Source of the DNA: Anaeromyxobacteraceae bacterium
GTDB lineage: Bacteria; Myxococcota; Myxococcia; Myxococcales; Anaeromyxobacteraceae
Assembly: GCA_047602405.1 (NCBI GenBank)
Contig: JASGHJ010000002.1
Span: 1,536,001 to 1,600,000 of the forward strand
Length of the DNA: 64,000 bases
Reading direction: 5' to 3'
Shown: in pieces, positions 1-64,000 of the stretch
Numbering within the stretch: the first letter of the stretch is position 1
How the letters are laid out: every line of letters begins with the position of its first letter
Position numbers and translations under genes: made by a program
The notes under the pieces: model-generated
What the model was told of the DNA's origin: nothing
Databases searched by the model: none
The model's input: the letters and a program-made list of their open reading frames with translations, nothing else

Positions 1-300
1 CGCGAGACCGCGGGCGTCATCTCGAAGGACGAGGTCATGCGCTACCGCGTCCGCGTGACCGTGAAGAACCGCTACGCCGCGCCGGTCGCCGTGCGCCTGC
101 TCGACCTCGTGCCGGTGAGCCGCGACGAGAACGTGAAGGTGGCCGTGCTCGACGGCACCACGAAGGCGACCCGCGAGGACCCCGAGCGCCCCGGCGTCCG
201 GATCCACGAGCTCACGCTGCCGGCGAAGGGCGAGCAGGTGGTGGAGCTGCGCTACGAGGTGCGCTGGCCGCGGGGCTTCCCGGTCCAGGGGCTGGAGTAG
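1..300 (+). CDS. 3' end of DUF4139 (MuiA-like) protein, partial
   Basis: Frame is open from the window start. 'YRVRVTVKNR...VRLLDLVPVSRDENVKV...LTLPAKGEQVVELRYEVRWP' resembles a DUF4139 C-terminus. Confidence 0.7.
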   Translation, partial: RETAGVISKDEVMRYRVRVTVKNRYAAPVAVRLLDLVPVSRDENVKVAVLDGTTKATREDPERPGVRIHELTLPAKGEQVVELRYEVRWPRGFPVQGLE

Positions 301-330
301 GGGCTGTATTGCCGGGGCGCTTCGGCAGCG

Positions 331-369
331 CCCCGCCCCGTCGAGCTGCGCTCGCCGGGGCCCCACCCC
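331..369. repeat. REP-like intergenic hairpin element
   Basis: CCCCGCCCCGTCGAGC..GCTCGCCGGGGCCCCACCCC, nearly identical to 2617-2655; lies between convergent genes. Confidence 0.6.
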
Positions 370-379
370 TGGCAGCGCA

Positions 380-1147
380 CTACAGCGCCGCGCGGTGGAC
401 CCGTGCGCCGTCCTCGGTGCCCACGAAGCCGCCCTCCGGGACGACCTCCCAGCGGGCGGCCTCGCCGATCGCCTCGCTCGCGAGGACGAAGGCATGCTGG
501 GGACCGGCCTCCGCGGCGAGGTGCAGCGTCCGGCCGTGGCGGCAGGCGGCGAGGAGCCGGCCGTCGGAGACCAGCAGGTTCAGCGAGGTCGGCTTCGCGA
601 CGCCCGGGTGGTCGGCGTGGCCGACGACCGCCTCGGTGGTCTCCCGGAAGGCGGCCTGCACGTCGGCGAGCGAGGCCCGGTCGAGGGGCGCACGCGCCCG
701 GAGCGCCGAGAGGAACAGGTAGAAGACGCGCTCCGAGTCGGTGGTCCCGAGGATGAGCGCGCGCAGGTCGGCGTCGATCTCCGCCTCGACGGCCTCGCGG
801 ACCGAGGCCTCCGCGGCGAACCGCGCCACCGTGCCGTTGTGGGCGAACATCCAGCGCCCGTGCACGAAGGGGTGCGTGTTGTCGGGCGCGATGTCGCCGA
901 CGCTCTTCTCCCGCACGTGCGCGAGCACCACCGGCGAGCGGGCCTCCGCGGCGGCGCGGGCGAAGGCGTCGTCCTCGTGCGCGGGCAGGATGCCCCGGCG
1001 AAGCTCGGGCCGGCCGCCGGCATACCAGCCGATGCCCCAGCCATGAGGGTGGCGGTGCGACTGGATGCGCAGCGCGTTCGGGGCCGTGCAGAGCGGGGCG
1101 GCGACGTCGTGGCCCGGGTGGGCGTGCTGGGCGAAGAGGCGGCACAT
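380..1147 (-). CDS. Class II glutamine amidotransferase (YafJ/EgtC-like)
   Basis: N-terminal MCRLF nucleophile; HPHGWG, AHVR, NTHPF, FAHNG, GTTDSE and ASE motifs. Confidence 0.9.
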   Translation of the reverse strand: MCRLFAQHAHPGHDVAAPLCTAPNALRIQSHRHPHGWGIGWYAGGRPELRRGILPAHEDDAFARAAAEARSPVVLAHVREKSVGDIAPDNTHPFVHGRWMFAHNGTVARFAAEASVREAVEAEIDADLRALILGTTDSERVFYLFLSALRARAPLDRASLADVQAAFRETTEAVVGHADHPGVAKPTSLNLLVSDGRLLAACRHGRTLHLAAEAGPQHAFVLASEAIGEAARWEVVPEGGFVGTEDGARVHRAAL

Positions 1148-1169
1148 CGGGGAGGGGGAGTGTAGCAGC

Positions 1170-1703
1170 CTACAGGTCGACCTCGAGGGGCGCCCCGAAC
1201 GCGGCCGGGCGCCCGGCCCCTGCGAGGTCGTACCAGTCGATCCGCACCCGCCGGCCGGCGACCTCCAGCACCGCCGCGGTGCGCGGGAGCGAGAAGCGCC
1301 GCGGCCCGCAGGAGCCCGGGTTCACGAAGAGCCGCCCGTCGACCACCTCGGCGCCGGGCCGGTGCGAGTGGCCGTGGACGACCACCGCGGGGCGGTGGCG
1401 CGCGAGCAGCCTCCGGACCGAGGGGTGGGGCGCCGCGCGCGCGCCGAGGTCGTGCACGACCATCACGGCGAGGCCGCCCACGTCCTCGACGAGCGCCTCC
1501 GGGAGCGAGGAGAGCGGCGGCGAGACGTCGTTGTTGCCCCGCACCGCGCGGACCGGCGCGAGCCGGCGGAGCGCCTCGAGCACCGCGGGCTTCACGACGT
1601 CGCCCGCGTGCAGCACGACCGCGCAGCCGGCGAGGAGCCGGTCCAGCCCGGGATCGTGGAGGCCGTGCGAGTCGGAGACGAGGCCGGTGCGGAGGACGGA
1701 CAC
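1170..1703 (-). CDS. YfcE-family metallophosphoesterase
   Basis: SDSHG, HAGD, VRGNND, HGHSH and NPGS motifs. Confidence 0.9.
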   Translation of the reverse strand: MSVLRTGLVSDSHGLHDPGLDRLLAGCAVVLHAGDVVKPAVLEALRRLAPVRAVRGNNDVSPPLSSLPEALVEDVGGLAVMVVHDLGARAAPHPSVRRLLARHRPAVVVHGHSHRPGAEVVDGRLFVNPGSCGPRRFSLPRTAAVLEVAGRRVRIDWYDLAGAGRPAAFGAPLEVDL

Positions 1704-1760
1704 GCAGCCTCGATCCTAACGCGCGACGGGCGGGGCTGCTGCTAGAGTGCCCGCACCCTC

Positions 1761-2616
1761 ATGTCCGACGCCCTCTTCATCGGCGCCCTGCGCCTCGTCC
1801 CGAAGAACCTCGTCTCCCGCCTCGCCGGCGCGGCGACCCGCTGGCGCGCGCCCGCGTTCATCCGGCACGGCGCGATGCGCGCCTTCGCGGCCCGCTACGG
1901 CATCGACCTCTCCGAGTGCCCGGAGGTGGAGACCTACCGGACGTTCGGCGAGTTCTTCGCCCGCCCGCTCCGGCCCGGCCTGCGCCCGGTGGCGCCCGGG
2001 CAGGACGTGCTCGTCTCTCCGGTCGACGGCACGGTCTCGGAGGCCGGCCTCTCGACCGCCGGGAAGATGCTGCAGGCGAAGGGGATCGACTACTCCGTCG
2101 AGGCGCTCGTCGGCGACGCGGGGCTCGCGAGGCGGCTGGAAGGAGGCGCCTGGACGACCATCTACCTCTCGCCGAAGGACTACCACCGGATCCACTTCCC
2201 GCTCGGCGGCGAGGTGACCGGCTGGCGGTACGTGCCCGGGAAGCTCTGGCCGGTGAACCCCGCCTCGGTGCGCACGGTGCCCGGGCTCTTCACCGTGAAC
2301 GAGCGGCTCGTGACCGTGCTCCGGACGGCGCACGGCCTCTGCGCGGTGGTGGCGGTCGGCGCGACCGTGGTCGGCCGCGTGAAGGCCTACTACGACCCGG
2401 CGGTCCCGATGACCAACACCGCCACCCGCCCCGCGGGCCGCGACTACGAGACCGCCATCCCCGTCGAGAAGGGGCAGGAGCTCGGCGCCTTCGAGATGGG
2501 CTCGACGGTGATCCTGCCTCTTCGAGCCGGGCAGGGTCGCGCTCGACGCCCGCCTCGCGCCCGGGCTGAAGCTCCGGGTGGGCGAGCCGATCGGCACGAG
2601 TGTCGAGGGGGCGTAG
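1761..2616 (+). CDS. psd: Phosphatidylserine decarboxylase (apparent frameshift at ~2517)
   Basis: [22 protein letters not shown] and FEMGST pyruvoyl motif. Removing one C at ~2517 gives ILLFEPG...VGEPIG and TAG at 2614-2616. Confidence 0.9.
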
Positions 2617-2682
2617 CCCCTCCCCGTCGAGCGGAGCTCGCCGGGGCCCCTCCCCGGATCTGCTCCGCTGCGCTTCGCAGGG
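2617..2682. repeat. REP-like element (hairpin plus CCCCGGATCTGCTCCGCTGCGCTTCGCAG)
   Basis: The 29-mer at 2652-2680 is identical to the copies at 18559 and 18651. Confidence 0.75.
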
Positions 2683-2733
2683 CGTCGCCGACCCCGTGCA
2701 GGGCCGCCCGGCCTCTGGTACAACCCGCCGGCC

Positions 2734-3981
2734 ATGAAGATCGCGGGCGTCAAGGGGATGAACGACGTGCTCCCGGGGCAGATCGCCCGGTGGCACGAGA
2801 TGGAGTCGGTCGCGCGCGAGGTGTTCGCGCTCTACGGGTACCGCGAGGTCCGCACGCCCGCCGTCGAGCACGCGGCGCTCTTCGCCCGCGGCGTGGGCGA
2901 GGTGACCGACATCGTCACGAAGGAGATGTACGTCTTCGAGGACAAGGGCGAGGAGCTCCTCGCGCTGCGCCCCGAGGGCACCGCCGGCACGGTCCGTGCC
3001 TTCGTCGAGCACGGCGTGCACGTGGAGGGGCCGCAGAAGTGGTACTACGTCGGCCCGATGTTCCGGCGGGAGCGCCCGCAGAAGGGCCGCTACCGCCAGT
3101 TCCACCAGATCGGCTGCGAGGCCTTCGGCATCGCCGAGCCCCTCATCGACGCCGAGCAGATCGCGATGGTCGCCGACTTCCTCGGGCGGCTCGGGGTCAC
3201 CGCGACCCTGAAGATCAACTCGGTCGGCGACAAGGCCTGCCGGCCGGCGTACCTCGCCGAGCTGAAGGCGTACCTCACCGAGCGCAGGGACCAGCTCTGC
3301 GGCGACTGCAGGGAGCGCATCGAGAAGAACCCGCTGCGGGTCCTCGACTGCAAGGTCGAGTCCTGCCAGCCCATCCTGAACGGCGCGCCGCGGCTGCTGG
3401 ACCGGCTCTGCGACGGCTGCCGCGCCCACCTCGACGCCGTGAAGGGCGGCCTCGACGCGCTCGGCGTGAAGTACGAGGTCCACCCCCGGCTCGTGCGCGG
3501 GCTCGACTACTACGTCCGCACCGCCTACGAGTTCACGAGCGACGCGCTCGGGTCGCAGTCGGCGGTGGCCGGCGGCGGCCGCTACGACGGGCTCGTCGAG
3601 ACCCTCGGCGGCCCGCCCACGCCCGGCATCGGCTTCGGGCTCGGGCAGGAGCGGCTCGCGCTCATCCTCGAGTCCATCGGCCGGGTGCCCCCGGAGCGCA
3701 AGCCGGCCGTGTTCTTCGTCTCGGCCGACGAGGCCGGCGCCCGGGAGGCCCTGAAGCGCGCCTCCGAGCTCCGCCGGGCCGGGGTCGCCTGCGACCTCGA
3801 CCCGCGCGGCGGCAAGATGAAGGCGCAGTTCCGCCAGGCGGAGCGGGTGGGGGCCCGGTACGCGGTCGTGCTCGGCTCGGCCGAGGTGGAGAGCGGCCAG
3901 GCGAAGATGAAGGACGTGGCGAGCCGGGAGGAAATTCCGGTGGTCCTCGCCGACCTCGTGTCCCGTCTCCGCGGCACCTAG
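2734..3981 (+). CDS. hisS: Histidine--tRNA ligase
   Basis: [37 protein letters not shown] and GGGRYDGL motifs. Confidence 0.98.
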
Positions 3982-4026
3982 CCTGGCGGGCGCCCGCCTC
4001 GCGGACGCCCGCCCCCCTGTGCCAGA

Positions 4027-4641
4027 ATGGCGCTCACCATGCGCCTGCTCACCTTCTCCCTCACCGCCCTCCTGACCGTGGCCCTCCCGGCGGCCGCCCT
4101 GGCCGAGGACGAGATCGGCGTGGGCCTGCCCGCGCCCGGCTTCACGGTGAAGACCCTCAACCCGGAGGTCGCGGGCGTGCCGAACGTGTCCCTCGGCCAG
4201 CTCGTCGGCCCGGACGCCGAGGACCCGGGCTCGAAGGTCGTGCTGCTCACCTTCTTCGCCTCCTGGTGCAAGCCGTGCCAGAAGGAGATGCCCTTCCTCA
4301 TCCAGCTCGACCGGATGTACCGGGAGCAGGGCCTCAGGGTCGTGGCGGTGAACATCGACCAGGAGGAGAAGGCCATCGCGCTCGCGAAGCAGCAGATCAC
4401 CGCCGCGGGCGTCCGCTACCCGGTGCTCTCCGACCGCTTCAACTTCCTCGCCCGCCGCTACCTCGGCGACAAGGCGCCGCTGCCCTCGGTCTTCATCATC
4501 GACCGGGAGGGCAACGTGACGAAGATCGAGCGCGGCTACTCGAACGACGCCTCGACCTTCCTGCTCGCCGAGGTCCAGGCGGGCCTGGGGCTGAAGCCGG
4601 CCACGAAGGTGCCGGCCGCCGCCGGGAAGCACGCGCCGTGA
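4027..4641 (+). CDS. TlpA/ResA-family thiol-disulfide oxidoreductase (exported)
   Basis: Signal peptide, [14 protein letters not shown] and [11 protein letters not shown]. The start may be ATG 4039. Confidence 0.85.
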
Positions 4642-5090
4642 CGCTCGCGGCCCTCGCGCTCGCGGCGCTCGTCGCCGCGGAGGCGGGGGGACCCGCCGGG
4701 AAGCTGGTGCTCGAGGGGCTCGAGGCCCGCGAGGCGCCGAGGCCGCTCGCCGGGCTCGTCGAGCAGCGGCTCTGCCAGGCGCTCGGCGAACACCTCCCCA
4801 GCGCCGAGCTCGTCTGCCCGGAGGACGTCGTGGCGGCCACCGAGATGGCGCGCAACGACGCCATCATGGGCCGGTGCTCGAGCGATGCCTGCCTCGGACG
4901 CGTGGAGGAGATGCGCCGCGCGCCGCGCAAGCTCTCCGCGCGGCTGGCCCGCGACGGGAAGGGCTGGCTCCTCACGCTCGTGCTGCGCACCGACGGCGAG
5001 CCGGAGCCGCGCACCGCGAAGGCCCGCCTCCCCGACGACGCGGACGCAATCCTGTCGCGCGTCCCCGACCTCGTGAACCAGCTCCTCTGA
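4638..5090 (+). CDS. Exported hypothetical protein
   Basis: GTG overlaps the upstream TGA; hydrophobic N-terminus; Cys pair (C-SSDA-C). Confidence 0.65.
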
Positions 5091-5995
5091 TCCGCCTCGT
5101 CGCCATCGCCGGCCCCACCGCCTCGGGCAAGACCGCCCTCGCGATCGCGCTCGCGCGGCGGCTCGACGGCGAGCTGCTGAACGCCGACTCGCAGGCCGTC
5201 TACCGCGGCCTCGAGGTCGGGACGGCGAAGCCCGACGCGGCGGAGCGCGCGGCCGCCCCGCACCACCTCCTCGACCTCGTCGAGCGGGGCGAGGGGATGG
5301 ACGCCGCGCGCTGGGCCTCGCTCGCGGACGCGGCGATCGCGGAGATCGCCGCGCGGGGCCACCTGCCCATCGTGGTCGGCGGCACCGGGCTCTACCTGCG
5401 CGCGCTCCTCCACGGGGTCGTGGCGGCGCCCGGGCGCGACCCCGCGCTCCGGGCGCGGCTCGAGGCCGAGGCCGCCGCGCTCGGCCGGCCGGCGCTGCAC
5501 GCGCGCCTCGCCGCGGTGGACCCCGCCGCGGCGGCGCGCATCGGGCCGAACGATCTCGTCCGGATCGTGCGCGCGCTCGAGATCGCCGCCGGGGGACGCA
5601 CGCAGTCGGAGCTCCACGCCGCGCACGGGTTCGAGGCCGTGCGCTACGACGCGGCGATCCTCGCGCTCGACCCGCCCCGTGACGAGCTCCACCGCCGCAT
5701 CGACGCGCGCGTCGTGGCGATGTTCGACCGGGGGCTGCTCGACGAGGCGAGGGCGCTCGACGCCCGCTTCGGCGAGTCGCTCCCGCCGAAGCTGCCGATC
5801 GGCTACGCCGAGGCGGTCGCGGTCGTGCGCGGCGAGCTCGACCGGGCGGAGGCGATCCGGCGGGTCCAGGCCGCGCACCGACGGTACGCGAAGCGGCAGC
5901 TCACGTGGCTGCGCGGAGAGCGCGGCGTCGAGTGGATCGCGCCGCCGTACGACGCGGACGCCTTGGCGCGGCGCGTCGCCGGCGAGCCCGGCTGA
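5087..5995 (+). CDS. miaA: tRNA dimethylallyltransferase (start uncertain)
   Basis: [28 protein letters not shown] and YAKRQLTW motifs. Confidence 0.95.
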
Positions 5996-6004
5996 CCCTG
6001 GGCT

Positions 6005-6052
6005 CCTGCCAGGGAGGGGCCCCGCGGAGCTCTGCTCCGCGGGGAGGGGCGC
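6005..6052. repeat. REP-like hairpin element (inverted copy)
   Basis: The reverse complement CCCCTCCCCGCGGAGC..GCTCCGCGGGGCCCCTCCC matches 18524-18561. Confidence 0.65.
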
Positions 6053-6112
6053 GCCGAGCGCCCCTCGAAGGCGCAGGGTGCGTCGCGGCAGGCCCCGTGC
6101 TATCCAACCGAC

Positions 6113-7081
6113 GTGTCCCGACCCGCGTTCGCGCTCGAGTTCGAGCGCCCCATCTTCGCCCTCGAAGACAAGATCGCCGAGCTGAAGGAGCTGTCCGGCT
6201 CCGCGCGCATCGACGTCACCGAAGCCGTCGCGAAGCTCGAGCGGCAGGCCAAGAAGCTCCAGGAGAAGACCTTCTCCGAGCTCACGCCCTGGCAGATCGT
6301 CCAGCTCGCCCGGCACCCGGCGCGGCCGTACACGCTCGACTACCTGTCCCGGCTCTTCACCGGGTTCTTCGAGCTCGAGGGCGACCGGCGCTTCGCCGCC
6401 GACCACGCCATCGTCGGCGGCCTCGCGCGCTTCCGCGGCGAGCCGGTGGTGGTGATGGGCCACCAGAAGGGCCGCGGCACGAAGGAGAACATGCTGCGGA
6501 ACTTCGGGATGCCGCGCCCCGAGGGCTACCGCAAGGCGCGCCGCCTCTTCGATCTCGCCGAGCGGTTCCGCCGGCCGCTGGTGGTCTTCATCGACACGCC
6601 CGGCGCGTACCCGGGCATCGGCGCCGAGGAGCGCGGCCAGGCCGAGGCGATCGCGGTCAACCTCGAGGTGATGTCCTCCCTCACCGTGCCGACCGTCTCG
6701 GTCGTGATCGGGGAGGGCGCCTCCGGCGGCGCGCTCGGGCTCGGGGTGACGAACCGGATCCTGATGCTCCAGTACGCCTGGTACAACGTCATCTCACCGG
6801 AGAGCTGCAGCTCCATCCTCTACCGCGACGCCTCGCAGGGGCAGAAGTCCGCCGAGGCGCTGCGGCTCACGGCGCGGGATCTCGCCGGCTTCGGCATCAC
6901 CGACGAGATCGTCCAGGAGCCCGCCGGCGGGGCGCACCGCGACCACGACCTCGCCGCGAAGCTCGTCGGCGACGCGATCGCGCGGCACCTCGCCGACCTC
7001 GGGAAGCTCGGCGGCGAGCAGCTCGTCGCCGATCGCTACCGCAAGTACCGCGCGATGGGCGTGTTCACCTCCGAGGAGTAG
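6113..7081 (+). CDS. accA: Acetyl-CoA carboxylase carboxyltransferase alpha
   Basis: ARHPARPY, RNFGMPRPEGYRKA, DTPGAYPG and EERGQAEAI motifs. Confidence 0.98.
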   Translation: MSRPAFALEFERPIFALEDKIAELKELSGSARIDVTEAVAKLERQAKKLQEKTFSELTPWQIVQLARHPARPYTLDYLSRLFTGFFELEGDRRFAADHAIVGGLARFRGEPVVVMGHQKGRGTKENMLRNFGMPRPEGYRKARRLFDLAERFRRPLVVFIDTPGAYPGIGAEERGQAEAIAVNLEVMSSLTVPTVSVVIGEGASGGALGLGVTNRILMLQYAWYNVISPESCSSILYRDASQGQKSAEALRLTARDLAGFGITDEIVQEPAGGAHRDHDLAAKLVGDAIARHLADLGKLGGEQLVADRYRKYRAMGVFTSEE

Positions 7082-7090
7082 CCCGGCGCC

Positions 7091-7543
7091 TCACGGCAGC
7101 GGGATCCGCTCCTCCGGCGCGCCCTTCGGCCCCGCCCGCAGCACGGCGAGGGAACCCTCCCGCGGCCCGAAGGCGCGCACGGCGCCCTCCACGGCCGCCC
7201 AGGCCCTGCGCGCGTCGGGTGCGTCGATCTCGATCACGCAGACGCCGCCCTCCCAGCGGTCGCGGGCGACGGTGCCGGCGCCGCGCTCGGCGAGGAGCCC
7301 GAGCAGGTCCTCCTCGAGCGCGCGGATGCGGTCGCGCTCGGCCTCGGTGCCGTGCGGTCGGCTCGAGAGCGCGAGGTGGAGGCGCAGCTCCTGGGCCCCG
7401 GCCTGCGGCGGCTGCGTCCCGGCCTGCGGCGGCTGCGTCCCGGCCTGCGGCGGCTGGGCGTCGCCGGCCCGCGCCGCCGCCGCCCCCAGGGCGGCCTCGA
7501 CCGTCAGGACGAGGCAAGTCGCGCGGACGAGGGAGGCGAGCAC
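7091..7543 (-). CDS. Hypothetical exported protein (start uncertain)
   Basis: Hydrophobic leader, QPPQAGT repeats, then a small alpha/beta-like domain. Confidence 0.5.
   Translation of the reverse strand: MLASLVRATCLVLTVEAALGAAAARAGDAQPPQAGTQPPQAGTQPPQAGAQELRLHLALSSRPHGTEAERDRIRALEEDLLGLLAERGAGTVARDRWEGGVCVIEIDAPDARRAWAAVEGAVRAFGPREGSLAVLRAGPKGAPEERIPLP
7397..7456. repeat. 21-bp in-frame tandem repeat, about 3 copies
   Basis: GGCCTGCGGCGGCTGCGTCCC units encoding QPPQAGT on the minus strand. Confidence 0.85.
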
Positions 7544-7622
7544 GGACCCATCATGACATCGGGCCAGGCCGGGCGCACCGGCCGTCCCCACCGGAGCGGC
7601 TCCGCGGTATAACCGCCCGGCC

Positions 7623-8718
7623 ATGCCGCTCGTCCCCGCCCACGTCAAGTCCCTGCAGCCGTACGTCCCGGGCAAGCCCATCGAGGAGGTCGAGCGCGAG
7701 TACGGGCTCACCGACGTCGCGAAGCTCGCGTCGAACGAGAACGTGCTCGGTCCGTCGCCGAAGGCGATGGCGGCGGCGCGCGAGGCGATCGCGAAGGTCC
7801 ACCTCTACCCCGACGGCGCGGCCTTCCTGCTGCGGACCGCGCTCGCCCGGAAGCTCGGGGTCGGGCCCGCGGAGGTGTTCGTCGGGAACGGCTCGAACGA
7901 GCTCATCGAGCTCATCGTGAAGACGTTCGTGCTCGAGGGCGAGGAGGTGCTCACCTCCGCGCAGACCTTCATCGCCTACAAGCTCGCGGCCCAGGCGCAC
8001 GGCAAGACGCTCGTCGAGGCGCCGATGAAGGGGCGCTTCCACTACGACCTCGACGCGCTCAAGAAGCTCATGAGCCGGCGCACGAAGGTCGTGTTCCTCG
8101 CGAACCCGGACAACCCGACCGGCAGCACGTTCCCGGAGGGCGACCTCGTCACGTTCCTCGACGGCGTGCCGAAGGAGACGCTCGTCGTCCTGGACGAGGC
8201 CTACCAGGAGTTCGTCGACGGGGGCGGCTACCAGGACGCGCTCGCGCTCCGGAAGAAGTACACGAACCTCGTGGTGCTCCGGACCTTCTCCAGAATCCAC
8301 GGGCTCGCGGGCCTGCGGCTCGGCTACGGCGTCGCCCGGGAGGAGCTCGTCGAGTACCTCGACCGCGTGCGCGCGCCCTTCAACGTGAACCTCGTCGCGC
8401 AGGCCGCGGGCGTCGCCGCGCTCTCCGACGAGGAGCACGTCGCCCGGAGCCGGGCGCTCGTGCTCGCCGAGCGGCCGTTCCTCTTCGAGGGGCTGCGCGC
8501 GCTCGGGGCCACCGCCGTGCCGTCGCAGGGCAACTTCGTGCTCGCCGACTTCCCGGGCCATCCGGCGAAGGAGCTGCTTCGAGGCGCTCCTGCGCCGCGG
8601 GGTGGTCGTGCGGCCGATGCACGGCTACGGCTTCCCGAACGCCCAGCGCATCACGGTGGGGCGGCGCCCGGACAACGAGCGCTGCCTCGCGGCGCTGGCG
8701 GCGGTGCTGGGAGCGTGA
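7623..8718 (+). CDS. hisC: Histidinol-phosphate aminotransferase (apparent frameshift at ~8576)
   Basis: YVPGKP, KLASNEN, GNGSNELI, ANPDNPTG, DEAY and GLAGLRLGY motifs. The C-terminus (RGVVVRP..QRITVG) is in the shifted frame. Confidence 0.93.
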
Positions 8719-9419
8719 CCGTGCCCGGACGCCCGATCATCGTGGCCATCGACGGCCCCGCCGGCGCGGGCAAGTCGTCGACCTCCCGGCTGCTGGCCAC
8801 CCGGCTCGGCTACGCCATGGTCGACACCGGCGCGATCTACCGGACGGTGGCGCTCGCCGCGTCGCGCGCCGGGATCGCGCTCGACGACGACCCGCGCCTC
8901 GGTGAGCTCCTCCCGCGGGTCCTGATCCGGTTCACGCCGCGCCCGGGCGGCGGGCAGCGCGTGCTGCTCGGCGAGGAGGACGTGTCCGAGGCGATCCGCA
9001 CGCCGCCCATGTCGCTCGGCGCGAGCGCGGTGTCGGCCCGGCCGGTCGTGCGCGCAGGGCTCCTCGAGCTGCAGCGACGTCTCGCGACCGCGCCGGACAA
9101 CGCGGGGGCCGTGCTCGAGGGGCGCGACATCGGCACGGTCGTCTTCCCCGACGCCGACGCCAAGTTCTTCCTCACCGCCGCGCCCGAGGTCCGGGCCCGC
9201 CGCCGCTTCGCGGAGCTCCAGGCGAAGGGCGACCCGTCGACCTTCGAGCAGGTGCTCGCCGATCAGCTGAAGCGGGACCGGGACGACTCCTCGCGCGCGG
9301 TCGCGCCGCTCGTGCCCGCGGCCGACGCGGAGGTGATCGACACGGGCGGCCGCACGCTCGAGGACGTCGTGGAGGCGCTCGCCGAGCGGGTGCGCCGCCG
9401 CGCGGGGGCCCGCGGGTGA
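8715..9419 (+). CDS. cmk: Cytidylate kinase
   Basis: IDGPAGAGKS, DTGAIYR, EGRDIGTVVFPDA and RDRDDSSR motifs. Confidence 0.96.
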   Translation: MTVPGRPIIVAIDGPAGAGKSSTSRLLATRLGYAMVDTGAIYRTVALAASRAGIALDDDPRLGELLPRVLIRFTPRPGGGQRVLLGEEDVSEAIRTPPMSLGASAVSARPVVRAGLLELQRRLATAPDNAGAVLEGRDIGTVVFPDADAKFFLTAAPEVRARRRFAELQAKGDPSTFEQVLADQLKRDRDDSSRAVAPLVPAADAEVIDTGGRTLEDVVEALAERVRRRAGARG

Positions 9420-10063
9420 CCGAGGGGGGCTACCCGCCGCGCTCCTGCGGCAACTGCCGCCTCTGGCGGCCGGTGCTCGAGGACGACCGCGGCCCCATCG
9501 GCCCCTGCCGGCTCGAGGTCCGCACCGGCAACTTCGCCGGCACCGCCCCCGCCTGCGAGCGGTTCCTGTCCCGCGCCGCCGCCATCCCGGCCGCCGTGCC
9601 CGAGGCGCCGGAGCGCCACCGGGCGCCGCGCCCGGCGGGCCTGCGCGTGCGGCGCGCGGACGAGCCCGAGCTGCCGCTCCCGACCCACGGTCCCCTTCCG
9701 GAGGAGCTGACGGACATGACCCGCGAAGAGTTCGCACAGGCGATCCGCGAGGCGCTGCTCGAGGACACGAAGCCCGTCCCGCTCGCGCCCAAGTGGGAGG
9801 GCGGCTCGGTGGTGCTGAAGCCCGGGGACCCCGGGACGCAGCCGAAGGAGATCCCGCTCGACAGCCTGTTCCACAAGATCGTGATGATCCGGGACCGGCT
9901 GCGCGTGCTCGAGCAGAAGGTGAACGGCCACGACAAGATGTCGGACGCCGAGAAGGTCGAGCTCCAGCAGTACGTGACCCGCTGCTACGGCTCGCTCACG
10001 ACCTTCAACGTGCTCTTCCGCGACGAGCGGGACCGGTTCGTCGGCGAGAAGGGCGACAAGTAG
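9416..10063 (+). CDS. Conserved hypothetical protein with N-terminal Cys4 finger
   Basis: CGNC...C...C, then FHKIVMIRDRLRVLEQK..YVTRCYGSLTTFNVLF; strong codon bias. Confidence 0.75.
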   Translation: MTEGGYPPRSCGNCRLWRPVLEDDRGPIGPCRLEVRTGNFAGTAPACERFLSRAAAIPAAVPEAPERHRAPRPAGLRVRRADEPELPLPTHGPLPEELTDMTREEFAQAIREALLEDTKPVPLAPKWEGGSVVLKPGDPGTQPKEIPLDSLFHKIVMIRDRLRVLEQKVNGHDKMSDAEKVELQQYVTRCYGSLTTFNVLFRDERDRFVGEKGDK

Positions 10064-11215
10064 TCACTTGCCGCCCGCGCCGAGCCGCTGGGACTCCACG
10101 GTGGCGCCGAGGCGCGCGAGCTTGCGCTCGAGGGCGGGCAGGGCCGGGTCCTTGACCCGGGCGGCGACGTCCACTGCCTTCGCGTAGGCGCGCATCGCCG
10201 CCTCGACCTCGCCGTTCTTCTCGTAGGCCTCGCCGAGGGCGTCGTGCGTCGACGCCGAACCGGGGTACCGCTCCACGTTGCGCCGGTAGGCGCGGATGGC
10301 CTCGTCGACCTCGCCCTCCTGCAGGAGCTGGCGGGCGGCCGCGTTCGCGACCGCCTCGGGCGGCGCGACCTCGAAGCCCACGCGCCGGGAGAGCGCGTCG
10401 TAGTGGGCCTCGACCGCCACGAGCCCACCCCGCGGCCCGGCGTCGCCCTCGGCGACCGGCATCCGGAACGGCGCGAAGAGGGCCGCGAGGCCGCGGTACT
10501 GGCCCGGGAAGACCGCGCTCGCCGTGTCCTCGCCCGGGAGCTCGAGCGCCGTGAACGCGAGGCCCTTCGCCGGGGCGAGCGCCTCCGCCAGGCGCCGCAC
10601 GCCGGCGGCGCTCGCGGCGCCCTCGTCGCCGCGGGTGGCGATCACCGCGCCGGCGAGCCCGGGGCGGGTCGCGGCGGCGGCGAGCGCGGCGAGGAGCGGA
10701 TCCTCGGCGGCGAGGCGCGGGCTCATCGCGAGGTGGGCCCGGAACATCCCCGGGCGCGCCCCGAGCACGTGGAGGGCGAAGCGGGCGCCGTCGCCGTGCC
10801 CGGCGAGGATCCGGTACGGGGCGGCCCGGTAGGTCTTCTCCACCCAGGGCACCACCTCGTTCTCGAGGAAGGCGAGGAGCGTGGGCTCGCCGTCCGCGAG
10901 CTCCGCCGCCCGGTCGCGGTGGACGAGCCCCACGAGCACCACAGGCGGGATCCGGCCCAGCCGCTCGAGGAACCGTGCCGAGGCGGCGAACCCGTCGAGG
11001 TTGGCGAGGCCGTCGGTGAAGTAGACCACCGGGTACTTGCGGTCCCGCTCCCAGGGCCGGTCGTAGGCCGCCGGGGTCCGCACCACGAGCTGCCGCTCGC
11101 CGTGGTACGTCGCGGAGCGGAGCGTGACGAGCCGGATGTCCTCCTGGGCGAGCGCCGGGCGGGCGACCGTGGCGAGGGCGAGGAGGGCCAGGGGAAGGGC
11201 GGGGGAGGTGCGCAT
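10064..11215 (-). CDS. Exported alpha/beta-hydrolase-fold (IroE/Fes-like) protein with C-terminal TPR
   Basis: Signal peptide; KYPVVYFTDG; FLENEVVPWVEKTY; GHGDG at the nucleophile elbow; TPR (YPGSASTHDALGEAY). Confidence 0.8.
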   Translation of the reverse strand: MRTSPALPLALLALATVARPALAQEDIRLVTLRSATYHGERQLVVRTPAAYDRPWERDRKYPVVYFTDGLANLDGFAASARFLERLGRIPPVVLVGLVHRDRAAELADGEPTLLAFLENEVVPWVEKTYRAAPYRILAGHGDGARFALHVLGARPGMFRAHLAMSPRLAAEDPLLAALAAAATRPGLAGAVIATRGDEGAASAAGVRRLAEALAPAKGLAFTALELPGEDTASAVFPGQYRGLAALFAPFRMPVAEGDAGPRGGLVAVEAHYDALSRRVGFEVAPPEAVANAAARQLLQEGEVDEAIRAYRRNVERYPGSASTHDALGEAYEKNGEVEAAMRAYAKAVDVAARVKDPALPALERKLARLGATVESQRLGAGGK

Positions 11216-11327
11216 CGGGGGCTCCGGGGGGTGCAGGCGGCCGGGAGGGGGGCCCGGCACGGCCCAGGCGTACGCTGCCTTCGCTGAATCTGGCCCGCCG
11301 GGCGGCCGCGCGCTATATGGACGACCC

Positions 11328-12218
11328 GTGGACGTCAAGATCGCGAGAACGGCAGGATTTTGCTGGGGTGTGCGCAGGACCGTGGACAAGGTCATGGAGG
11401 TCGCCGACCAGGCCTTGGGCCCGGTCGTGACCCTCGGCCCCATCATCCACAACCCGCAGGCGGTGGCGCGGTTCCGCGAGAAGGGCGTCGCGACGCTCGA
11501 GGCGGTGGCCGACGTCGCCGACGGCACGACGGTGGTGGTGCGCACGCACGGGGCCGTGAAGCACGAGCTGGATCAGGCCGAGGCGCGCGGGCTCAACGTC
11601 GTCGACGGCACCTGCCCCTACGTGAAGTACCCGCAGGCGATGGCGCAGCGGCTCTCGAAGGAGGGCTACCACATCGTCATCGTCGGGGACGCAAACCACG
11701 CCGAGATCAAGGGCGTCGTCTCCTACGCCGAGGCGCCGTGCACGGTCATCAAGCCGGGCGCGCCGGTCCCCGAGATCAAGGCGAAGCGCATCGCGGTGCT
11801 CGCGCAGACGACCTGCATCGGAGCGGACTTCGAGCGGGTGGTCGGCACGCTCGCGCTCCGCCACAAGGAGGTCCGCGCGGTGAACACCATCTGCAACGAC
11901 ACGGAGGAGCGCCAGGCCGACGCCCGCGCGCTCGCGACCGAGGTCGACGCGGTGGTGGTGGTGGGCGGGAAGAACTCCGCGAACACGCGGCACCTCGCCG
12001 AGATTTGCCGCGAGATCCAGCCGCGGACCTGGCACGTGGAGACCGAGGACGAGCTCCAGGCCGCCTGGTTCGAGGGCTGCAAGGTGGTCGGCCTGTCGGC
12101 CGGCGCCTCGACGCCCGACTGGGTGGTCACCGGCGTGGCCGCCTGGCTGCGGGCGCTGCCCGGCGGCGGGCAGGCGGCGGGTCCGGAGGACGCACCCGCA
12201 GCCTCTGTCGCGCCTTGA
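11328..12218 (+). CDS. ispH: 4-hydroxy-3-methylbut-2-enyl diphosphate reductase
   Basis: AGFCWGV, IIHN, RTHG, DGTCPYV, QTT, NTICN, NSANT and AGASTP motifs. Confidence 0.95.
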   Translation: MDVKIARTAGFCWGVRRTVDKVMEVADQALGPVVTLGPIIHNPQAVARFREKGVATLEAVADVADGTTVVVRTHGAVKHELDQAEARGLNVVDGTCPYVKYPQAMAQRLSKEGYHIVIVGDANHAEIKGVVSYAEAPCTVIKPGAPVPEIKAKRIAVLAQTTCIGADFERVVGTLALRHKEVRAVNTICNDTEERQADARALATEVDAVVVVGGKNSANTRHLAEICREIQPRTWHVETEDELQAAWFEGCKVVGLSAGASTPDWVVTGVAAWLRALPGGGQAAGPEDAPAASVAP

Positions 12219-12243
12219 CGCCCCGATCCGAGGCGTGTAGCTT
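12215..12243 (+). promoter_or_regulatory. Sigma70-type promoter of rpsA
   Basis: TTGACG-17 bp-TAGCTT; the same hexamers precede gap. Confidence 0.7.
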
Positions 12244-12427
12244 CCGCGCTCCAATGAGGGGAGTGCCGGGGGTTCCCGGCCGACCCGCCCCGCGCCTCGA
12301 TCCCCGGGCGCAGGGCGAGATTTCCACACCAGGGGGAGCGCAGTGATGGCGCCGCAGCCCGGCTTTCGAAACCGAAGCCTTCCTCTCCTGCGCGGCGCGA
12401 TCCCAACGTAAAGGCAGACCACACCGA

Positions 12428-14137
<1,710 letters not shown>

Positions 14138-14172
14138 CCGCGTCGGCAGTCTCCGAAGTCTCGGCCTCACGG

Positions 14173-14203
14173 GCGGGGCGGTCCTCACGGGCCGCCCCGC
14201 TTT
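14173..14203 (+). terminator. Intrinsic terminator after rpsA
   Basis: GCGGGGCGGTC/GGCCGCCCCGC stem followed by TTT. Confidence 0.7.
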
Positions 14204-14717
14204 CGCGTCCGGGGCGCCCCGCCGCCCGGCGGGTGCCTCGCTCACCCGGATCCCTACGCCCTTCGCCCCGCCGCCGGGCACCGGCCGGGTGAGTGTTCAC
14301 CTGTGGTGATCGCCGCGGGTGAACGAATGCGTACACCCCTGGTGAAGCGCTCCGTTCACGGGGCTCCCGCGGCGGCAGCCCCTCCGGGAGTTTCCCCTGG
14401 AGTTGCGGCGATTTCGCCCGCCATGTCCCGATATCGGAGGACGCGGCCAGGGTGCAGCGTCCCTCCACAAAACGATTGTACCCTCTTGGGTCGTGGCAGG
14501 CAGGCAACCGGGCGTAGGTACGGACGAAAGGGTGATGTGGGTGTGACACCCCCTTTTCACCTACACGTCGCCGGTCTGACGATGCGCGCTCCACGGACAC
14601 CGGAGCACCTCCGCACACAGCACGCAGCGCGGAGCCCGCAGCACTCAGCAGCCTCGCATCCAGCAGGCCGGCATCCAGCGGACCGGCACCCCAGCAGCGC
14701 GAAGGAGTACGACAGCC

Positions 14718-15713
14718 ATGCAAGCCGCCATCGCGAGCGAGATCGGAAACCTCTTTCAACACGTCGCGGCGTTCAACGCGCTCGCCACCGGGCTCGACGC
14801 CGAGCTGACCACGGCGCACGCGCCCACCGACGAGCACCGCGTGCTCCTCGGCTCGGGCATCGAGCAGCTGCTCGAGCAGGTCGTGCAGTTCGAGGATCAC
14901 GTCGGCGAGGTCGCGCCCGACGTGCTGCGCTCGACGCAGCTCACGTTCCGGCGGCTCACCTCCGACGTGTTCTGCAAGAGCCGGATGATCGACCGCGCGC
15001 TCCGCAAGCCTCGCGGCTACGCCGGCGACCACGCGCTCATGGACCTCTACTACACGGGCCAGGTCGCGCCGGAGGGCTTCGGCCAGGTCCTCGACACGTA
15101 CATGCACGGCATCCCCGCCTCGCGCGCGGTGGTGGACCGCAAGGAGTTCGTGAAGCGCTGGCTCTCGCAGCGCGTGACCCGCCGCTCCTGCGCGAAGGTC
15201 GTCGACCTCGCGTGTGGCCCGTGCCGCATCGAGCGCGAGCTGTTCGACGCCGGCCGCGTGGCGGACGCGCAGCTCGTGGTGGTGGACAACGACCCCGAGG
15301 CGCTCGCCTACGCGCGCCGCGTGCTCGGGCCGTACGCCGGGCAGGTGGAGTACGCGGAGGAGAACGCGATCAAGATGGCGCGCGCCCGCAAGGTCCCGCC
15401 CTCGATCGCCGGCGCGAGCTTCGTCGTCTCGCTCGGCCTCTTCGACTACCTGCCGCGCGTCCTCGCGGTGAGCCTCCTCCGCGCGCTCCGGCAGAGCACG
15501 GCGCCGGGCGGCGAGCTCCTGATCGGCAACTTCGCCGAGGGCAACCCGACCCGCCCGTTCATGGAGTGGGCGTCGGACTGGGTGCTCATCTACCGGAGCG
15601 TGGACGAGTTCACCCGGCTGTTCCTCGACGCCGGCTTCGCGCCCGACGACCTCACCGTGGAGCGCGAGACCGAGGACGGCCTCGTCCTCATGGTGACCGC
15701 CCGGGTAGGGTAG
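14718..15713 (+). CDS. Class I SAM-dependent methyltransferase, PhcB-like
   Basis: KPRGYAGD motif; VDLACGP SAM motif I; SLGLFDYL; PGGELLIGNF; MEWASDWVLIYRS; AGGAG ribosome-binding site. Confidence 0.8.
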   Translation: MQAAIASEIGNLFQHVAAFNALATGLDAELTTAHAPTDEHRVLLGSGIEQLLEQVVQFEDHVGEVAPDVLRSTQLTFRRLTSDVFCKSRMIDRALRKPRGYAGDHALMDLYYTGQVAPEGFGQVLDTYMHGIPASRAVVDRKEFVKRWLSQRVTRRSCAKVVDLACGPCRIERELFDAGRVADAQLVVVDNDPEALAYARRVLGPYAGQVEYAEENAIKMARARKVPPSIAGASFVVSLGLFDYLPRVLAVSLLRALRQSTAPGGELLIGNFAEGNPTRPFMEWASDWVLIYRSVDEFTRLFLDAGFAPDDLTVERETEDGLVLMVTARVG

Positions 15714-15789
15714 CGGCGGGGGCCCCCGGGCGCGGCGCGGCCCGTCTTCGTTGCGACGGGGGGCGTCGCGTGGTTACCTGGGTCCCTCC

Positions 15790-16875
15790 ATGGACCCGCA
15801 CGACCCGAACGCCCCGCTGCCGACCACCCCGGTCGATCCGCCCGAGCCCCCGCGCGCCGCGCCGCCGGCGCCGCCGCCCGCCGCCTGGGGGGCGCCGCCG
15901 GCCTGGTCGGCGCCCCCGTCGGCGATGCCGCCCCCGCCGCCTCCGGCGCGGGACCGGCTCGCCCTCGGCATCGTCGCCTTCATCTTCGGCGGCCTGTTCC
16001 TCGTGTTCTTCGGGTTCCTCGTGCTCGCCTACAGCGCGGTGCGCGGGGAGACCCCGTCGATCGCGGGCGGCCCGCGGGTGGGCGTCCTCGAGCTGAAGGG
16101 CGGCATCGGGATGGGGGAGGGCGGCGTCGACGCCGAGCGGGTCATGAAGCAGGCCCGCAAGTTCGCCGAGGACTCCGGCATCAAGGGCGTCGTGGTCCGC
16201 GTCGAGTCGCCCGGCGGCGCGGTGGGCCCGACCCAGGAGATCTTCGAGGAGGTGAAGCGCCTCGCGGCGAAGAAGCCGGTGGTCTGCTCGCTCGGCTCCA
16301 TCGCGGCCTCGGGCGGCTTCTACGTGGCGATGGCCTGCCCGAGGATCGTCTCCACCCCCAGCACGCTCGCCGGCTCGATCGGCGTCATCTCGCAGTTCCC
16401 GAACGTCCGCGGGCTCGCCGAGAAGGTCGGCGTCGACGTGGAGACGGTGAAGAGCGGCAAGATGAAGGACGTCGGCAACCCGTTCCGCGCCATGGGCCCC
16501 GAGGAGCGCGCCTACTGGCAGGAGGTCTCCGACCGGATCCACGCGCAGTTCATCAAGGCGGTGGCCGAGGGGCGCAAGCTCAAGGAGGAGGACGTCCGGA
16601 GGTTCGGCGACGGGCGGGTCATCACCGGCGACCAGGCGCTCGAGCTCAAGCTCGTCGACCAGCTCGGGAACTTCTACGACGCGGTCGACGTGGTGAAGGC
16701 CCAGGCCAAGATCTCCGGCGAGCCGACCCTGGTCTACCCGCTCGACGAGAAGTCGCGCTTCCTCGACTCCATCATGGGCGGGGCGGCGAAGGCGCTCGTG
16801 GGCGCGGTGCGCGAGGGCGTCGCGGCCGAGGCGCTCGAGGCGCGCGCCCCGGGGCTGTACTTCCTGGCGCGCTGA
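15790..16875 (+). CDS. sppA: Signal peptide peptidase SppA (S49, short type)
   Basis: SPGGAV, AASGGFYVA, GSIGVI and KSGKMKD motifs; N-terminal transmembrane helix. Confidence 0.93.
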   Translation: MDPHDPNAPLPTTPVDPPEPPRAAPPAPPPAAWGAPPAWSAPPSAMPPPPPPARDRLALGIVAFIFGGLFLVFFGFLVLAYSAVRGETPSIAGGPRVGVLELKGGIGMGEGGVDAERVMKQARKFAEDSGIKGVVVRVESPGGAVGPTQEIFEEVKRLAAKKPVVCSLGSIAASGGFYVAMACPRIVSTPSTLAGSIGVISQFPNVRGLAEKVGVDVETVKSGKMKDVGNPFRAMGPEERAYWQEVSDRIHAQFIKAVAEGRKLKEEDVRRFGDGRVITGDQALELKLVDQLGNFYDAVDVVKAQAKISGEPTLVYPLDEKSRFLDSIMGGAAKALVGAVREGVAAEALEARAPGLYFLAR

Positions 16876-16915
16876 AGCGCGACATCTCCTGGCGCGCTGA
16901 AGGAGGACGGTCGAG

Positions 16916-17410
16916 GTGAGCCAGCAGCCGCTGTGGGCCCCGTGGCGGATGGCGTTCATCCGCTCCGAGAAGCCGAAGGGGTGCATCTTCTGCCAGTTCC
17001 CGGCCGACCCGCCCGAGCGGGACCGGGAGAACCTGGTCGTGCATCGCACCGCGCGCTCCTTCGCGGTGCTCAACAAGTTCCCGTACACCTCGGGTCACCT
17101 GATGGTGATCCCGCGGGCCCACGTGAACGACCCGGGCCTGCTCGGGCCCGAGGACTGGGCCGACCTCCAGGCCGAGCTCCGGCTCGCCGTGTCGGTCGTG
17201 CGGGAGGTCTACCGGCCGGAGGGGCTCAACGTCGGCATGAACCTCGGCCAGGCCGCCGGCGCGGGCATCGCCGACCACATGCACTGGCACGTCGTGCCGC
17301 GCTGGCTCGGCGACAACAACTTCATGCCGGTCCTCGCCGACCAGCGGGTGATCGTCGAGGCCCTCGACCAGGCCTGGACGACCCTGTCGGCGGGCTTCGC
17401 GGGGCGGTAG
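16916..17410 (+). CDS. HIT-family nucleotide hydrolase/transferase
   Basis: LWAPWR, CIFC, NKFPY..GH, GMNLG.AAGAGI and HMHWHVVPRW motifs. Confidence 0.92.
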   Translation: MSQQPLWAPWRMAFIRSEKPKGCIFCQFPADPPERDRENLVVHRTARSFAVLNKFPYTSGHLMVIPRAHVNDPGLLGPEDWADLQAELRLAVSVVREVYRPEGLNVGMNLGQAAGAGIADHMHWHVVPRWLGDNNFMPVLADQRVIVEALDQAWTTLSAGFAGR

Positions 17411-17412
17411 CC

Positions 17413-18510
17413 GTGGATCCGGCCGGGCTCGCGGCGGTGGCCACGGCGCTCGCCGTCGCCGGGCTCGTCGTCGCCTGGGAGCGCTACCGCCGCCGTCAGG
17501 AGGCGAAGGCCTGGCTGGACTCGGTGCGCTCCGTCATCTCGGGCGATCCCGACGCGGCCATCGAGGCCCTCTCCGACGCCGCCCGGCTGCGCAGCCCGCA
17601 GGCGATCGACACCTACCTCGCGCTCGGCCAGCTCTTCCGGCGCGAGGGTGACCTCTCCCGCGCGCTCCGGCTCCACCGCAACATGCTCCACGGCCCGGAC
17701 CTCACCCCGGCCCGGCGCGCCGAGGTCGAGCGCGAGCTCGCGGAGGACTACCGGCGCAGCGGGATGCTCGCCGAGGCGGCCGAGATCCTGCGGCGCCTCG
17801 CGCCCGCCGACCCCGCCGCCGCCGTCGGCCTGCGCGAGGTGCTCTACGAGGGCGGAGACCTCGCGGGCGCCATCGAGGTGCAGCGCGCCGCGGGCGGCGC
17901 GGGGCCGGACCCCATCCTGGCCCACCTGCTCGCGGCCCGCGCCCGGCAGCTCGCGGGCTCGGACCCGTCCGGCGCGGCCGAGGCCGCCGCGCGGGCCGTC
18001 GAGGCGCACCCGGCGAGCGCCGATGCGTGGCTCGCGACCGCCGAGCTGCGCGGCGCCGCCGGCGACGCGCCGGGCGCGCTCGACGCCGTGGGGCGGGCCC
18101 TCGACGCCGAGCCCCGCGCGGCGCCCCTCGCGGCGGCGGCGCTCGCGGCGCTGCCGGCCGCCGGGGCGGGCGCGTGGCTCGCGGCCCGGCGGCAGGGCCG
18201 GCCCGACGACGCGGGCCTCCTCGTGCTCGAGGCGCGCGCGCTCGGGCGGCAGGGGCTCGAGGCCGGGGCGCTCGCGGCGCTCCGCGCGGCGCTCGCGGTC
18301 GACCGCGACGAAGGCGCGGTGCTCTCCATCCGGGAGCTCCTGCAGGACCCCCGGGCCCGCGCCGCCGAGGGCGACCTCGCCGCGCGGCACGCGCTGCTCG
18401 TGGACGTCCTGTCCCGCCCCGTCGCGCCGCCGCGCTGCCGGCGCTGCCAGGCGGCCGCCTCCGCCCGCACCTTCCGCTGCCGGGCCTGCGGTGCCTACGG
18501 GCTGATTTAG
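17413..18510 (+). CDS. LapB/YciM-like TPR protein with C-terminal rubredoxin-like Zn finger
   Basis: N-terminal TM helix; LALGQLFRREGD..RALRLH; EDYRRSG; CRRC...CRAC. Confidence 0.8.
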   Translation: MDPAGLAAVATALAVAGLVVAWERYRRRQEAKAWLDSVRSVISGDPDAAIEALSDAARLRSPQAIDTYLALGQLFRREGDLSRALRLHRNMLHGPDLTPARRAEVERELAEDYRRSGMLAEAAEILRRLAPADPAAAVGLREVLYEGGDLAGAIEVQRAAGGAGPDPILAHLLAARARQLAGSDPSGAAEAAARAVEAHPASADAWLATAELRGAAGDAPGALDAVGRALDAEPRAAPLAAAALAALPAAGAGAWLAARRQGRPDDAGLLVLEARALGRQGLEAGALAALRAALAVDRDEGAVLSIRELLQDPRARAAEGDLAARHALLVDVLSRPVAPPRCRRCQAAASARTFRCRACGAYGLI

Positions 18511-18520
18511 GAGGGGGCAT

Positions 18521-18730
18521 AGCCCCCTCCCCGCGGAGCAAGGCTCCGCGGGGCCCCTCCCCGGATCTGCTCCGCTGCGCTTCGCAGGGGGGCGTCCCTC
18601 GTCTCCGGCCCCGCTGCGCGGGGCCTACGCTCGGGATGGCCGGTCTCCGTCCCCGGATCTGCTCCGCTGCGCTTCGCAGAAGGGGCGTCCCTCGTCTTCC
18701 CCGGATGCTCCGCTGCGCTTCGCAGGGGGA
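18521..18730. repeat. Composite REP/BIME-like cluster
   Basis: Hairpin plus three copies of CCCCGGAT(CT)GCTCCGCTGCGCTTCGCAG (18559, 18651, 18699) and two of GGGGCGTCCCTCGTCT. Confidence 0.8.
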
Positions 18731-18798
18731 GTTCATCGGCGCGGCCCGGCGTTGCATGTTCCGCGCCCGACCGGTATAGCCGTCGGTCCTTATGGTGC

Positions 18799-20595
18799 GT
18801 GAACGCGTTCAGGAGCTTCTTCCGGGCGGCGCTCGCCCGCGGCGCGGCCGAGGGCCGCTGGCCCGGCGGCGACGTCGAGTTCGCGGTGTCGACCCCGCGC
18901 GACCCGGCCCACGGCGACTTCGCCGTGAACGCCGCGATGGTGCTCTCGAAGCCGGCCGGCAAGCCGCCCCGCGAGCTCGCCCTCGCGATCGTGGAGGCCG
19001 TGAAGGTCGTCGACGCCGAGGGCGAGATCGCGTCGCTCGAGGTGGCCGGCCCCGGGTTCATCAACGTTCGGCTCGCCGCCGACGTCTGGCTGCGCGCGCT
19101 CGAGCGCGCCATCGTGGCCGGCGAGGCGTACGGCCGGACCCACGTCGGCAAGGGCCAGAAGGTCATCGTCGAGTACGTCTCCGCGAACCCCACCGGCCCG
19201 ATGCACGTCGGCCACGGCCGCGGCGCCGTCGTGGGCGACGGGGTGCAGTCCTTGCTCCGCTGGGCGGGCTTCGACGTCACCCGCGAGTACTACGTCAACG
19301 ACTACGGCGCGCAGGTGCAGACGCTCGCGCGCTCGGTGCACCTGCGCTACCAGGAGCACTTCGGCCGCACGGTCACGATGCCGCCGAAGAGCTACCCGGG
19401 CGAGTACGTGAAGGAGATCGCCGCGAAGCTCGCCGCGGCGCACGGGCAGCGGTTCCTCGACGCGCCCGAGGCGGAGTGGCTCGACCTCTTCCGCGACACC
19501 GCGGTCGCGTTCGTCCTCGAGATGATCAAGGAGGACCTCGCCACCGTCGCGATCCAGTTCGACGTCTGGTCGAGCGAGAAGGCCCTCTACGCGTCCGGGA
19601 CCGTCGACCGGTTCCTGAAGGAGCTCGAGCAGAAGGGGCTCGTCTACGTCGGGAAGCTCCCGCCCCCGAAGTCGAAGAAGGGCGCGCCGCCGCCGCCGGT
19701 CCAGCAGGGCCCCGACGAGGAGGGCATGACCGCCCAGGACGACCTCACGCTCTTCCGGTCGTCGCAGTACGGCGACGAGGTGGACCGCCCGGTGAAGAAG
19801 GCGGACGGCACGCCGACCTACTTCTGCGCGGACATCGCCTACCACTGGGCGAAGCGCCAGCGCGCGACGAAGCTCGTCGACGTCTTCGGCGCCGACCACG
19901 GCGGCTACGTGCCCCGGCTCCACGCCGCGATGCAGGGGCTCGGCTACTCGAAGGACGACCTGCACGTCATCCTGCTGCAGATGGTGAACCTCACCCGCGG
20001 CGGCGAGGCCGTGAAGATGTCGAAGCGCGCCGGCACGGTGGTGGGCATGCGCGACGTCGTCGACGACGTCGGCCGGGACGCGACGCGGTTCATGTTCCTC
20101 ACCCGCCGCGCCGACGCGCAGCTCGACTTCGACCTCGAGCTCGCGAAGAAGCAGTCGATGGACAACCCGGTCTTCTACGTGCAGTACGGGCACGCCCGGC
20201 TCTCCTCGATCTTCGCGAAGGCGAGGGAGGCCGGCGCACCCGTGCCGGCGTTCGACCTCGAGACGGCCCGGCTCCTCCGGTCGGCGGGCGAGCTCGACCT
20301 CGTCCGGCGCATCGCCGCGTTCCCGGACATGCTCGCCGCGGCGGCCGTCGCCTACGAGCCCCACCGCGTCGCCTTCTACCTTCAGGAGACGATCGCCGCG
20401 TTCCATTCCTGGTACACGCAGGGGGCCCGGGCCGGCGAGAAGGTCGTCTCGGACGATCCCCGGACCACGGCCGCCCGCCTGCTCCTGTGCCGGGCCCTGC
20501 GCCAGGTGCTCGCGAACGGGCTCGCCGTCCTGGGCGTCTCGGCCCCGGACCGGATGCAGACGCCGGAAACTCGCGAAGCGGAGGGCGAGGTCTAG
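18799..20595 (+). CDS. argS: Arginine--tRNA ligase
   Basis: GPGFIN, EYVSANPTGPMHVGHGR, YYVND, GADHGGY, KMSKR and YVQYGHAR motifs. Confidence 0.98.
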   Translation: MNAFRSFFRAALARGAAEGRWPGGDVEFAVSTPRDPAHGDFAVNAAMVLSKPAGKPPRELALAIVEAVKVVDAEGEIASLEVAGPGFINVRLAADVWLRALERAIVAGEAYGRTHVGKGQKVIVEYVSANPTGPMHVGHGRGAVVGDGVQSLLRWAGFDVTREYYVNDYGAQVQTLARSVHLRYQEHFGRTVTMPPKSYPGEYVKEIAAKLAAAHGQRFLDAPEAEWLDLFRDTAVAFVLEMIKEDLATVAIQFDVWSSEKALYASGTVDRFLKELEQKGLVYVGKLPPPKSKKGAPPPPVQQGPDEEGMTAQDDLTLFRSSQYGDEVDRPVKKADGTPTYFCADIAYHWAKRQRATKLVDVFGADHGGYVPRLHAAMQGLGYSKDDLHVILLQMVNLTRGGEAVKMSKRAGTVVGMRDVVDDVGRDATRFMFLTRRADAQLDFDLELAKKQSMDNPVFYVQYGHARLSSIFAKAREAGAPVPAFDLETARLLRSAGELDLVRRIAAFPDMLAAAAVAYEPHRVAFYLQETIAAFHSWYTQGARAGEKVVSDDPRTTAARLLLCRALRQVLANGLAVLGVSAPDRMQTPETREAEGEV

Positions 20596-20607
20596 AATCC
20601 CTCCCGC

Positions 20608-21366
20608 ATGCAGGGGAACGTCCGGACCTCTCCGAGGGAGAAGCTCGCGGTCACGCTCGACGGCCGGCAGATCGCCGGCGTCGTCGTGGGCGCGCTCGTC
20701 ATCGTCGCGGTGGTGTTCGTGCTGGGCCTGAACGTCGGGCGCCAGCTCGGCGTGCGGCAGGCCGAGGCCGCGCGCGGGCCGACCCTCGAGCAGCTGGACC
20801 GGCCGGCGCCCACGCCCCCGGTGAGCCCGGAGAAGCTCACGTTCCACGAGACCCTCACGAAGGCGAAGCCCGAGGCCGTCCCGCCTCCGGGCGCCGCCGC
20901 CCCGCCGCCCACCGCGAAGCCGGGCCCCGCTCCCGTCACCACCGTCGCCATGCCGTCGCCGGCGCCCGCGCCGAAGCCCGAGGCGACCCCTCCGTCGCCC
21001 GCGCCGCAGCCGGCCCCGGCGAGCGCCCCCGTCGCGGCCGCGCCGAAGCCCGCGCCGGCGCCCGCCGCGAAGCCCGCGGCCTCGACGCCCGCGCCGAAGC
21101 CCGCCGCCGTCGCGGCGGCGCCCGCCCCGGGCGGTGCGTTCACGATCCAGGTGGGCGCGACCACCAGCCGGGGCGAGGCCGATCGGCTCGCCGCGAAGTT
21201 CCAGGCCTTCCACCCCCGCGTCGAGTCGGCGGAGGTGCCCGGCAAGGGGCGCGTGTTCCGCGTGCGGCTCGGGAGCTTCGCGACCCGCGAGGAGGCCTCG
21301 AAGTACCTCTCGGACGTGACGCGCGAAACCGGGGCCAAGGAGCCCTACGTCGCCTCGGCGCACTGA
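20608..21366 (+). CDS. SPOR-domain membrane protein (DedD/FtsN-like)
   Basis: TM helix, LTFHETL, Pro/Ala linker, FTIQVGA...FRVRLGSF; typical position after argS. Confidence 0.88.
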   Translation: MQGNVRTSPREKLAVTLDGRQIAGVVVGALVIVAVVFVLGLNVGRQLGVRQAEAARGPTLEQLDRPAPTPPVSPEKLTFHETLTKAKPEAVPPPGAAAPPPTAKPGPAPVTTVAMPSPAPAPKPEATPPSPAPQPAPASAPVAAAPKPAPAPAAKPAASTPAPKPAAVAAAPAPGGAFTIQVGATTSRGEADRLAAKFQAFHPRVESAEVPGKGRVFRVRLGSFATREEASKYLSDVTRETGAKEPYVASAH

Positions 21367-21382
21367 GGCTAGATTCGATCCG

Positions 21383-21742
21383 ATGACCTTCGAGAACCCG
21401 AAGCGTGTCGAGAAGCCCTGGGGTCACGAGCTCTGGTGGGCGCAGACGGACCGGTACGTCGGCAAGCTCCTGCACGTGAAGGCGGGGTTCCAGCTCTCGC
21501 TGCAGTACCACGTGAAGAAGGACGAGACGATCCACCTCTGGAGCGGGCAGATGGTGCTCGTGCTCGAGGAGGGCGGGAAGCTCGTCGATCACCCGATGAG
21601 GCCGGGCGAGAGCTACCACGTGCGGCCCGGCACCGTGCACCGCATGCGCGCCATCACCGACTGTGACGTCCTCGAGGTCTCCACGCCCGAGGTCGACGAC
21701 GTGGTGCGCGTGCAGGACGACTACGGCCGGCAGGGGAAGTAG
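21383..21742 (+). CDS. Cupin-domain protein (mannose-6-phosphate isomerase-like)
   Basis: VEKPWGHE, LSLQYH..KDET, HRM, EVSTP and DDYGR motifs. Confidence 0.88.
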   Translation: MTFENPKRVEKPWGHELWWAQTDRYVGKLLHVKAGFQLSLQYHVKKDETIHLWSGQMVLVLEEGGKLVDHPMRPGESYHVRPGTVHRMRAITDCDVLEVSTPEVDDVVRVQDDYGRQGK

Positions 21743-21894
21743 GTCCTTCCCGCGTCGGCCCGGACAGGCCCCCCGGGCGAGCGGCCCCTCGGTTTCCCCC
21801 CATCCGAAGCGCGACGCCGCCTGCGCGCCCCTCGCCGGGCGCGCACGCGCCTACGCGCGCGGCGTTCTGGCGCGCCGGCCAGGAACGCGGCGCG

Positions 21895-22167
21895 TCAGCG
21901 GGCGAGCAGGAGCCCCAGCGCGGCGGCGAGCACGACGAGCGCGATGAGCAGGAGTCCCATCCGCCGCGGATCCCGCTTGCGCTCGCGTACCCCGTGGAGG
22001 GCCCCCATGTGGCCCGCGCGGGTCCAGACCGTGGCGCTCTCCTGCTTCACGAGATCCTCGTCGCCGAGGAACCCGGCCTCGTAGAGCCGGACGAGATCCT
22101 CGAGCGACGGCACCACGAGCGCCTCGCCGTCCGGGCCCTTCACGAGGTAGCGGACGGGCTTCTTCAA
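21895..22167 (-). CDS. Small membrane-anchored hypothetical protein (GYF-like)
   Basis: TTG overlaps the upstream stop; YLVKGPDG...DLV...W; C-terminal TM helix. Confidence 0.6.
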   Translation of the reverse strand: MKKPVRYLVKGPDGEALVVPSLEDLVRLYEAGFLGDEDLVKQESATVWTRAGHMGALHGVRERKRDPRRMGLLLIALVVLAAALGLLLAR

Positions 22168-23772
22168 GCCGGCCCGAGCTCCGCGCAGATCGCCTCCGCC
22201 ACGCGCAGCCCGTCCACCGCCGACGAGACGATGCCGCCCGCGTAGCCCGCGCCCTCGCCCGCCGGGTAGACGCCGCGCAGGGTGGGGGACTGGGAGATCG
22301 TCGCCGCGCACGAGCCGGCAAGGGCTCGAGGTCCGGGTCTCCACGCCGACGAGGAGCGCGTCGTCGGTCACGAAGCCGCGCATCCGCTTCTCGAAGCCGC
22401 GCAGGCCGGCACGGAGCGCCTCCTTCACCTGCGCCGGGAAGAGCACCGAGAGGTCCGCCTGCACGACGCCGGGCCGGTAGGAGGTCTTCCCCGGGGGCGC
22501 CCCGGGCTTCCCGGCGAGGTAGGCGGAGAGCCGCTGCGCCGGGGCGACGTAGCCTCCGCCGCCGAGCGCGTACGCGGCCTGCTCCCACCGCCGCTGCCAG
22601 GCGAGGCCCGCGAGCGGGCCCTCGAAGCCCTCGGCCGCGTAGTCGGCGGGCGAGACCGCCACGACGATGCCCGCGTTCGCGAAGGGCGAGGAGCGGTGCG
22701 AGTTCGACATGCCGTTCGTGCACTGCATCCCGGGCTCGGTGGGGGTGGGCACCACCACGCCGCCGGGGCACATGCAGAACGAGAACACGCCGCGCGGCGC
22801 GCCGCCGACGCGCGGGTTGTCGGCGAGCTTGTAGTCCGCGGGCGGGAGCTTCGGGTGGCGGGCCTGCCCGCCGTACTGGATGCGGTCGATGAGCGGCTGC
22901 GGGTGCTCGGCGCGGAAGCCGACCGCGAACGGCTTCGCCTCGATGGGCCAGCCGCGCGCGGCGAAGAGCTCGAAGAGCTCGCGGGCGCTGTTCCCGGGCG
23001 CCAGCACGAGCCGGTCGGAGTCGAGCGTCCGGCCGTCGGCGAGCCGGAGGCCCGCGAAGCGGGAGGCCCCGGTCGCGTCCGGCCGGAGCTCGAGGTCGAC
23101 GGCGCGCGCCTCCCAGACGAACGTGCAGCCGCCCTTCTCGAGCTCCTCGACCATCGCCGAGATCGCGCCGGGGAGGAGGTCCGAGCCGACGTGCGGCTTC
23201 CCCTCGGAGAGGATGCGCGCGACGCCGCCGAAGCGGGCGAAGAGCTCCACGACCTTCTTGACGGCGGGGTGGTGGATCCGGGTGCCGAGCTTGCCGTCGG
23301 TGTACGCGCCGGCGCCGCCCTCGCCGAAGCTCATGTTCGACTCGGGGTCGAGCTCGCCGGAGCGCATCAGCTTCGCGACGTCCCGCCGGCGGGGGCCGAC
23401 CTTCCGCCCGCGATCGACCACCACCGACGCGACGCCGCGCTCGAGGAGCGCCCAGGCGGCGAAGAGCCCCGCCGGTCCGGCGCCCAGGATGACCGGCCGG
23501 GCGGCGGGGGCTCGCACGCGGCCAGGCGCAGGCTCCGGGGCCGGGGCGGGGGAGACGTCCGTGGGGGCGCCACGGAGCTCGCCCTCGAGCGTCACCTCGA
23601 GGTTCACGAGCCAGCGGACGTGCCCCTTCTTCCGGGCGTCGAGCGACCGCCGCACGACCGCGACGTCCCTCAGGGCCTCGCGGGCGACCCCGAGGCGTTC
23701 GGCGGCCCGCTCGACCAGACGAGACTCGTCCTCGTCGAGCCAGAGAGGGACGTTCTGCACGCGGTAACGCAA
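22164..23772 (-). CDS. FAD-dependent oxidoreductase (apparent frameshift at ~22292)
   Basis: RRSLDARK, GAGPAGLFAA, FGEGGAGAYTDGKL, FSFCMCPGG and ETRTSSP. GEGAGYAGGIVSSAVDG is in the shifted frame. Confidence 0.9.
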
Positions 23773-23923
23773 TGGGGGCCTCGGGGCGCGAACGGTGCTT
23801 CGCGGGGGGCTCGGATTCGGGCGGCAGCTGCGAAGAGATCTACGCAGCGGGGATGTACGCGTACGTGGCCCCTGAAAGGGACAAGGGCCTGGAATCACGA
23901 GCAAATCGAGAAATCGGTCGCGG

Positions 23924-23939
23924 TGGCCTGCCCCTTGCT
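23924..23939 (+). promoter_or_regulatory. Sigma54 (-24/-12) promoter
   Basis: TGGCCTGCCCCTTGCT with exact GG-N10-GC spacing, in an AT-richer intergenic region. Confidence 0.65.
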
Positions 23940-24017
23940 CAAGGGAGGGGCACCGATTCAAGTGCGGTTCGTAGCCCCTCTTGCAGCCGTTCGCAACGGG
24001 CTCAATGGAGAATCCAA

Positions 24018-24230
24018 ATGGTGCCCGGCATCCTCGACGCCAAGGGAACGAAGATCCTCGCCAAGTCGCTCTTCAAGGAGCTGCGCGGCAACGGCTACTC
24101 GACGCAGCAGATCCTGAGCCTCTCGACCGAGCTCATCGAGCTCGTCACGCAGGACATCCGCGCGGCCGAGGCCGACGTGGCGATCCCTCCTTCGGTGGAC
24201 TCCCAGCCCTCGCGCCAGGCGACGCTCTAG
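24018..24230 (+). CDS. Small hypothetical protein (70 aa)
   Basis: GGAG ribosome-binding site; KILAKSLFKELRGNGY..QILSLSTELIELVT; strong codon bias. Confidence 0.8.
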   Translation: MVPGILDAKGTKILAKSLFKELRGNGYSTQQILSLSTELIELVTQDIRAAEADVAIPPSVDSQPSRQATL

Positions 24231-24335
24231 CGCCCCGGGTCCCTCCTCCGCGCGCCACGGGTGCGCGACGCCTGACGGCGCCGGAAACCACCGGCGCCGT
24301 TCGTGTTTTCAGGGCCCGGTGCGTCCTCGTTTCCG

Positions 24336-24364
24336 TTGACGGTCCCTCCCTCCGAGCGTAGCTT
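24336..24364 (+). promoter_or_regulatory. Sigma70-type promoter of the gap operon
   Basis: TTGACG-17 bp-TAGCTT. Confidence 0.7.
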
Positions 24365-24411
24365 CACGCCGCGTTTCGGCTTTACGAACCCACACGAAAG
24401 CGGAGGAAGAG

Positions 24412-25411
<1,000 letters not shown>

Positions 25412-25445
25412 GCAGCCGCCTCACCAGGCAGGACGGGAACCGGAC

Positions 25446-26636
25446 ATGGCGCTCCGCACGCTCGACGCCCTCGACCTCGGGGGCAAGCGGGTCTTCATCC
25501 GCGTGGACTTCAACGTGCCGCTCGACGCGGCCGGCAAGGTGACCGACGACGCCCGCATCCGCGCGGCGTTGCCGACCATCCAGCTCGCGCTCCAGAAGAA
25601 GGCGAAGGTCATCCTCGCCTCTCACCTCGGCCGCCCGAAGGGGAAGCCCGAGGACAAGGAGAAGTTCACGCTCGAGCCCGCGGCGGAGCGCCTCTCCGAG
25701 CTCCTCTCCGAGGACGTGATCCTGGCCGACGACTGCGTCGGCGACGGGGTCAAGAAGCTCGTGAAGGACCTCCGGGACGGGCAGGTGCTCCTCCTCGAGA
25801 ACCTCCGCTTCCACAAGGAGGAGGAGGCGAACGACGAGGCCTTCGCGCGCGAGCTCGCCTCGCTCGCGGACGTCTGGGTGAACGACGCGTTCGGCACGGC
25901 CCACCGCGCCCACGCCTCGACCGCCGGCATGGCCGCCTTCGTGAAGGAGAAGGCCGCCGGCTTTCTCATCCAGAAGGAGGTCGAGTACCTCGGCAAGGCG
26001 CTCGGCAACCCGGCCCGCCCGTTCGTCGCGATCGTCGGCGGCGCGAAGGTCTCCGACAAGATCAAGGTGCTCGACAACCTCCTCGCGAAGGCCGACGCGG
26101 TCTGCATCGGCGGCGCGATGGCCTACACCTTCCTCGCCGCGCAGGGCGTGAAGGTCGGCAAGAGCCTCGTCGAGCAGGACAAGCTCGAGCTCGCGCGGCA
26201 GATCCTCGAGCGCGCCGCGGCGCGGAAGGTCGACCTGCTCCTCCCGGTCGACCACGTCTGCGGCGCCGAGCCGAAGGAGACGGCGGAGCGCGTGGTGGTG
26301 AACGACCGCCCGATCCCGGACGGCCTCATGGGGCTCGACATCGGGCCGAAGACGCTCGACGCCTACCGGCAGCGGATCCTCGCGGCGAAGACGGTCTTCT
26401 GGAACGGCCCCATGGGCCTGTTCGAGCAGAAGCCCTGGGCGGAGGGCACGTTCGGCGTCGCGAAGGCGATGGCGGAGAGCCCGGCCGTCACCGTCGTCGG
26501 CGGCGGCGACTCGGCCGCGGCGGTCGAGGAGGCGGGGCTCGTCGCGAAGATGAAGCACGTGTCCACCGGCGGCGGCGCCAGCCTCGAGTTCATCGAGGGC
26601 AAGGTGCTCCCCGGCATCCAGGTGCTGGAGCAGTAG
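25446..26636 (+). CDS. pgk: Phosphoglycerate kinase
   Basis: RVDFNVP, SHLGRP, NDAFGTAHR, GGAKVSDK and STGGGASLE motifs. Confidence 0.99.
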   Translation: MALRTLDALDLGGKRVFIRVDFNVPLDAAGKVTDDARIRAALPTIQLALQKKAKVILASHLGRPKGKPEDKEKFTLEPAAERLSELLSEDVILADDCVGDGVKKLVKDLRDGQVLLLENLRFHKEEEANDEAFARELASLADVWVNDAFGTAHRAHASTAGMAAFVKEKAAGFLIQKEVEYLGKALGNPARPFVAIVGGAKVSDKIKVLDNLLAKADAVCIGGAMAYTFLAAQGVKVGKSLVEQDKLELARQILERAAARKVDLLLPVDHVCGAEPKETAERVVVNDRPIPDGLMGLDIGPKTLDAYRQRILAAKTVFWNGPMGLFEQKPWAEGTFGVAKAMAESPAVTVVGGGDSAAAVEEAGLVAKMKHVSTGGGASLEFIEGKVLPGIQVLEQ

Positions 26637-26645
26637 GGGGAGTCC

Positions 26646-27407
26646 ATGGCTCGCACGAAGTTCGTCTGCGGCAACTGGAAGATGCACCGGACCGTCGCCG
26701 AGGCGGTGGCGCTCGCCACGTCCGTCCGGGACGGCCTCGGCGACACGGCCGGGAAGGTCCAGGTCGCCGTCGCGCCCACCTACACCGCCCTCCACGCGGT
26801 GGCGCAGGCGCTGAAGGGCTCGAAGGTCGAGGTCGCCGGGCAGAACGTCCACTGGGAGCCCCAGGGCGCGTTCACGGGCGAGATCTCGGCCCCCATGCTC
26901 GCCGAGGTGGGCTGCCACCACGGCATCGTGGGCCACAGCGAGCGGCGCCAGTTCTTCGGCGAGACCGACGAGACCGTGGCGAAGAAGGTCCGCGCGCTGC
27001 TCCAGGTGGGCGTGAAGCCCATCGTGTGCGTCGGCGAGTCGCTGGCCGAGCGCGAGGGCGGGAAAACCCTGGCCGTGGTCGACCGCCAGGTCCGCCTGGG
27101 CCTCGCAGGCCTCCCGCGGGAGGCGCTCGCGTCCCTGACGCTCGCCTACGAGCCCGTGTGGGCCATCGGCACCGGCAAGACGGCCACCACGGCCCAGGCC
27201 CAGGAGGTCCACGCGGCCATCCGGGCGCTCCTCCGCGAGCTCGGGGGTGACGTGGCGGACTCGATTCGCATACAGTACGGCGGCTCGGTGAAGCCAGAGA
27301 ACGCCGCCGAGCTCATGTCCCAGCCCGACGTGGATGGCGCGCTCGTCGGGGGCGCGAGCCTCAAGGCCGCAGATTTCGTCGCCATCGTGAAGGGTGCACT
27401 CCGTTGA
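26646..27407 (+). CDS. tpiA: Triosephosphate isomerase
   Basis: [22 protein letters not shown] and YGGSV motifs. Confidence 0.99.
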
Positions 27408-27772
27408 TCACGCTCGTCACCGTCGTCCACGTCGTCGTCTGCATCTTCCTCATCCTCGTGATCCTGCTCCAGGCCGGTAAGGGCGGCGGCATGGCCGGCG
27501 CCTTCGGCGGCGCGGGCTCGCAGACCGTCTTCGGCGGCCGCGGGGCCCAGACGCTGCTCGGGAAGGTCACCTCCGTCATGGCGGCGATCTTCATGCTCAC
27601 GTCGCTGACGCTCGCGTACAACGCGTCGCACTCGCGGTCGCTGATGGACAAGCACGCGCCCGCGGCCCCGGCGGAGCCTGCCCCGGCCGCGCCCGCGGCG
27701 CCTGCGCCCGCGCCGAACGCCTCGCAGCCGGTCGAGAGCGCGCCGGCGCCGACCCCGGCGCCCGCGAAGTAG
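27404..27772 (+). CDS. secG: Preprotein translocase subunit SecG
   Basis: [13 protein letters not shown]; two TM helices; follows tpiA. Confidence 0.96.
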
Positions 27773-27797
27773 CGCGCCCGCGTTCGACGCCTCACCG

Positions 27798-27829
27798 ACC
27801 CCGCTGGCCACCTGGCCGGCGGGGTTTTC
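27798..27829 (+). terminator. Intrinsic terminator after secG
   Basis: ACCCCGCTGGCC/GGCCGGCGGGGT stem followed by a T tract. Confidence 0.75.
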
Positions 27830-27992
27830 GTGTTCGCGGAGGCCGAAGGCGTCCCCGGGGGTGCGGGGACGTGCGTACGGGAGCGTCGAGGAGGCCTCGG
27901 GGCGGGGGCGGGCCTGGCGCCGACGCAGGTGCTCCGGGCGGGCGCCAGAAACGGCGAAGGGGATCCGGCTTGCGCCAAATCCCCTTCGTACA

Positions 27993-28074
27993 TGCCCAGG
28001 GCGAGATTCGAACTCGCACGCCTTACGGCGCCACCCCCTCAAGATGGTGTGTCTACCAGTTCCACCACCTGGGC
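27993..28074 (-). tRNA. tRNA-Leu(GAG)
   Basis: GCCCAGGTGGTGGAACTGGTAGAC...TT-GAG-GG loop...GTTCGAATC...CCTGGGCA; long variable arm. Confidence 0.95.
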
Positions 28075-28175
28075 CTTTGCTGCCCGGGGCGATGCGCCGC
28101 CCCGTCGAGGAGGGTCGCTTTCTAGCAAAGGACCTCCGCGCACGCAAGCACGCGAAGCGTCCCGGGTGCCGGGTC

Positions 28176-28503
28176 TCAGGCCCCCTCGAGAATCCTTCCG
28201 CTTGCCCTCCACGGTCTTCCAGCGGTCGGCGTCGGGGAGGGCGTCCTTCTTCTCGGAGAGGTTCGGCCACTTCTTCGAGAGGTCGGCGTTGAGCCCCACG
28301 TACTCCGCCCACTTCCCGGGGACGCTCTCCTCCGGGAAGATCGCGCTCGTCGGGCAGGCGGGCTCACAGGCCCCGCAGTCGATGCACTCGTCGGGGTGGA
28401 TCACGAGGAAGTTCGGCCCCTCGTAGAAGCAGTCGACGGGGCAGACCTCGACGCAGTCGGTGTACTTGCACTTGATGCACGGCTCGGTGACGACGTAGGG
28501 CAT
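28176..28503 (-). CDS. fdxA: 7Fe (FdxA-type) ferredoxin (apparent frameshift at ~28191)
   Basis: [18 protein letters not shown] and [12 protein letters not shown]; the corrected end reads KDLEGA*. Confidence 0.92.
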
Positions 28504-28531
28504 GGTGGCCTCCTCCTCCCCGTAGCTAAGG

Positions 28532-29851
<1,320 letters not shown>

Positions 29852-30054
29852 CGGGTGTCCTCCTCGGCGCGTGGCCGAGCATGTCGTTCGTCCGTGGTCG
29901 CGCGACCGCGCCCGGCCCGAGGCCGGGTACGCACCTGCGCGCAGCGGGGATATACCGCACCGGGGCCCCGCCGGGCACGGTCACGAAGGTCGCGTGGGGA
30001 GGACCCCGGGCCGGGCTTTGCGGGCCTTCCCATCGGGGGGTAGCATCGGCGGTC

Positions 30055-32124
30055 ATGTCGGCGGAGAAGCGCGGCGATCCCCGTGTGCCCGTCGAGCTCC
30101 GGCTGCGGCTGGCCTACGGCTCGGTCGCCGACTTCGTCGAGCGCTGGGCGGTCAACATCTCGCGCGGCGGCGTGTTCATCCGGACGCTCGAGCCGTGCGC
30201 GCCCGGGACCGAGGTGCTCCTCGAGATCACCCTCGCGTCCGGCGAGCCGGTGATCCACGGCCGCGGGGTCGTCCGCTGGACGACCGCGCCGTCCGCGCCG
30301 GGCGAGCCCGCGCAGGAGCCCGGGATGGGCGTGAAGTTCCTCGCGCTCTCGCCCGGGTCGCAGGCCCTCGTCGACGCGGTCGTGGGGCGGGGCGGCGACG
30401 CGGCCGCGTCGGACGAGCCGCCCCCGGCGCCGCGCGCGGAGGCGCCGCCCGCGCCGCAGGCCGCGCCGCGGCCGAGGAGGCCGAAGGGGCCGGTGGTCGG
30501 CATCGACCTCGGCACCACCAACTCCTGCGTCGCGGCGATGGTGAACGGCAAGCCGCAGGTGCTCGCCTCCCGGGAGGGCCACCGCACGCTCCCCTCGGTG
30601 GTGGCCTACGACGCCGAGGGGCGGCTGCTCGTCGGGCACCCCGCGAAGGCGCAGATGATCGTCAACCCGCGGAACACCGTGTACGGCTCGAAGCGGCTCG
30701 TCGGCCGCCCGTACGCCTCGCCCACCGTCCAGGCGTGCAAGGACCGCTTCCACTACGAGATCGTCCCCGGGCCGGGCGGCGCGGCGGCGGTCCGCTTCGC
30801 CGGCCGGGACTTCTCGCTCGCCCAGGTCGCCGCCCTCGTGCTCCAGGAGATGCGGGAGGTCGCCTCGCAGGCCCTCGGGCAGCTCGTGGAGCGCGCCGTC
30901 GTCACGGTGCCCGCCCACTACAACGACCACCAGCGCCAGGCGGTGCGGGAGGCGGGCCAGCTCGCCGGGCTGCACGTCGAGCGGCTCGTGAACGAGCCGA
31001 CGGCGGCGGCGCTCGCGTTCGGCGCGGGCAGGGGGCTCGATCGCCGCGTGCTCGTGTACGACCTCGGCGGCGGCACCTTCGACGCCTCCGTCCTCGAGAT
31101 CTCCGGGGACGTGTACGAGGTGGTCTCGAGCGGCGGCGACACGTTCCTCGGCGGGGTGGACTTCGACGCCCAGCTCGTCGATCACCTGGTGTGGCGGTTC
31201 ATGCAGGCCTACGGGGCGCCGCCGCCCGACGACCGGGTGGTCTGGCAGCGGCTCCGCGACGCGGCCGAGGAGACGAAGGTGGCGCTCTCCGCGCGCGAGA
31301 AGGCGCTCGCGCGCGTGCCGTTCCTGATGACGTCCCCCGCGGGGAAGGCCATCGACCTCTCGGTCGAGGTGACGCGCTCCGAGCTCGAGGGGCTCACCGC
31401 GAAGCTCGTGCAGCGCACGCTCGACGTGTGCCGCGAGGTGCTCACCGCGAAGGGGCTCGGGCCCGGCGACGTGCAGGAGGTGCTGCTCGTGGGGGGCCAG
31501 AGCCGCATGCCGCTCGTCTGGCGCCGGATCAAGGAGGAGCTCGGGCGCGACCCGTCGAAGGGCGTCCACCCGGACGAGGCGGTCGCGATCGGCGCGGCGC
31601 TGCTCGGCGACTCGGAGAGCCGGATCGACTCGGTCGTGCTCATCGACGCGCTCGCGATCGGCATCGGGGTGGGGCTGCCCGGCGGCCGGATGGTGCCGGT
31701 GCTGCCGCGCAACACCCGCCTCCCGGCCTCGAAGGTGCACGAGCTCCACACGACGCACGACGGCCAGACCGAGCTCGAGCTGCACGTCTTCCAGGGCGAC
31801 GCGCCGCGGGTGGAGGACTGCGAGTACCTCGGCACCGCGCGCGTCGCCGGGCTCCCCGCCGCGCAGAAGGGCGCGGTCCGGGTCGCGGTGGAGTTCGCGC
31901 TCGGGCAGGAGGGCATCCTCTCGGTCCACGCGCGCGAGCACGGCACCGGGCGGGCCACCGAGGTCCGCTTCGCGACGCTCGACACGCCCGAGTCGCTGCG
32001 CGCGAAGCTCGGCCTCGAGCGGGCGCCCGGGGCGCCCCCGGGGGCCCGGCCCCTCGATCCGACCGCCCGCAAGGATCACGTGAAGCCGGGCATCCTCGGC
32101 CGCATGTTCGGGAGCAGGAAGTGA
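30055..32124 (+). CDS. PilZ-like (TIGR02266)-Hsp70 fusion chaperone
   Basis: KRGDPRV..NISRGGVFI..PGMGVKF, then GIDLGTTNS, NEPTAAA, DLGGGTFD and HPDEAVA; no helical lid. Confidence 0.92.
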   Translation: MSAEKRGDPRVPVELRLRLAYGSVADFVERWAVNISRGGVFIRTLEPCAPGTEVLLEITLASGEPVIHGRGVVRWTTAPSAPGEPAQEPGMGVKFLALSPGSQALVDAVVGRGGDAAASDEPPPAPRAEAPPAPQAAPRPRRPKGPVVGIDLGTTNSCVAAMVNGKPQVLASREGHRTLPSVVAYDAEGRLLVGHPAKAQMIVNPRNTVYGSKRLVGRPYASPTVQACKDRFHYEIVPGPGGAAAVRFAGRDFSLAQVAALVLQEMREVASQALGQLVERAVVTVPAHYNDHQRQAVREAGQLAGLHVERLVNEPTAAALAFGAGRGLDRRVLVYDLGGGTFDASVLEISGDVYEVVSSGGDTFLGGVDFDAQLVDHLVWRFMQAYGAPPPDDRVVWQRLRDAAEETKVALSAREKALARVPFLMTSPAGKAIDLSVEVTRSELEGLTAKLVQRTLDVCREVLTAKGLGPGDVQEVLLVGGQSRMPLVWRRIKEELGRDPSKGVHPDEAVAIGAALLGDSESRIDSVVLIDALAIGIGVGLPGGRMVPVLPRNTRLPASKVHELHTTHDGQTELELHVFQGDAPRVEDCEYLGTARVAGLPAAQKGAVRVAVEFALGQEGILSVHAREHGTGRATEVRFATLDTPESLRAKLGLERAPGAPPGARPLDPTARKDHVKPGILGRMFGSRK

Positions 32125-32501
32125 CGGACCGGGGGACCCCGCTCCTCGTGCTCGCCCACGGCGCGAGCTGGGAGGACCGCTACCAGGCGGTCACGGTCGC
32201 TGTCACGGCGGCCTCGCTCGGCGACCGGGTGGTGCTCGCGCTCTTCTTCGACCCCCTGCGGCGGCTCGTGGAGGGCCGGCTCGACGAGGGCGCCCCGCCC
32301 TCGGCGGCCGCCGCGAAGGTGGGCGACCTCGGCGCGGCGCTCGAGGACGGCCGGGCGCTCGGGCTGGAGGTGGTGGCCTGCGAGACCGCGGTCCGGCTCG
32401 CCGGGCTCGATCCGGAGGCCGTGCGCGGGAAGGTCGACCGGCTCGCGTCGCTCCCGTCGCTCTGGGCCTGGGCCCGTCACGGCCGCGTGGCGACCTTCTG
32501 A
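32121..32501 (+). CDS. DsrE/DsrF-like protein
   Basis: GTG overlaps the upstream TGA; AASLGDRVVLALFF and EVVACE Cys motif; ends in F. Confidence 0.75.
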   Translation: MTDRGTPLLVLAHGASWEDRYQAVTVAVTAASLGDRVVLALFFDPLRRLVEGRLDEGAPPSAAAAKVGDLGAALEDGRALGLEVVACETAVRLAGLDPEAVRGKVDRLASLPSLWAWARHGRVATF

Positions 32502-32541
32502 CCTTGCCCGCGCTCCGGGGGCGGGCTATAGGCGGCGGACG

Positions 32542-33264
32542 ATGGCGCTCTCCGGAAAGACGGCGCTCGTGGTCGGCGCGGGTGGGCTCGGTGGCCCGGC
32601 GCTGCTCACGCTCGCGGCGGCCGGCATCGGCCGGCTCGTGGTGGTGGACTCCGACGCGGTCGACACGACCAACCTCGCGCGGCAGCCGCTGTTCGGCGAG
32701 GCCGACGTCGGCGCGCGCAAGGCGGACGCGGCCGCGGCGACCCTGCGCCGGCTCTTCCCCGAGCTCGCGGTGGACGCGGTCGACGACCGCATCACCGCGG
32801 GCAACGCCGAGCGGTACCTCGGCGCGGCGGACCTCGCCCTCGACGGCACCGACAACTTCGCCTCGAAGTTCGCGCTCTCCGACGCGGCGATGCGGGTGAA
32901 GAAGCCCCTCATCCACGGCGGCGTGCTCCGCACCACCTTCCAGATCCTCACCATCGCGCCCGCGGGCCTGGGCGGCTGCCTCCGCTGCCTGTTCGAGGGG
33001 CCGCCGCCGGACGGTGCGGTCCCGGCGTGCGCCGACGCCGGCGTGCTCGGGGCCCTCGCCCAGGCGGCCGGGAACCTGATGGCCGCCGAGGCGATCCGCC
33101 TGCTCGAGGGCGAGCGGGGCGCGTACGAGGGGCGGCTCCTGACCTACGAGGCGAGGAGCGCGCGCGGGCGGCTCGTGCTCGTTCGGCGCCGGCAGGACTG
33201 CCCCGGCTGCTCGCCGGCGGCGCTCGCGCCGAAGGCGGCGACCGCCGGGGGGACCGCGGCGTGA
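32542..33264 (+). CDS. ThiF/MoeB (E1-like) adenylyltransferase lacking the N-terminal helix
   Basis: GAGGLG, D..DTTNLARQ, KA, DGTDNF, CLRC, CADAGVLG and CPGC motifs. Confidence 0.92.
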   Translation: MALSGKTALVVGAGGLGGPALLTLAAAGIGRLVVVDSDAVDTTNLARQPLFGEADVGARKADAAAATLRRLFPELAVDAVDDRITAGNAERYLGAADLALDGTDNFASKFALSDAAMRVKKPLIHGGVLRTTFQILTIAPAGLGGCLRCLFEGPPPDGAVPACADAGVLGALAQAAGNLMAAEAIRLLEGERGAYEGRLLTYEARSARGRLVLVRRRQDCPGCSPAALAPKAATAGGTAA

Positions 33265-33527
33265 GCGCGGCGCTCGACCTCACCGGCTTCGCCTGCCCGA
33301 TGACCTGGGTGAAGACCCGCATCGCGCTCGACCGGCTCGGGCCGGGCGACCGGCTCGCGGTGCTGCTCGCCCGCGGCGAGCCCGCCGACAGCGTGCCGCG
33401 GAGCGCCGAGGAGGAGGGCCACCGGGTGGTCTCCCGCGCGGCGCTCGGCGGCGGGGCGACGTTCGAGGTCGTCATCGAGAAGGCGGCGGCGGAGCGCCCG
33501 CAGCCGGGAGGCATCACGTGGCCCTGA
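33261..33527 (+). CDS. TusA/SirA-family sulfurtransferase
   Basis: LDLTGFACPMTWVK...SVPRS..EGH; overlaps both neighbours. Confidence 0.88.
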   Translation: MSAALDLTGFACPMTWVKTRIALDRLGPGDRLAVLLARGEPADSVPRSAEEEGHRVVSRAALGGGATFEVVIEKAAAERPQPGGITWP

Positions 33528-34213
33528 ACGATCTCCAGGTGGCGCGGTACGCGCGCCAGCTCCTCGTGCCCGGCTTCGGCGAGGCGGTCCAGGAGCGGCT
33601 GCTGCAGGCGCGGGTCTGGGTGGTGAACGCCGACGCCACCGCCGCCGCCGGGCTGGTCGCCCTCGTGCAGGCGGGCGTCGGGCGGATCTGGCTCGACGAC
33701 GACGAGCAGGTCGGGCCGTCGGACCGGGTGGGGTGGCTCTTCGGGCCCGGGGACGTCGGCCGCTCGCGGGTCGAGGCCGCGGTGGAGGCCCTCGGCCGCC
33801 TCTCGCTCCAGACCGCCATCGAGAAGAAGCCGGTCGGCGGCGTGCCGACCGCGGCGATCGTGTTCGCGTCCTCGGTCCCGATGGGCATCGGGGCAGGGGA
33901 CGTCGCGCGCAAGGCCGGCATCCCGCACGTGGTCGTGGAGCCCGACGCCGAGGGCGGCGCCGTGGTCTCCATCCCGCCCGGCCAGCCCTGCTTCACCTGC
34001 GGCCGGTCGGTCTCCGGGGTCGGGCGGCCGGCCCAGGCCGGCATCGCGGCCCTGTCGGCGCTCGCGGCGACCGAGCTCCTCCTCATGCTCGCCGATCCCC
34101 CCCAGGCGGTCGGGCGCCGGATCGACCTCGTCCGCGGCGTCCCGCACGTCCGGCCGACCGTCCGGGTGGCCGGCTGTGCCTGCGGCGGCGGGGCGAGCGC
34201 TCCCCCCGCCTGA
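33518..34213 (+). CDS. Degenerate ThiF/MoeB-family protein
   Basis: RYARQLLVPGFGEAVQERL, AGVGRI, CFTC and CAC; no GxGxxG loop. Confidence 0.82.
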   Translation: MALNDLQVARYARQLLVPGFGEAVQERLLQARVWVVNADATAAAGLVALVQAGVGRIWLDDDEQVGPSDRVGWLFGPGDVGRSRVEAAVEALGRLSLQTAIEKKPVGGVPTAAIVFASSVPMGIGAGDVARKAGIPHVVVEPDAEGGAVVSIPPGQPCFTCGRSVSGVGRPAQAGIAALSALAATELLLMLADPPQAVGRRIDLVRGVPHVRPTVRVAGCACGGGASAPPA

Positions 34214-34412
34214 CCGCGCCCGCGCGGCCCGGGCGCGCGTTGCCGGCGCGTGAAGCCGCGCGTTGACGGTCAGAGAAGCGGGTCCGTGTCGACCCAGGCG
34301 GCGTCCGGGGCGATTCCGTCGGAATCACGCCAGGATCGCAGCGACTCCGCCTTGGAGATCCGGCGACTCCCGGTTATACTCCGCGGCCGACGTCGGGCAC
34401 CGGGAGGACGGA

Positions 34413-35114
34413 ATGGAGCTGCAGCGGGGCAGCGGGTTCGTGATCTGGCTCACCGGGATGAAGCGCGCGGGCAAGAGCACGCTCGCCGCGCTGCTCGCGA
34501 AGCGGCTCCTGGCCGCGGGCCACGAGGTGGAGCTGCTCGACGAGGACGGCGCCGCGTCGGTCCTCGTCGAGGGGCTCGGGATGTCGAAGGACGACCACGC
34601 GAAGGCGGTCGCCCGCATCGGCGTCGTGGCGAAGGCGGTCGCGAAGCTGGGCGGCGTGGCGGTCTGCGCCGCGCTCTCGCCCTACCGCGACGCGCGCGAC
34701 GGGCTGCGCCGCGAGGCGCGCCGGTTCTGCGAGGTGTTCGTCGACTGCGAGATGGAGGCGCTCCAGAAGCGCGATCCCGAGGGGCTCTACCGCCGCGCCC
34801 TCGCCGCGGAGATCACCCAGGTGCCGGGCGTGGACATCCCCTACGAGCCGCCCGGGCACCCGGAGGTCGTCGTCCGCTCCGACCAGGTGTCGCCGGAGGA
34901 GGGCGCCCAGCGCGTCTTCCAGGCGCTCGTGGACGCGCGGCTCATCGGCCCGACCGAGTTCGGCCGGCTGACCGGCGGGCTCCGCCCGAAGCGCGGCAAG
35001 CCCGCCGCGGCGAAGCCGGGCGCGAAGGGCGCCGGCGCGAAGCCCGCGACGAAGGGCGCGAAGAAGGCCGCGGCGAAGAAGCCCGCGAAGCCCGCGAAGG
35101 GCAAGCGCCGCTGA
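34413..35114 (+). CDS. Adenylyl-sulfate kinase-like protein with Lys/Ala/Pro-rich tail
   Basis: FVIWLTG..AGKST, SPYRDAR, EVFVDC, RDPEGLY and PGVDIPYEPP; TATACT -10 box at 34375. Confidence 0.85.
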   Translation: MELQRGSGFVIWLTGMKRAGKSTLAALLAKRLLAAGHEVELLDEDGAASVLVEGLGMSKDDHAKAVARIGVVAKAVAKLGGVAVCAALSPYRDARDGLRREARRFCEVFVDCEMEALQKRDPEGLYRRALAAEITQVPGVDIPYEPPGHPEVVVRSDQVSPEEGAQRVFQALVDARLIGPTEFGRLTGGLRPKRGKPAAAKPGAKGAGAKPATKGAKKAAAKKPAKPAKGKRR

Positions 35115-35176
35115 GCGCCGGAGGCCGCTCCCCGGTGCCCCTGGCGTCCCGTCCCGCGGGCGGGTAGATCACGGCC

Positions 35177-36037
35177 ATGACGGCAGGCCCCGAAGATCTC
35201 GAGGCGGTGCGCCGCGGCTCGGCGGACCGCCTCGCGCGCATGCGGTCCGCGCTGGCGGGCCTGGACGGCGCGCTCGTCGCCTTCTCCGGCGGCGTCGACT
35301 CGACCTTCGTGCTCGCGGTCGCCCGGGAGGTGCTCGGGGACCGCGCCGTGGCCCTGACCGCCCACTCGCCCTCCGTCCCCGCCGCGGAGCGCGAGGAGGC
35401 CCGCCGGCTCGCCGCCCGCCTCGGCGTGCGCCACCTCGAGCGCACGAGCCGCGAGGGCGACGACCCCCGCTACCGCGCGAACCCGGTCGACCGCTGCTAC
35501 TTCTGCAAGGACGAGCTCTACCGGCTCTGCGAGGGGGTGGCCCGCGAGGAGGGCCTCGCCGCGATCCTCGACGGCTTCAACGCCGACGATCACCGCGACC
35601 ACCGCCCGGGTCGGCGCGCCGGGCTCGAGCACGGCGTGCGCTCGCCGCTCTCCGAGGCGGGGCTCACGAAGCTCGAGGTGCGGGCCTGGAGCGCCGCCCT
35701 GGGCCTGCCGACCTGGGACAAGCCGCAGATGGCCTGCCTCGCCTCCCGCATCCCGTACGGCACCGAGGTCACCCCCGAGCGGCTCGCCCGCGTCGAGGCG
35801 GCCGAGGCGGCTCTGCGCGGGATGGGCTTCCACGATCTGAGGGTCCGCTACCACGGCGACCTCGGACGCGTGGAGCTCGGCGAGGCCGAGCTCGAGGAGG
35901 GCTTCCGGCGTCGCGGGGAGCTCGTGGCCGCGGTGAAGGGGGCCGGCTTCAAGCTCGCCGTGCTCGACCTCGAGCCCTTCCGGTCGGGCCGCATGAACGC
36001 GCTCGCCGGCGTCGCGCTCCCCGTGGTCGCGCCGTGA
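35177..36037 (+). CDS. larE: LarE-family ATP-dependent sulfur transferase
   Basis: AFSGGVDS PP-loop; NPVDRCYFCK, DHRPG, SPL and WDKP.MACLASRIPYG motifs. Confidence 0.9.
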   Translation: MTAGPEDLEAVRRGSADRLARMRSALAGLDGALVAFSGGVDSTFVLAVAREVLGDRAVALTAHSPSVPAAEREEARRLAARLGVRHLERTSREGDDPRYRANPVDRCYFCKDELYRLCEGVAREEGLAAILDGFNADDHRDHRPGRRAGLEHGVRSPLSEAGLTKLEVRAWSAALGLPTWDKPQMACLASRIPYGTEVTPERLARVEAAEAALRGMGFHDLRVRYHGDLGRVELGEAELEEGFRRRGELVAAVKGAGFKLAVLDLEPFRSGRMNALAGVALPVVAP

Positions 36038-36573
36038 GGCCCCGCGCCGGCTCGACCGCCGCGGCGGGCCTCGCGCTCGCGGCGGCGCTCGCGGCGGGCC
36101 GGACCGCCGCGCTCGAGCCGCGCTTCGATCACCGGGACCAGCAGGGGCCGACGCTCGAGCTCCAGTGGGCGAACGACGTGGTCGCCCCACCGCGGCGGGC
36201 CTCGGGCTCCGCCGCGGGGCCGGCGCTCCGCCTCGGCTGGGGGCTCGATCTCGCGGGGGAGGGGAACGAGCTCGTGGTGGGCCTGCGCGCGACGCTGCCC
36301 CGGCCCGACCCCCTCCGCGTCCACCTCAGGCTCGCGCTCGACGTGCGCTACCGGGCCTACTTCGGGACCGAGGAGCTGAAGACCTTCCTCGACGCCGGCA
36401 TCCTCGCCCCGGTGGCCTCGCGGCTCGCCGCCGGCCCGCTCCTCGGCCTCGGCGTGCAGTACGACCCGTCGCGCTCGGCGGGGCTGTTCCTCGGGGCGAT
36501 GGTCGCGACCGGCTTCGGAGAGGCCCGGGTGACCAGCGTGGGCCTGGCGGGCGGAGCCCAGCTCAGGTTCTGA
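36034..36573 (+). CDS. Putative small outer-membrane beta-barrel protein
   Basis: Signal peptide, alternating beta-strand pattern, C-terminal QLRF. Confidence 0.65.
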   Translation: MRPRAGSTAAAGLALAAALAAGRTAALEPRFDHRDQQGPTLELQWANDVVAPPRRASGSAAGPALRLGWGLDLAGEGNELVVGLRATLPRPDPLRVHLRLALDVRYRAYFGTEELKTFLDAGILAPVASRLAAGPLLGLGVQYDPSRSAGLFLGAMVATGFGEARVTSVGLAGGAQLRF

Positions 36574-36725
36574 GGCGGCGTCCCTGATGGGGCTCCCGGG
36601 GTGCCCGGCAATCAAAACCCTGAGTTGTGTCGGTCGGTTCCGTCCGATTTCGGCCGTTTTCTTGAGTGTTCGCTTCCGGGTGGTAGCGTGTAGGCAAACG
36701 TAACCACATGTCATCCGGAGCCTAC

Positions 36726-36950
36726 ATGACCTCACCTTTCCAGATGTCCGAGACCACCGCCGCCCCCGCCGACCTGAACCCGTCCCACCGGCTCGAGCCG
36801 ATGCTCGTCCGCCTGCCGCCGGCGCTCGCGACCCAGCTCCGGACGCTCGCCCGCAAGACCCGGGTCCGCCAGTCGGACTACCTCCGCGAGGCGGTCGCCG
36901 ACCTGCTCGCCAAGTACGGGCACCTGCCGGACGGCCGGGAGTCGATGTGA
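36726..36950 (+). CDS. Ribbon-helix-helix DNA-binding protein (CdbA/CdbB-like)
   Basis: MLVRLP..L..LARKTRVRQSDYLREAVADLLAKY; GGAG ribosome-binding site; TTGAGT-16-TAGCGT upstream. Confidence 0.82.
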   Translation: MTSPFQMSETTAAPADLNPSHRLEPMLVRLPPALATQLRTLARKTRVRQSDYLREAVADLLAKYGHLPDGRESM

Positions 36951-37055
36951 CCTCGTCGGTCTCCCGGAAGGCGCCGGCGCCTCCGGTGCCGCCCCGGATC
37001 GCCCTCGCGCGCATCCGCCTCGCGCGCCTGGCGCTGCCGCGCGGGGCGGGCGGGT

Positions 37056-37850
37056 TCATCGGCCTTCCCGTCCCTCCGGTCCCCGTCCGGCCGGGTACGT
37101 CACCCCGGCCAGCGTGAGCCCCCAGCCCGGAGCGCGCACCCCGCGGTAGCGCGCCCGGGCGCGGAGGAGCTCCGCGAGGGCGTCGGGCTCGAGGACGCCG
37201 ACGCCCGCCGCGACCGCGGTCCCCACGAGGTGCCTGATCATCGCGCGCAGGAAGCCGCGCCCCTCGAAGACGAGGGCGTGGAGCGGCGCCCAGTCCGCGG
37301 TGAGTACGTCCGCCCGGGTCACCGTCCGCACCGTGCCCTTCTGCTCGCCCGGCCGGGCGAAGCCCGTGAAGTCGTGCGTGCCGACGGCGTGCGCGAGCGC
37401 CGCCCGGATGCGCGCGGGATCCGGCGCGCGGTCGACGCCCGGGAAGGCGCGCGGATCGGGGAGGCTCCACGCGTACGGACGGAGCGGCTCCGGGACGGGT
37501 GCGCCCACGAGGTACACGTAGGTCCGCGAGGTGGCCGACGCGCGCGCGTGGAAGCCGTCCGGGGCACGCCAGGCGTCGAGGCAGAGGATGCCCTCGGGCA
37601 GGGCGGCGTTCAGCGCGGCCCGCAGGGCGCCGGGCTCGAGGCCGGCGCGGGCGGCGAAGCTCACGACCTGTCCCAGCGCGTGCACCCCCGCGTCGGTGCG
37701 GCCCGCCACGGCGAGCGGGGCCCGCACCCCCGCGGTCGCGAGGGCGGCCTCGACCGCGTCCTGCACCGTGGGGAGCCCGGGCTGGTGCTGGAACCCGCGG
37801 AACCGGCCGCCATCGTAGAGGAGCCGGAGAGCGTAGAAGCGCCGTTCCAC
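37056..37850 (-). CDS. truA: tRNA pseudouridine(38-40) synthase
   Basis: YDG..FRGFQ, AGRTDAGVHA, FHAR, HDFTGF and FLRAMIR motifs. Confidence 0.93.
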   Translation of the reverse strand: MERRFYALRLLYDGGRFRGFQHQPGLPTVQDAVEAALATAGVRAPLAVAGRTDAGVHALGQVVSFAARAGLEPGALRAALNAALPEGILCLDAWRAPDGFHARASATSRTYVYLVGAPVPEPLRPYAWSLPDPRAFPGVDRAPDPARIRAALAHAVGTHDFTGFARPGEQKGTVRTVTRADVLTADWAPLHALVFEGRGFLRAMIRHLVGTAVAAGVGVLEPDALAELLRARARYRGVRAPGWGLTLAGVTYPAGRGPEGREGR

Positions 37851-37880
37851 GTCTGCTAGGCTCGCACGCCTCCCGACCTC

Positions 37881-38810
37881 ATGGCTCCAGGAAACGACGC
37901 CGATCTCGACGACCCGAAGCTCGCCGGCGGCGAGTCGGCTCTTCCGCAAGGGCGGGGAGGTCTACGGCCCCGTGGACGGCCGCCGCGTCGCCGAGCTCCT
38001 CTACGCCGGCGAGCTCGACGCCGGCACCCCGGTCTCGAAGGACGACGGGGAGCGCTGGGCGCTCGTCTCGGAGGTGCCCGCGTTCGTCGTCCACGCGAAG
38101 AAGGCCCGGAAGAAGCTCGAGGAATCGAGCGGGAGATCACGAGCGCCCGCGCGCTCGCGGAGCGCCGCGGGCGGCTCCGCCTGGCGGTGCTGGGCGCGGT
38201 CGGGCTCGTGGCGGTCGCGGGCGCCGGGGTCGGCGCGTGGGTCGTGACGCGGCCGAGCACGGGCTCGGCGCTCCTCGAGGACTTCGGGGAAGGCCTCCGG
38301 ATCGTGTCGGCCGCGAGGGTCGGCGTCTCGCGGCGCGCGGCGGCCGCCGGCGACGAGGTCGAGGTCGCGCTCGAGCCCCTCCCGGTGAACGGCGCCCAGC
38401 CCGGCGCCCGGGCCGCGCGCCGGGACCGGCCGTCCCAGGGCGCGGACGCCGGCGCCACGGCCCGTCCGCCCGCCGGCCGCCCGGCGGCGGGCACGGCCCA
38501 GGGCGAGGACCTCGTGCTCGAGGCCCGCTTCGACGCCTCCGCAATCCAGGCAGGGGTCGCGCGCCAGCAGCGCACGCTCGTGCCGTGCTTCCGGGAGCAG
38601 GCCGCCCGCGATCCGGAGTACCGTGGCCAGGTGCCGCTCGAGTTCACCATCGGTAACGACGGCCGGATCGCCGCGCTCTGGATCGACGAGCCGCGCTTCC
38701 GCACCGGGCCGCTCAGGGACTGCGTGCAGAAGGCGCTCGCGGGCTGGAGGTTCGACCCGTTCCCCGGGCAGCGCCCGACCGTGCAGCTCGCCTTCGGGGT
38801 GGGCGGGTGA
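37881..38810 (+). CDS. GYF-like / TM / AgmX-PglI (TonB-C-like) protein (compensating frameshifts at ~37936 and ~38123)
   Basis: The shifted frame reads WLFRKGGEVYGPV...W..VSEVPAF; TM helix; C-terminal LVPCF..FTIGNDGRI..DCV..WRF. Confidence 0.78.
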   Translation: MAPGNDADLDDPKLAGGESALPQGRGGLRPRGRPPRRRAPLRRRARRRHPGLEGRRGALGARLGGARVRRPREEGPEEARGIEREITSARALAERRGRLRLAVLGAVGLVAVAGAGVGAWVVTRPSTGSALLEDFGEGLRIVSAARVGVSRRAAAAGDEVEVALEPLPVNGAQPGARAARRDRPSQGADAGATARPPAGRPAAGTAQGEDLVLEARFDASAIQAGVARQQRTLVPCFREQAARDPEYRGQVPLEFTIGNDGRIAALWIDEPRFRTGPLRDCVQKALAGWRFDPFPGQRPTVQLAFGVGG

Positions 38811-39433
38811 CCGGCACCGCCGAGAAGCTCGCCACCCGCGCGGAGCAGCTCCCGGAGGGCTCGCTCCGGCGCCGCGCGCTCGAAGGGGCGAGGGGCTTCA
38901 AGGCCGCGTGGGTCGAGTTCGGGCGGCTCCTCTCCGAGGTGAAGCGCCGGGGCGTCTGGCGGGAGTGGGGCCACGCGAGCTTCGAGCAGTACTGCGCGAA
39001 GGAGCTCTTCATCCGCCGCCAGACCGCCGAGAAGCTGACCGCGAGCTTCGGGTTCCTCGAGCGCCACGAGCCGGCGCTCGTGCGCGAGAGGCCGGACGGG
39101 GAGCACCGCGCGCCCGCGTTCGAGGTCGTCGAGGTGCTCTCGCGCGCCGAGGCGGCGGGGCGGCTCAGCGGCTCCGACTGGAAGGACCTGCGCGAGGAGG
39201 TCCTCGAGCAGCCGATGACGCCCGCCGCGCTCGGGAAGCGCCTCTCCGAGAAGCTCGGGCCGCCGCCGCCGCCACCGCGCCCTGCGAAGGGCGAGCGGCT
39301 CGGGCGCCTGGCCGCCGCGGCGCGGCGTCTCGCCGGGGCCTGCGCGGACGAGGATGGGGTGCCGCGGTCCTTGAAGGAGCGTGCCGCGGCGCTCGCGAGG
39401 GAGCTCGCGGCCCTGGCGGGCGACGACGGCTGA
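38807..39433 (+). CDS. Conserved hypothetical protein, possible HTH DNA-binding
   Basis: WVEFGRLL.EVK...WREWGHASFEQYC.KEL.IRRQTAEKL. Confidence 0.72.
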   Translation: MTGTAEKLATRAEQLPEGSLRRRALEGARGFKAAWVEFGRLLSEVKRRGVWREWGHASFEQYCAKELFIRRQTAEKLTASFGFLERHEPALVRERPDGEHRAPAFEVVEVLSRAEAAGRLSGSDWKDLREEVLEQPMTPAALGKRLSEKLGPPPPPPRPAKGERLGRLAAAARRLAGACADEDGVPRSLKERAAALARELAALAGDDG

Positions 39434-39540
39434 GACGCGCTCGCGGAACCCCGCGGCGTCCCACGTCCGGGCGGCACCCGCCGGTACCCGTGGTCCGTCC
39501 AGGCCGGGCGCGGCGCGTTTCCGGGTCGCTCCGGCGGCGC

Positions 39541-39582
39541 CCCGCCCCCCGGGAGCGAAGCTCCAGGGGGCCCCACCCCGGG
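39541..39582. repeat. REP-like hairpin element
   Basis: CCCGCCCCCC-GGAGC..GCTCC-GGGGCCCCACCCC, similar to the copies at 331 and 18524. Confidence 0.5.
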
Positions 39583-39724
39583 CGGCAGGACGAGGGGAAG
39601 CAGCGGAGCCGGGCCCTGGCTATATTCCGGGCGACGCCTCGAATTCCGGGGCTGTGGGGTTTGGTGGTAGCATCCCGTGTCGTCGGTCAGTCTGCCTGAT
39701 CCGCTTCGGTCGAGGTCGCAACGC

Positions 39725-41014
<1,290 letters not shown>

Positions 41015-41041
41015 CCCATCGCCGTCGCCACGCGATGCAGC

Positions 41042-41078
41042 ACCATGCCGTCGCGCCAGCGACGGCATGGTCGTTTCT
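41042..41078 (+). terminator. Hairpin terminator after clpX
   Basis: ACCATGCCGTCGC/GCGACGGCATGGT perfect 13-bp stem followed by CGTTTCT. Confidence 0.7.
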
Positions 41079-41166
41079 GGGCCCCGCCGGTGAAGCCAGG
41101 CCACAGTGTGCCGGCGCCGCGTCTCGCCCCCACCAGAAATCTCCCCTGATCAGAACGCCTTGGCTT

Positions 41167-41182
41167 CGGCATCCCCCTTGCT
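41167..41182 (+). promoter_or_regulatory. Sigma54 (-24/-12) promoter
   Basis: CGGCATCCCCCTTGCT with GG-N10-GC spacing. Confidence 0.65.
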
Positions 41183-41238
41183 ATGAACAGGGGAGGGTGC
41201 CGTGCCGTCTCCACGAGGCACGCCCCGGGAGACACGCC

Positions 41239-42411
41239 ATGAAGACCCGCCTCGCCTCGAGCCTCGCCGTCGCCGCCCTGCTCGCCCTGCCGCTCGCCGG
41301 CCGGGCGCAGGAGCGCGAGTGGGAGGAGGACTACTCGAACGGCTGGAGCGACGACGGCTCCGAGCCGGTCGACGTCCAGGTCGACGCCGACAACACCCCG
41401 ACCGCGACGCTCGACCAGAGCTTCGACTCGGGCCTGCAGCCGTACGGCTCCTGGGTGACGGTCTCGAGCTACGGCCGCGTGTGGCGGCCGCAGGTCTCCG
41501 CCGGTTGGCGCCCGTACTACTACGGCCGCTGGGAGTGGACCAACGAAGGCTGGCTGTGGGTCTCCGACGAGCCCTTCGGCTGGGCGACCTACCACTACGG
41601 CCGCTGGTCCTTCGAGCCGAGCTACGGCTGGGTCTGGGTGCCGGGCTACCAGTGGGCGCCCGCGTGGGTGAGCTGGCGGACGAGCGGGGACGTGATCGGC
41701 TGGTCGCCGCTCTCCCCGGGCTTCTCGCTCTACCTGACGAGCTACCCGTTCGTCGACTTCTACTGGACGTTCATGCCGTGCAACGCGTTCGTCTCGTACC
41801 CCGTCTACCGGTACGCCTACCCGCACGACCGCGCGCGCGACTACTTCTACCGCACGGCGCCGGCCCCGGCCCGCAACGCCCCGCGCGCCGGGCCGACGCC
41901 GAACCGCGGCGCGCCGGTGCCGGCCTGGGGTGGCCCCTCGCCGCGCCTCGTCGAGGACCGCACCGGCCGCCGGGTGAGCCCGGTGCGCGTCGTGTCCGGG
42001 CCGACGCCCGGCTCGGCCTCGCGGCCGGGCGAGGTCTCGATCTACCGGCCGGGCCGCCCCGTGCGCGAGGGCCGGGACGCCTACCGCGGCCCGGTGCCGT
42101 CGCGCGGCAGCCGCGACGTCGGCCCGTGGACGCAGTCGCCGGTCCGTGACGGCGGCAGCGGCTGGTCGCCTCCGCGGCCGGCCGATCGCGGCGTCGTCGA
42201 CCGCGGCTCGCGCGGCGGCCACGCGCCGCAGCCGGGGCCCCGCATGCAGCCGGCCCCGCAGCCCCAGCCGCGCATGCAGGCGCCGCAGCCGCAGCCCCGG
42301 ATGCGCGACTTCCCGCAGCCCATCCACGAGTCCGGCCGCTCGCCGTCGCACGGCGGCTGGACGACGCCCTCCCGGACCCTCGGCGCCCCGCGCGGCGCCC
42401 GCGGGCGGTGA
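41239..42411 (+). CDS. Exported DUF6600-like Trp/Tyr-rich protein with low-complexity tail (true end may be 42523)
   Basis: Signal peptide; LQPYGSW, GWRPYYYGRW, EPFGWATYHYGRW and WVPGYQWAPAWV. Confidence 0.8.
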   Translation: MKTRLASSLAVAALLALPLAGRAQEREWEEDYSNGWSDDGSEPVDVQVDADNTPTATLDQSFDSGLQPYGSWVTVSSYGRVWRPQVSAGWRPYYYGRWEWTNEGWLWVSDEPFGWATYHYGRWSFEPSYGWVWVPGYQWAPAWVSWRTSGDVIGWSPLSPGFSLYLTSYPFVDFYWTFMPCNAFVSYPVYRYAYPHDRARDYFYRTAPAPARNAPRAGPTPNRGAPVPAWGGPSPRLVEDRTGRRVSPVRVVSGPTPGSASRPGEVSIYRPGRPVREGRDAYRGPVPSRGSRDVGPWTQSPVRDGGSGWSPPRPADRGVVDRGSRGGHAPQPGPRMQPAPQPQPRMQAPQPQPRMRDFPQPIHESGRSPSHGGWTTPSRTLGAPRGARGR

Positions 42412-42561
42412 GCGCGGCGGCGGCCACTCCGCGCCGGCCCCGCAGCCGAACCGCGGCGGCGGCGAGTCGCGCGGGAGCTCCGGCGGCGGAGGCGGCGGGC
42501 GCGGCCACGACCGCGGGCGTTAGCGGATGAGAAGGCTTCCGGGGCGCTTCGCGCCCCGGAG

Positions 42562-44088
42562 CTATTCGCCGCCGACCTTCACCGTCGTCTTCATCTGGCG
42601 CCCGGTGTCGAGGTCGCGGGCGCTCATGGTGAGGATGCCCTCGACGTTGACCTCGAAGAGGATCTCGAGGCGCACGGTGCCGGCGCGCGAGGGGCGCACC
42701 CCGCTGAACGTGAACTCGCCCAGGAGCTCGTTCTGCGCCGTGTGCGGGCTGTCGCCCTGGAAGATGCGCAGCACGAGCGCGTCCTGGCCGTCGATGGAGT
42801 TCGTGCCCTCGATGGCCTTCGCGTTCGGGATGGGGGCGTTGCGCGGGAAGACCACGTGCATCCCGCCGCCGGCCTGCTCGATCCCGATCGCCATGGGGAT
42901 GACGTCGAGGAGCTGGAGCTTCAGGTCCGAGTTCTCCTGGAGCGACCACGCGTAGAGCGCGGCGCCGATCGCGACGGCCTCGTCGGGGTGCACGCCCTTC
43001 GACGGGGGCTTGCCGAAGTACCTCGTGAGGCGCTCCTGGATGATCGGCATCCGCGTCTGCCCGCCGACCAGCATCACCTCGTCGATGTCCTTCGCCGTGA
43101 CGCCGGCGTCGACCATGACCGCGCCCATGATCTTGAGCGTCCGCTCCACGAGGTGGTTCGTCAGGGCCTCGAGGAGCTTGCGGTCGAACCTCACGTCCAT
43201 GTTCAGGGGCTGGCCCTGCGGCGTCATCGTGATGAAGGGGATCGAGAAGGGCGCCTCGGTCCGGCCGGACAGGTCGATCTTGGTCCGCTCCGCGAGGTCC
43301 TTGATCCGCTGCATGGCGACGGGGTCGCCGGACAGGTCGATGCCGTGCTTCTTCCTGAAGTCCTCGAGGACGTGCTGGATCATCGCGGCGTCGAAGTCGA
43401 TGCCGCCGAGGAAGATGTCGCCGCCGGTGGCCTTCACCTCGAAGACCCGGTCGCGGATCTCGATGATCGACACGTCGAAGGTCCCGCCGCCGAGGTCGTA
43501 CACGAGCACGCGCTCGTCGAGCTTGCGGCCGATGCCGTACGCGAGCGAGGCGGCGGTGGGCTCGTTGATGATCCGCACCACCTCGAGGCCGACGAGCCGC
43601 CCGGCCTCCTTCACCGCCTGACGCTGGCGGTCGTTGAAGTAGGCGGGGACGGTCACGACCGCCCGCTCGACCGCGAACCCGAGGTGCTGGGAGGCGACGT
43701 CCCGGATCTTGTTCAGGATGCGGGCCGAGATCTCCGGCACGTGGAAGGCGCGCCCGTGGCAGTCGAGCTCGACGTCGTTCTCGGTCCCCGGGTGGACCCG
43801 GTACTGCACCGTCTTCTGGACGTGCTCGACGATCTCGTCCTTCGGCGCGCGGCCGATGAGGCGCTTCGTCGCGTACAGGGTGTTCCGGGGGTTGAGCTGC
43901 CACTGGCGCTTGGCCTCGTGGCCGATGAGCTCGTTGCCCTTGTCGTCGATGGCGAAGATGGAGGGGATGGTGAAGTCGCCGCCCTTGTAGGGGATCAGCT
44001 TCACCTGCCCGTCGCCCTCCGCCACCGCGCAGCAGGAGTTCGTGGTGCCGAGGTCGATTCCGATGATGGTTTCGCGCGACGACGCCAT
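42562..44088 (-). CDS. Lid-less Hsp70/DnaK-family protein
   Basis: GIDLGTTNS, TVPAYFND, INEPTAA, DLGGGTFD and LLDVIP; 508 aa. Confidence 0.93.
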   Translation of the reverse strand: MASSRETIIGIDLGTTNSCCAVAEGDGQVKLIPYKGGDFTIPSIFAIDDKGNELIGHEAKRQWQLNPRNTLYATKRLIGRAPKDEIVEHVQKTVQYRVHPGTENDVELDCHGRAFHVPEISARILNKIRDVASQHLGFAVERAVVTVPAYFNDRQRQAVKEAGRLVGLEVVRIINEPTAASLAYGIGRKLDERVLVYDLGGGTFDVSIIEIRDRVFEVKATGGDIFLGGIDFDAAMIQHVLEDFRKKHGIDLSGDPVAMQRIKDLAERTKIDLSGRTEAPFSIPFITMTPQGQPLNMDVRFDRKLLEALTNHLVERTLKIMGAVMVDAGVTAKDIDEVMLVGGQTRMPIIQERLTRYFGKPPSKGVHPDEAVAIGAALYAWSLQENSDLKLQLLDVIPMAIGIEQAGGGMHVVFPRNAPIPNAKAIEGTNSIDGQDALVLRIFQGDSPHTAQNELLGEFTFSGVRPSRAGTVRLEILFEVNVEGILTMSARDLDTGRQMKTTVKVGGE

Positions 44089-44204
44089 GGATCCGGGCAG
44101 CGTACTACGAGGGCGGCCGCGGCGTGCACTCGGAACCGGGGGGGTGCCTTCTCGGCCGGGCCGCCCCGTGAGACGCTTTCGCCCGGAGGTCGGCGGTGAC
44201 GTCC

Positions 44205-46492
44205 ATGGATGCACGAAAGTGGCTTTCCACGGTGGGCGGCGGGGTCCGCGCCGCGTTCGTCGAGAACCGGTCGAATCCTCTCCATGGAGGAGTGGCTGAA
44301 GGTCTTCCTGGACGACCCCCGCCGACAGGCCCGGGGCGCCGCCCAGTACCTCAGGGACGTGTTCGACCACTACGGCTCCGAGGAGCGCGAGACCCCGGTC
44401 GGCCGGGTCCGGCGCTGGGCGTCTTTCGATCTGCCGTTCGAGCCGGGCGCCCGGGCGCAGCGGGTGGCGGGCCAGGAGGAGGTCCAGGCCGCCATCTACC
44501 GCGCGCTCGGCGGCTTCGTGCGCTCGGGCCGGGTGGACCGGCTTATCCTGCTCCACGGGCCGAACGGCTCGGCGAAGTCGTCCATCGTCGGGGCGATCCT
44601 GAAGGCGATGGAGCACTACTCCCACGAGAAGGAGGGTGCGCTCTACCGGTTCCACTGGGTCTTCCCGAGCGACCGGACGCTGAAGGGCGGCGGGCTGGGC
44701 TTCGGCGGCGGCGCGCGGAGCGGGGAGGGCGACCTCGTCACCTTCGCGCACCTCGACGGCGACGCGCTCGACGCGCGCCTGTCCTGTCCGATGAAGGACC
44801 ACCCGCTCCTGCTCGTCCCGAAGCCGGCGCGCCGGAAGCTCCTCGAGGAGGCCTGCCGGCCGTCGGGCAGGGAGGGCGCGGGCGCGGCCGGGGCTGCCCC
44901 ACCCGAGGCACAGCCCGACTTCGTGCTGGCCGAGCACCTGCTCGAGGGCGAGCCGTGCCACTGCTGCCGCCGAATCCACGACGCGCTCCTCGGCGCCTAC
45001 CAGGGCGACTGGCTGAAGGTCATGCGCCACGTCCAGGTGGAGCGGTTCTACGTGTCGGCGCGGTACCAGCAGGCCGCCTCCACGGTCGAGCCCCAGCTCA
45101 CCGTCGACGCGGGGGCCCGGCAGGTGACCGCCGACCGGAGCACGGCCGCGCTGCCTCCGGCGCTCCACGCCCTCTCGCTCGTCGAGCCGAACGGGCCGCT
45201 CGTCGCCGGCAACCGCGGCGTCATCGAGTACTCCGATCTGCTGAAGCGCCCGCTCGAGCACTTCAAGTACCTGCTCGGCGCGAGCGAGACCGCCAAGGTC
45301 TCCCTCGACGCCTTCGTGCTGCAGCTCGACCTCGTGCTCATCGCGAGCGCGAACGAGAAGCAGCTCGCGGCCTTCAAGGAGTCGCACGAGTTCGCCTCCT
45401 TCAAGGGGCGGCTCGAGCTCGTGCGCGTGCCGTACCTCCGGCGCGCGTCGGTGGAGCAGGAAATCTACGACCGGCAGATCACGCCCGCCGCGGTGGGCAA
45501 GCACGTCGCGCCCCACGCGACCGCGGTGGCGGCGCTCTGGGCGGTGCTCACCCGCCTGAAGCGCCCGATCCCGGAGCGCTACACCGGGGAGCTCCGCGCC
45601 CTCGTGGGGGAGCTCGCGCCGCTCGAGAAGCTCCGGCTCTACGACGCCGGCGCCGCGCCCGACCGGCTGACCCTCGCGCAGGCCCGGCTGCTCCGGTCGC
45701 ACTCGACGGACCTCTACCGCGAGTCGGACGTCTACCCTGCGTACGAGGGCCGCAGCGGCGCCTCCGCCCGCGAGGTCAAGACCGCGCTCCTGCACGCCGC
45801 GCAGGCGACGGCCACGCGCTGCCTCACGCCCGTCGCGGTGCTCGAGGAGCTCCAGGCGCTCTGCCGCGACAAGACCGTCCACGACTTCCTGCAGCAGGAG
45901 GTGGTCGAGGGCTACCACGACCACGAGGAGTTCGTGCGGGTCGCCGAGGCCCGGTACCTCGACACCATCGACGAGGAGATCCGCGACTCGATGGGGCTCG
46001 TGACCGAGGGGCAGTACCGCGAGCTCTTCGGCCGCTACGCCGCGCTCGTCTCGAGCTGGCTCAAGGGCGAGAAGGTCCAGAACCGGGTGACCGGCGCCCA
46101 CGAGCCGCCCGACGAGGGGCGGATGACCGAGTTCGAGGGCATCGTGATGCCGCCGGGCGAGGACCGGGGCGCGTTCCGCCGAGGCCTCGTCTCGGCCATC
46201 GGCGCCTTCCGGCTCGACCACCCGGACGCGAAGGAGATCGACTACGTCGCGATCTTCCCCGACCTCTTCCGCCGGCTGCGCGAGCACACCTACGAGGAGC
46301 GCAAGCGGCAGATCCGCCGGACCCGCGAGGACGTGCTCCGGTACCTCTCCGACGAGCGCGACCGCCTCGAGGAGAAGGCGCGGCGCCACGTCGAGGAGAC
46401 CGTCCGGCGGATGCGCGACCGCTACGGCTACTGCGAGCACTGCGCCCAGGACGCGCTGCCTCTTCCTGATGCGCAGGAGGTACGACGGGTAG
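44205..46492 (+). CDS. PrkA/YeaG-family AAA+ protein (apparent frameshifts at ~44274 and ~46460)
   Basis: LLHGPNGSAKSS, CPMKDHPL, GNRGVIEYSDLLKRP, VPYL, GASARE and YGYCEHCA motifs. Confidence 0.88.
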
Positions 46493-46540
46493 GCCCCCGG
46501 CCCGGGAATGGCGGGCGGGCGCCCCCGTGTTCGCGAGGAC

Positions 46541-47377
46541 GTGCGAAAGCCCAGCCCCCGCCAGCGCCCCCCCGGGCGCCCGCTCGCCCGTCTGCTCGCC
46601 GTCGTCCTCGCGTTCCTCCCCGCCGCGGCCCTCGCCGCGAACCCCCGCTCCAGCACCGTCCACCGGGTCTTCCCGAGCGCGGTCCGGGTCCAGGTGCTCG
46701 CCGGCGGCAAGGTGGTGCGCTCCGCCTCCGGCATCGCCTTCGCCCGGGAGGGCGAGCGCACGGCGGTCCTCACGAACGCGCACGTGGTGGAGCCCGCGCC
46801 GGGCGGGACGGCCATCGAGGTCCGCGTCCTCCTCGAGGGACGGGAGCCGGTCCCGGCCCGCCTCCTCGCCGCGGGGCAGGTCGAGGTGAACGACCTCGCC
46901 GTGCTCGAGGTGTCGCTCCCGCTCCCGGTGACGCCGCTCGCGCCGGACGAGGCCCTCGAGCTCGGCGACGACCTCGTCGTGATCGGCGCGCCGTTCGGCA
47001 AGGGGCTCTCGGTCGCGGCCGGCATCGTCTCGCAGGTCGAGTACGAGCTCGCCGAGAACGCGGCGGCGCCGCGGCGCCCGCGTGCGCTCAAGACCGACGC
47101 GGCCATCGGCTACGGGAGCTCCGGCGGCGGGGTCTTCGACGTCCCGGCCGGCCGCCTCGTGGGGCTCGTGGAGGGCTACCGCACGGCGCGCGTGGCGTTC
47201 GGGAAGGACCCGGACCGCTACGCGTTCGACGTGCCGATGCCCGGCGAGACCTTCGTGGCCCCGGCCGCGAAGATCCGCGGGTTCCTGAGGGCGCAGGGCC
47301 TGGGACGGCTCGCAGGCGACGGGCCGACCGGCCCCGCCGGCGGGCTCGCCGTGCCGGCGGCGACCACGGGGATGTGA
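46541..47377 (+). CDS. Exported trypsin-like (S1) serine protease
   Basis: TNAHVV, DLAVL and TDAAIGYGSSGGG triad motifs. Confidence 0.9.
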   Translation: MRKPSPRQRPPGRPLARLLAVVLAFLPAAALAANPRSSTVHRVFPSAVRVQVLAGGKVVRSASGIAFAREGERTAVLTNAHVVEPAPGGTAIEVRVLLEGREPVPARLLAAGQVEVNDLAVLEVSLPLPVTPLAPDEALELGDDLVVIGAPFGKGLSVAAGIVSQVEYELAENAAAPRRPRALKTDAAIGYGSSGGGVFDVPAGRLVGLVEGYRTARVAFGKDPDRYAFDVPMPGETFVAPAAKIRGFLRAQGLGRLAGDGPTGPAGGLAVPAATTGM

Positions 47378-47405
47378 GGGTCGGCCCCGCGCGCCCGCGG
47401 GCGCG

Positions 47406-47963
47406 CTACTTGCCCGGGGGCGTCGCGCCGCCCGGCGAGGTCGGCCCGGCGGGCGTCGCCGGCCCCGAAGGAGGCGTCGCACCGGAGCCGGTGGCGTCGG
47501 GCGTGGCCGGCCCGGCCCCGCCGGACGGGCCGGTGCCCTGGGCGGGCGTCGAGGGCGTCCGGGTGTTGCCCGCCGGCCGGATCTGGACCCAGTAGGCGAC
47601 CGAGACCGCGTTTCGCCCCGCGCGGATCGGCTGCCCGGGGGCGATGTCGAGCACGGAGCCCAGGCCGCCCTGCGTGTAGACGAGGGTGTTCCGGTCGAGG
47701 CCCAGGGAGACCGGGCCCTTCGCGGTCGTGAGCTCGACGTGCCGGGTCTGGCGGTCGACGGAGACCACGGTGCCGGTCACCTCCTCGAGCACGGTGGCGG
47801 GGGAGGGCTTCTTCTGGCCGAGGTCGACGTCCCCGGGCTTCCCGTCGGGCGCCTTCTCACCGAGCTGGCGCTCGGGCGGCTTGCCGCCTCCGGATGCAGC
47901 GAGCTGGTCCGACGGTGCAGCCGACGCCGCGAGGAGCGCGATCGAGAACGCCACGGTGAGCAT
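47406..47963 (-). CDS. Exported hypothetical protein (OB-fold-like core, Pro/Gly/Thr tail)
   Basis: Signal peptide; VTGTVVSVD...DIAPGQPIR; TATGAT 7 nt before the ATG. Confidence 0.7.
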   Translation of the reverse strand: MLTVAFSIALLAASAAPSDQLAASGGGKPPERQLGEKAPDGKPGDVDLGQKKPSPATVLEEVTGTVVSVDRQTRHVELTTAKGPVSLGLDRNTLVYTQGGLGSVLDIAPGQPIRAGRNAVSVAYWVQIRPAGNTRTPSTPAQGTGPSGGAGPATPDATGSGATPPSGPATPAGPTSPGGATPPGK

Positions 47964-48050
47964 GGCGGGCATCATAACTCCGAGTACGGCTCTTGGCCGT
48001 CGGACGCCCCTGATAAGTTTCGTTGCTCCATCCTTACCCGAGGGGTGTCC

Positions 48051-48536
48051 ATGGACGAGCGCGTCAGCTGGGACGAGTACTTCATGAACATCGCGCGCGT
48101 GGCCGCGACGCGCGCCACCTGCGACAGGAAGCACGTCGGCGCGGTGCTCGTGCGGGACAAGACCATCCTGTCCACCGGCTACAACGGCTCCATCCGTGGC
48201 CTCCCGCACTGCACCGAGGTGGGCCACATGATGGAGGACGGCCACTGCGTCGCGACGGTGCACGCGGAGGCGAACGCCATCCTCCAGGCGGCGAAGAACG
48301 GCGTCGCGATCGACGGCTTCACCTGCTACACGACCGCCTCGCCCTGCTGGCCCTGCTTCAAGCTCATCGCGAACTCGGGCTGCCGGCGGATCGTCTTCGG
48401 CGAGTTCTACCGGGACGCGCGCATCTTCGAGTACGCGCAGAAGCTCGGCATCGAGCTCGTCGAGCTGAAGGTGCCGGCCCGGCCGGACGTGCAGCCCGCC
48501 GACACCGGCCAGCCGCAGCGGGTCACCGGGAAGTGA
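48051..48536 (+). CDS. dCMP deaminase (ComEB family)
   Basis: SWDEYFM, RATC, VGAV, TGYNG, HAEANAI and PCWPC motifs. Confidence 0.95.
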   Translation: MDERVSWDEYFMNIARVAATRATCDRKHVGAVLVRDKTILSTGYNGSIRGLPHCTEVGHMMEDGHCVATVHAEANAILQAAKNGVAIDGFTCYTTASPCWPCFKLIANSGCRRIVFGEFYRDARIFEYAQKLGIELVELKVPARPDVQPADTGQPQRVTGK

Positions 48537-48558
48537 GCGCGGCGGCGCGCCGCGCCGG

Positions 48559-49980
48559 TCACGGGGCAGTGAGCGGGCGCACGAGCTCCGCCCCCACAAC
48601 GGCCGCGTTCGCGGCCCGCCGGGCGACGAGCATGGCCTCGCGCTGGCGCAGCTTCACGTAGGCGGCCTGTCGATCCGGCGGCACCGGGTCCGGGTAGGCC
48701 GCGAGCTCGGCGCGGGCCGCCGCGAGCGCCCGGTCGACCGCCACGACGCGGATGGCGGGCTTGCGGTCCGGCTCGCGCCTGGGATCGATCTCGGCCGTGT
48801 CGTTCTCGGTCCAGAGCGGCACGCAGTCCGCGCCCGCGAGCACCGTGCGGACGACCCCGTGGCCGAGGTCGCGCTTCTCGATCCCGAAGCGCAGGAGCGC
48901 GCCGTCGCGCGGCGCGCCCACCTCGTCGGGGGTGACGCCGTACACGTAGCGCCGCGACTGGTTCGACACGAAGTTCCCGAGCGAGTAGGCCACGAGGGCC
49001 GTGCCGCCGTCCGGCCGGGGGAGGAGCTCCACCGGCTGCAGGACGTGCGGGTGGTGGCCGATGACCACGAGCGCCCCGGCCTCGACGAGCCGGCGCGCGA
49101 GCTCGACGTCCTCGGCGCGGGGCTGCGCGTCGTACTCGACGCCCCAGTGGACGGAGACCAGCACCGCGTCCGCGGCGGCGGCCGCGGCGCGGACGTCCTC
49201 GGGGGCGCGCGCGCGGTCGAGCAGCGAGGCCTGCAGGCAGTCGGGCCGCTGCGTCTCCGGGGGCGGCGCCCCCGCCCCGCCGGTCCCGAGCCCGTCGAGG
49301 GATCGTCGGGGCCCCACCCCCGGCTTGGGCGGGCACTCGTTGCCGGACTGGTTGAACCCGTAGGCGTAGGCGAGGATCGCGATCCGCAGGCCGTTCACCT
49401 CGAGGATCGTCGGCCCGGCGCTGCGGCCCGCCGGGCCGGCGCCGACGGGGCGGAGGCCGGCGGCCGGGACGCGCTCGAGGGTCTCCTCGAAGCCGGCGCG
49501 GCCCTGATCGAAGGCGTGGTTGTTCGTGACGGAGACGACGTCGACGCCCGCGTGCGCGAGCGCCGCGGCCGCGGCGACCGGCGCGTTGAACATGAACTCC
49601 CGCGTGCCGACGTTCGCGGTGGGCGCGACGGGCGTCTCGAGGTTCGCGAACATCACGTCGGGCCCGGCGAGGAGGTCGGCGATGGGCGCGAGGACCCAGG
49701 CGTAGCCGTCGTCGGGCGCGCCGGCGCCGTGGACCGCCGCGGTCCGCTTGATCGCCTCCTGGATCATCACGTCGCCCGTGGCGCCGAACGTGACGCGCGC
49801 GAGCGTGCGGACCTCCGGGGCGGTGACCTTGGGGTGCACCGTGCCGCCGTGCGCGGGGAGGGCCGAAGGGCCCTCCCGGGGGGGCGAGGGCGCCGGCGGC
49901 CGCGGCGCCGTGGCGCACGCCATGGAAAGGACGGAAAGGACGGAAAGAAGGACGAACAGGTGGCTGAGCTTCCGGGTCAC
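48559..49980 (-). CDS. CapA-family metallophosphatase-like lipoprotein
   Basis: Lipobox-like SMAC; GDVM, NLETP, NNHAFD, HWGVEY, GHHPHV and YSLGNF motifs. Confidence 0.9.
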   Translation of the reverse strand: MTRKLSHLFVLLSVLSVLSMACATAPRPPAPSPPREGPSALPAHGGTVHPKVTAPEVRTLARVTFGATGDVMIQEAIKRTAAVHGAGAPDDGYAWVLAPIADLLAGPDVMFANLETPVAPTANVGTREFMFNAPVAAAAALAHAGVDVVSVTNNHAFDQGRAGFEETLERVPAAGLRPVGAGPAGRSAGPTILEVNGLRIAILAYAYGFNQSGNECPPKPGVGPRRSLDGLGTGGAGAPPPETQRPDCLQASLLDRARAPEDVRAAAAAADAVLVSVHWGVEYDAQPRAEDVELARRLVEAGALVVIGHHPHVLQPVELLPRPDGGTALVAYSLGNFVSNQSRRYVYGVTPDEVGAPRDGALLRFGIEKRDLGHGVVRTVLAGADCVPLWTENDTAEIDPRREPDRKPAIRVVAVDRALAAARAELAAYPDPVPPDRQAAYVKLRQREAMLVARRAANAAVVGAELVRPLTAP

Positions 49981-50055
49981 GGGTGGAAAGATGATAACGG
50001 CCTCTCCGGGTGGGGTTGAAAAAATGGGAGGCCATGTCCATCTCGGACACCCCGG

Positions 50056-50727
50056 ATGGCCATCCCAGCGCGCGACGCGGCCCGCCTCGAAGGCGGCAGC
50101 ACCCCGGACGGTGCGGCTCGATCGCTCGAGCACGCCCTCAGGTCGGAGGCCCTGGCCACCGTGGCCGCAGGCGTGGCGCACGACGTGAAGAACCCGCTCA
50201 ACGCGATGGCCCTGCAGGTCGCGCTCCTGGGCGAGAAGCTCGGCGACGCCGCCAACGCGGCGGGGCACCTCGCCGCGATCCGGGAGCAGATCGGGCGGGT
50301 CAACGAGGTGGTGCGGCGGCTCCTCGACGTCGTCGACCCCTCGGGTCCCCTGGGGCTCGACGTGGGCGCGCTGCTCCGCGACGCGGCCGCCCTGCTCGGG
50401 CACGAGGCGCGGCGGCGCCGGGTGGCCGTCCAGCTCGTGGTGCCCGACGGGGCGGTGCGGTGCGGCGGTGATCCGGCCCGCATCGGGCGGCTCGTGCTCG
50501 CGGTGGTCGCCGCCACCGTGGCGGACGTCCCGGACGACGGCCGCGTGGAGGTCCGGGTCCGGCGCGAGGGCCGCGAGGTCCTGGTCGAGCTCGCGCGGTC
50601 GGGCGGCGCGCCCGGGCCGGGGCTCACCGCGCTCGCCGCGGCGGAGCCGGGCGGCGCCCTCGCGATCCACGAGGGCGCCGAGGGCGTCGTGATCACGATC
50701 GGATTCGAGGGGGAGGAGCGGCCATGA
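50056..50727 (+). CDS. Sensorless histidine kinase-like protein with degenerate ATPase domain
   Basis: H-box AHDVKNPL; no recognisable N/G1/G2 boxes. Confidence 0.72.
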   Translation: MAIPARDAARLEGGSTPDGAARSLEHALRSEALATVAAGVAHDVKNPLNAMALQVALLGEKLGDAANAAGHLAAIREQIGRVNEVVRRLLDVVDPSGPLGLDVGALLRDAAALLGHEARRRRVAVQLVVPDGAVRCGGDPARIGRLVLAVVAATVADVPDDGRVEVRVRREGREVLVELARSGGAPGPGLTALAAAEPGGALAIHEGAEGVVITIGFEGEERP

Positions 50728-52117
50728 GCTTCCGGGTCCTCATCGTGGACGACGAGCCGGACAGCCTGACCGCCCTCGCGGAGCTCTGCCAGCGCTGGGG
50801 CTACGAGGTGCAGACGGCGGGCGACGGGCACGAGGCGCTCCGGCGCGCCATCGAGCGCCACCCCGACGTGATCCTCACCGACCTCGTCATGCCCAACATG
50901 GACGGGCTCTTCCTCCTGCGCGCGCTCCGGGCGGAGCTGCCGGACTCGGCGGTGGTCCTCCTCACCGGGCGGGGGACCATCCAGACCGCCGTCCAGGCGA
51001 TCAAGGAGGGCGCGTACGACTTCATCGAGAAGCCGCTCGAGGTGGCGCGGCTGCGGCTCGTGCTCGAGCGGGCCCTCGAGAAGAAGGAGACGCTGCGCGA
51101 GGTCCAGGTGCTGCGCCGGCGGCTCGCCGCGCTCGCGCCGGGCACGGAGGTGATCGGCTCGGGCCCCGCGATGCGGAAGGTGTTCGACCTCGTGCAGCGG
51201 GTCGCCTCCTCGAACGCGAGCGTCGTCATCACCGGCGAGAGCGGGACCGGGAAGGAGGTCGTGGCGCGCGCCATCCACAACCTCTCCCCGCGCAAGGAGA
51301 AGGCCTTCGTCGCGCTCAACTGCTCGGCCATCCCCTCGACGCTCATCGAGTCGGAAGCTCTTCGGCTACGAGCGCGGCGCGTTCACCGGCGCGGAGCAGC
51401 GGCGGGTGGGGAACTTCGAGCTCGCCCACGGCGGGACGCTGTTCCTCGACGAGATTGGCGAGCTGCCGCTCGAGCTGCAGGCGAAGTTCCTGCGGGTCCT
51501 CGAGGAGCGGAAGATCCGGCGCCTGGGCGGGCGGTCGGAGGTGGACGTCGACGTGCGGGTGCTCTGCGCGACCAACCGCGATTCTCAAGGAGGAGGTCCG
51601 GGTGGGCCGCTTCCGCGAGGACCTCTTCTTCCGGCTGCAGGTCTTCTCGATCGTGCTCCCGCCGCTCAAGGACCGGCGGGAGGACGTCCCGCTCCTCGTC
51701 CACCACTTCATCGAGAAGTTCAACGCGGAGACCGGCAAGCACGTGCAGGGCGTCACCCCCGGCGCGCTGGCGGTCCTGCAGGGCTACGCCTGGCCCGGGA
51801 ACATCCGCGAGCTCCGCAACACCGTGGAGCGCGCGATGATCCTCTCGGACGGCGACGTGCTCGGCGAGGAGCACCTCCCGCCCGACATGCCGCTCGCCCG
51901 GGCCGAGACCGCGGTGCTGCGGGTGCCGCTCGGGCTCGAGCTCGACCAGGTGGAGCGGGAGTACATCCTCGCGTCGCTCCAGCGGAACGGCGGCAACAAG
52001 GCCCGCACCGCGGAGGCGCTCGGGATCAGCGAGAAGACGCTCTACAACAAGCTCAACCGGTACGCCTCCGAGGCCCGCGATTGCGCCGCCGGCGAGGCGG
52101 CGGGGGCGAAGGCCTGA
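50724..52117 (+). CDS. NtrC-family sigma54-dependent response regulator (apparent frameshifts at ~51356 and ~51582)
   Basis: REC (IVDDE, TDLVMP), [40 protein letters not shown] and Fis HTH, spread over three frames. Confidence 0.93.
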
Positions 52118-52142
52118 GCGTCACGGGGCGTGGCCCCCGTGC

Positions 52143-53444
52143 CTACGCGAGCGTCGGCGCGACCGCGACCCGGCCCCGGCCGGCGCGCTTCGCGGCGTAC
52201 AGCGCCGCGTCGGCCGCGCGCACCAGCGCCTCGGCGGAGACCCCGGTGCCGCCGGAGGGCAGGCACGCGACCCCGAACGACGCGCCGACGGTGACCCGCC
52301 GCTCGGCGAGCTCGAGCGACGCCGAGCCGAGCCGCGCGCAGATGCGCTCCGCGAGCACGCGCCCCTCCTCGGCGGTGGTGTGCGGCAGGAGCACCACGAA
52401 CTCGTCGCCGCCGTAGCGGGCGCCGAAGTCGGTCTCGCGGAGCTCCTCGCGGATGACCGCGGCCACCGCGGCGATGGCGCGGTCGCCGGCGGCGTGGCCG
52501 AGCGAGTCGTTGATGGGCTTCAGCTCGTCGAGGTCGGCCATCACGCAGGTGAGCGGGGTGAGGTAGCGGTGTGCCCGCTTGACCTCCTCGTCGACCCGGG
52601 CGCGGAACGCGCGCAGGTTCGCGAGGCCGGTGAGGGCGTCGGTCTGGGCGAGCGCCCGCAGCGCGGACTGGCTGCGCACGAAGCGCAGGGTCCGGTCGAC
52701 GCGCGCGCGGAGCTCGCGGTCGGAGAAGGGCTTCTGCAGGTAGTCGACCGCGCCGAGGTCGAGGCTGCGCACCTTGATGGCGTCGTCGCCTTGGCCGGAC
52801 ACGAAGAGCACCGGGATGTCCGCGGTGGAGGGGTCGGCGCGGAGGCGCTCGAGCACGCCCAGGCCGTCGAGCCGCGGCATGAAGAGATCGAGCAGCACGA
52901 CGTCGGGGCGCTCGTCCCGCGCGAGCTCGAGCGCCGTCTCGCCGTCGGGGGCGGCGAGGACCTCGTAGTCGGGCTCGAGCGCGAGCTGGAGCGCCTCGCG
53001 CGCGTCGAGCTCGTCGTCGGCGACGAGCAGGCGGGGGCGGGGGCCCACCGGCCGGGGCGCGCGGCGGGCCGGGCGCGCGTCGGTGGCGGGGCGCAGCGCC
53101 CGCTCGAGGTCCTCGGCGAGGCGCCGCAGCCGCGCGGCCTCGTCCTGGAGCGCCTGCTCCCCCGCCGCGCCGTCGGCGACGCCGCCGGCGAGGCGCTGCG
53201 CGGCGGCCGAGAGCTCGGCCGCCGCGGAGGCGACCAGCGCCTCCCGGCGGTGGCCCAGCTCGCGCAGGCGGCGGTTCGAGTCGGCGAGCTCGGTCAGGGC
53301 GGCGGGGAGGAGGACGCGCAGGCGCTCCGCGCGCGCCGCCGGCGGCAGCGCGGCGAGCCCCTCGAGCTCGGCGAGGAGCGCGGCGAGCGGGTCGGCGGCC
53401 GCGTCGGGCGCGGGCCGCGGGAGGCTGTCGGTCGGACCGCGCAT
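52143..53444 (-). CDS. Diguanylate cyclase response regulator (coiled-coil-REC-GGDEF)
   Basis: [25 protein letters not shown]-site and GGDEF. Confidence 0.92.
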
Positions 53445-53584
53445 GGACGGCTCGGGTTCCCCCTGCAACATGGCGCCTGCCGTCCCCCTGGGCAGCAGGC
53501 CCGGGACAACGTACCGCCTGCCGCCTCGCCGGGTGAACCGCCGGACCACGGGACGCGGCGAGGGGATGGCGCTATACCGGGGGC

Positions 53585-53809
53585 ATGCCGGAGACCGTCG
53601 AGATCTACGGGAAGGACACCTGTGGCTACACCAGCGCCGCACGTGCGGACTACGCCGCCCGCGGTCGCCAGGTCACCTACTTCAACGTGAAGAAGGACCC
53701 CGCGGCGATGAAGCGGTTCCTCGAGCTCTCGGGGGGCGACCGCCGGGTGCCGCTCATCGTGGAGCGGGGCCGGATCTCCATCGGGTTCGACGGGACCTGA
53801 ACGGTCTAG
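53585..53809 (+). CDS. Glutaredoxin-like UXX-star selenoprotein
   Basis: IYGKDTCGYT...RRVPLIV..IGFDGT, then TGA-ACG-GTC-TAG (U-T-V-stop). Confidence 0.8.
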
Positions 53810-53810
53810 C

Positions 53811-53828
53811 CGCTCCCGGTCGGGAGCG
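53811..53828 (+). promoter_or_regulatory. Candidate bacterial SECIS element
   Basis: CGCTCCC-GGTC-GGGAGCG hairpin with a G-first loop, 10 nt after the in-frame TGA. Confidence 0.65.
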
Positions 53829-53846
53829 TCGCCTCGGGGGGAGGGC

Positions 53847-54575
53847 TCAGTTCCGGCCGTAGAGCGCGCGGCGGTTGCCGCGCATGCTCGGGCCGAGCGG
53901 CGTCGGCGGCCGCTCGAGGTGGAACTGGAACCACTCGTTGCCGTACGTCTTGCCGAGCTTCAGCTTCTTGCCGTTCTGCAGGGTCTGCAGCGTCGAGGCG
54001 AGGCGCTCGTCCTTCGGGAGGACCGTGGCGCCGCGGCCGGCCACCTTGATCGCCTCGTCGTGGCGCCCGGCGTCCTCCAGGATCCACGCGTACACGCTCC
54101 AGAGCAGGCTCTCCTTCTTCGACACCTTCGCGGCCTCCTCGAGTGCGGCGACGGCGCCCTGCACGTCCTTCTTCTTGTAGCGCGCGGCGGCGAGCATCCC
54201 GCGCGGCACCCACTGGCGCACCCAGCTCTTCTCGAGGTGCGGCGTGGCCGCGTCGAAGTCGCCCTTCACGTAGAGGATCTGGCCGATGGCCGCGTGGAGC
54301 TGGGCGCCGGTCAGGAACTGCCAGCGCTCGAATGCGAAGCCGGTCTTGAGGACGGCGATCGCCTTGTCGAAGCGCGGGGGCTGGACCGAGAGCTCCTTCT
54401 GCATCTCCTCGAAGACGCGCTCGAGCTGCTTCCCGGAGCGGCGGGCGAGCAGGATGTACGCGGCGACGCCCGCGACGAGCGCCGGGACGATGGCGGCGAC
54501 CCACCCGAAGCCACCGAGGGCCACGGCGGCGGCGACGACGACGGTGATCGCGAGGCTGATGAGGAGGTTGTACAT
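53847..54575 (-). CDS. Membrane-anchored TPR protein
   Basis: Two N-terminal TM helices; TPR-like helices; WFQFHLE. Confidence 0.8.
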   Translation of the reverse strand: MYNLLISLAITVVVAAAVALGGFGWVAAIVPALVAGVAAYILLARRSGKQLERVFEEMQKELSVQPPRFDKAIAVLKTGFAFERWQFLTGAQLHAAIGQILYVKGDFDAATPHLEKSWVRQWVPRGMLAAARYKKKDVQGAVAALEEAAKVSKKESLLWSVYAWILEDAGRHDEAIKVAGRGATVLPKDERLASTLQTLQNGKKLKLGKTYGNEWFQFHLERPPTPLGPSMRGNRRALYGRN

Positions 54576-54654
54576 GGCGGGTGGGTACCGATACACGCGC
54601 CCGGGAGGGACCGGCAAGGCAAAATGGACCGGCGCCGGGACCCGGGGTCTGTTG

Positions 54655-54739
<85 letters not shown>

Positions 54740-54860
54740 TCGGGGCGCGACCCTACCACGGAAACCCGCGAAAACGATTGAGCAGGCGCCGGTGCGGCTA
54801 TAGCCTTGGGGGGCGCAATTGAGCGCCCAATCAAAGCAAAGCATTGCCGGGAGTCCCCCC

Positions 54861-55238
54861 ATGGCCCGCACCGCCGCGTCACCCTCGATCGACGACATCG
54901 TCCGCGACGCCATGGAGGCGGTCGTGAAGAAGGCCTCCGTGTCCATCGCCCGCGCGGTGGCCGAGATGGCCGCCGCCCGCCTCTCCGAGGAGCTCGAGGT
55001 CGGCCTCTCGAAGACGAAGGGCGCGAAGGTCCGTCGCGCCGGCGGCCGCGCCGCCCGCCCGCCGCGCACCGAGATCACGAGGTGGATCGCCGATCGCCGC
55101 GCGCGCCGCGTCCCGAACTTCGTCATCGACGCGACCGGCCTCAAGACGAAGAAGGCGATCGTGGCGCGGTTCGGCGAGGACGCCGCGTTCGAAAAGGGGA
55201 AGCCGCTGCCGCCGAAGGCGAAGAACGCCTCCGCGTAG
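54861..55238 (+). CDS. Small basic hypothetical protein
   Basis: GGAG ribosome-binding site; helical N-terminus, basic linker, RWIADRRARRVPNFV. Confidence 0.78.
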   Translation: MARTAASPSIDDIVRDAMEAVVKKASVSIARAVAEMAAARLSEELEVGLSKTKGAKVRRAGGRAARPPRTEITRWIADRRARRVPNFVIDATGLKTKKAIVARFGEDAAFEKGKPLPPKAKNASA

Positions 55239-55295
55239 CCGGGAGCGGCGCGGCCGGGGGCCCGCCCGTCCCGACGAGGTCGAGGGACGGTCGGG

Positions 55296-55595
55296 CTACT
55301 TCTTCTCGCCGCCGGTCCCGCCCGTCGCGGGGGCCGGGGAGGGCTTCGCGTCGGCGCCGCCGCCCGGCGGCGAGGGCGCGGCCTCCGCCTTCGGCTTCGC
55401 CTTGCCGGCGCCGGCGCTCGCGTAGAGATCGGAGTACCAGCCTCCGCCCTTGAGCTGGAAGCTCGTGCGCGAGACGAGCTTCGAGAGGCGGGCCTCGCCG
55501 CAGCCGGGGCACGCGCCGGGCGGCGGGTCGCTCACCTTCTGCATCACCTCGGTGAGCCGGCCGCACGCCTCGCAGACGTATTCGTAGATGGGCAC
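55296..55595 (-). CDS. FmdB-family zinc-ribbon protein
   Basis: MPIYEYVCEAC..CPGC..FQLKGGGWY. Confidence 0.93.
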   Translation of the reverse strand: MPIYEYVCEACGRLTEVMQKVSDPPPGACPGCGEARLSKLVSRTSFQLKGGGWYSDLYASAGAGKAKPKAEAAPSPPGGGADAKPSPAPATGGTGGEKK

Positions 55596-55628
55596 GGTGA
55601 GATCCTAACCGGGGGCAGGTTCCGCCTG

Positions 55629-57008
55629 CTACCCGCGCCGCCTCGCAGGCGGGCGCTTGCCGCCGGGGCGTGGGCCGGGCCGTCCCGGACCGCGCGGCGC
55701 AGGACCGCGTGCACCGGGACCGCGCGGTGCCGGACCGCGTGCACCAGGACCGCGTGCACCGGGACCCGGACCGCGGGCTGCAGGACGGCGAGGTGCGGGC
55801 CCCGGCTTACCCGAGGCAGGGCGGCCGGCGCCCGGGCGGGGAGCGGGACCGCCGGTGCGCGCGGTCGCGGGGCGACCCGTGCCGGGACGCCGGGGGCCTG
55901 ACGGCGCGCCGGGGCGCTCGGGCCGTCCCGGGCGGCGGTCGGGCCGGCCGGACGGGCGGGCCGCTTCCCGCCGGGCGAACCCGCCGGCGGCACCACCGGC
56001 CTCGAGGCCGAACCTGGCGGCGAGCGCGGCCGCCTGGGCCGGGCCGAGCGCGAGCGTGCGCGCGAGCCCGTCGGCGACCGGCTCGCCGGCCGCGCGGAGC
56101 GCCCGCGCGTGCTCGGGGAGCCGCGCGCGCAGGTCGGCCTCGAGCTCGGCCGAGAGCCCGAGGTCCTCCACCCGCGCGGCGTCGCCGAGGAGCGCGGCCA
56201 CCCGGTCGGTGAGCGTCGAGCGGCGGCGGAGCTCGTCGCGGCGCTCGGCGCGCACGCGCTCGACCTCGGCCCCCGCGTCGAGGCGCGCGACGGCGGCCAC
56301 CAGCCCCTCGCGCGTCGTCCCGACGCGCTCGGCGGCGCCGGCGAGCGAGCCCCCGGCGGCCCGGAGCGCGTGGAGGAGCTCGTCGCGCTCGCGGTGCGCG
56401 TACGCGTTCGCGAGGCCGTGGTGGTCGAGGAGCGCGTCGAGCTCGCGGTCGGCGATGCCCTCGGGCGAGCGCCACCCGGCGGCGAGCGCGGCGAGGAGGT
56501 GCGGCCGGCGGCCGCCGTGCCGGCGCATGAGCCGCTCGACGACGGCCCGGCCCGGCGGCTCGAAGAGGTCGGCGAGGAGGGGCAGGGCGGGGGTGGACGC
56601 CTCCGGCGGCTGCGGGCGGTCCGCCGCCCGGCGCACCACCACCTGCGCCGCGGGGCCGCGCTTCTTCGTGCGGGTGACCTTGTGCGCGGGGGGCGCCTCG
56701 GGCGCGGGCGCGGCGCCCGCGGCCCTGCCGGCGTCGCGGGCCGCCTCGGTCTCCTCGGAGAGGTACCGGCCCTCCCGCTCGCGCTCGGCCGCGACGTCGG
56801 CCGGCGTGCCGCGGGCGAGGTCGGCGAGGGCGAACGGGCCGAGCGGCCTCGCCGGGGGCGGGTCGGCGAGGAGCGCGCGGGCGTGGAGGAGCGCGTCCCA
56901 GGACAGGCCACCCAGGGCGGCGCGGATCTCGGCGGCGCCGGCGTGGCGGCCCGCCTCGGCGCACCAGCGGGCGACGCGCTCCACGAGCTCGGGGTCGAGG
57001 TCTGCCAT
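55629..57008 (-). CDS. Hypothetical protein with Fis-like HTH segments and RGPGA-repeat tail
   Basis: ALRAAGGSLAGAAERVG; 15-bp repeats at ~55688-55775. Confidence 0.65.
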   Translation of the reverse strand: MADLDPELVERVARWCAEAGRHAGAAEIRAALGGLSWDALLHARALLADPPPARPLGPFALADLARGTPADVAAEREREGRYLSEETEAARDAGRAAGAAPAPEAPPAHKVTRTKKRGPAAQVVVRRAADRPQPPEASTPALPLLADLFEPPGRAVVERLMRRHGGRRPHLLAALAAGWRSPEGIADRELDALLDHHGLANAYAHRERDELLHALRAAGGSLAGAAERVGTTREGLVAAVARLDAGAEVERVRAERRDELRRRSTLTDRVAALLGDAARVEDLGLSAELEADLRARLPEHARALRAAGEPVADGLARTLALGPAQAAALAARFGLEAGGAAGGFARREAARPSGRPDRRPGRPERPGAPSGPRRPGTGRPATARTGGPAPRPGAGRPASGKPGPAPRRPAARGPGPGARGPGARGPAPRGPGARGPAPRGPGRPGPRPGGKRPPARRRG

Positions 57009-57100
57009 GGCCGGGGCACCCTGCGACGTGACGCCCCGCTCCGTCAAGCGTCACGACGCCGGCGTTGCCGCGGGCCCTTTCGCCGTGCTTCACTCCGCCC

Positions 57101-57705
57101 GTGCCGGGAAAGCCTGCCGTCGAGCCGAAGCCTCCGCTGCCCCACGGGCTGCGCGTGCTGCGCTGGGTCCTCGTCGCGCTGCTCGCGGTGAGCGCGTTCC
57201 TCACGCTCGTGGCCGTCCCCGAGCTGCGCGAGGAGGTCGCCGCCTCCGCCTGGATCAAGGCCGCGCTCGCGGCGCCGCTCGTGCTGCTCGGCGCCTTCGT
57301 GGTCGGCTTCGCGGTGTACCGGGTGCGGATGGTGGGGCTCGGCCGGTACGACGGCGGGCGCGCGCTCCTGCAGATCGCGCTCCTCAGCCTGGCGCTCGCG
57401 GTGATCGGCGGGCTCGTCCTCTTCCCGGACGACCGCGGCGTGAGCGCGAAGCCGGTCGATCTCGCCCACGCGCTCCGGGTCCCCGACCCGGTGGTGAAGT
57501 CGCTCGCGGCGGAGGTCGTGCGGTACCGGCCGCCCGACGAGGCGAGGGGCCACCTGCCCGCGCTCGTGCAGCTGCTCGAGGACCCCTCGCCCGAGGTCCG
57601 GCGGCAGGCGCACGCCTCGCTGGTGCAGCTCGCCGGGGAGATCTCGGCGGCGAGGGGCCGGGCGCGGGCGCCCGCTGGCGGGAGAAGCTGGGTCTCGCCC
57701 GCTGA
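57101..57705 (+). CDS. Membrane protein with HEAT repeat (apparent frameshift at ~57638)
   Basis: Three TM helices; LVQLLEDPSPEVRRQA; the corrected end reads AGEDLGG..W..LAR*. Confidence 0.72.
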
Positions 57706-57732
57706 GGGCCTTGCGCCCCGGCCGGGGCGCAT

Positions 57733-57751
57733 GATAGTGAGAATCGTTCTC
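57733..57751 (+). promoter_or_regulatory. Fur box
   Basis: GATAGTGAGAATCGTTCTC, 15/19 match to GATAATGATAATCATTATC; abuts the fur start. Confidence 0.8.
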
Positions 57752-58237
57752 ATGATGACTCACCCTGGCCGCGCGCGCCCCAAGGTCTCGTCGACGTCCC
57801 GTCAGGCGGCGCTCGCCGCCTACATCGAGCAGAAGGGCCTGAAGCGCTCCCGCCAGCGGGAGCGGATCGTGGCGGCCTTCTTCGAGCTCGAAGGCCACGT
57901 CACCGTCGAGGAGGTGGTGGAGCGCGCCCGGCGGATCGATCCCCGGGTGAGCCTCGCCACCGTCTACCGCACGATGAAGCTGCTCGCCGACTCCGGCCTC
58001 GCCACCGCCCGCCAGTTCGGCGACGGGCAGACGCGCTACGAGGCCTCCGAGGGCCGGGAGCACCACGACCACCTCATCTGCACCTCGTGCGGCGCGATCG
58101 TCGAGTTCGCGAACGACCGCATCGAGTCCCTGCAGGCGCTCGTCGCGAAGCGGCACGGCTTCGACGTCGAGAAGCACAAGCTCGAGCTGTACGGGCGCTG
58201 CCCGGACTGCCGGCGCGGCGCGGAGGCGAAGCCGTGA
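57752..58237 (+). CDS. fur: Ferric uptake regulator
   Basis: SRQR, SLATVYRT, RYE, HHDHLICTSC and LYGRCPDC motifs. Confidence 0.93.
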   Translation: MMTHPGRARPKVSSTSRQAALAAYIEQKGLKRSRQRERIVAAFFELEGHVTVEEVVERARRIDPRVSLATVYRTMKLLADSGLATARQFGDGQTRYEASEGREHHDHLICTSCGAIVEFANDRIESLQALVAKRHGFDVEKHKLELYGRCPDCRRGAEAKP

Positions 58238-60324
58238 CGCCTCCTCCCCCGCAGGGCGCCGAGGCGCGCGCCGACGGCCGGCCCGCCCGCAAGGATCCGG
58301 GCCTCGAGCGCAAGGAGCTCGTCCAGGCGGCCCGCGCGGTCATCCTGGTGGGCAACCCGAACGTCGGCAAGAGCGTCCTCTTCGGCGCGCTCACCGGCCG
58401 CTACGTGACGGTCTCGAACTACCCCGGCACCACCGTCGAGGTGACCCGCGGCTCGGCCACCATCGAGGGCCGCCCCTGGCACGTCATGGACACCCCGGGG
58501 ACGAACAACCTCCTCCCGGCGTCCGAGGACGAGCAGGTCACCCGCGACATCCTCCTCTCCGAGACCGACTACGTGTGCCTGCAGGTCTGCGACGCGAAGA
58601 ACCTGCGGCGCGGCCTCCTGCTCGCCACCCAGCTCGCCGAGGCCGAGGTCCCGTTCACGCTCGCCCTCAACATGGCCGACGAGGCCGCGAGCCGGGGGTT
58701 CCAGATCGACGTCGAGCGGCTCTCCCGCGAGCTCGGGGTCGAGGTGGTCTCGACGGTCGCGGTCGAGCGCAAGGGGCTCGGGGAGCTCCAGGCGCGTCTC
58801 GGCGACGCCCGCCCGTCCGGCTTCCGGCCCCGGTACGACGCCGTCGTCGAGGACGCGGTCGCCGAGATCGAGGGGCTGATGCCCGCCGGCGGGATCGGCA
58901 AGCGCGCGCTCGCGGTGATGGCGCTCGCCGGGGACGAGTCGCTCCGACCCTTCCTGGGCGGCCGGCTCTCGGCGCCCGCGCTGGCGCGGGTGGACGAGGC
59001 CCGCCGGAAGCTCGCCGCCCGCTTCCCCGAGTCGCTCCGGTTCGTCATCGCCCGCCAGCGCCTCGCCACCGCCGACCGCCTGCACGACGCGGTGGTCACC
59101 CGCACCGGCGCGTCGGCGGCGAGCGGGTTCGCCCGCAAGCTCGGCGGGTGGTCCACCCACCCGCTGCTGGGCGTGCCGATCCTCTCGGCGGTGCTCCTCG
59201 CCTGCTACGGCTTCGTCGGCGTCCTCGGGGCGAAGACGCTCGTCGACTTCCTCGAGAACACCGTCTTCGCGAACTACCTCGTGCCCTGGACCGACGCCGC
59301 GGTGCGCTTCCTCGCGCCGGACGGGCCGGTGGAGACGTTCCTCGTCGGCCCGCCCGGGGTCCCGATCGCGGAGAGCGGCGGCATCCTCGTCGGGAAGTAC
59401 GGCCTCGTGTCGATGGGGCTCAGCTACGGCATCGCGATCGTCCTGCCCATCGTCTTCACGTTCTTCATCGCCTTCAGCGTCCTCGAGGACTCGGGGTACC
59501 TCCCGCGCCTCGCGGTGATGGTGAACCAGCTCTTCAAGAAGATGGGGCTCAACGGCAAGGCGGTCCTGCCGATGGTGCTCGGCCTCGGCTGCGACACCAT
59601 GGCGACCATGACCGCGCGGATCATGGAGACGCGCAAGGAGCGGGTGATCGTGACCCTGCTCCTCGCGCTCGCGGTGCCGTGCTCCGCGCAGATCGCGGTC
59701 ATCCTCGCGATGACCTCCCGCCTGCCGCTCGGCGCGACCTTCTGGTTCCTCGGGACGATCCTGCTCGTGATCTTCCTGGTGGGCTGGCTCGCGGCGAAGG
59801 TGCTGCCCGGGCGCGGCTCCGACTTCATGCTCGAGCTGCCGCCGCTGCGGATCCCCCAGGGCGGCAACGTGGCCGTGAAGACGCTCGCCCGCATCGAGTG
59901 GTACCTGCGCGAGGCGCTGCCGCTGTTCGTGGTCGGCACGTTCCTCCTGTGGGGGCTCGACCGGCTGGGCGGGCTCGCGGTGGTCGAGCGGGCCTCCGCG
60001 CCGATCGTCACGGGGGTCCTCGGGCTCCCCGCGGCCGCGGCCGGCGCGTTCATCCTCGGCTTCCTCCGGCGCGACTACGCGGCGGCGGGGCTGTTCATGA
60101 TCTACCAGCCGTTCATGGACGCCGGCACGCTCACGAAGCAGATGGAGATCGAGGTCATCGTCGCGCTGGTGACCGTCACGCTCTTCATCCCCTGCATCGC
60201 GAACTTCTTCATGATCCTGAAGGAGCGGGGCTGGAAGACCGGCCTCGCCATCGCCGGCTTCGTCGTGCCCTTCGCGATCGCGGTGGGTGGCCTCCTCAAC
60301 GTCCTCATGCACGCCTTCTACTAG
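58234..60324 (+). CDS. feoB: Ferrous iron transporter B
   Basis: GNPNVGKS, SNYPGTTVE, DTPG, NMAD, LEDSGYLPR, PCSA, ELPP and PCIA motifs. Confidence 0.97.
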   Translation: MTPPPPQGAEARADGRPARKDPGLERKELVQAARAVILVGNPNVGKSVLFGALTGRYVTVSNYPGTTVEVTRGSATIEGRPWHVMDTPGTNNLLPASEDEQVTRDILLSETDYVCLQVCDAKNLRRGLLLATQLAEAEVPFTLALNMADEAASRGFQIDVERLSRELGVEVVSTVAVERKGLGELQARLGDARPSGFRPRYDAVVEDAVAEIEGLMPAGGIGKRALAVMALAGDESLRPFLGGRLSAPALARVDEARRKLAARFPESLRFVIARQRLATADRLHDAVVTRTGASAASGFARKLGGWSTHPLLGVPILSAVLLACYGFVGVLGAKTLVDFLENTVFANYLVPWTDAAVRFLAPDGPVETFLVGPPGVPIAESGGILVGKYGLVSMGLSYGIAIVLPIVFTFFIAFSVLEDSGYLPRLAVMVNQLFKKMGLNGKAVLPMVLGLGCDTMATMTARIMETRKERVIVTLLLALAVPCSAQIAVILAMTSRLPLGATFWFLGTILLVIFLVGWLAAKVLPGRGSDFMLELPPLRIPQGGNVAVKTLARIEWYLREALPLFVVGTFLLWGLDRLGGLAVVERASAPIVTGVLGLPAAAAGAFILGFLRRDYAAAGLFMIYQPFMDAGTLTKQMEIEVIVALVTVTLFIPCIANFFMILKERGWKTGLAIAGFVVPFAIAVGGLLNVLMHAFY

Positions 60325-60335
60325 GAACCCGACCG

Positions 60336-60581
60336 ATGCCCGCCGTCGTCGCCCGCGAGGAGACCTGTCCGCTGTGCCAGAGCCGCTTCGACGCGGAGGG
60401 GCAGGGCTGCCGCCCGAGCTGCCCGATGTCGAAGGGGTGCAAGGTGCTGTGCTGCCCGTCCTGCGGGTACAGCTTCCCGCAGGAGGAGACCGGCCTCGCC
60501 GGCCGGCTGCGCGCCTGGCTCGACCGCCGCAGCCGCGGCCCCGAGGCGGCGCACGCCGGCGCGGGGAAGGTGGCGCCGTGA
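60336..60581 (+). CDS. Small Cys-rich FeoB-associated protein
   Basis: CPLC..CRPSCPMSKGC..CCPSCGYSF; eight Cys in 81 aa. Confidence 0.8.
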   Translation: MPAVVAREETCPLCQSRFDAEGQGCRPSCPMSKGCKVLCCPSCGYSFPQEETGLAGRLRAWLDRRSRGPEAAHAGAGKVAP

Positions 60582-61256
60582 GCACGCTCGCGTCGCGCCG
60601 CAGCGAGGAGATCCTGGAGACCGTCTTCACCGAGCGGGAGGAGGGGAGGAACCTCGCGGCGGGGATCCTGGCCGCCGCCCCCGAGGACCACGCCCCCGGC
60701 GCCGCCCGCGAGGACCTCGAGGCGCTCGCCTCGGCGGGGCTCGTCCGGCTCGAGGGCGAGCGGGTCGACCTCACCGACGGCGGCGAGAAGCGCGCGCGCG
60801 ACGTCGTGCGCCGCCACCGCCTCGCCGAGCGGCTGTTCAACGACCTCCTCGACCTCGGCGGCGTGGCCGCCGAGAGCCAGGCCTGCGAGTTCGAGCACAT
60901 CCTCTCACCCGAGGCGACCGACTCGGTCTGCACGCTGCTCGGCCACCCGCCGACCTGCCCGCACGGCAAGCCCATCCCGCCGGGCCCGTGCTGCAACACC
61001 TTCCAGAAGACCGTGCGGCCGCTCGTGACCGGCCTGCCCGCGCTCGAGCTCGGCCGCCACGGGCGGATCGTCTTCATCGCCCCCCGGTTCCACGACCGGA
61101 TGGACCGGCTCGCGGCGCTCGGCGTGGTCCCGGGCTCGACCCTGCGCCTGCACCAGCGCGCGCCCTCCTTCGTCATCGAGGTGGGCGAGACCACCATCGC
61201 GCTCGATCCCGAGAATCGCGCGCGAGATCTACGTGAAGCCCGTCGACGCAGGCTGA
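60578..61256 (+). CDS. DtxR/MntR-family regulator with C-terminal FeoA domain (apparent frameshift at ~61214)
   Basis: LT.GG, RRHRLAERLF, ACEFEH, LGHPPTCPHGKPIP and RLAALGVVPG; the corrected end reads EIAREIYVKP. Confidence 0.9.
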
Positions 61257-61353
61257 CCCCTGGAGGGGCCCTCGCCCCTCGACTCCGGGCCGCTTCGCGG
61301 CCCTCCGCTCGGGGTGGACGGACCACCCCTCCCTGGCAGGAGGACGCTGCCCT

Positions 61354-61376
61354 GAAGTTGAGAATGAGACGCACCA
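61354..61376 (+). promoter_or_regulatory. Weak second Fur-box-like site
   Basis: TGAGAAT half-site identical to the 57738 box; about 10/19 to consensus. Confidence 0.4.
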
Positions 61377-61389
61377 TCGAGATCCGCCG

Positions 61390-61923
61390 ATGACCCTGCT
61401 CCCCGCCCTCGCCCTGGCCCTCGCCGCCGCGGCCCCCGACGCGGGCCGGCTCGCGCGCGAGGCGTTCCCCGAGGCCGAGCGCGTCGAGCCGCGGGAGGTG
61501 GTGCTCACCGACGAGCTCGCCGCGCGCCTCGAGGCGCTCGCGCACGCGCGCGTGAAGGAGCGGCGGGTCGCCTTCGTGGCCGCGCTGAAGGGCCCCGGGG
61601 CCGGGCAGGTGGTGGGCTGGCTCGTCGTGCACGAGCACGTGGTCCGGACGAAGCGTGAGACCCTCTCCGTCGCCTTCGAGCCCGACGGCCGCATCCGCAA
61701 GGTGCGGGTGCTCGAGTTCCTGGAGCCGCCCGAGTACCGCACCCCGGAGCGCTGGCTCGCCCAGCTCGAGGGGAAGGGGCCCGACGACCGGGTCACGGTC
61801 GGCCAGGACCTCGCGCCCATCTCCGGGGCGACGCTCTCCGCGCGGGGCGTCGCGGAGGCCTCGCGCTGGCTCCTGCGCGCCCTTGAGCTCGCCGCGCACC
61901 CGCCGGCGGGAGGCCGCCCATGA
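61390..61923 (+). CDS. Exported FMN-binding (flavinylated) protein
   Basis: Signal peptide; DGRIRKV.VL.F.EP; WLAQ; ISGATLS flavinylation motif. Confidence 0.88.
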   Translation: MTLLPALALALAAAAPDAGRLAREAFPEAERVEPREVVLTDELAARLEALAHARVKERRVAFVAALKGPGAGQVVGWLVVHEHVVRTKRETLSVAFEPDGRIRKVRVLEFLEPPEYRTPERWLAQLEGKGPDDRVTVGQDLAPISGATLSARGVAEASRWLLRALELAAHPPAGGRP

Positions 61924-62390
61924 GGCTCCTCGTCTCGCCCGTCGCGTCGAACCCCCGCAGCCGCGCGCCGGTGCGCCTCTACCTCGCCTTCGCGGCGCTC
62001 GCGCTCGTGGGCTGGGCGGTGCAGCGCGTGCGCGCGGGCGGGCTGTCGCCCGCGGAGGTGGACGCGTACTACCTCGGCGGCGGCGCGGAGCCGCTCGCGC
62101 CGGCGGCCATCTGGGAGGAGATCCACATGGGCGCCTTCGTGCACGGCTTCACGCTCTTCATGCTCGGGGCGCTGCTCGCGGTCTCCCCGGTGCCGTCGCG
62201 CCTGCGCACCGGCCTGTTCGTGGCGGCGGTCGCCGCGGCCTTCGCGGACCTCTTCGCCCCCTTCGGCGTGCTCGCGCTGCACGGCGGCGGGCTCCTGCGG
62301 GTCGCGACCTTCGTGGCGAGCGCGGCCACGTCCGGCGCGCTGCTCGCGCTCGTCGCGGCGCGGTTCGGCCGGGAGGCCCGGGATGCCTGA
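61920..62390 (+). CDS. About 4-TM membrane protein A (His-bearing)
   Basis: ATGA coupling; GLSP.EV.AYYLG; EIHMGAFVH. Confidence 0.8.
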   Translation: MRLLVSPVASNPRSRAPVRLYLAFAALALVGWAVQRVRAGGLSPAEVDAYYLGGGAEPLAPAAIWEEIHMGAFVHGFTLFMLGALLAVSPVPSRLRTGLFVAAVAAAFADLFAPFGVLALHGGGLLRVATFVASAATSGALLALVAARFGREARDA

Positions 62391-62937
62391 TCGCCGGCTC
62401 CTCGCGCACCGGCTGCCGGCGCTCGCCTTCGCGGCGTTCCTCGTGGTGATCGCCGGCTCCGCGGCCGTGCTGTTCGCGCTGAAGATGGGGCTCGGGCCGG
62501 GCCACGTCGCCGCCTACTACCGGGGCGACGAGGCGAGCTTCGCCCCGGCGAAGAGCTTCGACGGGCTCCTCCTCGTGGCGGTGCCGCACCTCGCGGCCAT
62601 CCCGCTCGTGCTCTTCGCCGCCGCGCACGTGGTCGGCTGGGCGCGCGCCCTGCCGGGCCGGTGGCACCGCGCGCTCCTCGCGCTCTCGTTCGCCTGCGCC
62701 GCGCTCTCGGTCGGGGGCGGGTTCCTCGTGCGGTACGCCGGGCCCGGCCTCGCCTGGCTCAAGATCGCGGCGTTCGCCGGCCTCGAGGCGGCGGTCCTCG
62801 CCTGGGCCGCGCTCCTCGTGCGGGTCTTCCTGCCGCTCCGTCACGGGCTCGCGGCGGCCAGCCCGGGCGTCGCGACGACGCGGCCCGCGGAGTCCACCAC
62901 GATCGCCTCGACGCCGGCCTCGCGCGCCAGCCGCTGA
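62383..62937 (+). CDS. About 4-TM membrane protein B (paralog of A)
   Basis: GLGP.HV.AYYRG; PHLAAIPLVLFAAAH; 3' end overlaps apbE. Confidence 0.8.
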   Translation: MPDRRLLAHRLPALAFAAFLVVIAGSAAVLFALKMGLGPGHVAAYYRGDEASFAPAKSFDGLLLVAVPHLAAIPLVLFAAAHVVGWARALPGRWHRALLALSFACAALSVGGGFLVRYAGPGLAWLKIAAFAGLEAAVLAWAALLVRVFLPLRHGLAAASPGVATTRPAESTTIASTPASRASR

Positions 62938-63851
62938 GCCGCGCCCGGCCCGGCGACGAAGAGCGACTTGCCCTGGATCTCCGCCTCGACCGCCGAGGGC
63001 GCCAGCACGGTGACCGAGCGCACGCCCTCCGCCGGGCGGCACGTGCGGGGATCGAGCACGTGGTGGTACCGCCGGCCGCCGGCGACGAACGCGTGCTCGT
63101 AGTCCCCGCTGGTCGAGAAGGCCGCGTCGCGCACCGGGAGCCGGAGGAGCGCGTCGCCGGCGCCGCCGCGCGGGTCCCGCACGCCGACCGTCCAGGGCTC
63201 GCCGCCGCGGGAGCCGGCGGCGTACAGGTCGCCCCCGGCCTGCAGGAGGAAGTCGCGGTACCCGAGCGCCCGGAGCGCCCGCGCCGCGGCGTCGAGCGCC
63301 CAGCCCTTCGCGAGGCCGCCGAGGCCGACCCGCATGCCGGCCCGCTCGAGGCGCGCGTCGCAGCCGCCGGCGGCGCGCGGGCGGAGCGCGAGGCCGGCGT
63401 GGCCGACGAGCGGGCAGGCCGCGCGCAGCGCCGGCTCCGCGGGCGGCGCCGGCGCGTGCACGTCGAACCGCCAGAGGCCGGAGAGGGCCGCCCAGGTCGG
63501 GTCGAAGCGGCCGTCGGTCCGCGCCGCGCCGTCCTTGGCGCGGGCGAGGGCGTCGCAGAGGTCCCCGGGGAGGGGCACCCAGCCCCGGCCGGCCGCGGCG
63601 TTCAGGCTCGAGAGCGGAGACTGCGGGTCCCACTCGTTCATCGACCAGGTCACGCGCTCGAAGACCGCGAAGGCGGCCTCGAGGCCGGGGCCTGCCCGGG
63701 CGGGGTCCACCCCGGCGAGCGCGACGGTCGCGAGGGAGCCCAGCGTCGGGCGGGTCTCCTGGACGAGCCCGGCCCCGGCCGGTGCGGGGGCGGAGGCCGG
63801 GCCGGCGGCGGAGGCGAGCCAGAGCGCGGCGGCGAGGGCAGGGCGCACCAC
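62841..63851 (-). CDS. apbE: FAD:protein FMN transferase
   Basis: FDPT, GGLAKGWALD, AGGD, STSGDYE and YHHVLDPRT; signal peptide. Confidence 0.93.
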   Translation of the reverse strand: MVRPALAAALWLASAAGPASAPAPAGAGLVQETRPTLGSLATVALAGVDPARAGPGLEAAFAVFERVTWSMNEWDPQSPLSSLNAAAGRGWVPLPGDLCDALARAKDGAARTDGRFDPTWAALSGLWRFDVHAPAPPAEPALRAACPLVGHAGLALRPRAAGGCDARLERAGMRVGLGGLAKGWALDAAARALRALGYRDFLLQAGGDLYAAGSRGGEPWTVGVRDPRGGAGDALLRLPVRDAAFSTSGDYEHAFVAGGRRYHHVLDPRTCRPAEGVRSVTVLAPSAVEAEIQGKSLFVAGPGAAQRLAREAGVEAIVVDSAGRVVATPGLAAASP

Positions 63852-64000
63852 GGGGTCTTAACCTGCGGTAGGTCCCGAGACATCGGCCGATTTCTGGATC
63901 TCCCCCATCGGCCATGCGAGCGTCGTCGGGAGATGGTGACGTGGCGAAGCTGGGTCCTCAGGGCCTACGTCGGGGGCCTCGCGCTCCTGGCGCTCCTGTC

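Follow-up and report, generated by a model that had tools for sequence, protein, structure and literature searches.

A reciprocally degenerate ThiF/MoeB pair in Anaeromyxobacteraceae as a probable two-gene, one-site E1 of the sulfur-carrier type

The E1-like enzymes MoeB and ThiF of E. coli each form a homodimer that contains two active sites (PMC12355090). The window analysed here, a stretch of 64,000 nucleotides from the genome of an Anaeromyxobacteraceae bacterium (contig JASGHJ010000002.1), carries two linked genes of this family that have lost complementary motifs: gene A keeps the catalytic site and has no N-terminal arginine-finger helix, and gene B keeps the helix and has no site. The two proteins share a fold, and A/B fusions into single chains occur. 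The locus raises the question of whether A and B are the two halves of one enzyme. In the reading that we consider probable, they form an asymmetric heterodimer with one site, in which A would carry out the chemistry, B would complete the dimer and lend its R13, and TusA, encoded between them, would deliver sulfur.

Gene A (32542..33264, plus strand) encodes a protein of 240 residues from an ATG at 32542 and is a ThiF/MoeB-family adenylyltransferase with intact motifs (PF00899, E 2.7e-58, 197 bits against a cut-off of 28.1). The preliminary description of the locus had ascribed to it a full adenylation site, zinc motifs and the cysteine of a CADAG motif, and all of these can be located: GAGGLG at 12-17, NLARQ at 44-48, K60, DGTD at 101-104, CLRC at 146-149, C163 within CADAG, and CPGC at 220-223. 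R47, K60, D104 and C163 align with E. coli MoeB R73, K86, D130 and C187, residues whose roles are set out in PMC13139853 and PMC12355090. The Pfam match, the Gly loop, the equivalents of Arg73, Lys86 and Asp130 and the two CxxC pairs place A in the ThiF/MoeB E1-like superfamily. Across 37 aligned A proteins from several families, G12, G14, G17, D38, N44, R47, Q48, K60, D104, C146, C149, C163 and C220 are invariant in all 37, and dN/dS is 0.06-0.18 in each of six pairs.

What A does not contain is R[YFW]xR[QH]. The N-terminal segment of about 27 residues that bears the arginine finger is missing, the Pfam match starts at model position 21, and the alignment with E. coli MoeB and ThiF begins at their residue 28-30. 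In the AF2 model (pLDDT 93.9) the first strand is reached at residue 7. A is thus not a canonical homodimeric MoeB or ThiF, having no RYxRQ segment of its own, and it scores under every NCBIfam MoeB/ThiF equivalog cut-off. Nor is it a canonical E1 of the eukaryotic type (SAE, NAE, UBA1, BilD), with its 240 residues and no insertion relative to MoeB.

A mis-called start as the source of this truncation is rejected on two grounds. The 139 open codons upstream of A hold no RxxR[QH], which bears out the earlier statement that the helix is absent, and a promoter-like element, TTGCCC-N17-TATAGG (32504..32532, plus strand), lies 9 nt before the ATG. Its TTGCC and TAT are the same in all 11 upstream regions aligned from the genus, although a strict consensus promoter scan does not call TTGCC-N17-TATA at this place. 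Since the conserved element directly precedes the start codon, the start of A looks real; an mRNA from this element would be near-leaderless. Upstream of the element, an open reading frame for 126 residues (32121-32501) is conserved before A in the family and has a CxxA motif and no Pfam or NCBIfam match; it may be DsrE-like. It is preceded by a gene (29881-32124) for an Hsp70 fused to a PilZ/TIGR02266 domain.

Gene B (33518..34213, plus strand) starts at a GTG at 33518 preceded by GGAGG and encodes 231 residues. Profile, AF2 and Foldseek analyses agree on a catalytically degenerate ThiF paralogue that keeps the RYARQ helix. The motif stands at residues 10-14, and the profile aligns RYaR to RYNR14 of MoeB, so that R13 of B corresponds to R14 of MoeB. 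NLxRQ, DxTD, an equivalent of C163 and the Gly loop after strand 1 are all missing, as had been described; with Gly loop, NLxRQ and catalytic Asp gone, B is not an active adenylyltransferase. The claim that B also keeps its zinc cysteines stands for the first pair (CFTC at 158-161) and needs correction for the second, which is CAC at 220-222, a CxC and not a CxxC; a CxxC is kept in just 29 of 37 B homologues. That B belongs to the ThiF/MoeB superfamily is seen from its PF00899 match (46 bits), from hhalign of A against B (98.6% over 185 columns) and from its AF2 model (pLDDT 88.4, helices 5-15 and 22-30), which Foldseek matches to ThiF/MoeB at TM 0.80 and E 1.9e-14. GC3 is 0.97-0.98 for A, tusA and B alike.

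The best-conserved part of B is exactly the segment that is missing from A. In 37 of 37 aligned B proteins R13, Q25 and G53 are invariant, and A184, in the long C-terminal helix that we take to be the dimer helix of MoeB, is kept in 97%. When the B profile is searched against 1.84 billion representatives, 113 of the best 150 matches have no active motifs, and 110 of these 113 keep the N-terminal RxxR. The same profile finds the inactive subunits of eukaryotic E1s (SAE1, E 3e-13; APPBP1, E 6e-9) ahead of the active ones (SAE2, about 1e-4; UBA3, 2e-5), whereas A matches SAE2 and UBA3. The trans arginine is kept in B (R13, 37/37) and absent from A, which is the motif pattern of a heterodimeric IAD/AAD design.

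Between A and B, as originally noted, lies tusA (33261..33527, plus strand; PF01206, E 4.8e-16), which overlaps the stop of A and the start of B and encodes a TusA/SirA-type sulfur carrier with a CPMT motif and Cys12. Two conserved neighbours follow on the plus strand: a CysC-like adenylylsulfate kinase (34413..35114; PF01583, E 1.8e-41; TIGR00455 over cut-off), with a promoter-like site at 34353-34380, and a LarE sulfur insertase of the SGGVDS, CxxC...C type (35177..36037; TIGR00268 over cut-off and motifs). In other families the operon is fuller, in the order cysK-like, A, tusA, GG-ended carrier, B, cysM, JAMM, cysC, larE, and its genes have been lost lineage by lineage; the carrier, CysM and JAMM are present at the locus in relatives such as L047, L051, L053, L075 and L118. 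The genus of the window keeps just A, tusA, B, cysC and larE there. A comparison system for the relatives' operon is the CysO/CysM/Mec sulfur-assimilation pathway, and the full operon would probably feed cysteine synthesis of this type. The window locus itself is not a CysO/CysM/Mec-type operon, with carrier, CysM and JAMM absent from it. Counted over 55 loci near the pair, TusA is found in at least 47, CysC in 48, LarE in 47, JAMM in 30, the carrier in 19 and CysM in 12, all of them lower bounds because some loci are short. Several of the operon carriers bear a short tail after the GG, which would fit maturation by the JAMM protein. Alongside the larE kept by the pair, larC is present in five of five genomes checked.

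If A and B are subunits of one enzyme, they should occur together, and the co-occurrence across genomes that the preliminary description had proposed as a check turns out to be near-strict. An adjacent B is present for 61 of 62 intact A genes without the arginine segment examined across Myxococcota: 56 of 57 from a survey of 65 loci, which were chosen from profile hits and include kin that are not independent, and 5 of 5 further loci. Within the survey, a script found B in 54 of 55 cases and two were added by hand, G037, for which the motif that had been flagged is outside the gene, upstream of it, and G069, which has an EGTD variant; the 57 leave out G040 (contig edge), G141 (full-length E1) and six decayed copies. 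The exception is G047 (95% complete), where an intact A without the arginine segment sits in a carrier-CysM-JAMM operon and no B was found. The converse, B without A, was seen in none of the Myxococcota examined, except two contig-edge cases. A draw of 24 relatives within the genus gave a B orthologue in 19 (55-96% identity), with A beside it in 18 and B at a contig start in one; five had neither gene. The complete listing of another class (17 genomes) has A in eight, each with an adjacent B (8/8), a full-length MoeZ alone and no B in seven, and a fragment or nothing in two. In G100, the RxxR of B is followed by a frameshift. These genome-context data are from Myxococcota; a Binatota cluster in the Atlas is a lead only.

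Natural controls show matched gains and losses. In G141 the same operon contains a full-length E1 (with RHSRQ) and B is absent. Both partners have decayed in G166 and G173: NLxRQ, the Asp motif and the Cys are gone from A, and the RxxR segment is gone from B. In the family of the window, however, a decayed A stands beside a B with RxxR in G009 and in second copies in G021, G002 and G142, so the RxxR can survive where the site of the partner no longer works. Such apparently doubly dead A/B pairs, second or sole, with a B that keeps RxxR, were seen at L040 (G021), L042 (G002), L056/L041 (G017), L112 (G142) and L057 (G009). Three genomes, G177 (a single contig, 100% complete), G033 and G038, have no ThiF-family match over cut-off other than A and B. 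Each of the three encodes a free ThiS ending in VAFVGGG, adjoined by thiG in G177 and G033; A, with or without B, is therefore the only candidate ThiS activator in these genomes.

Six of the best 150 matches to the B profile are A/B single chains. They comprise three B-A fusions (P0036, P0077, P0112), one A-B fusion (P0043) and two A-TusA-B fusions (P0127, P0133), the latter in the gene order of the window. In all six, the B part contributes the single RxxR and the A part the single NLxRQ, and the A part has no helix of its own. P0112 occurs on four contigs, with two members, and P0133 on two; each of the other fusions comes from one contig and could, as an isolated case, be an artefact of assembly. 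Looking for longer homologues returned none, although this search was weak by the tool's own note. When the B part of P0112 served as query, the 120 matches listed out of 594 included no other fusion, the sole one flagged, P0151, being a cluster member of P0112 itself. In a quick tree, A genes without the arginine segment cluster (two to three label changes against about 15 in shuffled data), and five of the six fusion A domains fall on their side (87% SH-aLRT), as do two full-length E1s; all trees are quick trees with weak deep support. Other fusions are seen in relatives, namely B-JAMM or carrier-B chains (L073, L074, P0021, P0026, P0003) and A-carrier or A-TusA chains (L047, L048, L049, L126-L130).

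The design of an active and an inactive E1 half is already known from SAE1-SAE2, NAE1-UBA3, yeast Tcd1-Tcd2 and the single-chain bacterial BilD. E. coli MoeB-MoaD and ThiF-ThiS (PDB 1jw9, 1zud) have the fold and catalytic residues of A and the fold and R14 motif of B; they are homodimers with two sites, whereas here two genes are involved and just one site can be active. In SAE1-SAE2, in NAE1(APPBP1)-UBA3 and in the IAD-AAD of UBA1, an inactive partner likewise has the N-terminal arginine segment and the active partner does not, and the IAD-AAD order of UBA1 is also that of the B-A fusions. In contrast with these, A/B has no FCCH/SCCH insertions or UFD and no recognised E2, and its context is sulfur transfer; convergence is the default reading of the likeness. 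Bacterial BilD, from type II BilABCD, combines IAD and AAD with an Arg9 supplied by the IAD (PMC10557695). Unlike A/B, it consists of one chain, has a CYS domain and an E2, and belongs to phage defence; its match to A is weak (E 3.6e-5). The Tcd1-Tcd2 pair of S. cerevisiae is a ThiF-type heterodimer whose inactive subunit gives stability and a non-essential arginine finger (PMC13139853). It differs in being eukaryotic, of the TcdA branch, directed at tRNA and made of full-length paralogues without reciprocal truncation. The Ubl/JAB/E1/SirA operons in rows 4c and 4e of Table 1 in Iyer et al. 2006 also combine a carrier, a JAB protein, a rhodanese-less E1, SirA/TusA and an APS kinase; as described there, they have one E1-like protein, and an inactive partner is not mentioned. 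The literature consulted, which includes PMC10557695, PMC1779556, PMC13139853, PMC12355090, PMC11354881 and PMC9283937, gave no account of a bacterial active/inactive ThiF pair encoded by two genes; the work of Burroughs et al. 2009 on the E1-like superfamily may bear on novelty. The present analysis adds genomes in which A/B is the sole E1, controls with matched gains and losses, A/B fusions and a module that persists without its carrier.

How might such a pair work? Binding of A to B, catalysis and the part of TusA can be pictured from the chemistry of MoeB/ThiF and SAE1/SAE2 and from gene context. A would bind ATP-Mg, through its Gly loop and R47, K60 and D104, together with the carrier; B would complete the dimer, with R13 lent to the phosphate site of A; and the Gly-Gly at the C terminus of a ThiS/MoaD-type sulfur carrier would be the likely target of adenylation. 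A persulfide on Cys12 of TusA may then take the place of the rhodanese domain of MoeZ and convert the adenylate to the thiocarboxylate. With the site of B itself dead, A would no longer have needed its own helix.

The preliminary description had gone further and proposed an obligate active/inactive heterodimer. Co-occurrence, selection, matched gains and losses, sole-E1 genomes and fusions uphold the complementary pair, and the word obligate, as argued from the trans arginine, is too strong in view of G047 and of the biochemistry of relatives. According to PMC13139853, the finger (MoeB Arg14, ThiF Arg11) is not essential, TcdA has none, and in yeast Tcd1 it is again non-essential, yet Tcd1 is required for the stability and activity of its partner. 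The arginine argument alone therefore does not make A/B obligate, and B may matter mainly as a dimer scaffold. A homodimer of A could, by the same token, be active, and on this possibility rests the view that A is an ordinary homodimer without a finger, like TcdA, and B a co-inherited pseudo-enzyme with another job, whether regulatory or as an adaptor that holds the carrier, CysM or the JAMM protease. The G047 genome, with A and no B found, speaks for it, as do the B-JAMM and carrier-B fusions. We nevertheless hold it to be unlikely, since B persists in a genus whose locus has no carrier, JAMM or CysM, does not occur in G141, whose E1 still has its helix, has lost its own helix where A is dead (G166 and G173), and conserves best the very segment that A lacks. 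A functionless B, whether pseudogene or duplicate in decay, is scarcely credible: a mean column identity of 29% across families and some B proteins of just 90-130 residues might suggest it, but dN/dS is 0.10-0.19 in all six pairs, so that purifying selection acts on B and the idea is already largely refuted, and the three invariant residues, retention across several families and classes and a confidently predicted, intact fold point the same way.

A further possibility accepts the heterodimer and assigns it another output than cysteine, thiamine or molybdopterin synthesis, either SAMP-like protein conjugation or the supply of sulfur to the neighbouring LarE of the [4Fe-4S] type. One of the operon carriers narrowly exceeds the SAMP1 cut-off, and the likeness of the JAMM protein to desampylase stays below cut-off; LarE accompanies the pair far more often than CysM or the carrier in the (lower-bound) counts given above, and TtuA, a similar enzyme, is described in PMC9283937 as receiving sulfur from a thiocarboxylated carrier. 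Set against this, among the genes recognised in the loci none is E2-like, T. maritima LarE is reported to be fed by IscS, and in the window cysC-larE has a promoter-like site of its own. We regard this assignment as very improbable, and it would alter the output and not the heterodimer.

Which carriers, then, would the heterodimer of A and B serve in the source genome? The window contains no ThiS/MoaD gene, as had been reported, and all three matches in the genome lie elsewhere: a MoaD-MoaE fusion, a ThiS-ThiG fusion and a free carrier by a BNR-repeat gene. Because the carrier, cysM and JAMM genes have been lost from the locus in this genus, A-TusA-B likely serves carriers encoded elsewhere. 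In the MoaD-MoaE and ThiS-ThiG fusions (L007 and L008) the GG is internal, so both would need cleavage. The free ThiS-family protein (L009:1378-2867 and L103) ends in SGG beside the BNR-repeat protein, and no E1 was recognised in the stretch around it. Elsewhere in the genome a JAMM gene stands beside an Hsp70-like gene (L083), and a full-length ThiF (L001), which could serve the genome's carriers, and a TcdA-like gene are present; a rhodanese-fused MoeZ was not found.

On a broader view, bacterial sulfur-carrier E1s may have independently run through the eukaryotic series from homodimer to two-gene heterodimer to IAD-AAD fusion, with A-TusA-B, in this lineage, as a stand-alone three-gene thiocarboxylation machine that is the sole E1 in some genomes; we lean towards this account, with rather less assurance than we attach to the heterodimer itself. 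A two-gene E1 with reciprocal losses, of which full-length, split, decayed and re-fused states are all alive, would be a minimal system for the origin of the IAD/AAD asymmetry of eukaryotes, and one in which the contribution of the trans arginine and of the inactive half could be tested. For annotation, short myxobacterial genes labelled 'ThiF family' are in many cases likely to be subunits and not pseudogenes, and a 'MoeB' beside a short ThiF gene may be inactive if expressed alone.

Other features of the window were seen in passing. The gapA gene (24412-25411) appears frameshifted near its start and occupies two frames, and a ferredoxin open reading frame (28039-28503) seems to extend beyond the usual end; both are likely assembly errors. 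Two tRNA-Leu genes lie on the minus strand, at 27993-28074 and 54654-54739.
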